Source: Vicinamibacteria bacterium
Lineage (GTDB): Bacteria > Acidobacteriota > Vicinamibacteria > Fen-336
Length of the DNA: 30,033 nt
Direction of reading: 5' to 3'
Assembly: GCA_035566715.1 (NCBI GenBank)
Contig: DATMQU010000562.1
Location: 1-30,033 of the forward strand
Positions 1 through 30,033 of the stretch are shown here, piece after piece. The position numbers and the translations under genes were made by a program. Position 1 is the first letter of the stretch; every line of letters begins with the position of its first letter. The notes beneath the pieces are model-generated. The model made no database searches, was not told where the DNA came from, and saw only the letters and a program-made list of their open reading frames with translations.

Positions 1-1
1 C

Positions 2-1066
2 AACACGTCCAACCTCAACTCAGACGGCACAACCTCAACGATCAGGAACGATTTCAGGTTCCCGGAGGAATTGAACCTCTTCGCGGCCGGAACGCTCGGC
101 GATCATCTGTCCGTGTACTCCGAGGTCACGTTCGCCGTCAACTCGGACTACTCCGTGAGCACCGAGGTCGAGCACGCCCACTTGGGGATCGACTCGCCCT
201 TCGGCCCTGAGAACCTGTTCCATTTCAGAATCGGCAGGGTGAACCCGAATATCGGCGAGTTTTTCGTGGAAACGATGAAGGAAAGCGACGCGGGGATCGA
301 GAGCATCTTCAACTACAACCCCATCGGCATCAACGGAGGCACCGCCCTCGGGGCAGACGCGGTGACACCGCAGCCAATCTCCATCCCAACGAAGGCGCCG
401 GCGTTCGAGGTCTACGGGATCGTCTCCCATCGCCTCTTCTACACCGCCGGCGTCATGGGCGGGATCTCCGCCGGCAATGGCCAGTTCGGCAACAACTCGA
501 AGGACTTCTATGCCCGTGTCGACTACAAGTTTGGGGGCATGGGATTCGATGGTGATATGGGTGGCCGGGAGGCTCCCGAGAAGAACTGGCGTGACAATTC
601 CTTCCGCATCGGGGCGTTCGCCTACCGAGGCAATGCTTCGGGCGTGAACTTCCCTACCACTGTGTCACCGGGCAACATGGTGAACATCCAGGACGATCAC
701 TTCTGGCGCGCGGGCGGTTTCGCGAGCGCCTTCATCGGAGATCTGAACGTGTTCGGAGTCTATCTGACCGGCAAGGATACGTTGCGACAATTCGACCAAA
801 CCACCGGAGCTTTCCTCTCCCAGATCGAGCCCGACTACCACGCGTTCTTCCTGGAGGCCGACTACGTCTTCTATCCGTGGCTCCACGGCGCCGCCCGTTA
901 CGAGGAGCTCACACCGGGCGATCGGACCGTGCCCAGCATCCGTACCGGAACCTTCACCGTGAGTGCCCTCGTCCGTGCCAACGTCAAGGCCATGCTGGAG
1001 TATCAGCGCGACCTGCGGGAGGCCCAAAACCACTCCCTGAATGCGATTCTGCGGATGGCTTTCTAA
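2..1066 (+). CDS. Outer-membrane beta-barrel protein, 5'-truncated by the window edge; resembles the C-terminal barrel of Cyc2-like cytochrome-porin fusions
   Basis: The frame is open from base 2 (NTSNLNSDGTTSTIRNDFRFPEELNLFAAGTLG...), so the ORF-track start at 71 is not the true start. It has amphipathic beta-strand patterns (YARVDYKF, FFLEADYVFY, VKAMLEYQ) and ends in Phe (..LRMAF*), a typical BAM beta-signal. The Cyc2 resemblance is recollection of the family; the diagnostic N-terminal CxxCH is not in the window. Confidence 0.7.
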   Translation, partial: NTSNLNSDGTTSTIRNDFRFPEELNLFAAGTLGDHLSVYSEVTFAVNSDYSVSTEVEHAHLGIDSPFGPENLFHFRIGRVNPNIGEFFVETMKESDAGIESIFNYNPIGINGGTALGADAVTPQPISIPTKAPAFEVYGIVSHRLFYTAGVMGGISAGNGQFGNNSKDFYARVDYKFGGMGFDGDMGGREAPEKNWRDNSFRIGAFAYRGNASGVNFPTTVSPGNMVNIQDDHFWRAGGFASAFIGDLNVFGVYLTGKDTLRQFDQTTGAFLSQIEPDYHAFFLEADYVFYPWLHGAARYEELTPGDRTVPSIRTGTFTVSALVRANVKAMLEYQRDLREAQNHSLNAILRMAF

Positions 1067-1075
1067 AAATGACGG

Positions 1076-1093
1076 GGGCTCGTGAGCGAGCCC
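1076..1093 (+). other. 7-bp stem-loop after the porin gene
   Basis: gggctcg-tgag-cgagccc, perfect stem, no U-tract; may stabilise the mRNA or mark a processing site. Confidence 0.45.
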
Positions 1094-1108
1094 AAAGGAG
1101 AGACCTAG

Positions 1109-1195
1109 ATGAAGGGAATCCAGCGCGTCTTCGCTCCCGCTCTGGCCGCTGTCGTTCTCCACGATCGTTCGGTTTGCCGCGTGAGGGAGATATGA
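1109..1195 (+). CDS. 28-aa small ORF with a signal-peptide-like start (probable gene relic)
   Basis: AAGGAG at 1095-1100 precedes ATG 1109. Product MKGIQRVFAPALAAVVLHDRSVCRVREI*. Its TGA overlaps the next start (ATGATG 1192-1197). It is below the ORF-track cutoff. Confidence 0.35.
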   Translation: MKGIQRVFAPALAAVVLHDRSVCRVREI

Positions 1196-1785
1196 TGAAG
1201 CGTCTTTCCAGACTTGTCCTGGCCGGAAGTATCCTAGCCTTCGCCGCAGTGCCGTTGCTGGCCGGTGACCTCCATGGGAAGGTGGAATGCAAAGGCCTCT
1301 CGGACAGCGGCAGCGCGGTCGTCTACATCGCGACGCTGCCGGCAAAGGCCTTTGCGGCACCCAAGGAGCACGCCAAGGTCGACCAAGCCAACATGAAGTT
1401 CGTGCCGCATGTTCTTCCCGTACTCATCGGAACCACCGTCGACTTCCTCAATTCCGATTCCGTCACTCACAATGTCTTCACGCCCGACGCGTGCGCGGGA
1501 AAGTTCAACCTCGGGACGTGGCCAAAAGGCCAATCAAAGTCCTATACTTTCACCAAGGAATGCTTCGCCACGCTCCTGTGCCTGGTGCATCCAGAGATGG
1601 AGGGCTTCGTCGCCGTGGTGCCGACACCCTACTTCGCCGTGACCGCGGCGGATGGCTCATATCGTATCGCCGACGTACCGGACGGGTCCTATACCGTGAA
1701 GACGTGGCATCCGAAGCTCAAAGCCACCGGGAGGACGGTGGCTGTCCAAGGTGCGACGGCGGCCGACTTCCAGCTCTCGAAGTAA
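1192..1785 (+). CDS. Exported cupredoxin (type-1 blue-copper site) with a C-terminal carboxypeptidase-regulatory-like beta domain
   Basis: GAGGGAG SD, then ATGATG (start 1192 or 1195). Signal peptide MMKRLSRLVLAGSILAFAAVPLLA. Ligand set H(NVF)...C-L-V-H-P-E-M. C-terminal DGSYRIADVPDGSYTVKTWHP. Confidence 0.85.
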   Translation: MMKRLSRLVLAGSILAFAAVPLLAGDLHGKVECKGLSDSGSAVVYIATLPAKAFAAPKEHAKVDQANMKFVPHVLPVLIGTTVDFLNSDSVTHNVFTPDACAGKFNLGTWPKGQSKSYTFTKECFATLLCLVHPEMEGFVAVVPTPYFAVTAADGSYRIADVPDGSYTVKTWHPKLKATGRTVAVQGATAADFQLSK

Positions 1786-1865
1786 TCGCAGGCGGGCAAC
1801 CGTCCGTTTCTTTCCGCCGAGGCGGCCTTCCGATCACAGGCGGCCAGGTAGAGCGAGGGTGGGCT

Positions 1866-2822
1866 ATGCCTGACGAGAAGGGTTCGGAATGGGGATCGCC
1901 GGTCCAAGGCCTCCCTGCTGTGCTCTCTTGCCTCGGTCGGTGCTTGGCTGTCTGCGTGGTGGTCACGTGCCCGACGCTCCACGCGGCCGCGGTGGGAGAG
2001 CCCAGCGCCGACGTCGACGTCACGCCCGTCGAGGGGCCGAGCTTGCTCACGCGCCTCAGGCTGTCGCGCCAGCAGTCCGCGTTGGGGAACATGGCGGCCA
2101 TTGGCGTCCGGCCCTCGTCGGATACCTCTTCGGCGTGGGGCACCTCCTCCGTTCCCGAGTCCCTGCGGCGGCCGTTCACGCTTAGCGGGGCGGACCTTTA
2201 CCGTCTCAACTGTCAGTCCTGCCACAACGTCGAGGGGATTGGCTTGCCGCCGGAGATCCGATCGCTTATCGATCCGGTCCGGGCGACGTCCCCGCTGGTC
2301 ATCAAGGAGCAGATGGCAAAGCGCGGCCTGACGCTCGACCCTGCCACCATCAAGCAGATGACCTCGCAAGCCGAGGCCTCGTTGCGCGAGCGGCTCCAGA
2401 AGGGCGGGGAGAGGATGCCCGCATTCCGGCATCTCAACGGCGCCGAGGTGGAGGCGCTGCTGGCCTATCTGCAGAGCCTAGCCGGGGTGCCGGGCGCGAA
2501 AGCGAAGCAGCGCCAGATCACGGAGCCGGTCGTCCGCGTCGGCGAGCATCTGGTAAAGGGCACCTGCTTCATCTGCCACGATGCCACGGGGCCCGGGAAA
2601 GATGCGATGCCGCAATCGCCGGACTTGGTGCCCTCGCTAGCCAGCTTCCTCGATCAAGAGCCCGTGAGCGTCGTTGTGCGCAAGGTGATCGCGGGTGCGC
2701 CCGCGCCCGGCCCGAGCATGATGGGCAAACGCGGCGATATGCCAGTCTTCTCATATCTGACTCGCGAGGAAGTGACCGCCGCCTATATCTATCTCACCGC
2801 TTATCCCCCTCGAGGGAGATAG
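1866..2822 (+). CDS. Exported diheme c-type cytochrome
   Basis: Two CxxCH motifs (CQSCH, CFICH), each followed by a class-I distal-Met motif (RMPAF, DMPVF). Hydrophobic N-terminal segment ending in AAA. The start ATG 1866 was chosen inside ORF 1287..2822, whose upstream part overlaps the cupredoxin gene. Confidence 0.85.
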   Translation: MPDEKGSEWGSPVQGLPAVLSCLGRCLAVCVVVTCPTLHAAAVGEPSADVDVTPVEGPSLLTRLRLSRQQSALGNMAAIGVRPSSDTSSAWGTSSVPESLRRPFTLSGADLYRLNCQSCHNVEGIGLPPEIRSLIDPVRATSPLVIKEQMAKRGLTLDPATIKQMTSQAEASLRERLQKGGERMPAFRHLNGAEVEALLAYLQSLAGVPGAKAKQRQITEPVVRVGEHLVKGTCFICHDATGPGKDAMPQSPDLVPSLASFLDQEPVSVVVRKVIAGAPAPGPSMMGKRGDMPVFSYLTREEVTAAYIYLTAYPPRGR

Positions 2823-2826
2823 GCCT

Positions 2827-2945
2827 TCAGAATCAGGCGGCCCGCAGTGGACCGGCGTTACGGCTGCCGCGGTGGCGAGAGCAGTCCTGCGAGTCCCGAG
2901 GTCCCGGTGGAACTCGAGCATGGCCTTGATGTTCGCCCGGACTAG
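2827..2945 (-). pseudogene. Decayed 3' end of a second porin paralogue, inverted relative to the first gene
   Basis: 2898-2945(-) encodes LVRANIKAMLEFHRDL versus LVRANVKAMLEYQRDL at 968-1015 (13/16 aa, 38/48 nt). After a frameshift it continues SRNAGPLRAA*F* versus SLNAILRMAF*. Confidence 0.75.
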
Positions 2946-3314
2946 AGGCAGAAGCTGTTGCTCAAACTGTAGTTCAGGGGTTCTCTTGCATTTCTGCCCG
3001 CCCTTGAGACCCTTCTGTTGGACGGGGAGGGACTTAGCCCGCATCTCAATGCTTGCCTGGGGGATAGCGACGCGGTCACTGGGCACAGCTTGACTGACCC
3101 CGGGGAGGCTTCCTAAGCAAGCCGCTCGGTCCGGAAGTGTTCCTCCGTAGGGTTCGGGAGTTGCTGGACGCTGGCTGAGGGCAGGCTGTGTTTCTGCATG
3201 ACGTGGACGGGCGGTGCTTTCGGGTCGCCTCGAGTGCGTCCGTGCTGGTGCCCGCGAACCCTTTGGGGGCGGCGGCGTGGCCGAGCGATTCAGGAGGGGT
3301 CTCTGAGTTGCCCG

Positions 3315-4211
3315 CTACTTGTAGAACTCGTAACGGTCGCCCGCCACGACCTCGATCACGCGGATCGAGGAGTCCCGCAAGATCTGCAGCCCCAGGGACT
3401 CGCCGGGCCCCTTCCGCCAGATGGCGCGGTAGAGCTCGCGAAGCGTGGAGACGGGCGCGCCGTCCACGGAGAGGATCAAATCGCCCCGGGCGAGCCCAGC
3501 CTTGTCCCCGGGGCCTCCGGGCACGATGCCGTTGATAGCCACGCCGCCGTCGAAGCCCTGCGGGTAAAAGCCCACCCAGGCCCGGGGGGGATCCGTGCGC
3601 ACCCCCTGCTCGCTCTCCATCTCTTCCCGGTGCTGAAGGAAGAGGTCCAGAGGAATGGCCAGGCTGTAGCGGCCGACTGCGGCCAATCCAAGGGAGACGA
3701 TGCCGATGACCCGCCCCCCGGGGTCGAATAGGGGAGCCCCCGCCAACCCCGGGTTGATGGCGGTGGTCATGATGGCCTGATCCAGCATGTACTCCCAGAA
3801 GGCTTCGAAGGGGCCCACCATCGAGATGTGGCCGGTGGCGCCCTTGCGCTCCCGGTCGCTGGTGCACGTCAACAGGAAGACGGGCAGGCCGGGCGCCACC
3901 GGGCCGCCCTCGCCCAGGTGGGCGGGGCGGAGCTCGGGGCCTTCGAGCCGGAGCAGAGCCAGGCCCGTCTCGTGGTTCAAGGCCATTCCCCGGACGCCGC
4001 GCGGCTTTCCGTCCGCCCCCGTCACTTCCGCCTGCGCCGCGCCCAGTACCAGGTAGTGCGCGGTCAGGACCTGATCGGGAGCCACCGCCACCCCCGCCCC
4101 TAGGCGCTCCTCGCCGAGCACGGCCGCCGAGGGGTGCTGGGCGGGGATCTCGCTGCGAAGGAACACGATCGAGGAGACGGCGGCACGCGGGATCGATACG
4201 GGCGAGTCCAG
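3315..4211 (-). CDS. HtrA/S1C-like trypsin-fold + PDZ protein, probably catalytically inactive
   Basis: GAGVAV..VLTAHY, AINPGLAGAPL and a C-terminal PDZ (GDKAGLARGDLILSVDG). The probable start is CTG 4211 behind AGGAGGT; the first canonical start is GTG 4166. Confidence 0.8.
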   Translation of the reverse strand: MDSPVSIPRAAVSSIVFLRSEIPAQHPSAAVLGEERLGAGVAVAPDQVLTAHYLVLGAAQAEVTGADGKPRGVRGMALNHETGLALLRLEGPELRPAHLGEGGPVAPGLPVFLLTCTSDRERKGATGHISMVGPFEAFWEYMLDQAIMTTAINPGLAGAPLFDPGGRVIGIVSLGLAAVGRYSLAIPLDLFLQHREEMESEQGVRTDPPRAWVGFYPQGFDGGVAINGIVPGGPGDKAGLARGDLILSVDGAPVSTLRELYRAIWRKGPGESLGLQILRDSSIRVIEVVAGDRYEFYK

Positions 4212-4237
4212 GTCTGACCTCCTCCTCCGGCGCAGGG

Positions 4238-4243
4238 ATTATA
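4238..4243 (-). promoter_or_regulatory. Sigma70-type -10 box TATAAT upstream of the HtrA-like gene
   Basis: Plus strand reads attata; it lies 14 nt upstream of the AGGAGGT SD. No clear -35 box. Confidence 0.55.
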
Positions 4244-4250
4244 GGCCGGG

Positions 4251-4940
4251 TCAGGCCGGTAGGAGGTCCGGGAGCTCGAGGAGGCTTCTCACCCGGCGGC
4301 GGGGCGGGCGGAGACCGCGGGCGTGCCCCCGACCCCGGTCCATCCAGCAGAAGGCGACACCCGCCCCCGCGGCCGCCCCTCCGTCCGTCGCCACGTCGTC
4401 CCCTACGTAAAGAGCCTGCGCGGGGGAGAGGCCCAGCGCGTCCAGGGCCACCTTCAGGATGCGGGGATCGGGCTTGGCGAAGCCGCTACCCTCCGAGGTG
4501 ACCACCACCTGGAAGAAACGCTCCAGCCGGGCCGCCCGCAGCCGGGCCCGCTGGACGCGATCGATCCCGTTGGTAACGACCCCCAGCCGGTAGCGGGCCC
4601 CGAGGCGGGCCAGGGTGGGCCGGCAACCGGGCAGGCGGTCACCGCGCGCGGACAGCTGTTCGAGATAGGCCCGGCCGAGGCGAGCCGCCCGCCGGCGATC
4701 GGCCCCCAGGAAGTCGAGCAGACGAGAGAAGCGCTCCACCGCCAATACCGGCTGGGCGATTCCTCCGCTGCGGTAGAGGGCCCAGAGCTCCTCGTTGATG
4801 CGGCGGTACTCGCGCAGGGCGGAGCGGCTCAGGGGCCGGCCCATCTGGGCGAGAGCGGCGCGCAGCGCGGCCCTTTCGGCCCGGTCGAAGTCGAGCAGGG
4901 TGTTATCGAGGTCGAACAGGACGGAGCGGAAACCGGGCAG
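4251..4940 (-). CDS. HAD-superfamily hydrolase, YjjG-like nucleotidase
   Basis: Motif I FDLDNTLLDF lies upstream of the ORF-track start (4844). Also TNG, KPDPRI and VGDD. The only plausible start upstream of motif I is CTG 4940, with an in-frame TAA three codons earlier. Confidence 0.85.
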   Translation of the reverse strand: MPGFRSVLFDLDNTLLDFDRAERAALRAALAQMGRPLSRSALREYRRINEELWALYRSGGIAQPVLAVERFSRLLDFLGADRRRAARLGRAYLEQLSARGDRLPGCRPTLARLGARYRLGVVTNGIDRVQRARLRAARLERFFQVVVTSEGSGFAKPDPRILKVALDALGLSPAQALYVGDDVATDGGAAAGAGVAFCWMDRGRGHARGLRPPRRRVRSLLELPDLLPA

Positions 4941-4945
4941 GGGGG

Positions 4946-5164
4946 CTACTTAGCGCGGTAGGTGATGAGGCCGCGCTTGAGGTCGTAAGGGGAGACACCC
5001 ACGGTGACGCGGTCGCCGGCGATCACGCGGATTCGGAACTGCCGCATCTTGCCGTTCAGCCGGGCCAGCACCTCGTGGTTCTCGCCGCATTTCACCTTGT
5101 AGTTGCCGCCAGCCAGGACCTCCGTCACCACCCCCTGCAACTCGATCAGGTCTTCCTTGCTCAT
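4946..5164 (-). CDS. infA: Translation initiation factor IF-1
   Basis: 72 aa: MSKEDLIELQGVVTEVL...GKMR..IRVIAGDRVTVGVSPYDLKRGLITYR. GAGGAG SD. Confidence 0.93.
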   Translation of the reverse strand: MSKEDLIELQGVVTEVLAGGNYKVKCGENHEVLARLNGKMRQFRIRVIAGDRVTVGVSPYDLKRGLITYRAK

Positions 5165-5188
5165 CCACGCTCCTCAGCGCATTTTCCT

Positions 5189-6022
5189 TTACTTCCCGGT
5201 GCGCGTCCAGTCCACGAGCCCCACCCGCGTCGCGGGCTGGCAATGCGGGCAGAAGTAGGCGTCCATGCCCTTTACGCCCGCGACGCGGATCTTGCCGCCG
5301 CAGCGCGGGCAGGTCTCCTTCATTCGGACCTTCAGGAAATCGCGCACCTTGACGTCGATGGGCTCTCCCCGCCGGGCGACCTCCGCCACCGCCTCCTTCA
5401 TCACCGTCACGATCGCCTCGTGGAGCCGGACGGCGTCCGCGTGGGAGAGGGACCGGCACCAGGTCTTGGGATGGATTCCGGCGGCGAAGAGCACCTCGTC
5501 GGCGTAGGCGTTGCCGAGGCTGTCGAGGGCCTTCTTGTCGAGGAGAAAGGCGCGCACCTGATCGCGCCGGTGCTTGAGCAGGCTCACGAACCGCTCGGGG
5601 GTGAACTCCGGGGACAGGATGTCGACGCCTCCCGTCTGCAGCCCGGGAATGGCTCCCCAGTCGTCGGCCCCGATCAGGTAGGCCTTGCCCATCTTCTTAT
5701 CGTCCAGATAGCGGAGCTCCACCTCGCCGAAGCCGAGGGCGAAGGCCAGCGATGCTTCGTCCTTCTGGCCCGGGCCGGCCAGCCGGAAGCGCCCGGCCAG
5801 CATGGGGTTCACGGCCAGGTCCAGGCCCTCGAAGCGGAAGGCCAGGAAGTGGGACCTCCGCCCGAGGTCGGCGAGCTTACGGCCCAGCAGGAGGGACAGG
5901 TTCCCGCGCACCGCGTAGCGGAGAACCACCGGCTCCTTGACGCGCTCGGCGGTCACGGGCCGGCCGAGCAGCGCCTCCCGGAGGCTCTTGAGGATGTAGA
6001 GCAGGTCCGGCAGCTCGGGCAT
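5189..6022 (-). CDS. Fpg/Nei-family DNA glycosylase/AP-lyase homologue (divergent)
   Basis: N-terminal MPELP, H2TH motif GNAYADEVLFAAGIHP, C-terminal zinc finger CPRC...YFCPHCQ. Confidence 0.88.
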   Translation of the reverse strand: MPELPDLLYILKSLREALLGRPVTAERVKEPVVLRYAVRGNLSLLLGRKLADLGRRSHFLAFRFEGLDLAVNPMLAGRFRLAGPGQKDEASLAFALGFGEVELRYLDDKKMGKAYLIGADDWGAIPGLQTGGVDILSPEFTPERFVSLLKHRRDQVRAFLLDKKALDSLGNAYADEVLFAAGIHPKTWCRSLSHADAVRLHEAIVTVMKEAVAEVARRGEPIDVKVRDFLKVRMKETCPRCGGKIRVAGVKGMDAYFCPHCQPATRVGLVDWTRTGK

Positions 6023-6030
6023 GGGCGCTC

Positions 6031-6036
6031 ATTCTA
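6031..6036 (-). promoter_or_regulatory. -10 box TAGAAT, 8 nt upstream of the Fpg/Nei ATG (probable leaderless transcript)
   Basis: Plus strand reads attcta; no SD in the 8-nt gap. Confidence 0.5.
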
Positions 6037-6098
6037 CCCTCGCCCCGCATCCGCTCCGGGTCGCACGCGGACCGGGTGACCGCCTACGAGCGGCTCCC

Positions 6099-6530
6099 CT
6101 ACCGCGTCCGGGTTCCGTACTGCTCGGCCACGTGGAGGTCGAAAGGCGCGTGTTTCGGGTTCCTCGCGAAGCCCCGAAAGTGGGCCTGGCAACGGTAGCA
6201 GACGCTGATCTCGGGCAAGACCATATAGAGGATGGCGTCGATGAGCGCGGCCACGAAGAGGCTCGAGTAGAAGGGGGTGAAAGGGGCGAGCGCGGCGCCC
6301 AGGCCCACGATCGCGAGCCCCGCTTTCTGGTTGAAGTCCCGCTGGACGTAGAGCTGCTCTCCGCCACAAGCGGGGCATCGGTCCACCAGGCCCTGCTCGA
6401 GGAGGGAAGAGGTGGGCTTGAGGATCGTCTCCGCCCCGCAGGACGCACAGCGGGCCCGGCCGTCGAGGCCCGCCCTCGCCTCCCCTCCGCATTGCGGGCA
6501 GGCAAAGGCGATCTCGGGCACCCGCCTCAC
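6099..6530 (-). CDS. Hypothetical membrane protein with four CxxC motifs (Zn-ribbon/rubredoxin-like)
   Basis: CPQC, CASC, CPAC and CYRC flank a hydrophobic hairpin (GLAIVGLGAALAPFTPFYSSLFVAALIDAILY). GTG 6530 overlaps the upstream TGA (GTGA). Confidence 0.75.
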   Translation of the reverse strand: MRRVPEIAFACPQCGGEARAGLDGRARCASCGAETILKPTSSLLEQGLVDRCPACGGEQLYVQRDFNQKAGLAIVGLGAALAPFTPFYSSLFVAALIDAILYMVLPEISVCYRCQAHFRGFARNPKHAPFDLHVAEQYGTRTR

Positions 6531-7318
6531 AGCGGGAACCCCGCGGCCACACTCAGGTACTGGGCGAGGAGCTCTCCCGCCATGACCAGGAAGAGCTGCA
6601 CGTAGAGGATTCCGGTGGCGGACTGGGTGGAACGGATCTCCACGGTCTTCCAGATGAACCAGACGAGGCAGAGCGGGCCCGCGATCCCGAAGAGCAACCG
6701 CATCCAAACGAAGATCCCGTCGGGGCTCCAGAGACCCCCCGCGATCAGGCGGGCCTCGACGTACCCGGCCTGGCTGGGGCCGGCCAGGGCCACCCCCACC
6801 ACCCCCGCGCGCAGCCCAAGGGAGGCGACGAGGCCCGCGGTCAAGCGCCTCAGGGCGGTGATCGGTAGGTCCAGGACCACGAGGTAGAAATGCCCCAGGA
6901 TCATGGCCGAGGCCGCCATGCCTAGCAGGAGGAGCGAGCTGACGTCACTGGCGAGGAAGACGGGGCCGGGGGCTCCGAGGACAACGGCCGTGAGCCCGGC
7001 AGCCAGCGCCCCCGCCAAGAACGGCCCCCGCAGCCGCTTCCAGCCAAAGTGCCAGGCGCGGTTGTAGAGGACGGTGAAAAGGACCAACGCCGCGGTCGCC
7101 AGGAGGAGGGCGCGATAGGCGGTGTTCGCGGGGGCTCCCGGCCCCCCCGCGAATCCGAAGCGGCGGTAGAGCAGGCCCAGGGCGGCGGTGGTCAGGGTGG
7201 CGGCGGCGGCCGAGCAGAACTTGAAGAATGTCACCCCGGCACGCGCGGGAACGAGGGGGAGCGTGGCCAGGAGGCCGAGGGAAAGGTGCAGCAGGAAGAG
7301 GTAGAAGACCGGGGTCAC
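6527..7318 (-). CDS. Polytopic membrane protein (~8 TM) of unknown function
   Basis: About eight hydrophobic segments; motifs MILGHFYL and TQSATGILY. GTG 7318 overlaps the TGA of the NuoF-like gene. Confidence 0.75.
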   Translation of the reverse strand: MTPVFYLFLLHLSLGLLATLPLVPARAGVTFFKFCSAAAATLTTAALGLLYRRFGFAGGPGAPANTAYRALLLATAALVLFTVLYNRAWHFGWKRLRGPFLAGALAAGLTAVVLGAPGPVFLASDVSSLLLLGMAASAMILGHFYLVVLDLPITALRRLTAGLVASLGLRAGVVGVALAGPSQAGYVEARLIAGGLWSPDGIFVWMRLLFGIAGPLCLVWFIWKTVEIRSTQSATGILYVQLFLVMAGELLAQYLSVAAGFPL

Positions 7319-8529
7319 CGGGCCTCGGCCGCGGGCGTAGGCGAGGGGAGGCCGGCCAGGACCGCCTCGATCGCGGTCCGCTCGGGTGACGCCGGCCCGA
7401 AGGGGTCGAGGGGAGGGCCGGGGCGCGGGCAACGGCCCAGGCGCAGATGCTCCTCGACGTCGGCCCGGAATCGGGCCAGAAGTCCGGTTGCGGACCCCGC
7501 GGCGGTCCGGCTATGGGCACAGTAGCCGTGGCTGGACATGAAGCCCGACACCTCGCCGAGGTCGGTCAGGTCCCTCGCCCGGGCCTCTCCCGCCTCCACT
7601 GCTCGCAGAATCCGGCTCAGGCTCGCCGTGCCGACCGTACACGGCGGGCATTGGCCGCAGGACTCCCGCTCGAAGAAGGCGGCGAGCGACGCCCCGACCC
7701 CGAGCGGGCAAGCGGACACGCCCAGGACCAGGACCGACGCCGTTCCCAGGGCGGATCCCGCGGCCCGGAGGGCGTCCGGATCGAGGGGGGTGTCGGCCTG
7801 GGCGGAGCTCAGCGGAGCGCCCGAGGGTCCGGCCGGGAAGATCATGCCCACGCCCTCCGTCGCGCCCCCGCCCTGCTCCTCGATCAGACGGCGGAGAGGG
7901 GTGCCCAAGGGCACCTCGTAGATGCCCGGCCGCCGCAGGTGGCCCCAAAGCGAGACGAGGGTCGACTCGTCGCGGCGGAAGCGCTCGGGATCGGCCACCG
8001 CCGCGGGCACCCGGGCCAGGGTTTCAACGTTCTGGACGAGGGTCGGCCGCCCGCGAAAGCCGACGGCGGCGGGGAGGGGGGGCTTCGGCCGTGGCCAGGG
8101 CCTACGGCCCTCGAGCGCCTCCAGGGCGGCCGTCTCCTCTCCGCTGATGTAGCCATCGTCGCCGTGGCGGACCTCGACCGAGAGATCGTCGAGCCGAGCC
8201 TCCCGGAGGGCCGCTCGCAGAGCCGCGGCCGGCCCGGCAAACGACGCTTTCAGAAAGACGACCGCCTCCCGTGCCCCCACCGCGCGGGCGGCGAGGGCCA
8301 GGCCCCGGACCACCTCCCCCGGCCGCGTCGTCATGAGGAACCGGTCCTTCACGGATCCCGGCTCCCCTTCCGCCCCGTTCGCGACCAGGAAAGCGTCTCC
8401 CTCTTCAGCGCGGACGGCCTGCCATTTGCGGCCGGTGGGGAACCAGCCCCCGCCCCGTCCCCTCAGCCCGGACGCGGTGACGCGACGGATGAGCTCCGAT
8501 CCGTCCGTGCTGGCCGTGAGTCCACCCAG
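7315..8529 (-). CDS. Stand-alone NuoF-like NAD(P)H-binding FMN/[4Fe-4S] protein
   Basis: SGLRGRGGGWFPTGRKW, NGAEGEPGSVKDR, YISGEETA, PRPKPP, NVETLA, an SLBB segment (PGIYEVPLGT) and ESCGQCPPC...GYCA. The first two motifs lie upstream of the first canonical start (GTG 8352); CTG 8529 has a GGAGG SD. Confidence 0.85.
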   Translation of the reverse strand: MGGLTASTDGSELIRRVTASGLRGRGGGWFPTGRKWQAVRAEEGDAFLVANGAEGEPGSVKDRFLMTTRPGEVVRGLALAARAVGAREAVVFLKASFAGPAAALRAALREARLDDLSVEVRHGDDGYISGEETAALEALEGRRPWPRPKPPLPAAVGFRGRPTLVQNVETLARVPAAVADPERFRRDESTLVSLWGHLRRPGIYEVPLGTPLRRLIEEQGGGATEGVGMIFPAGPSGAPLSSAQADTPLDPDALRAAGSALGTASVLVLGVSACPLGVGASLAAFFERESCGQCPPCTVGTASLSRILRAVEAGEARARDLTDLGEVSGFMSSHGYCAHSRTAAGSATGLLARFRADVEEHLRLGRCPRPGPPLDPFGPASPERTAIEAVLAGLPSPTPAAEAR

Positions 8530-8802
8530 GAGGTCCTCCCCGCGCCATTGAGCGCTTGACCGACGCGACCCCGGCAGCCGGGTTGCGACGGAAGAAGGGG
8601 CTGCCCAGGGTTATCGGACGGATTCGGCGTCCGGTCGTCGTATCGTAGCATCCCGACTCGTGCCCAGGGCGGCACTACGGGGACGGCAAGCAAGACCACG
8701 GGAGCGGGGAGACGCTGACGCCCACGGTGAACCGCCCGTTGAGGACGCCGTTTGAGCCGTCAATGAATAATGATGGCGATCCCAAGGCCGACGGATCCAA
8801 GC

Positions 8803-8831
8803 TTCACAAAAAAGTGCAGATGAGGTAGGAT
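8803..8831 (+). promoter_or_regulatory. Sigma70-type promoter for the A-type carrier gene
   Basis: TTCACA (8803-8808), 17-nt spacer, TAGGAT (8826-8831). Confidence 0.6.
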
Positions 8832-8853
8832 GGAGTTGTCGAGGTCGAGCCGG

Positions 8854-8910
8854 GTTTCCGCCCGCTTGCGGAGACTAGCGGTCAGATCTCGGGATGAGGA
8901 GAGCTGACCG
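8854..8910 (+). promoter_or_regulatory. Two-hairpin 5' leader; the second hairpin occludes the SD
   Basis: gtttccgc/gcggagac (8854-8875). cggtcag/ctgaccg plus tctc/gaga (8879-8910) enclose GAGGAG and end directly before ATG 8911. Confidence 0.5.
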
Positions 8911-9270
8911 ATGATCAACCTCACTTCAAACGCTGCCCAGAAGGTCAAGGGCATCCTGGAGCAGGAGAAGGAGAACATCCCCAAGGGTGGGCTTCGAATC
9001 TACGTTCAGGGCGGCGGTTGTTCCGGCTTCTCGTACGGGATGGTGCTGGACGAGGCCGCGGACGGCGACCAGGTCTTCGAGGCGGAGGGCGTAAAAGTCA
9101 TTGTGGACCCCATGAGCATGCGCTACCTCGAGGGCGCCGAGGTCGACTACAAGGAAGACCTGATGGGGGGCGGCTTCGCCATCAAAAACCCGAACGCGAC
9201 ATCCACCTGCGGCTGCGGCCATTCGTTCAACGCCGGCGGCGAAGGTGGCGGCGGGGGTCATCACCACTGA
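8911..9270 (+). CDS. A-type Fe-S cluster carrier (IscA/ErpA/HesB family)
   Basis: GGGCSGFSY and NPNA..TCGCGHSF, with all three Cys ligands; Gly/His tail. IscA and ErpA cannot be distinguished by eye. Confidence 0.93.
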   Translation: MINLTSNAAQKVKGILEQEKENIPKGGLRIYVQGGGCSGFSYGMVLDEAADGDQVFEAEGVKVIVDPMSMRYLEGAEVDYKEDLMGGGFAIKNPNATSTCGCGHSFNAGGEGGGGGHHH

Positions 9271-9282
9271 GGCTGGCCACGG

Positions 9283-9307
9283 GGCGGCCGGCTTGAGACC
9301 GGCCGCC
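9283..9307 (+). terminator. 9-bp GC stem-loop after the A-type carrier gene (no U-tract)
   Basis: ggcggccgg-cttgaga-ccggccgcc. Confidence 0.4.
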
Positions 9308-9354
9308 ACGGCGTGCTCGAGGCCGGGGGCGCTTGACCCACCCCGGTAACCTTC

Positions 9355-9981
9355 GTGAAGGCTCTCCCCGGTCTTCTTCCGCTGTTCCCCCTGCCGAACG
9401 TCGTGCTGTTCCCACAGATGCCGATGCCTCTGCATGTCTTCGAGCCGCGCTATCGAAAGATGGTGGCGGACGCCTTGGAGAGCCACCGGACCATCGGCAT
9501 GACCCTCCTGCAGCCGGGCTGGGAGCCCCACTACCAGGGACGGCCCTCCGTGTACCGGGTGGGGTGCGCGGGGGTCATCGAGCAGAGTGAGCCCCTCGAA
9601 CAGGGGCGGTACAACATCCTCTTACGGGGGACCGTGCGCTTCCGGATCCGCGAGGAGCACCAGGGAGAGCCCTACCGCCTGGCCGCGGTGGAGGCCCTGC
9701 CCGACGGAATGGGAGACAACGCCTCGCTGGAGGCCATGCGCCGGCGTGTCCTGGCCGCGATCGGCAAGGCCTCGGATGGCCCCGTCTCCCTCGTGCTCCA
9801 AACCGAGCTGCCCCACGACGTCTTCGTGAACGCCCTCTGCCAGACGCTCACCCTGTCCCCCGTGGAGCGACAGTCGCTCCTCGATTGCGACACCATTCTC
9901 GCCCGCTACACGCGCCTGCTCGAGATCCTGGACTTCCTGCTGCTCGAGCAAACCTACGGCCGGGGCAAAACCATTCACTAG
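9355..9981 (+). CDS. LON peptidase substrate-binding (N-terminal) domain protein, no ATPase or protease domain
   Basis: LPLFPLPNVVLFP.MPMPLHVFEPRYRKMV, GRYNILLRGTVRFRI; 208 aa. Confidence 0.88.
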   Translation: MKALPGLLPLFPLPNVVLFPQMPMPLHVFEPRYRKMVADALESHRTIGMTLLQPGWEPHYQGRPSVYRVGCAGVIEQSEPLEQGRYNILLRGTVRFRIREEHQGEPYRLAAVEALPDGMGDNASLEAMRRRVLAAIGKASDGPVSLVLQTELPHDVFVNALCQTLTLSPVERQSLLDCDTILARYTRLLEILDFLLLEQTYGRGKTIH

Positions 9982-10019
9982 CCCCCCCGCCGCGGGGAGG
10001 GGCGATCCACCCCCGGACC

Positions 10020-10688
10020 TCACTCCTTGCGGAGGCCCTCCAGCCATCCGGCCAGCGCTTCGTGCTTCTTGGTCCGAGCGAGGTCGGCCGCGGTCCGGCC
10101 ATCTTCGGCGCGGGCATCGGGCTGCGCCCCGTGGGCAACCAGCAAGCGCGCGATCGCCTCCTGTCCTGCCGCCGCCGCCTCGTGAAGGGGAGTGATGCCG
10201 GCTTCCTGGTGCCGGTTGGGGTCCGCCCCCGCCTTGAGCAGCGCCTCGACGATGGCGGCATCCTGCCGGGCCGTGGCCGCATGCAGGGGAGCCACATGCT
10301 GCGCGTTCCTTGAAACCGCGTTCACGTCCGCCCCCTTCTCGATGAGCAACCGGACGATGTCCCGGTGGCCAAAGAAACACGCCAAGCCGAGGGGGGTGTG
10401 GCCGTCGGAAGAATAGGAGCCCGGGGCCCCGCCATCCGCGGCCAGGATCTGCGAGACCCGGTCCCGTCGGCCCAGGGCACAACTCTCGAAGAGGTTCAGG
10501 ACGGCACCCCGGGCCAGGAAGGCTTGGGCGACCTCCGGCTGCCGGTAGTAAACCGCGAGCAGTATGGCGGACACGCCGTCATCCGTCTGCGCTTGCAAGA
10601 GGGCGGGGGTGTCGTCCAGTAGCCGGTTGACGGTCGGGGCGTCGCCCTTTTTCACGGCCTCGATGAGCGTTTGCCGGACTTCGGTCAT
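10020..10688 (-). CDS. Ankyrin-repeat protein
   Basis: AAGGAGG SD before ATG 10688. Repeats GHTPLGLACFFGHRDIVRLLIEKGADVN, PLHAA and GITPLHEAAAAG. Confidence 0.9.
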   Translation of the reverse strand: MTEVRQTLIEAVKKGDAPTVNRLLDDTPALLQAQTDDGVSAILLAVYYRQPEVAQAFLARGAVLNLFESCALGRRDRVSQILAADGGAPGSYSSDGHTPLGLACFFGHRDIVRLLIEKGADVNAVSRNAQHVAPLHAATARQDAAIVEALLKAGADPNRHQEAGITPLHEAAAAGQEAIARLLVAHGAQPDARAEDGRTAADLARTKKHEALAGWLEGLRKE

Positions 10689-10765
10689 GACTGCCGCCTC
10701 CTTCGGGCCTCCCACCGGGGCCCGCGCCGATCTCCATTCTGGGCCGGGGGAGGGGCTGGTTCTTC

Positions 10766-11017
10766 TCAGCTCTTGCTTTTTTGCGCCGAGGCCGTCCGGA
10801 ACTGGCGGGGGGAGAGGCCAAAGCGACGCCGGAAGAGCGAACTGAAGGAACCCAGGCTTTCGAATCCCGCGTTCAGGCAGACCGCAGTCACGGGGCGGTC
10901 CCAGCGGCTGAGGAGGCGCCGCGCGCACTCCAACCGCTGACGCACGATGTAGGCGTGGAGGGTCTCGCCGAAGGCGGCTCCTCCCCCCGGCTCTCCGCTG
11001 CCGCCGATGGTCCCCAT
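10766..11017 (-). pseudogene. Truncated AraC-family regulator (C-terminal HTH only)
   Basis: FGETLHAYIVRQRLECARRLL...VTAVCLNAGFESLGSFSSLFRRRFGLSPRQFR is the AraC signature. The first helix-turn-helix and the sensor domain are absent. Confidence 0.7.
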
Positions 11018-11161
11018 CGCCGCGAGTGTCCAAGCGCCTGGACCGCAGGCGTTCAGACCGTCGCTTCCCCCGCCGGGGAGGCCAGGCCCGGAACCCCCCT
11101 CGACTTTTTTCGCGGCTCCGCGTCTAAGGGGTTGGATGGGTAGCTTTTCCGAGGAGGTCGC

Positions 11162-12046
11162 ATGTCACGCTGGATTGGCTTGACCACAGGCATTTCCGCG
11201 CTGCTCGCGGGGGGATTCGCGCTCGCCCCCGCGGCGTCCGGGGCCGAGGGGCGCCGGGTGGAGATCGTCCGCAGGGGCGGGGCGCACCTGGGCGTGCAGC
11301 TCGCCGACGTGGGCAAGACGGACGTCGCCCGGCTCAAGCTGTCAGAAGAGCGCGGAGCCCTCGTCAAATCCGTCGACTCCGACACCCCGGCCGAGAAAGC
11401 GGGGCTCAAGGAGGGGGACGTTATCCTCCGCTACCAGGGGGAGGCCGTGCAGGGCGCGGCCCAACTGGCCCGCCTTGTCCGGGAGACTCCGCCCGGCCGT
11501 ACGGTCAGTTTGGAGGTGAGCCGCGGGGGGGCCATCCAGAAGCTCTCCGCCACCTTGGAGGAAGGGAAGGACCGGGCGTTCCGGTTTGGCGACCTCGATG
11601 TCCCGACCCCGGTCCTGCCCAACATGCCCGACATGCCTCCGATGCCACCCATGCCGCCCGATGCCTTCCGCTGGGACGACGGGCCCTGGGGCAAGGGACG
11701 GGTCATGCTCTTCCCCCGCCACGCCCATGGCCCACGGCGGCTCGGGATCGAGTATCAAGAGATCTCGGGTCAACTCGCCCACTTCTTCCGGCTGCCCGAC
11801 GACCGCGGCCTGCTCGTGACCAGCGTGGACGAGGACGGGCCCGCCGGCAAGGCGGGGCTCAAGGCCGGAGATGTGATCCTCAAGTTCGGGGGCAAGGACG
11901 TGCGGGACGCGGAGGACCTGCGGCACGAGGTGATGCACGCGGCCAGCCAGGAGGTCACGATCACCGTGCAGCGCGACGGCAAACCCCTGGACCTCAAACT
12001 CAAGCTGGGTGCTCTGGAACCGCGACGCGACGAGGAGACGACGTAG
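11162..12046 (+). CDS. Exported protein with two PDZ domains and a Pro/Met-rich linker
   Basis: GAGGAGG SD, signal peptide, LGVQL...PAEKAGLKEGDVIL and LGIEY...PAGKAGLKAGDVIL. No protease domain. Confidence 0.85.
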   Translation: MSRWIGLTTGISALLAGGFALAPAASGAEGRRVEIVRRGGAHLGVQLADVGKTDVARLKLSEERGALVKSVDSDTPAEKAGLKEGDVILRYQGEAVQGAAQLARLVRETPPGRTVSLEVSRGGAIQKLSATLEEGKDRAFRFGDLDVPTPVLPNMPDMPPMPPMPPDAFRWDDGPWGKGRVMLFPRHAHGPRRLGIEYQEISGQLAHFFRLPDDRGLLVTSVDEDGPAGKAGLKAGDVILKFGGKDVRDAEDLRHEVMHAASQEVTITVQRDGKPLDLKLKLGALEPRRDEETT

Positions 12047-12061
12047 GGCGGCCGCGAGTCG

Positions 12062-12829
12062 TCAGGGCCCCGTCGCTGGCGGCGGTGTCAGCGCCTCCAG
12101 GTCAAGCACGAGCAGGGTTCCCCCGATGGTCAGCGCGGGGCCGAGGAGAAGGTTGGCGACGGGCACGACCAGCGTGACGAGGCCGGCGAGCCCGAAACCG
12201 AGGGTCTCCGCCCGCCAGTCCTTGTACCAGGCCTGCCGGGCTCGGAAGCCGAAGCCGCGGTCGCCGAGCGGGCTCGCGGTCAGCCGCACGGTCAGGGCAT
12301 GGGCGCCCCACAACGTGGCCAGGACCGGTCCCGCCAGAGGAACGAGGCTGAGCAGAAAGGCCCCCGGAGCCGCGGCCAGGAAGTAGAGCGAGCCCTGAAG
12401 GGATGCGAAGGCCTCGGCGCGTGGCCGGGGCGTGCGGTCCTTCCCCCCGTTTCCCAACTGCGACTCCACTCGACGGGAGAGGCGGTCCAGGAGGGGAGCC
12501 GCGACCAGGAGAGCCACGGAGAGGCCCAGCAGCATTCCCGCCTCCAGCATGCCCACCCAGCGCAGCAGGCTCATGAGGAGGCCGAGGCCGGAGGAAATCC
12601 GCTCCCGCCCGGGAGCCAGCGCGCCCTCTACCGAGGGGCCCGCGAAAGCGCCCAGCAGGAGGCCTCCCGCCAGCGAGAGCATGACGAGCAGGGCGGGGAG
12701 CAGGGCGAGAGGCCAGAAGGACGGGCTCCGCAGGAGGAACGCGAAGCCGGCGGGAACGTGCCAGGCTCCGGCCGCCGCCCGGCGGAGGAGGCCAGGTCGT
12801 GGGGTCCTGGCCGGGCTCTGGTCGGACAC
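12062..12829 (-). CDS. EI24/CysZ-like membrane protein
   Basis: Multi-TM; VAAPLLDRLSRRVE, LLSLVPLAG and VPVANLLL..ALTIGGTLL motifs. Confidence 0.7.
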   Translation of the reverse strand: MSDQSPARTPRPGLLRRAAAGAWHVPAGFAFLLRSPSFWPLALLPALLVMLSLAGGLLLGAFAGPSVEGALAPGRERISSGLGLLMSLLRWVGMLEAGMLLGLSVALLVAAPLLDRLSRRVESQLGNGGKDRTPRPRAEAFASLQGSLYFLAAAPGAFLLSLVPLAGPVLATLWGAHALTVRLTASPLGDRGFGFRARQAWYKDWRAETLGFGLAGLVTLVVPVANLLLGPALTIGGTLLVLDLEALTPPPATGP

Positions 12830-12879
12830 GGGTTGAGCCTATCAGAGTTTTCTGGGCCGGCCCGAGACCGTGCACATGC

Positions 12880-12910
12880 TTGACACTGCGCGGGCGCGGC
12901 GTGGGAGAAT
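12880..12910 (+). promoter_or_regulatory. Promoter for glgC (TTGACA ... TGn-GAGAAT), probably leaderless
   Basis: TTGACA at 12880-12885; extended -10 TGG-GAGAAT ends at 12910; ATG follows 8 nt later. The 19-nt spacer is long. Confidence 0.45.
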
Positions 12911-12918
12911 GCCGCGCC

Positions 12919-14172
12919 ATGGACGACGTGCTGGCCGTGATCCTGGGCGGGGGGCGGGGGTCACGGCTGTTCCCCTTGACGCTGCATCGCTCCAAGCCGG
13001 CGGTTCCCATCGCCGGAAAGTACCGGCTCATCGACATCCCCGTCAGCAACTGCTTGAACTCCAACCTCCGCCAGATCTTCGTCCTCACCCAGTACAACTC
13101 GGAGAGCCTGAACAAGCACCTGAACTCAACCTACAAGTTCGACATCTTCTCCTCCGGCTTCGTCACCGTCCTCGCGGCGGAGCAGACGGAGGAGAGCCCG
13201 GAGTGGTTCCAGGGCACCGCGGATGCGGTACGCCAGAGCCTGCGCCACCTCCGCGCCCAGGGCTTTCGGGATGCCCTCATCCTTTCCGGCGACCAGCTCT
13301 ACCAGATGGACTACCGGAAGATGCTGGAGACCCACCGGCGCCACGTGGCGGACGCCACCGTGGCCGTGACCCCCGTGACCGCCGAACAAGCCCCCGCCTT
13401 CGGGATCCTCAAGATGAATCGCCAGGGACGCATCGTGCATTTCGAGGAGAAGCCGGGGCCGGAGCGCCTGGACGACCTGGTCTCCCACCTGCCCAGCATT
13501 GGCCCCACCTTTCTGGCCTCCATGGGAATCTACTTATTCGGCCGCGAGGCCCTGGAGCGATCGCTCAAGGATCCTGCCCTGGTGGACTTCGGTCGGCACG
13601 TGATCCCCCACGCCCTGGGCGAGATGCGGGTCCACGCCCATCCCTACCGTGGCTACTGGGAAGACGTGGGGACGATCGCCTCCTACTACCACGCGAACCT
13701 GGCCCTCTGCGAACCCGTCCCGCCCTTCGATTTCTACGAGGCCTCCCGTCCCGTCTACACCCACCCGCGCTTCCTGCCCGCCACCAAAGTCGAGCACTGC
13801 GTGGTGACGAGCGCGCTCATTTCCGAGGGGAGCATTGTCGTGGGGGCCCAGGTCGAGCGGTCGCTGATCGGGATCCGCAGCCGCATCGGCCGCGGCACCC
13901 AGATCCGCGAAAGCCTGATCCTGGGGGCCGACTACTACGAGACCCTTGATGAGATCGAGCGCGCGAACGCACGGGGTCTGCCCCCCCTGGGGATCGGGGC
14001 CGACACCGTGATCGAAAAGGCCATCGTGGACAAGAACGCCCGCATCGGCAAGGGGGTTCGCATCGTAAACCAGGCCCAGGAGCGGGAACGTGACGGCATC
14101 GGCTACTACATCCGGGACGGGATCGTGGTTGTGCCCAAGGAAGCCATCATCCCCGAAGGGACGGTGATATGA
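12919..14172 (+). CDS. glgC: Glucose-1-phosphate adenylyltransferase (ADP-glucose pyrophosphorylase)
   Basis: ILGGGRGSRLFPLT..RSKPAVP.AGKYRLIDIP, WFQGTADAVRQ, FEEKP, ASMGIY, YWEDVGTI, and a C-terminal beta-helix. Confidence 0.95.
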   Translation: MDDVLAVILGGGRGSRLFPLTLHRSKPAVPIAGKYRLIDIPVSNCLNSNLRQIFVLTQYNSESLNKHLNSTYKFDIFSSGFVTVLAAEQTEESPEWFQGTADAVRQSLRHLRAQGFRDALILSGDQLYQMDYRKMLETHRRHVADATVAVTPVTAEQAPAFGILKMNRQGRIVHFEEKPGPERLDDLVSHLPSIGPTFLASMGIYLFGREALERSLKDPALVDFGRHVIPHALGEMRVHAHPYRGYWEDVGTIASYYHANLALCEPVPPFDFYEASRPVYTHPRFLPATKVEHCVVTSALISEGSIVVGAQVERSLIGIRSRIGRGTQIRESLILGADYYETLDEIERANARGLPPLGIGADTVIEKAIVDKNARIGKGVRIVNQAQERERDGIGYYIRDGIVVVPKEAIIPEGTVI

Positions 14173-15002
14173 GCGGAATCGAACTGGGACCCTATCATCC
14201 CATCGTCGTCCACTTTGTGATCGGCCTGCTCGCGGCGGGCGTGGTCCTGCGCTGGCTCTCCCTCACCGGACGCCTGGCCTTCGCGGGCGGGGCCGCCCTC
14301 TGCCTCATCCTCGCCGGCACCCTGGCCGCGGTGGTGGCGGTGGAGTCCGGGCAGGCGGCCCACGGGCCGGTGGAGCGGATCCCCGGTGTGGCGGACGCGG
14401 TCGTGGATCACGAGCAATGGGGCGACTTGACGCGCACGATGTTCTTGGCCGTCGCGGGCGTCGAGATCATCGCCCTCCTCCTCGGCCGCTGGGGCAAGGA
14501 GCGCTATGCGCTGCTGGCCTCGAGCATCCTGGGTCTGGGCGGACTGTTCTGCCTCCTACAGGCGGGCTCGTACGGAGGCCGGCTGGTCTACTCCTACGCA
14601 GGCGGGGTGGGCATTCGCACCGGCGATCCCGCGGACGTAGGCCGGCTGCTCTTAGCCGGCCTCTACAACCAGATCCAGGTCGACCGCAAGGCGGGCCGGT
14701 CTGCAGACGCGGTCCGCCTGGCGGAAGAAGCGGTGCGGCGCTTCCCCGGGGATCCCGGCGTCCAGATCATGGCCGCCGAGTCCAAGCTCCTCGACGGGCA
14801 CGACCCCGCGGGGGCCTTGGAGGCGCTGGGTCGGCTCGTCGTTCCCTCGTCCAACCGCAGGCTGCGTCTGCAGCAGGGCTTCCTGCTCGCGGACGCCCTC
14901 GAAGCGGCCGGCCAGAAGGAGGGCGCCCGGGCCCACCTGCAGTCCCTGCTCGCGGAGTTCCCGAACAGCGAGCGGCTCAAGAAGAGGCTGCAGGCTCCGT
15001 AG
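14169..15002 (+). CDS. DUF2231-like membrane protein with a C-terminal TPR-like domain
   Basis: HPIVVHFVIGL, HEQWG, GGRLVYSYAGGV and a helical-repeat C-terminus. ATGA overlap with the glgC stop. Confidence 0.7.
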   Translation: MSGIELGPYHPIVVHFVIGLLAAGVVLRWLSLTGRLAFAGGAALCLILAGTLAAVVAVESGQAAHGPVERIPGVADAVVDHEQWGDLTRTMFLAVAGVEIIALLLGRWGKERYALLASSILGLGGLFCLLQAGSYGGRLVYSYAGGVGIRTGDPADVGRLLLAGLYNQIQVDRKAGRSADAVRLAEEAVRRFPGDPGVQIMAAESKLLDGHDPAGALEALGRLVVPSSNRRLRLQQGFLLADALEAAGQKEGARAHLQSLLAEFPNSERLKKRLQAP

Positions 15003-15045
15003 CGTCTGTGATGCGCGTCGGGCTGCTTCCCGGGCCGAGTTCGAC

Positions 15046-15435
15046 GTGAGAGGGGTTCGCCCCCGTGGACGCACGCCCCCCAAGAGGAGGGTCCGCTATG
15101 ACACCCTGTGGCGGCTCGCGCTCGCCTTGCCGGGGGTGGAGGAGGGCACGTCCTACGGTACCCCCGCCTTCAAGGTCGGAGGGAAGCTGCTCGCCCGTCT
15201 GCGCGAGGACGGCGAGTCGCTCGTCGTCCGTATCGGCTTCCTCGAGCGAGAGCTCCTCATGAAGGCGGACCCGGAGACCTTCTACATCACCGACCACTAC
15301 CTGAACTATCCGGCCGTGCTCGTGCGCCTCTCGAAGGTGCGCGCCGCCAAGCTCGGCGAGGTTCTGGAGCAGGCCTGGCGGCAGGCCGCGCCCAAACGCC
15401 TCCTTGCCTTGGCGGGCGAGGCGCGCCGCCCCTGA
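15046..15435 (+). CDS. MmcQ/YjbR-family protein
   Basis: LALPGVEEGTSYGTPAFKVGGKLLARL and HYLNYPAVLVRL. The start is uncertain. Confidence 0.8.
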   Translation: MRGVRPRGRTPPKRRVRYDTLWRLALALPGVEEGTSYGTPAFKVGGKLLARLREDGESLVVRIGFLERELLMKADPETFYITDHYLNYPAVLVRLSKVRAAKLGEVLEQAWRQAAPKRLLALAGEARRP

Positions 15436-15459
15436 GGGGCGCCGCGCGGCTCAGGGGCG
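15427..15459. terminator. 10-bp inverted repeat spanning two convergent stop codons
   Basis: cgcccctgag (15427-15436) pairs with ctcaggggcg (15450-15459). No U-tract. Confidence 0.35.
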
Positions 15460-15747
15460 CCGGGCCTCTTCGACCTTGCGTTCCCGCTCGGCGTTGATCC
15501 GCTCCCGATCCCGACGGTACTCCTCTTCCAGGGCGGCCGCCGCCTCCGGATCGCGGGCCTTGCGTAGCGACGCGTGGTAGAGGATTTCCCGCTCCGCCAG
15601 CTTGGCCTCGTACACCTTGCGCACGTCGGCGATGGCGGCCCGCTGTTCCGCGCTCACAGAGCGCTCCTCGACCCCGGCCTCGCGGTCCTTCTTCCGGAGG
15701 CGTTCCATGGCCAGCTCGAAGCTGCTCTTGGGTGCGTCGTCGGGCAT
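15451..15747 (-). CDS. Small charged helical hypothetical protein (98 aa)
   Basis: TAGAAT (15779-15784) and a GGAGGAG SD precede ATG 15747. Product MPDDAPKSSFELAMERLRKKD..., coiled-coil-like. Confidence 0.75.
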   Translation of the reverse strand: MPDDAPKSSFELAMERLRKKDREAGVEERSVSAEQRAAIADVRKVYEAKLAEREILYHASLRKARDPEAAAALEEEYRRDRERINAERERKVEEARRP

Positions 15748-15889
15748 GCGATCTCCTCCCGGGCCGTGCTCCTTGTCGATTCTAGCCCACCGCCTGGCCG
15801 GCTCCACCCTGCTCGGGAGCCGCCTAGATTGAGGCCCCGGCCCCTCCGCGCTTGCGGTGGAGGAGTTAGAGTCCCCGGGGGAGGGAACC

Positions 15890-17455
15890 GTGACGGGGCT
15901 CGGACTCGGGAGGTCTTCGGCCGAAGAGGCGCCTATCTCGGGCGCAACGGACGCCCGGCTCTCCCAGGGATATTGGCTCACCCGCTTTCTGTTCCTGCGT
16001 CTGCTCGGTCTCGTCTACTTCGTGGCGTTCCTTTGTCTCACCCAACAGTTTCGCCCCCTCATCGGCCGATCCGGGCTCCTTCCCGCCCAGGCGTTCTTGG
16101 ACCGGATCGCGCTAGCCTATGGGCATGGGCTCTCCACCGCCCTGCGGCTGCCCACGCTCTTCTGGCTGAACTCCAGCGACGCCGCCCTCGGGGCCGGCTG
16201 CTGGCTCGGCCTTCTCCTGTCGCTGGGCGTAGTGCTGGGCCTGGCCAACGTCCCCGTGCTGGCCACGCTCTGGCTGCTCTACATGTCGTTCGTGCACGTG
16301 GGCCAGGTCTTCTACGGCTACGGGTGGGAGACGCTTCTCCTGGAGACGGGATTCCTCGCCATTTTCCTGGCCCCTCCCTGGCGACCCGGTCCTTTCCCGG
16401 AGCGGTCGCCCCCCCCGCGGGTCGTGATCTGGCTGCTCCGATGGCTCGCCTTCCGCCTCATGTTCGGCGCCGGCCTCATCAAGCTGCGGGGGGACTCCTG
16501 CTGGCGAGACCTCAGCTGCCTGGTTTACCACTACGAGACCCAGCCCCTCCCGAACCCGCTGAGCTTCTATCTGCACCAGCTCCCGCGGTGGTTCCACCAG
16601 GGGGAGGTCCTCTTCAACCACGTGGTGGAGGTGATCGTTCCCTGGATGGTGTTCGGGCCCCGACGCCTGCGGACGCTGGCGGGGGTCCTGCTCGTCCTCT
16701 TCCAGGGCTTGCTGATCCTGAGCGGCAACCTTTCCTTCCTGAACTGGCTCACCCTGGCCGTCTGCCTGGCCTGCTTCGACGACGGCGGTCTGGCCCGAAT
16801 CCTTCCTCATTCCCTCACCGCGCACGTGGTCGGACTCCCCACGGAGGAGACGGGGGCGCGCCGGGCGGTGGTCTATACCTTGGCCGCGGTGGTGGCGGTG
16901 CTCAGCGTCAACCCCGTGGCCAACATGCTCTCGCGGGGCCAGCTCATGAACGCGTCCTTCGATCCCTTCGACCTCGTCAACACCTACGGCGCCTTCGGCG
17001 GCGTCCTGCGCGAGCGTCACGAGATCGTCCTCCAGGGCACGGACGATGAGCGTCCCGACGACCGCGCGCGCTGGCTCGACTACGAGTTCAAGTGCAAGCC
17101 CGGCGACGTGGAGCGACGCCCCTGCGTCGTCTCCCCCTACCACTATCGCCTGGACTGGCAGATCTGGTTCGCGGCCATGAGCGACGCTTCCGAGCAGCCC
17201 TGGCTCATCCGCCTGGTGGCCAAGCTGCTGGAGGGGGACGCGGGCACCCTCGACCTGCTCGCGGAGGGGCCGTTCCGGGAACGGCCCCCGAGATACATCC
17301 GGGCCCGGCTCTACCGCTACGAGTTCACCCGCGTGGGCGAGCCCGGCCGCGCCTGGTGGCGCCGCACCCTCATCGGGGAGTATCTGCCCCCGCTCTCCCG
17401 GGAGGATCCGCGCCTGCGGGAATTCCTGGCCCTCCTTCCGGGGCCGGAACCCTGA
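15890..17455 (+). CDS. Lipase maturation factor (LMF1) family membrane protein
   Basis: FLRLLGLVYFVAF, YGWETLLLETGFL, YHYETQPLPNP, LSGNLSFLNWLT, SPYHYRLDWQIWFAAM. GTG 15890 has a GGAGGG SD; GTG 15857 is the alternative start. Confidence 0.9.
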   Translation: MTGLGLGRSSAEEAPISGATDARLSQGYWLTRFLFLRLLGLVYFVAFLCLTQQFRPLIGRSGLLPAQAFLDRIALAYGHGLSTALRLPTLFWLNSSDAALGAGCWLGLLLSLGVVLGLANVPVLATLWLLYMSFVHVGQVFYGYGWETLLLETGFLAIFLAPPWRPGPFPERSPPPRVVIWLLRWLAFRLMFGAGLIKLRGDSCWRDLSCLVYHYETQPLPNPLSFYLHQLPRWFHQGEVLFNHVVEVIVPWMVFGPRRLRTLAGVLLVLFQGLLILSGNLSFLNWLTLAVCLACFDDGGLARILPHSLTAHVVGLPTEETGARRAVVYTLAAVVAVLSVNPVANMLSRGQLMNASFDPFDLVNTYGAFGGVLRERHEIVLQGTDDERPDDRARWLDYEFKCKPGDVERRPCVVSPYHYRLDWQIWFAAMSDASEQPWLIRLVAKLLEGDAGTLDLLAEGPFRERPPRYIRARLYRYEFTRVGEPGRAWWRRTLIGEYLPPLSREDPRLREFLALLPGPEP

Positions 17456-17471
17456 GGGCCGAGCCCCGCCT

Positions 17472-19946
17472 CTACTGGATGTAGCCGAGGCTCCGGAGGC
17501 GCTCGAGGTCCTCCTTGCTCATGGTCTGGGCGGAGGCCGCGTCGGGCTTCACGCGGGCGCGCGCCGCTCGGGACTGCCAGGCCCGGAGGTCGCGCGCGAG
17601 TCGCTCCACGAGCTCGGGATGCTCGGCGGAGACGTCGGCTTGATCGAGGGGATCCGACTCGTGGCGGTAGAGTTCAAATTCCGCGTCCCCGGGTCGGCGC
17701 TTCGTGTTGTGGATCAACTTCCAGCCATCGGAGACGATGGCGAACGACTCGGTGTCGCGGGGGGCGGGGGCGCCCGTGTCCACCGTCGACGCCTTCTCCG
17801 ACACCGCCGGGCGCCCCCTCCCGGGGAGGAGGCCACCGTCCGCCCGCAGAGCCCCGCCGGTCGTTCTGAGGGTGAAGAGGGGGAGGAGGCTCTCGCCCTG
17901 GGCCTCGTTGGGGACGGGCAGGCGGCTGATCTCGAGCAGGGTGGGCATGATGTCGATCGTGCGCACGGTCTCCGCCACCACCCGACCGGCGGGCACCCTC
18001 CCCGGACCCCAGAGGATAAGGGGCACGCCCGTCAGCTCGCCGTAGGCGCTCTGGCCATGGAAAGTGCGGCCGTGCTCGAAGAACTCCTCACCGTGGTCCC
18101 CGGTGAAGACGAGGAGGGTCTTCTCCGCGAGGCCCAGGGTCTCCAGGCGCTGGCGGAGACGACCGATCTCCGCGTCCATCCCGCGGATCGACCCGTCGTA
18201 CCAGTCGCGGTCGCGGGCCGCCCACACCCGGGGATCGATCTTGGCCGTCTCCAGCTCGGCCCAGGTGGGCATGCCAAAGAGCTTGAGCAGCGGGTCCGAG
18301 ATGAACTTCTGCGCCTCCTTGGCCTGTCGCTCGTGCTCGCTGCGCCAGGCGGGGTCCGCCCACAGGGAGTCATAAGGAGGGTAGGGGCGGTAGGGATCGT
18401 GGGGATCGGAAACATGGAGAAAGACGAAGAAGGGGACGTCGCGGTGCGCCTCCAACCAGGGGAGGAGCCGGTCCACGTACTCTCGGGCCGTCTTGCTCGA
18501 CTCTTTGTCGGGCAGGGAGCTGTCCTCGTGGACCACCTCGAAGCCCTTGTGGAGGTTGGTGAACCGGCCGGTGAACATGATCGACGAGAAAGACAGGGTG
18601 GCGTAACCGGCCCCGTGGTAGACCTCCGCGATCGTGGGCGCGGCGGTGGGCAGACGGTCCGAGAACTCCTTCACGCCGTGGGAGGTCGGGTAGAGAGAGG
18701 TCATGAGGGAGGGGGTGGCGACCTTGGTCCAGGTGGCCTGGCCCACGCAATCGCGGAAGAGGGTTCCCTCCCGGGCCATGCCATCCAGAATCGGAGAGGT
18801 CGGGCGTCCGTACCCGTAGGCCCCGAGGTGGTCTCGACGGAGAGTGTCGGCCCAGATCAGGATCACGCCTTGGGGCGGCGGGCCGGCTAGCCTCCGAACA
18901 GCGGCCGTCGGTGGCCGCGCGCCCAGGTCGCGCACGGTGGGCGTCCCCCAGAGCCCCAGGGCCCCCTTCGTCTCGGCGGCGAGGGACAGGGAGAGGCTCA
19001 CCTCCTCTCCCGCGAAAGACGAGAGGTCGAGGGCGGCCTCTTCCCAGCGCTGGGGCGTGGTCACCGTCCGCTCGAGGAGGGTGTCCTCCCGTTCGCGGCG
19101 CGGGCGGCGGAGGCCCACGCGGAAGGTCACGGGTCCGTCGTCGACGGTCCCCAGGGCCAGCTCGAGCCTCGGCCGCGCGGGCAGGCGGAGGCTCACGCGG
19201 ATGGTCTCCGGGCTTCGCGAGACAAGGGTCTCGCGGTAGATTCCCGAGAGCCCCTGCCAGCTTCTGCCGGAGGGGACACTCGCCAGGTGCTCCCGGCGGA
19301 AGACCAGCCGCACCGACTCGATCTCGAAGCGCGCCCCCCGCGCGTTGGTGGGCCGGATGAGGAGGTGTCTGATGTCGGCCGAGGGCGGGGGAACGGGGAG
19401 GCGCCGGGCGTCGAGTAGGTACGTCCGGGTCTCCGCCCCCGGGATGATGGGGGAGGTGAGGCGCCAGGGAAGCTGGAGCGCACGCTTCGCGACGTCACCC
19501 AAATCGATCTTCTCCGTGTCGCGGTACGTGAAGGCGAGCTCGTTGCCGGCGGAGACCCGCAAGCGAATCTCCACCCCGTGCAGCACGTCCTTGTCCTCGA
19601 GGCCGCGGGTGCGCTCGAGGTGGAGGATGGGAAGATCGTCGGTAGCGCGCCCGACGAGGCGGCCCTCGTGCAGCGCGAGGTCCGCGGTGCCGGGTCCGGC
19701 CTCCCATCCCCGGGTCAAGGGAAGCTTTCCCGGCTCGGGCGGGCTGGGTCCGTCGAACCGCCACTCGGTCCGGGCTCGCGTCACGGCGTCCTGCCCCGCG
19801 GGACCCTCCCCCGGGGTGGGCCGGTAAAGGTCGACGAGGCGGAGGCTCGGGGGAGGCGCGGGCCGGTTGCAGGCGCCGAGAAGAACGGGGAGGGCGGCGG
19901 CCGCAGCCCGGGGCCACCATTTCGCGAGCGGACGAGATCTGAGCAT
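17472..19946 (-). CDS. Sulfatase-like (alkaline-phosphatase superfamily) lipoprotein with a large N-terminal extension
   Basis: Lipobox-like LLGAC, DTLRRDHLG, HVSDPHDPY, GDHGEEF, and C-terminal LRSLGY. GGGAGG SD. Confidence 0.85.
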   Translation of the reverse strand: MLRSRPLAKWWPRAAAAALPVLLGACNRPAPPPSLRLVDLYRPTPGEGPAGQDAVTRARTEWRFDGPSPPEPGKLPLTRGWEAGPGTADLALHEGRLVGRATDDLPILHLERTRGLEDKDVLHGVEIRLRVSAGNELAFTYRDTEKIDLGDVAKRALQLPWRLTSPIIPGAETRTYLLDARRLPVPPPSADIRHLLIRPTNARGARFEIESVRLVFRREHLASVPSGRSWQGLSGIYRETLVSRSPETIRVSLRLPARPRLELALGTVDDGPVTFRVGLRRPRREREDTLLERTVTTPQRWEEAALDLSSFAGEEVSLSLSLAAETKGALGLWGTPTVRDLGARPPTAAVRRLAGPPPQGVILIWADTLRRDHLGAYGYGRPTSPILDGMAREGTLFRDCVGQATWTKVATPSLMTSLYPTSHGVKEFSDRLPTAAPTIAEVYHGAGYATLSFSSIMFTGRFTNLHKGFEVVHEDSSLPDKESSKTAREYVDRLLPWLEAHRDVPFFVFLHVSDPHDPYRPYPPYDSLWADPAWRSEHERQAKEAQKFISDPLLKLFGMPTWAELETAKIDPRVWAARDRDWYDGSIRGMDAEIGRLRQRLETLGLAEKTLLVFTGDHGEEFFEHGRTFHGQSAYGELTGVPLILWGPGRVPAGRVVAETVRTIDIMPTLLEISRLPVPNEAQGESLLPLFTLRTTGGALRADGGLLPGRGRPAVSEKASTVDTGAPAPRDTESFAIVSDGWKLIHNTKRRPGDAEFELYRHESDPLDQADVSAEHPELVERLARDLRAWQSRAARARVKPDAASAQTMSKEDLERLRSLGYIQ

Positions 19947-19979
19947 GCTGCCTCCCGCGCCCTGGAGCGAACGCCCGTG

Positions 19980-19985
19980 ATTCTA
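19980..19985 (-). promoter_or_regulatory. -10 box TAGAAT upstream of the sulfatase-like gene
   Basis: Plus strand reads attcta, 33 nt upstream of ATG 19946. Confidence 0.45.
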
Positions 19986-20017
19986 ACCGCTATAGGGGCC
20001 GGCACCGCCGGCAGAGG

Positions 20018-22087
20018 CTAATAGGCCAAGAGCTCACGCAGAGCCCCCAGCAGCCGGTCGTGGGGCGAGAAGATCCTCTCCAAGCTCCGGCTGAAGGGCA
20101 CGGGGGTGTCGAGGGCGCCCAGCCGCGCCACCGGCGCATCCAGCCACTCGAAGGCTTGCTGGCTCAGGGTCGCCGCGATCTCTCCCCCGAAGCCCCCGGT
20201 CAGGGGGGCTTCGTGCAGGACCAAGGCCCGGCTTGTCTTGGCCACGGACCGGATGGCGGTCTCGCTGTCCCAGGGCATGAGAGACCGCAGGTCCACGACC
20301 TCGATCTCCTTGCCCTCCGCGGCGAGGGCGACGGCCGCCTCCAGCGCCCACGTGACCCCGACGCCGTAGGTCACCACCGTGGCGTCGCGCCCGGTGCGGG
20401 CGATCCGGGCTTGGCCGATGGGCAAGCTGTAGAATCCCTCGGGAACCGCGCCCCGGGCCGAGCGGTACAGGGCCTTGTGTTCCAGGAAGAGAACCGGGTT
20501 CGCCTCCTCGAAGGCGGCCAGGAGCAGGCCCTTGGCGTCGTAAGGGGTGGCGGGAGCCAGGACCTTGAGTCCTGCCACGGCTGTGAACCAGGACTCCACG
20601 TTCTGCGAGTGAAACGGGCCGGCCCCGACGCCCCCGCCCACCGGCGCTCGCACCACCACCGCCACCCGTCCCCCCCAGCGGTAGTGGGTCTTGGCCAGGT
20701 TGTTCACGATCTGGTTGAAGCCGCAGGTGATGAAGTCCCCGAACTGCATCTCCACCATGGGCCGGAAGCCGTCCAGGGCCAGGCCCAGGGCGGCGCCCAG
20801 AGCCCCCGATTCGATGATGGGAGTGTTCCGCACCCGCGCCTTGCCGAACTCCTCGACGAAGCCTTCCGTCACCTTGAAGACGCCGCCGTACTCCGCGATG
20901 TCCTGCCCGAGGAAGATGACCTCGGAGTTGCGCTGCATGGCCACGCGCAGCCCATCGCGGATGGCGTCCACGTAGCGCAGCTCGGGGGCTCCCGCCTCGT
21001 CCTCCGGGCGGGGGGGACGGGGCTGGAGCAAGCTGGGCGCGAAAACGTCCCTAAGCTCGTCGTCCGCGGCGGAGGCGGGATCGGGGGCGGACAGGGCCTC
21101 CTCCACCGCGGCCTCGATGCGGGCTTTGTGGGCGCCGCGGACGACCTCGACTTCCTCCGCGGAGAGGACGCCGTGCGCGACCAGGAACTTCTGGTAGCGG
21201 GCCACGGGATCCTTCTGCGCCCACTCCGCGACGAGCTCCGGGGGCACGTAGTCGGTGCCCGAGGCCTCCTCGTGGCCCCGCATGCGGAAGGTCCTGCATT
21301 CGAGCAGCGTCGGCCCATCGCCGCGGCGGGCGCGCTCGGCCGCACGCGTCACCGCTCGGTACACAGCCAGGAGGTCGTTCCCGTCCACCACGCTGCCCGG
21401 CATCCCGTAGCCCAGGCCCCGGTCGGCGAGATGCCGGGCAGCGTATTGCTCGTGGGCGGGAGTGGAGAGCCCATACTGGTTGTTCTCGATGACGAAGAGG
21501 ACGGGAAGTTTCCAGACCGCGGCCAGGTTCAGCGCCTCGTGGAAGTCCCCCTCACTGGTGCCCCCATCGCCGCTGAACGCGGCCACCACGCGCTTTTGGC
21601 CCCGGAGCTGGGCGGCCAGGGCCAGCCCGTCCGCCACCGGCAGCATGGCCCCCAGGTGGCTGATCATGCCCACGATCCTCTTCTCGAGGTGCCCGAAATG
21701 AAACGTGCGGTCGCGGCCCTTGGTGAAGCCGCCCTCCTTGCCCAGGAGCTGTCGGAAGAGCCGGCCCAGGTCCAGGTCGCGCCCGGTAAAGACCCCTAGG
21801 TTTCGGTGCAGGGGGAGGATGGTGTCCTGGGGCTCCAGCGCCGTCACCACGCCAGTGGCGATCGCTTCCTGGCCCATTCCCGAGAACCACTTGGAGAGCT
21901 TGCCCTGGCGAACGAGGAGCAGCATCTTCTCCTCGATCATGCGGGGTAGGAGGAGCGCGTGGTGGAGCTGCCGGAGGCGGTCGGGGCTAAAACCCTCCAC
22001 CAGGCTCGCCGCCGCCACCGCTTCCGCCGCGGCCTTCGCCACCGCGGCCGCGGCGGCACCGCCGAGGGGGAGGGTTTCGTCGATCAT
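20018..22087 (-). CDS. Fused alpha/beta E1 component of a 2-oxoacid (probably branched-chain) dehydrogenase
   Basis: GQEA, TPP motif GDGGTSEGDFHEALN...ENNQY, FRMRGHEEA; beta half has GQDIA.YGGVF, NTPIIE and EVVDLRSL.PWD. Confidence 0.9.
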   Translation of the reverse strand: MIDETLPLGGAAAAAVAKAAAEAVAAASLVEGFSPDRLRQLHHALLLPRMIEEKMLLLVRQGKLSKWFSGMGQEAIATGVVTALEPQDTILPLHRNLGVFTGRDLDLGRLFRQLLGKEGGFTKGRDRTFHFGHLEKRIVGMISHLGAMLPVADGLALAAQLRGQKRVVAAFSGDGGTSEGDFHEALNLAAVWKLPVLFVIENNQYGLSTPAHEQYAARHLADRGLGYGMPGSVVDGNDLLAVYRAVTRAAERARRGDGPTLLECRTFRMRGHEEASGTDYVPPELVAEWAQKDPVARYQKFLVAHGVLSAEEVEVVRGAHKARIEAAVEEALSAPDPASAADDELRDVFAPSLLQPRPPRPEDEAGAPELRYVDAIRDGLRVAMQRNSEVIFLGQDIAEYGGVFKVTEGFVEEFGKARVRNTPIIESGALGAALGLALDGFRPMVEMQFGDFITCGFNQIVNNLAKTHYRWGGRVAVVVRAPVGGGVGAGPFHSQNVESWFTAVAGLKVLAPATPYDAKGLLLAAFEEANPVLFLEHKALYRSARGAVPEGFYSLPIGQARIARTGRDATVVTYGVGVTWALEAAVALAAEGKEIEVVDLRSLMPWDSETAIRSVAKTSRALVLHEAPLTGGFGGEIAATLSQQAFEWLDAPVARLGALDTPVPFSRSLERIFSPHDRLLGALRELLAY

Positions 22088-22127
22088 GGCGCCATTTTTT
22101 CAGGAGACCGCCGTGGAGGCAAATGGT

Positions 22128-23282
22128 CTAGAACAGGATCCGCATGCTGCGCGCGTAGCCGGTGAGCTCCGCATAGCCAGAGCCGGTCAGCGGTGCGCCG
22201 CCCTGGGCGCCCGTCACGCGGACGGCACCCTCCCAGTACGTGAACGACGTGCGCATCTCTTGGTCCTCGAGCCAGGGCTCGACCCGGAGGTGCGTCCCCG
22301 CGGAGGGGATGGTCACGGCCCAGAGCGAGGGATAGACGGCTTTGCTCTCCGGGCTCTGCCACCGGCTCTCCACCTCGACCCGGAAGTCGCCCGCGCCAAG
22401 GCGGCGGGTCCGCCCCTCCGGATCGACGAGGGTTCCCCCCGAGACCGGCTCCGCGGTTCCGTCTTGGCGCCGGATTGAGAACAGCATCAAGTCGCGGCCG
22501 TCGCTCAGCTGGAGGCTGAACCAGTCCCACCCCACCGCCTGGGGGCCCAGTGCGCTCGTGCTCCACTCGTGGTCAAACCAGCTCTCGCCCTCGACGGCGG
22601 CGGGGATCCCGCCGCTGGCGATCGTTCCGCGCGTGTGAAGGCGTGGGTAGCCGACATAGTAGGAGGCGTTGCCCGGCTCCGCGCCCTTGGGGGACAAGCC
22701 GCGGTCGCCGTGAGCGACGAGCGGCTTGGTGGCCTTGAGGTCGAGGTCGAGGGCCAGCCCGGCGTCGCGCGCTCGCAGATGAACGTCACTCCCCGCGGCG
22801 TCCACCGCCTCCGCCCGCCAGTCCTCCAGCCACACCTCGAAGGGGGGGCTCCCCGCTCCGGCCAGACCGGCGGCCCCCCGGCTGAAGCGCTCCCGGAAGG
22901 CGTGGGTCCTGGCCGAGACGTCCGTGACCGCGAGGTGGGCAAGGTAGAGCTGGTTGGTGGCCAGGCCGGGACCGGGGGGAGGGGCCCCGGGCAGGAGCCC
23001 GCGGCGAAAGAACGTGAGCTGATAACCCCAAGGCCGGCCGTCTCCCGTCCTCAGGTTGCCGGTGTAGTACCACCACTCCGTTTGATAGTCGAAGTGCGGG
23101 CCGTGGTCCTGGGGCAGGAGGATCGGGCGCGGGCTCATCGCGCGGGCAAAGATGGCGGGGGCGGGGTCGGGAGCCATGCGGATGTGGGGACCCTCACTTC
23201 CCGTGGCAGGTCCGCGCCAGACCCAGGCCCCGAGCGCTCCCAGGCCGAGCACCGCGAACAGGCCCAGGAGGGCTCGCCTCAC
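22128..23282 (-). CDS. AttH/CrtC-like lipocalin-fold protein
   Basis: PQDHGPHFDYQTEWWYYTGNL, SYYVGYP, WFDHEWS, GWDWFSLQL, YWEG, GYAELTGY. GTGA overlap with the permease stop. Confidence 0.88.
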   Translation of the reverse strand: MRRALLGLFAVLGLGALGAWVWRGPATGSEGPHIRMAPDPAPAIFARAMSPRPILLPQDHGPHFDYQTEWWYYTGNLRTGDGRPWGYQLTFFRRGLLPGAPPPGPGLATNQLYLAHLAVTDVSARTHAFRERFSRGAAGLAGAGSPPFEVWLEDWRAEAVDAAGSDVHLRARDAGLALDLDLKATKPLVAHGDRGLSPKGAEPGNASYYVGYPRLHTRGTIASGGIPAAVEGESWFDHEWSTSALGPQAVGWDWFSLQLSDGRDLMLFSIRRQDGTAEPVSGGTLVDPEGRTRRLGAGDFRVEVESRWQSPESKAVYPSLWAVTIPSAGTHLRVEPWLEDQEMRTSFTYWEGAVRVTGAQGGAPLTGSGYAELTGYARSMRILF

Positions 23283-25819
23283 TCATGCCTCAGGGCGGTG
23301 GCGAGGGGCATGCCCTGCAGCCGCCGGAGGGGGTACACCGCAGCCAGCAGGGCGGCGAGCACGCTCAGCGCGAGGGCCTCCACGAAGATGGCGGGCTCGA
23401 GCGTGAGGCGCATGGTCCAGCCGAACGAGCGGACGTTGATCACGTCGACCAGGATGAGGGCGAGGAGCGTTCCCGTAGGGAGGGACAACAGCCCCGCCGC
23501 CGCGCCCATGAGGCCGGTCTCCAGGAGGGTGATGCCCCAGAGCTGGCCGGGAGTGAGGCCCAGGACCTGGAGGGTGGCGAGCTCCCGCGTGCGCTCGACC
23601 TGGAGGGCCATGAGCGCGCTCCAAACGCCGATGAAGGCCACCACCACCGCCAGCACGCGCAAGGCACGGGTGACGGTGAACGTCCGGTCGAAGACCTTGA
23701 GGGCTTGGGTGCGAAGGGAGCGGTTCGGGGTCACCTGGAGCGCGGTTCCGGCGAGGGCCGCCCGCAGGGCGTCGACCACGGCGGCGGCCGATCCGCCTTC
23801 GGCTACGTACACGGCCAACGAGGTGAGGCCCCGGTCGTCCCAGAAGCGCTCGTAAACGGAACGGCTCATGAGCACGGTGCCCCGCTCGGTCGCGTAGTCG
23901 TAGTAGATCCCGGCCACGGGAAAGGTGTGTGCGCCCCCGTCCGTGTCGAGGACGAGGCTGCCGCCGTGGGGTGGGATCTGGTGACGGTAGGCGAAGGGCT
24001 CGCTCACAATCACCGCCCCCTCCCGCAACCGGGCCCAGGTGGTGGCGGGGTCGCCCTCCGCGAACCGATAGAAGGCGCGGTCGCGCTCGCGGCGGGAATC
24101 CACGACCACGAGCTGGACCTCGCCATCCGGGCTCGCCACCCGCACGGAGCGGAGGGTCTCAACCGCGACCACGCCCGGAACCGCCGCCACCCGCGCCGGC
24201 ACGTCCGCCGAGAGGGTGGGCCCGTTGCGCGCTCCCCCGGCGGCGGGGGGGCCGACGTAGATGTCGGCCCGCAGCGTCGTGTTCAGCCAGTCCTGCACGG
24301 TGGATCGGAAGCTGGCAATCATCAAGCTCACCCCGATGGTCGCGGAGACCGCCACCATCAGGGCCGCGATGGCCACGCCCGTTCGGCTCACCGCCCTCGT
24401 CACCGTACCCACGGCCAAGCGGCCGAGGGGGCCGGCCAAGGCCGAGGCCGCGGGCCCGGCCACGCGCATGAGCCCGACGGTGGCGGCGGGAGCGAGCAGG
24501 GCGAGGCCGAGGACGATGCCGAAGAGGCCGGCAAAGCTTGCGACTAGGGAGCGGGGGAGGGCGGCCAGGATGGCGGCCCCCCCCAGGGCGAGAAGGCAGC
24601 CCGATCCGCTGACCCAGGGCAGCAACCGACGCGATTTGCCCTCGAGCGTGCTCGGCCGGAGGGCGGCCACGGGCTCGACCCGCGCGGCTTCCCAGGCGGG
24701 GGCCAGGGCGGCCAGAAGGCCCGCCCCCACGCCGAGCCCGATGCCCTCCAGGACGACCCCCGGCGTGAGCGGCGCATCCACCACCGCGAGCACGTAGTAG
24801 AGGTCGTTGATCGTCCGCGTCACCAGCCGGACCACCCCCTGGCCGAGGACCCAGCCCAGGCCGAGGCCCAAGACCGTTCCCGCCGCGGAGGCGGTCGCCG
24901 CCTCGGCCAGGATGAGGGCGAAGACCTGGCCCCCGGTCGCGCCCAGGACGCGCAACGTTCCGATCACCGGGCGGCGTTGCACTACGCTGAAGAGGACGGT
25001 GTTGTAGATCAGGAACATGCCCACCACCAGGGCCAGGAGGCTGAGGGCGGTGAGGTTGAGCCGAAAGGCGGCCGTGAGCTGGCCCACGGTGTCCGATTGC
25101 TCGTGGGCGGGGGCCAGGCGCACGCCCGGCGGGAGCAGGGCCGCGAGCCGCTCGGCCTCGCCGGCGGTGACGCGGAGGTCGATGCGGGACAGGCGGCCTT
25201 CCTGACCGAGGAGCTTCTGCGCCGCCCCCACATCCATAAGGATGAGGCCGTCGAGGGCCTGGGGGCCGGCTTCGTCTCCGGGGGTGATCAAGCCGATGAC
25301 ACTCAGCGTCGCGAGGCGATCGCCGACTTGAAGGCGCAGGGGGCTGCCCAGGGGGAGGCGGTAGCGCTCGGCCATGCTCGCGCCCATCAGCACCCCGCCC
25401 GGTCGGGTGAGAAGCTGCGCCAGCCCATCCGCTCCCAAGGAGGGGGCACCGAGGTGGTCGCGGAATGGCCCTTCCGCCAGCGGGTCCACCCCCAGGATGC
25501 GGATCGGCTGGCGGTCCAGGTCGAGTCCGATGGCCGTGCCCTCCACCACGGGCGCGCTCGTCCGGACCCCCCATTCCACGCGCAGGCGCCGGTAGAGCGC
25601 TTCCGGCAGGCCGCGGGGGCCGCCCCGAATTTGGTGGCTGGCCCGTCCCACCACCGCCTCTGTGCTGCGCGCGAAGCCGCGCCCGGCGCTGGCGATGGCG
25701 AGGTTGATCGCGACCAGCACCGCCACACCCAGCGCCACGCCCAGAACCATGAGGGCGGTGGGGAGGGGCCGCCGTCGCAGGTCGCGGAAGCCGGTTCGCA
25801 GGAGGGTGGGGGTCAGCAT
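23279..25819 (-). CDS. FtsX/MacB-like ABC transporter permease (two periplasmic domains)
   Basis: [40 protein letters not shown]; 846 aa. Confidence 0.9.
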
Positions 25820-25828
25820 CCGGCCCCC

Positions 25829-26515
25829 TCAGCCCGGAGACAGGGGAACGAGACGGCCATCCTCGATCGTGAAAGCGCGGTCGGCGAGGGCCGCCACCTG
25901 CGGGCTGTGCGTGGCCAGGACCAGGGTCTTGCCCGCTCGGCGGGTCATGCGGTCGAGCAGATCGAGAACGGCTTGGCCGGTCGCGTCGTCCAGGTTCCCG
26001 GTGGGCTCATCGGCAAGGACCAGGCTGGGGCTTTGGACCAAGGCGCGGGCAATGCCCACGCGCTGCTGCTCGCCGCCGGAGAGCCGGTCGGGGAAGTCGT
26101 GCCGGCGATCCGCAAGCCCCACCTCCTCCAGAAGCGCGAGCCCTCGCCGGACCGTCTCCCGGGGGGGTGCCCCCGCCAGTTCGGCGGGAAGCTGGACATT
26201 TTCGAGGACGGTCAGGGTGGGAATGAGGTTGAAGAATTGGAAGACAAAGCCCAGGTGGTCGCGACGGAAGAGCGCGCGGTCGCGCGGGGTGAGCCGGTTC
26301 AGGCACGTCCCGTTGATCAGGACGTCGCCTGCCGTGGGGAGGTCGATCCCGGCCAGCAGGTTCAGCAAGGTGCTCTTGCCGCTCCCGCTCCGCCCCCGGA
26401 TGGCCACGAACTCGCCTTCGTTGAACGCGGCGCTGGCCTCGCGCAGCACCGGGCGGCTCTTCCCGCCCTCGCTGTACTCCTTGCTCACGCGGTCGAGGCG
26501 GATGATGGCCGTCAC
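25829..26515 (-). CDS. LolD/MacB-type ABC ATP-binding protein
   Basis: [31 protein letters not shown] and THS. The start GTG 26515 was chosen from the domain boundary. Confidence 0.92.
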
Positions 26516-26540
26516 GGGGTGTCGCCGGAGGGGACGGGAG

Positions 26541-26589
26541 AGTCTAGCCCCCGGCTCCCCGACCCGCAAACGCGATGAGGGCGTAGAAT
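26541..26589. promoter_or_regulatory. Divergent -10 boxes: TAGACT (-, 26541-26546) and TAGAAT (+, 26584-26589)
   Basis: Both lie in the short gap between the divergent ABC ATPase and methyltransferase-fusion genes. Confidence 0.4.
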
Positions 26590-26598
26590 ACCCGCGGT

Positions 26599-28740
26599 TT
26601 GAGCTCTCTCCCCGCTCCCCACCCCCACCGCAACCGGTATCTCTTCGCCGCTGCCATCGGGCTTGGCGCCTTCCTGCTGTTCCAGGTCCAGTTCATCATG
26701 GGCAAGGAGATCTTGCCCTGGTTCGGGGGGGCCCCCGCGGTCTGGACCACCTGCATGCTTTTCTTCCAGGTGGGGCTGCTTCTGGGCTACCTCTACGCTC
26801 ATGTGCTCTCGGAGAACCTCCCCCCCCGTGGCCAGCGGACGGTGCACCTCCTCGTGCTCGGCCTGACCCTGGGCCTGCTCCTCTGGCGCGCCCTCGCGTG
26901 GCCCTCGCCCCTCACCCCCGGGGACGCTTGGAAGCCGCGCCCCAGCGAGGCTCCGGTGGCGAAGATCCTCACCTTACTCTCGTTCAGCGTGGGCCTGCCC
27001 TATCTGGTTCTCTCCGCGACGGGGCCCCTCCTCCAGAGCTGGTTCTCGCGGGCCTGGCCGGCCGCCTCCCCCTACCGCCTCTACGCGCTCTCCAACCTGG
27101 GCTCGCTGCTCGGGCTCCTGAGCTACCCATTCCTGCTCGAGCCGATCTTCCCCCTCGGTGTCCAGGGGTGGCTGTGGGGGGTCGGGTTCGCCGTCTTCGC
27201 GGCCGGGTGCGCCGCGACCGCGGTTTTCGTGGGTCGGTTGCCACCGGCATCGCGCCCCCCCGGCACCTCCCCCGCCCCCGGGGACGAGGCACGGCCCGTG
27301 GTCTCCCGGCGGATCCTCTGGTTCTCCCTGGCCGCGGTCGCCTCCATCATGCTGCTGGCAGTGACGAACCAGATCTGCCAGGAGGTGGCGGTGATCCCGT
27401 TTCTATGGGTGTTGCCGCTCATCCTCTACCTGCTGTCCTTCATCCTTTGCTTCGAATACGAGGGGTTCTACCGGCGCTGGTTCTGGGTGATGCTCCTGGC
27501 CCTGGCCGCGGGGGCGGCGGTGGCCGCGCTCACCCGGGGGACCAGCCTGAAGGTTCCGCAGCAGATCGGCATCTACTCGTTCGTTCTCTGGGCCTACTGT
27601 ATGGCTTGCCATGGCGAGCTGGTGAGCCTCAAGCCCGCCGCCCGTCGGCTCACGTCGTTCTACCTGACCGTCGCGGCGGGGGGGGCGGCGGGAGGTATCT
27701 TGACCGGCCTGGTCGCCCCCCGGATCTTCCCTGCCTTCTGGGAGCTGCACTGCGCCCTCTTCGCCGGTCCCGCGCTGGTGGCGGTGGTGCTGCTCCTCGA
27801 CCGCTCCTCCTGGCTCCACCTCGGTGCCCGCTGGCGGGCGTGGACGCTGCGGCTCGTCCTTACCGCTGCCCTCGCGGTCCTGGGGGTGAGCCTGGAGCGC
27901 ATGGCCGCGGATTCCGTCCGCGACTCCGAGGTCGTAGCCCGGAACTTTTTCGGCGTGCTGCGCGTGATACGGGAGGACGAGGGGACGGAGGATGAGTCCC
28001 TGAGGCTCCGGCACGGACGAATCACCCATGGCCTGCAGCTCACCGCCCCCGCCCGCCGCCGCGAGCCCACCACGTACTATGGGCCGACGAGCGGGGTGGG
28101 TCTGATGCTCGAGCACCACTCCCGGCGCGAGGCGGGCCAGCCCTTGCGGGTCGGCGTGGTCGGCCTGGGGACGGGGACCCTGGCCGCTTACGCCCGACCC
28201 GGTGACACCTTCCGCATCTACGAGATCAACCCGGAAGTCGTGCGGCTATCCTCGGGTCCCCATCCTGTCTTTACCTTCCTCCACGATGCTCCCGGACAAG
28301 TCACGACCGTGCTCGGGGACGCCCGCCTCTCCCTCGAGCGCGAGCCCCCCCAGAACTTCGACGTCCTCGCCCTGGACGCCTTCAGCAGCGACTCCATACC
28401 CGTCCACCTGATCACGCGCGAGGCTTTCGCCCTCTACCTTTCGCACCTGCGCCCGGCGGGAGGGGTCCTGGCCGTTCACGTCTCGAACAAGTACCTGGAC
28501 CTGAAGCCCGTGGTCCGCGGCCTGGCGGGGGCGCTCGGGCTCCGGGCCGCCCTCGTTGACTCCGACGAGTCCGGGAGCTCGGTTTGGTCCTCGGATTGGA
28601 TCCTGCTCGCCCGTGCGGAAGCGGACTTGGGCCCCCCGGAGGTCCGGGAAGCGGAGGAGGACCTCGACGTCACCGACCGCCGGCTGCCGCTCTGGACCGA
28701 CACCTACAGCAACCTGTTGCGCGTGGTCAAGTTCCGCTGA
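26599..28740 (+). CDS. Fused multi-TM / spermidine-synthase-like SAM-dependent methyltransferase
   Basis: FLLFQVQ...[19 protein letters not shown]; C-terminal [41 protein letters not shown]. Confidence 0.88.
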
Positions 28741-28862
28741 CGGGATCCACGCTGCGGCTGTCGTCGCCGGATCTTGATAAACTACGGTGATCGGATCCTG
28801 GCAGCATGCGCGGCGGGGCAAGAGCGTGGTGTGACCCGCCGATCTGACAAAACGGGGGGAAC

Positions 28863-29369
28863 ATGGAGCCCATCCTCAACAAGGCGCGGGGGGGACAAAA
28901 CGCGGTGGAGCAGATCGCGAACGAGATCCCGGGCTTCAAGGGTTACCGGGAGAAAGAGCTGCGGCGCGACGCCGACCGCCTCCAGAGGCAGTACCTCTCC
29001 GCCCGGCTGGAGGAGGCCAAGAAGAGCCTCGATCGGCTGGCCGTCGCGGCCAGCCGGTCGGGCGCCCTTGACGGTATTAACGACATCGAGACCGCGCGTA
29101 AACGCCTGGACAGGGTGGTGGCGCGCATCCGCTACGCGGATCGCGGCTACGCCGGCTTCTTCGCGACCGTCAAAGTAGACGAAGCAGCGCTGGAGCGGAT
29201 CTATGCGTTCGACCTCTCCCTCCTGGGAGGGGTGGATGCGGCCCGCTCGGCCGCCCAGGCCGCAGGGACCCCGGCGGGGGGAGAGGGGGTCCAGGCCCTC
29301 CTCGCCGCCCTCGACGCGCTCGACACGCGCCTCGCCGATCGCGAGGCCGTCCTGAGCGGCATCCAGTAA
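28863..29369 (+). CDS. Helical hypothetical protein (IPGFKGY.EKE.RRDAD motif)
   Basis: GGGGGA SD-like sequence; clean codon usage; 13-nt gap containing the GGAGG SD of the SPFH gene. Confidence 0.75.
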
Positions 29370-29382
29370 GGGAGGACTGCCC

Positions 29383-30033
29383 ATGGCGCTGCTCGAGGTC
29401 ATTCAGCACTTCGACGAATCCGGCCGCGAGATCGTCCACCGGGAGCCGCCCTCCGGCTCCGCGGACATCAAGCTGGGCGCCCAGCTCATCGTCCAGGACA
29501 ACCAATGGGCCAGCTTCTTCCGGGATGGGAAGGCCCTGGACACCTTTGCCTCGGGACGGCACACCCTCACCACCTTGAACCTGCCCCTCCTCACCCGGCT
29601 CCTGAAGATCCCCTTCGGGGGCAGCTCCCCCTTCCAGGCCCAGGTCTACTTCATCAGCCGCCAGACCTTCACCGACATGAAGTGGGGGACCAAGGAGCCC
29701 ATCGCCTTCCGCGACTCCGAGCTGTCGATGGTGCGCCTTCGCGCCTTCGGCCGCTTTTCCATGCGCGTGGCCGACCCCGGGATCTTCCTGGCCCAGCTGG
29801 TGGGGACCCGCGGGCAGTACTCGACGGACGCCATCGAGGACTTCCTCCGCGACATCTGCGTGGCCCGCCTGAACGACCTCCTGGGGGAGACGCTCAAGAC
29901 GATCCTGGACCTGCCGCGCCACTACGACGAGCTGGCGGGGGCGCTCAAGGGCCGGGTGGCCGACGACTTTGGCAAGTACGGCCTGGAGCTCGTGGATTTC
30001 CTCATCGGGGCCATCACCCCGCCCGAAGAGGTC
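29383..30033 (+). CDS. SPFH/Band-7 domain protein (YdjI-like), 3'-truncated by the window edge
   Basis: Missing from the ORF track because there is no stop. GGGAGG SD, ATG 29383. [57 protein letters not shown], open to the end of the window. Confidence 0.88.

What the first reader, a model, noticed from the sequence alone, without database searches (positions are those of the whole stretch)
1..2822. Putative porin-cytochrome / blue-copper / diheme cytochrome electron conduit (Cyc2-rusticyanin-Cyc1-like logic)
Seen: three co-oriented exported redox or envelope genes, namely an outer-membrane beta-barrel, a cupredoxin with a complete H/C/H/M type-1 Cu site, and a diheme c cytochrome. Established: in Acidithiobacillus ferrooxidans, Fe(II) oxidation runs from Cyc2 (cytochrome-porin) to rusticyanin (cupredoxin) to Cyc1 (diheme c4). 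Inference: this is an analogous chain built from different parts (a two-domain cupredoxin and an atypical diheme cytochrome) in a likely Acidobacterium. It could mediate extracellular electron transfer or metal redox chemistry. The Cyc2 assignment depends on sequence upstream of base 1.
Basis: partly seen in the sequence, partly recalled or inferred. Interest (0 to 1): 0.8.

Follow-up and report, generated by a model that had tools for sequence, protein, structure and literature searches.

The report
Cyc2-type cytochrome-porin operon with cupredoxin
A soil Acidobacterium carries a horizontally acquired three-gene cassette (an outer-membrane pore fused to one haem, of the Cyc2 iron-oxidase family, then a blue-copper protein, then a two-haem cytochrome) that probably moves electrons between iron outside the cell and the respiratory chain; the pore family is known, but I found no paper describing its constant copper partner.

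Summary
The window starts at a contig end, so gene 1 lacks 117 codons. A 99.87 % identical metagenome contig (L004) supplies them: signal peptide, then AIPAFARKY-ATS-CQTCH-SVF-PKL. That is the consensus Keffer et al. 2021 use to define Cyc2 fused cytochrome-porins, on a 471-aa protein with a porin-like barrel. Gene 2 is an amicyanin-like type-1 copper protein (H93/C130/H133/M136 invariant) joined to a small beta-sandwich. Gene 3 is a His/Met dihaem class-I cytochrome c.

In 80 species-representative Acidobacteriota genomes the copper-protein gene directly follows the cyc2-like gene in 76. The dihaem cytochrome follows in only 17-18. In 54 the third position holds an NAD(P)-linked FeS flavoprotein plus a Rieske/cytochrome b/multihaem complex.

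Here the cassette is an insertion. It has low GC3, is missing at the same spot in same-genus and same-family genomes, and is mosaic in its gene trees.

Most likely function: an outer-membrane-to-periplasm electron conduit, probably Fe(II) oxidation. Direction and substrate are untested.

It resembles the Cyc2-rusticyanin-Cyc1 chain in logic only; parts 2 and 3 are not rusticyanin or c4 homologues.

This scan has already noted the same operon type in at least 15 other genomes.

The parts
2..1066 (+). 3' part (354 of 471 codons plus stop) of a cyc2-family gene for a fused monohaem cytochrome-porin. The missing 117 codons (signal peptide, haem domain) are at L004:2226-2576.
   Evidence: The motif AIPAFARKY..CQTCH..PKL is in P0001. 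The AF2 model is a barrel, and the Foldseek top hits are 16-strand porins at probability 1.0. hhalign to a proteobacterial protein with the canonical motif gives probability 97.9.
1192..1785 (+). Periplasmic type-1 copper protein: a signal peptide and an amicyanin-like cupredoxin (about residues 47-143) flanked by strands of a CarboxypepD_reg-like beta-sandwich (residues 24-46 and 145-195).
   Evidence: Pfam. PDB sequence search: amicyanin, residues 47-142 against 3-104 of 105, E 4e-6. Ligands H93, C130, H133 and M136 are invariant. AF2 pLDDT is 92.5. Foldseek finds amicyanin, plastocyanin and the N. maritimus cupredoxin at TM 0.72-0.77; the whole two-domain unit matches AFDB clusters at TM 0.77-0.82.
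1866..2822 (+). Dihaem class-I cytochrome c: an N-terminal hydrophobic segment (signal peptide or anchor, not resolved), a conserved linker, and two His/Met haem domains.
   Evidence: Pfam Cytochrome_CBB3 in two stretches. C116/C119/H120, C234/C237/H238, M184 and M292 are invariant in 16 homologues. The profile against PDB is best matched by dihaem QcrC subunits, E 4e-12.
2823..3314 (.). A 492-bp non-coding tail of the inserted cassette. On the minus strand (2894-2950) it holds a short remnant of a second porin C-terminus.
   Evidence: 81 % nt match to 964-1020. 13 of 16 aa match, E 2e-6. The cassette boundaries come from comparison with G278 and G059.

Best explanation
The three genes encode an electron conduit across the cell envelope. 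Gene 1 is a true member of the Cyc2 family: a 16-strand-type outer-membrane porin with one c-type haem on its N-terminal domain, which exchanges electrons with a soluble redox species at the cell surface. [quoted passage not shown] In this genome it goes on to the dihaem cytochrome c, which would hand it to membrane complexes encoded elsewhere: a haem-copper oxidase, or the Rieske/cytochrome b/octahaem complex on contig C646. The most likely substrate and direction is dissolved Fe(II) flowing inward (lithoheterotrophic or protective iron oxidation), because every biochemically tested Cyc2 is an Fe(II) oxidase and all three carriers are high-potential types. What is shown: family membership, cofactor sites, export signals, conserved linkage, and the accessory, acquired nature of the cassette. 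What is inferred: the order of carriers, the substrate and the direction.
For: Cyc2 identity:
- The motif set and the 471-aa length meet the published definition.
- The barrel is modelled, and its best matches are OmpT, OmpF, Omp32 and OprP porins at probability 1.0.
- Atlas neighbours are 'cytochrome c family' and Porin_O_P clusters.
- There is sequence homology to Ralstonia and Methylocystis proteins that carry the canonical AxPxFARQT-CxxCH-PxL (E 6e-13; hhalign probability 97.9).

Partner proteins:
- The cupredoxin gene lies 10-810 bp downstream on the same strand in 76 of 80 species-level genomes across Vicinamibacteria, Thermoanaerobaculia and Holophagae.
- The copper ligands are invariant.
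- The third position is always redox machinery: a dihaem c in 17-18, or an NAD(P)-FeS flavoprotein plus Rieske/cytochrome b/multihaem c in 54. This ties the pair to respiration rather than to transport.
- The two haem sites with Met ligands are invariant.

Rest of the genome: it holds a haem-copper oxidase subunit I and a Rieske/cytochrome b/8-haem complex.
Against: - No functional data exist for any member of this acidobacterial clade.
- I could not place the protein in the published Cyc2 clusters. One paper (PMC10654088) puts Acidobacteria homologues near Leptospirillum Cyt572, which McAllister 2020 places in Cluster 3; Keffer et al. call Cluster 3 function the most uncertain.
- Close orthologues occur in Geothrix isolates, a genus known (my own knowledge) for Fe(III) reduction, so outward flow is possible.
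- No RuBisCO was found (genome 87 % complete) and no oxidase is adjacent, so this is not an autotrophic rus-type operon.
- The third gene varies between genomes.
- The barrel model is of middling confidence (pLDDT 63.6).
- The haem domain itself is not in the window; it is inferred from a 99.87 % identical contig.
Confidence: 0.65

Rival explanations
1. The same conduit runs outward. Quinol-derived electrons leave through a Rieske/cytochrome b complex, the dihaem cytochrome and/or the cupredoxin, and the Cyc2-type porin, to an extracellular acceptor of fairly high potential such as chelated Fe(III), Mn oxides or humic quinones.
For: Close orthologues of the pair sit in cultured Geothrix terrae and G. 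oryzisoli, a genus of Fe(III) reducers (own knowledge). In 54 of 80 genomes the pair heads an operon with a quinol-oxidising Rieske/cytochrome b complex. In anammox bacteria, complexes of that type are proposed to send one electron to a favourable high-potential acceptor while reducing NAD(P)+ (PMC12954380). Nothing in the sequence fixes the direction.
Against: All tested Cyc2 proteins oxidise Fe(II). Known Fe(III)-reducing conduits use multihaem chains at lower potential. Type-1 copper and His/Met haems are typically too positive to reduce most Fe(III) minerals.
Confidence: 0.2
2. The pair serves metal handling rather than energy. Either Fe(II) is oxidised in the periplasm to feed an Fe(III) uptake system or to detoxify Fe(II)/Cu(I), with the cytochrome acting only as an electron sink.
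For: The same two-domain cupredoxin/beta-sandwich unit occurs fused to an FTR1-type 'high-affinity Fe2+/Pb2+ permease' in an AFDB cluster (L0D920, TM 0.77). This genome holds five further paralogues of the unit in other contexts. No autotrophy marker was found.
Against: No permease, siderophore, TonB or copper-resistance gene is linked to the pair in any of the 80 loci examined. The linked genes are respiratory (dihaem c, Rieske/cytochrome b, multihaem c, NAD(P) flavoprotein).
Confidence: 0.1
3. The three genes are chance neighbours: an ordinary diffusion porin beside unrelated periplasmic redox proteins.
For: No Pfam or NCBIfam model recognises gene 1. The gaps of 125 and 80 bp give no translational coupling. 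The promoter and terminator scans were at chance level.
Against: The haem motif on the porin, 76 of 80 conserved adjacency, largely congruent trees of genes 1 and 2, and joint presence or absence as one 4.1-kb cassette.
Confidence: 0.03

Closest known systems
Acidithiobacillus ferrooxidans rus-operon chain Cyc2 -> rusticyanin -> Cyc1 (c4) -> aa3 oxidase
   Same: An outer-membrane monohaem cytochrome-porin of the same family. A periplasmic type-1 copper protein and a periplasmic dihaem His/Met cytochrome are encoded with it. All are exported.
   Different: The copper protein is amicyanin-like with an added beta-sandwich, and no rusticyanin appears among the sequence or fold hits. The cytochrome is nearest to QcrC/CcoP-type dihaem subunits, not c4. 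There are no cox, cta or pet genes in the operon. The host is a neutrophilic soil heterotroph lineage. Gene order is cyc2-cup-cyt rather than cyc2-cyc1-...-rus.
Neutrophilic Cyc2 pathway (Mariprofundus ferrooxydans PV-1 Cyc2, Gallionellaceae, Chlorobium; Keffer 2021, McAllister 2020)
   Same: Family-defining N-terminal motif, single haem, porin of about 16 strands, size above 400 aa, neutral-pH habitat.
   Different: The published model passes electrons to cytochromes (Cyc1, others) and a cbb3 oxidase, with no copper carrier. Here a cupredoxin is the constant partner. The cluster (1, 2 or 3) of this protein was not determined.
Amicyanin (methylamine dehydrogenase electron acceptor, Paracoccus)
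   Same: Cupredoxin fold and a C-x2-H-x2-M ligand loop. It is the best sequence and fold match in the PDB (about 31-33 % identity).
   Different: TIGR02657 scores 25 bits against a cut-off of 110. There are no mau genes. The extra beta-sandwich domain wraps the cupredoxin. The partner is an outer-membrane cytochrome.
Anammox Rieske/cytochrome b complexes with an NAD(P) oxidoreductase (Kuste4569-4574, Kustd1480-1485; PMC12954380)
   Same: In 54 of 80 related acidobacterial loci the cyc2-cupredoxin pair is followed by the same set of parts: a GltD-like FAD/NAD(P)-FeS protein, Rieske, a b6-like cytochrome b, a subunit-IV-like protein and a cytochrome c with 7 or more haems.
   Different: It is not in this window. 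This genome has the short form with a dihaem cytochrome, and its Rieske/cytochrome b/8-haem complex (C646) has no NAD(P) module beside it.

Membership tests
Cyc2 fused cytochrome-porin family (Keffer et al. 2021) | N-terminal signal peptide | tested here: met
   P0001 residues 1-32 have a basic n-region, a hydrophobic core and ..VEA before the conserved AIP. This was judged by inspection, not by SignalP. The homologues vary here and are hydrophobic.
Cyc2 fused cytochrome-porin family (Keffer et al. 2021) | Single CXXCH close to the N-terminus | tested here: met
   CQTCH at residues 45-49 is the only CxxCH. It is at least 90 % conserved in 29 homologues. It lies outside the window and was read from L004/P0001 (99.87 % nt identity).
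Cyc2 fused cytochrome-porin family (Keffer et al. 2021) | AXPXFAR[Q/K][T/Y] just upstream of the haem motif ('unique to Cyc2') | tested here: met
   A33-I-P-A-F-A-R-K-Y41. The definition is quoted.
Cyc2 fused cytochrome-porin family (Keffer et al. 2021) | PXL four residues after CXXCH | tested here: met
   P53-K-L55, invariant in the 29-sequence alignment.
Cyc2 fused cytochrome-porin family (Keffer et al. 2021) | Length of at least 365 aa with a C-terminal porin barrel (16 strands, OprO/OprP-like) | tested here: met
   471 aa. The AF2 model is a barrel (pLDDT 63.6). Foldseek PDB hits are 16-strand porins, including OprP 2o4v, at probability 1.0 and TM 0.34-0.53. The Atlas model has pTM 0.79 with Porin_O_P neighbours. 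The strand number was not counted exactly.
Cyc2 fused cytochrome-porin family (Keffer et al. 2021) | Score above the FeGenie Cyc2 HMM cut-offs, and placement in Cluster 1, 2 or 3 of the published tree | not testable with these tools
As a substitute I showed homology to Ralstonia and Methylocystis motif-bearing proteins.
Cyc2 fused cytochrome-porin family (Keffer et al. 2021) | Fe(II) oxidase activity | not testable with these tools
   Needs biochemistry.
Rusticyanin | Type-1 Cu site (His, Cys, His, Met) | tested here: met
   H93, C130, H133 and M136 are invariant.
Rusticyanin | Sequence or fold kinship to rusticyanin | tested here: not met
   No rusticyanin appears among the PDB sequence hits at E <= 1 or in the Foldseek top 50. 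The best matches are amicyanin, plastocyanin, pseudoazurin and the N. maritimus cupredoxin.
Amicyanin (TIGR02657 equivalog) | Score above the curated cut-off | tested here: not met
   25 bits against 110.2. It passes the general Pfam Copper-bind family (26.2 against 21.2).
Cytochrome c4 (Cyc1-type) | Two class-I His/Met haem domains in one periplasmic chain | tested here: met
   Two Cytochrome_CBB3 stretches. The CxxCH pairs plus M184 and M292 are invariant.
Cytochrome c4 (Cyc1-type) | Sequence kinship to c4 cytochromes | tested here: not met
   A profile search of the PDB returns QcrC (E 4e-12), CcoP, and c552/c6 domains. No c4 entry appears at E <= 0.1.
rus-type operon | cyc2 linked to aa3 oxidase (coxBACD) genes | tested here: not met
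   The cassette is bounded by def and an htrA-like gene. The only oxidase subunit I found is on another contig.

The most novel reading that the evidence does not exclude
The cyc2-cupredoxin pair is the core of a phylum-wide, mobile acidobacterial system for exchanging electrons with extracellular iron. The beta-sandwich-wrapped blue-copper protein would be the dedicated periplasmic partner of a neutrophilic Cyc2. The pair plugs either into a dihaem cytochrome (this window) or directly into an NAD(P)-linked Rieske/cytochrome b complex (most relatives). On this reading, very abundant 'heterotrophic' soil Acidobacteriota would draw energy or reducing power from Fe(II).
Probability: 0.35. Interest if true: 0.8.

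Novelty: new variant of a known kind. Interest (0 to 1): 0.6.

Why it matters
Cyc2 is the main genetic marker used to infer microbial iron oxidation. Yet the periplasmic acceptor of neutrophilic Cyc2 proteins is poorly defined, and the meaning of the many Cyc2 hits in Acidobacteriota metagenomes is unknown.

A partner gene that follows cyc2 in 76 of 80 genomes gives a concrete, testable acceptor. Cultured Geothrix strains that carry the orthologous pair give a genetic system in which to test it.

If the pathway works, iron redox cycling would have to be added to the ecology of one of the most abundant soil phyla.

The cassette's patchy, inserted and mosaic nature also shows that the trait is exchanged between lineages.

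Tried and rejected
1. Upstream sequence in the own assembly: impossible, because the window starts at the contig end. No other contig holds the 5' part or a second Cyc2 motif.

2. Pfam and NCBIfam on the full-length protein: no family, so no curated model exists.

3. Direct comparison with A. ferrooxidans Cyc2: I tried to reach Acidithiobacillales genomes through a MAG labelled as such (L072/G301). Its order is full of close orthologues (17 of 61), so the label is wrong and the route failed. I used Ralstonia and Methylocystis motif-bearing homologues instead.

4. Cluster 1/2/3 assignment: not possible without reference sequences.

6. Rfam over the cassette and its long flanks: nothing.

7. Promoter and terminator scan: at chance level.

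8. Literature: 43 papers mention Cyc2 together with Acidobacteriota and 21 mention Cyc2 together with cupredoxin. I opened only a handful of these, and none of those describes this operon.

9. Rejected: the idea that gene 2 is a rusticyanin or gene 3 a c4 homologue.
Full report
WHAT IS IN THE SEQUENCE

The window is the first 30,033 bases of contig C562 of a fragmented MAG (789 contigs, 87 % complete). Base 1 is an assembly end, not a biological boundary. Three genes lie on the + strand.

- 2..1066: the last 354 codons of a barrel protein.
- 1192..1785: 197 aa.
- 1866..2822: 318 aa.

Pfam recognises the second gene as a plastocyanin/azurin-type copper protein (26.2 bits, cut-off 21.2) followed by a CarboxypepD_reg-like piece. 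It recognises the third as two class-I cytochrome c domains. It recognises nothing in the first. NCBIfam adds only weak amicyanin, QcrC and CcoP similarities.

THE MISSING N-TERMINUS

A search of 5.8 billion proteins found 769 relatives of gene 1. None carries a Pfam domain, and all are annotated as hypothetical. One of them is a 471-aa protein (P0001) identical over the whole window part.

P0001 is encoded on several metagenome contigs with the same neighbours as in the window. One of these, L004, is 99.87 % identical to the window over 11,066 bp without gaps. It therefore comes from the same population, and it supplies the lost 117 codons.

After a signal peptide, P0001 reads A-I-P-A-F-A-R-K-Y, three residues, C-Q-T-C-H, three residues, P-K-L. 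Keffer et al. 2021 (PMC8406198) define the Cyc2 family by five features:

- a signal peptide;
- a single CXXCH;
- an AXPXFAR[Q/K][T/Y] motif just upstream, which they call unique to Cyc2;
- PXL four residues downstream;
- a length of at least 365 aa with a 16-strand porin resembling OprO/OprP.

The motif residues are invariant or at least 90 % conserved in 29 homologues of 59-86 % identity.

An AlphaFold2 model (pLDDT 63.6, pTM 0.63) is a beta-barrel from about residue 109 onward. Its Foldseek hits in the PDB are 16-strand porins (OmpT, Omp38, OmpF, Omp32, OprP 2o4v), at probability 1.0 and TM 0.34-0.53. The ESM Atlas holds a model with pTM 0.79 whose neighbours are 'cytochrome c family protein' and Porin_O_P clusters.

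I could not fetch the experimentally studied Cyc2 sequences. As a substitute, tblastn against plasmids found a 451-aa ORF on a Ralstonia syzygii megaplasmid and a 552-aa Methylocystis protein. Both carry the canonical A-x-P-x-F-A-R-Q-T ... CxxCH ... P-E-L. Pairwise, P0001 against the Ralstonia ORF gives E 6e-13. The profile comparison with the Methylocystis protein gives probability 97.9 over 162 columns. Keffer et al. name Ralstonia among the genera with Cyc2 homologues.

I therefore file gene 1 as a member of the Cyc2 family. Its cluster (1, 2 or 3) is undetermined. One paper places Acidobacteria homologues near Leptospirillum Cyt572, the Cluster 3 representative in McAllister 2020 and the functionally least certain cluster.

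THE COPPER PROTEIN

Residues 47-142 align with all of amicyanin (3-104 of 105, E 4e-6), and the ligand loop is C-x2-H-x2-M. In 31 homologues of 41-72 % identity, H93, C130, H133 and M136 never change.

The AlphaFold2 model is confident (pLDDT 92.5). Its cupredoxin part matches amicyanin, plastocyanin, pseudoazurin and a Nitrosopumilus cupredoxin at TM 0.72-0.77. No rusticyanin appears in the top 50.

The whole chain from about residue 24 to 196 matches two-domain AFDB clusters at TM 0.77-0.82. These are annotated 'methylamine utilization protein' or 'rhamnogalacturonan lyase domain-containing protein'. The same unit is also found fused to an FTR1-type iron permease and to a cytochrome c protein.

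Two strands (24-33, 43-46) precede the cupredoxin. The C-terminal piece covers only profile positions 28-81 of CarboxypepD_reg. From this I infer that the cupredoxin is inserted into the small sandwich. I did not inspect coordinates.

THE CYTOCHROME

Sixteen homologues (39-47 % identity) keep both CxxCH motifs, M184 in GGxxMP and M292 in RGxMP. That is the pattern of His/Met class-I haems. The N-terminus is hydrophobic and variable, so it could be a signal peptide or an anchor. A family profile searched against the PDB is best matched by the dihaem QcrC subunits of actinobacterial bc1 complexes (E 4e-12), then by CcoP. No c4 cytochrome is returned.

LINKAGE

A scan of one genome per GTDB species returned 80 loci. 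All lie in Acidobacteriota lineages: Vicinamibacteria, Thermoanaerobaculia, and Holophagae including the isolates Geothrix terrae SG184 and G. oryzisoli SG189. A few carry evidently wrong NCBI labels.

- The cupredoxin gene lies on the same strand, 10-810 bp after the cyc2-like gene, in 76 of the 80 loci.
- Three of the other four loci end within 700 bp; one (L021) has 1.5 kb of sequence and no cupredoxin gene.
- The third gene is the window-type dihaem cytochrome in 17, plus one more where it lies further downstream.
- In 54 loci the third position holds a 610-640-aa GltD-like FAD/NAD(P) protein with several FeS clusters. It is followed by Rieske, a b6-like cytochrome b, a subunit-IV-like protein and a cytochrome c with at least seven haems.

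That set of parts is the one described for the anammox complexes Kuste4569-4574 and Kustd1480-1485, which are proposed to reduce NAD(P)+ (PMC12954380).

So the conserved core is the pair, and the third position is always respiratory machinery.

Across 301 Acidobacteriota genomes, 83 have some match at E <= 1e-10. Most of these match only the haem domain of other 380-500-aa ORFs, that is, other Cyc2-like groups. Close orthologues occur in only seven besides this genome.

THE CASSETTE IS ACQUIRED

- Composition: the three genes have GC 0.60, 0.60 and 0.67 and GC3 0.76-0.82. Their neighbours have GC3 0.86-0.93, and the genome GC is 0.684.
- Same-genus comparison: in genome G278 the flanks are collinear at 89 % nt identity. 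The 4,115 bp holding the cassette are replaced by 1,292 bp with an unrelated 272-aa ORF.
- Same-family comparison: in genome G059 def and the htrA-like gene are about 14 bp apart.
- Gene trees (FastTree): the trees of the Cyc2-type protein and the cupredoxin share the deep split between a Vicinamibacteria-type and a Thermoanaerobaculia/Holophagae-type clade. The window and its two nearest relatives (L005, L007) fall in the first clade for Cyc2 (99 % local support) and in the second for the cupredoxin (99 %). The operon is therefore mosaic.
- Remnant: a 57-nt remnant of a second porin C-terminus lies inverted in the 492-bp tail.

REST OF THE GENOME

There is one haem-copper oxidase subunit I (cut by a contig end), one Rieske/cytochrome b/8-haem cytochrome cluster without an NAD(P) module, and no RuBisCO large subunit. 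There are five further paralogues of the cupredoxin-sandwich protein. The organism looks like an aerobic heterotroph that could use the conduit as a supplement.

MECHANISM AND RIVALS

The best reading is inward electron flow from dissolved Fe(II): Cyc2-type porin, then cupredoxin, then dihaem cytochrome, then oxidase or Rieske/cytochrome b complex. It rests on family membership, high-potential cofactor types and respiratory linkage.

- Outward flow to Fe(III), Mn or humics cannot be excluded. The Geothrix orthologues and the quinol-oxidising partner complex favour it.
- A metal-handling role is hinted at by the FTR1 fusions elsewhere, but no linked gene here supports it.
- Chance adjacency is excluded.

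NOVELTY

Cyc2 hits in Acidobacteriota are routinely reported by FeGenie-based surveys. For example, four of six cyc2-bearing MAGs were Acidobacteriota in PMC10367259. I found no paper describing the cupredoxin partner or the two operon forms, among a limited set actually read.

Earlier agents of this scan reached the same reading on at least 15 other genomes. I read those notes after my own tests, and they agree.

I rate this a new variant of a known kind.

Noticed in passing
window 2894-2950 (minus strand), within the 492-bp gap 2823-3314: An inverted 57-nt stretch is 81 % identical to 964-1020. It translates to 13 of 16 residues of the porin's C-terminal strands (E 2e-6). It is probably a remnant of a second, oppositely oriented cyc2-like gene. 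A same-class relative (G009) has such a divergent paralogue next to its orthologue.
   Followed up: partly
L058:7462-13401, L027:7353-13329, L011, L052, L054 and 49 further loci: In 54 of 80 related genomes the cyc2-cupredoxin pair heads a longer operon. It holds a GltD-like FAD/NAD(P)-FeS protein, Rieske, a b6-like cytochrome b, a subunit-IV-like protein and a cytochrome c with at least 7 haems. This is the same part list as the anammox NAD(P)-linked Rieske/cytochrome b complexes.
   Followed up: partly
Trees of L005-L084 plus the window: The window, L005 and L007 group with Vicinamibacteria-type sequences for the Cyc2-type protein. For the cupredoxin they group with Thermoanaerobaculia/Holophagae-type sequences (99 % local support each). 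This points to recombination inside the operon. The dihaem and the NAD(P)-Rieske forms are scattered over both clades, so they have switched several times.
   Followed up: partly
G278:C37 (L101:6893-8184) and G059:C48 (L102:6725-6740): The spot between def and the htrA-like gene is variable. It holds the 4.1-kb cassette here, an unrelated 272-aa barrel-like ORF in the same-genus genome, and nothing in a same-family genome.
   Followed up: yes
Own genome contigs C608, C460, C477, C137, C730: There are five more paralogues (30-44 % identity) of the cupredoxin/beta-sandwich protein. The one on C137 lies next to an ORF that looks like haem A synthase (CtaA/COX15); I judged this by eye from the ORF's N-terminal residues and ran no Pfam or homology check. 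The one on C477 follows a monohaem ORF.
   Followed up: no
Own genome C646:8442-13937 (minus strand): A Rieske, split cytochrome b and a 970-aa cytochrome c with eight CxxCH form one cluster. It has no NAD(P) flavoprotein gene and no cyc2 or cupredoxin nearby. It is a possible downstream partner of the cassette.
   Followed up: partly
L012/L082 (JBLMXQ01, 'Betaproteobacteria'), L072 (JBLMYG01, 'Acidithiobacillales'), L047 ('Tepidisphaerales'): These NCBI organism labels look wrong. The contigs carry the acidobacterial operon, and the GTDB order of L072's genome has close orthologues in 17 of 61 genomes.
   Followed up: partly
L098:2375-5894 (Methylocystis sp. MJC1 plasmid): A 552-aa Cyc2-motif protein annotated as hypothetical is followed by three c-type cytochrome genes on a 354-kb plasmid of a peat-bog methanotroph.
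   Followed up: no
L004:1471-2225 (upstream of the cyc2-like start; outside the window): A 755-bp non-coding leader precedes the cassette. It has no Rfam match and no promoter-like site above chance.
   Followed up: partly
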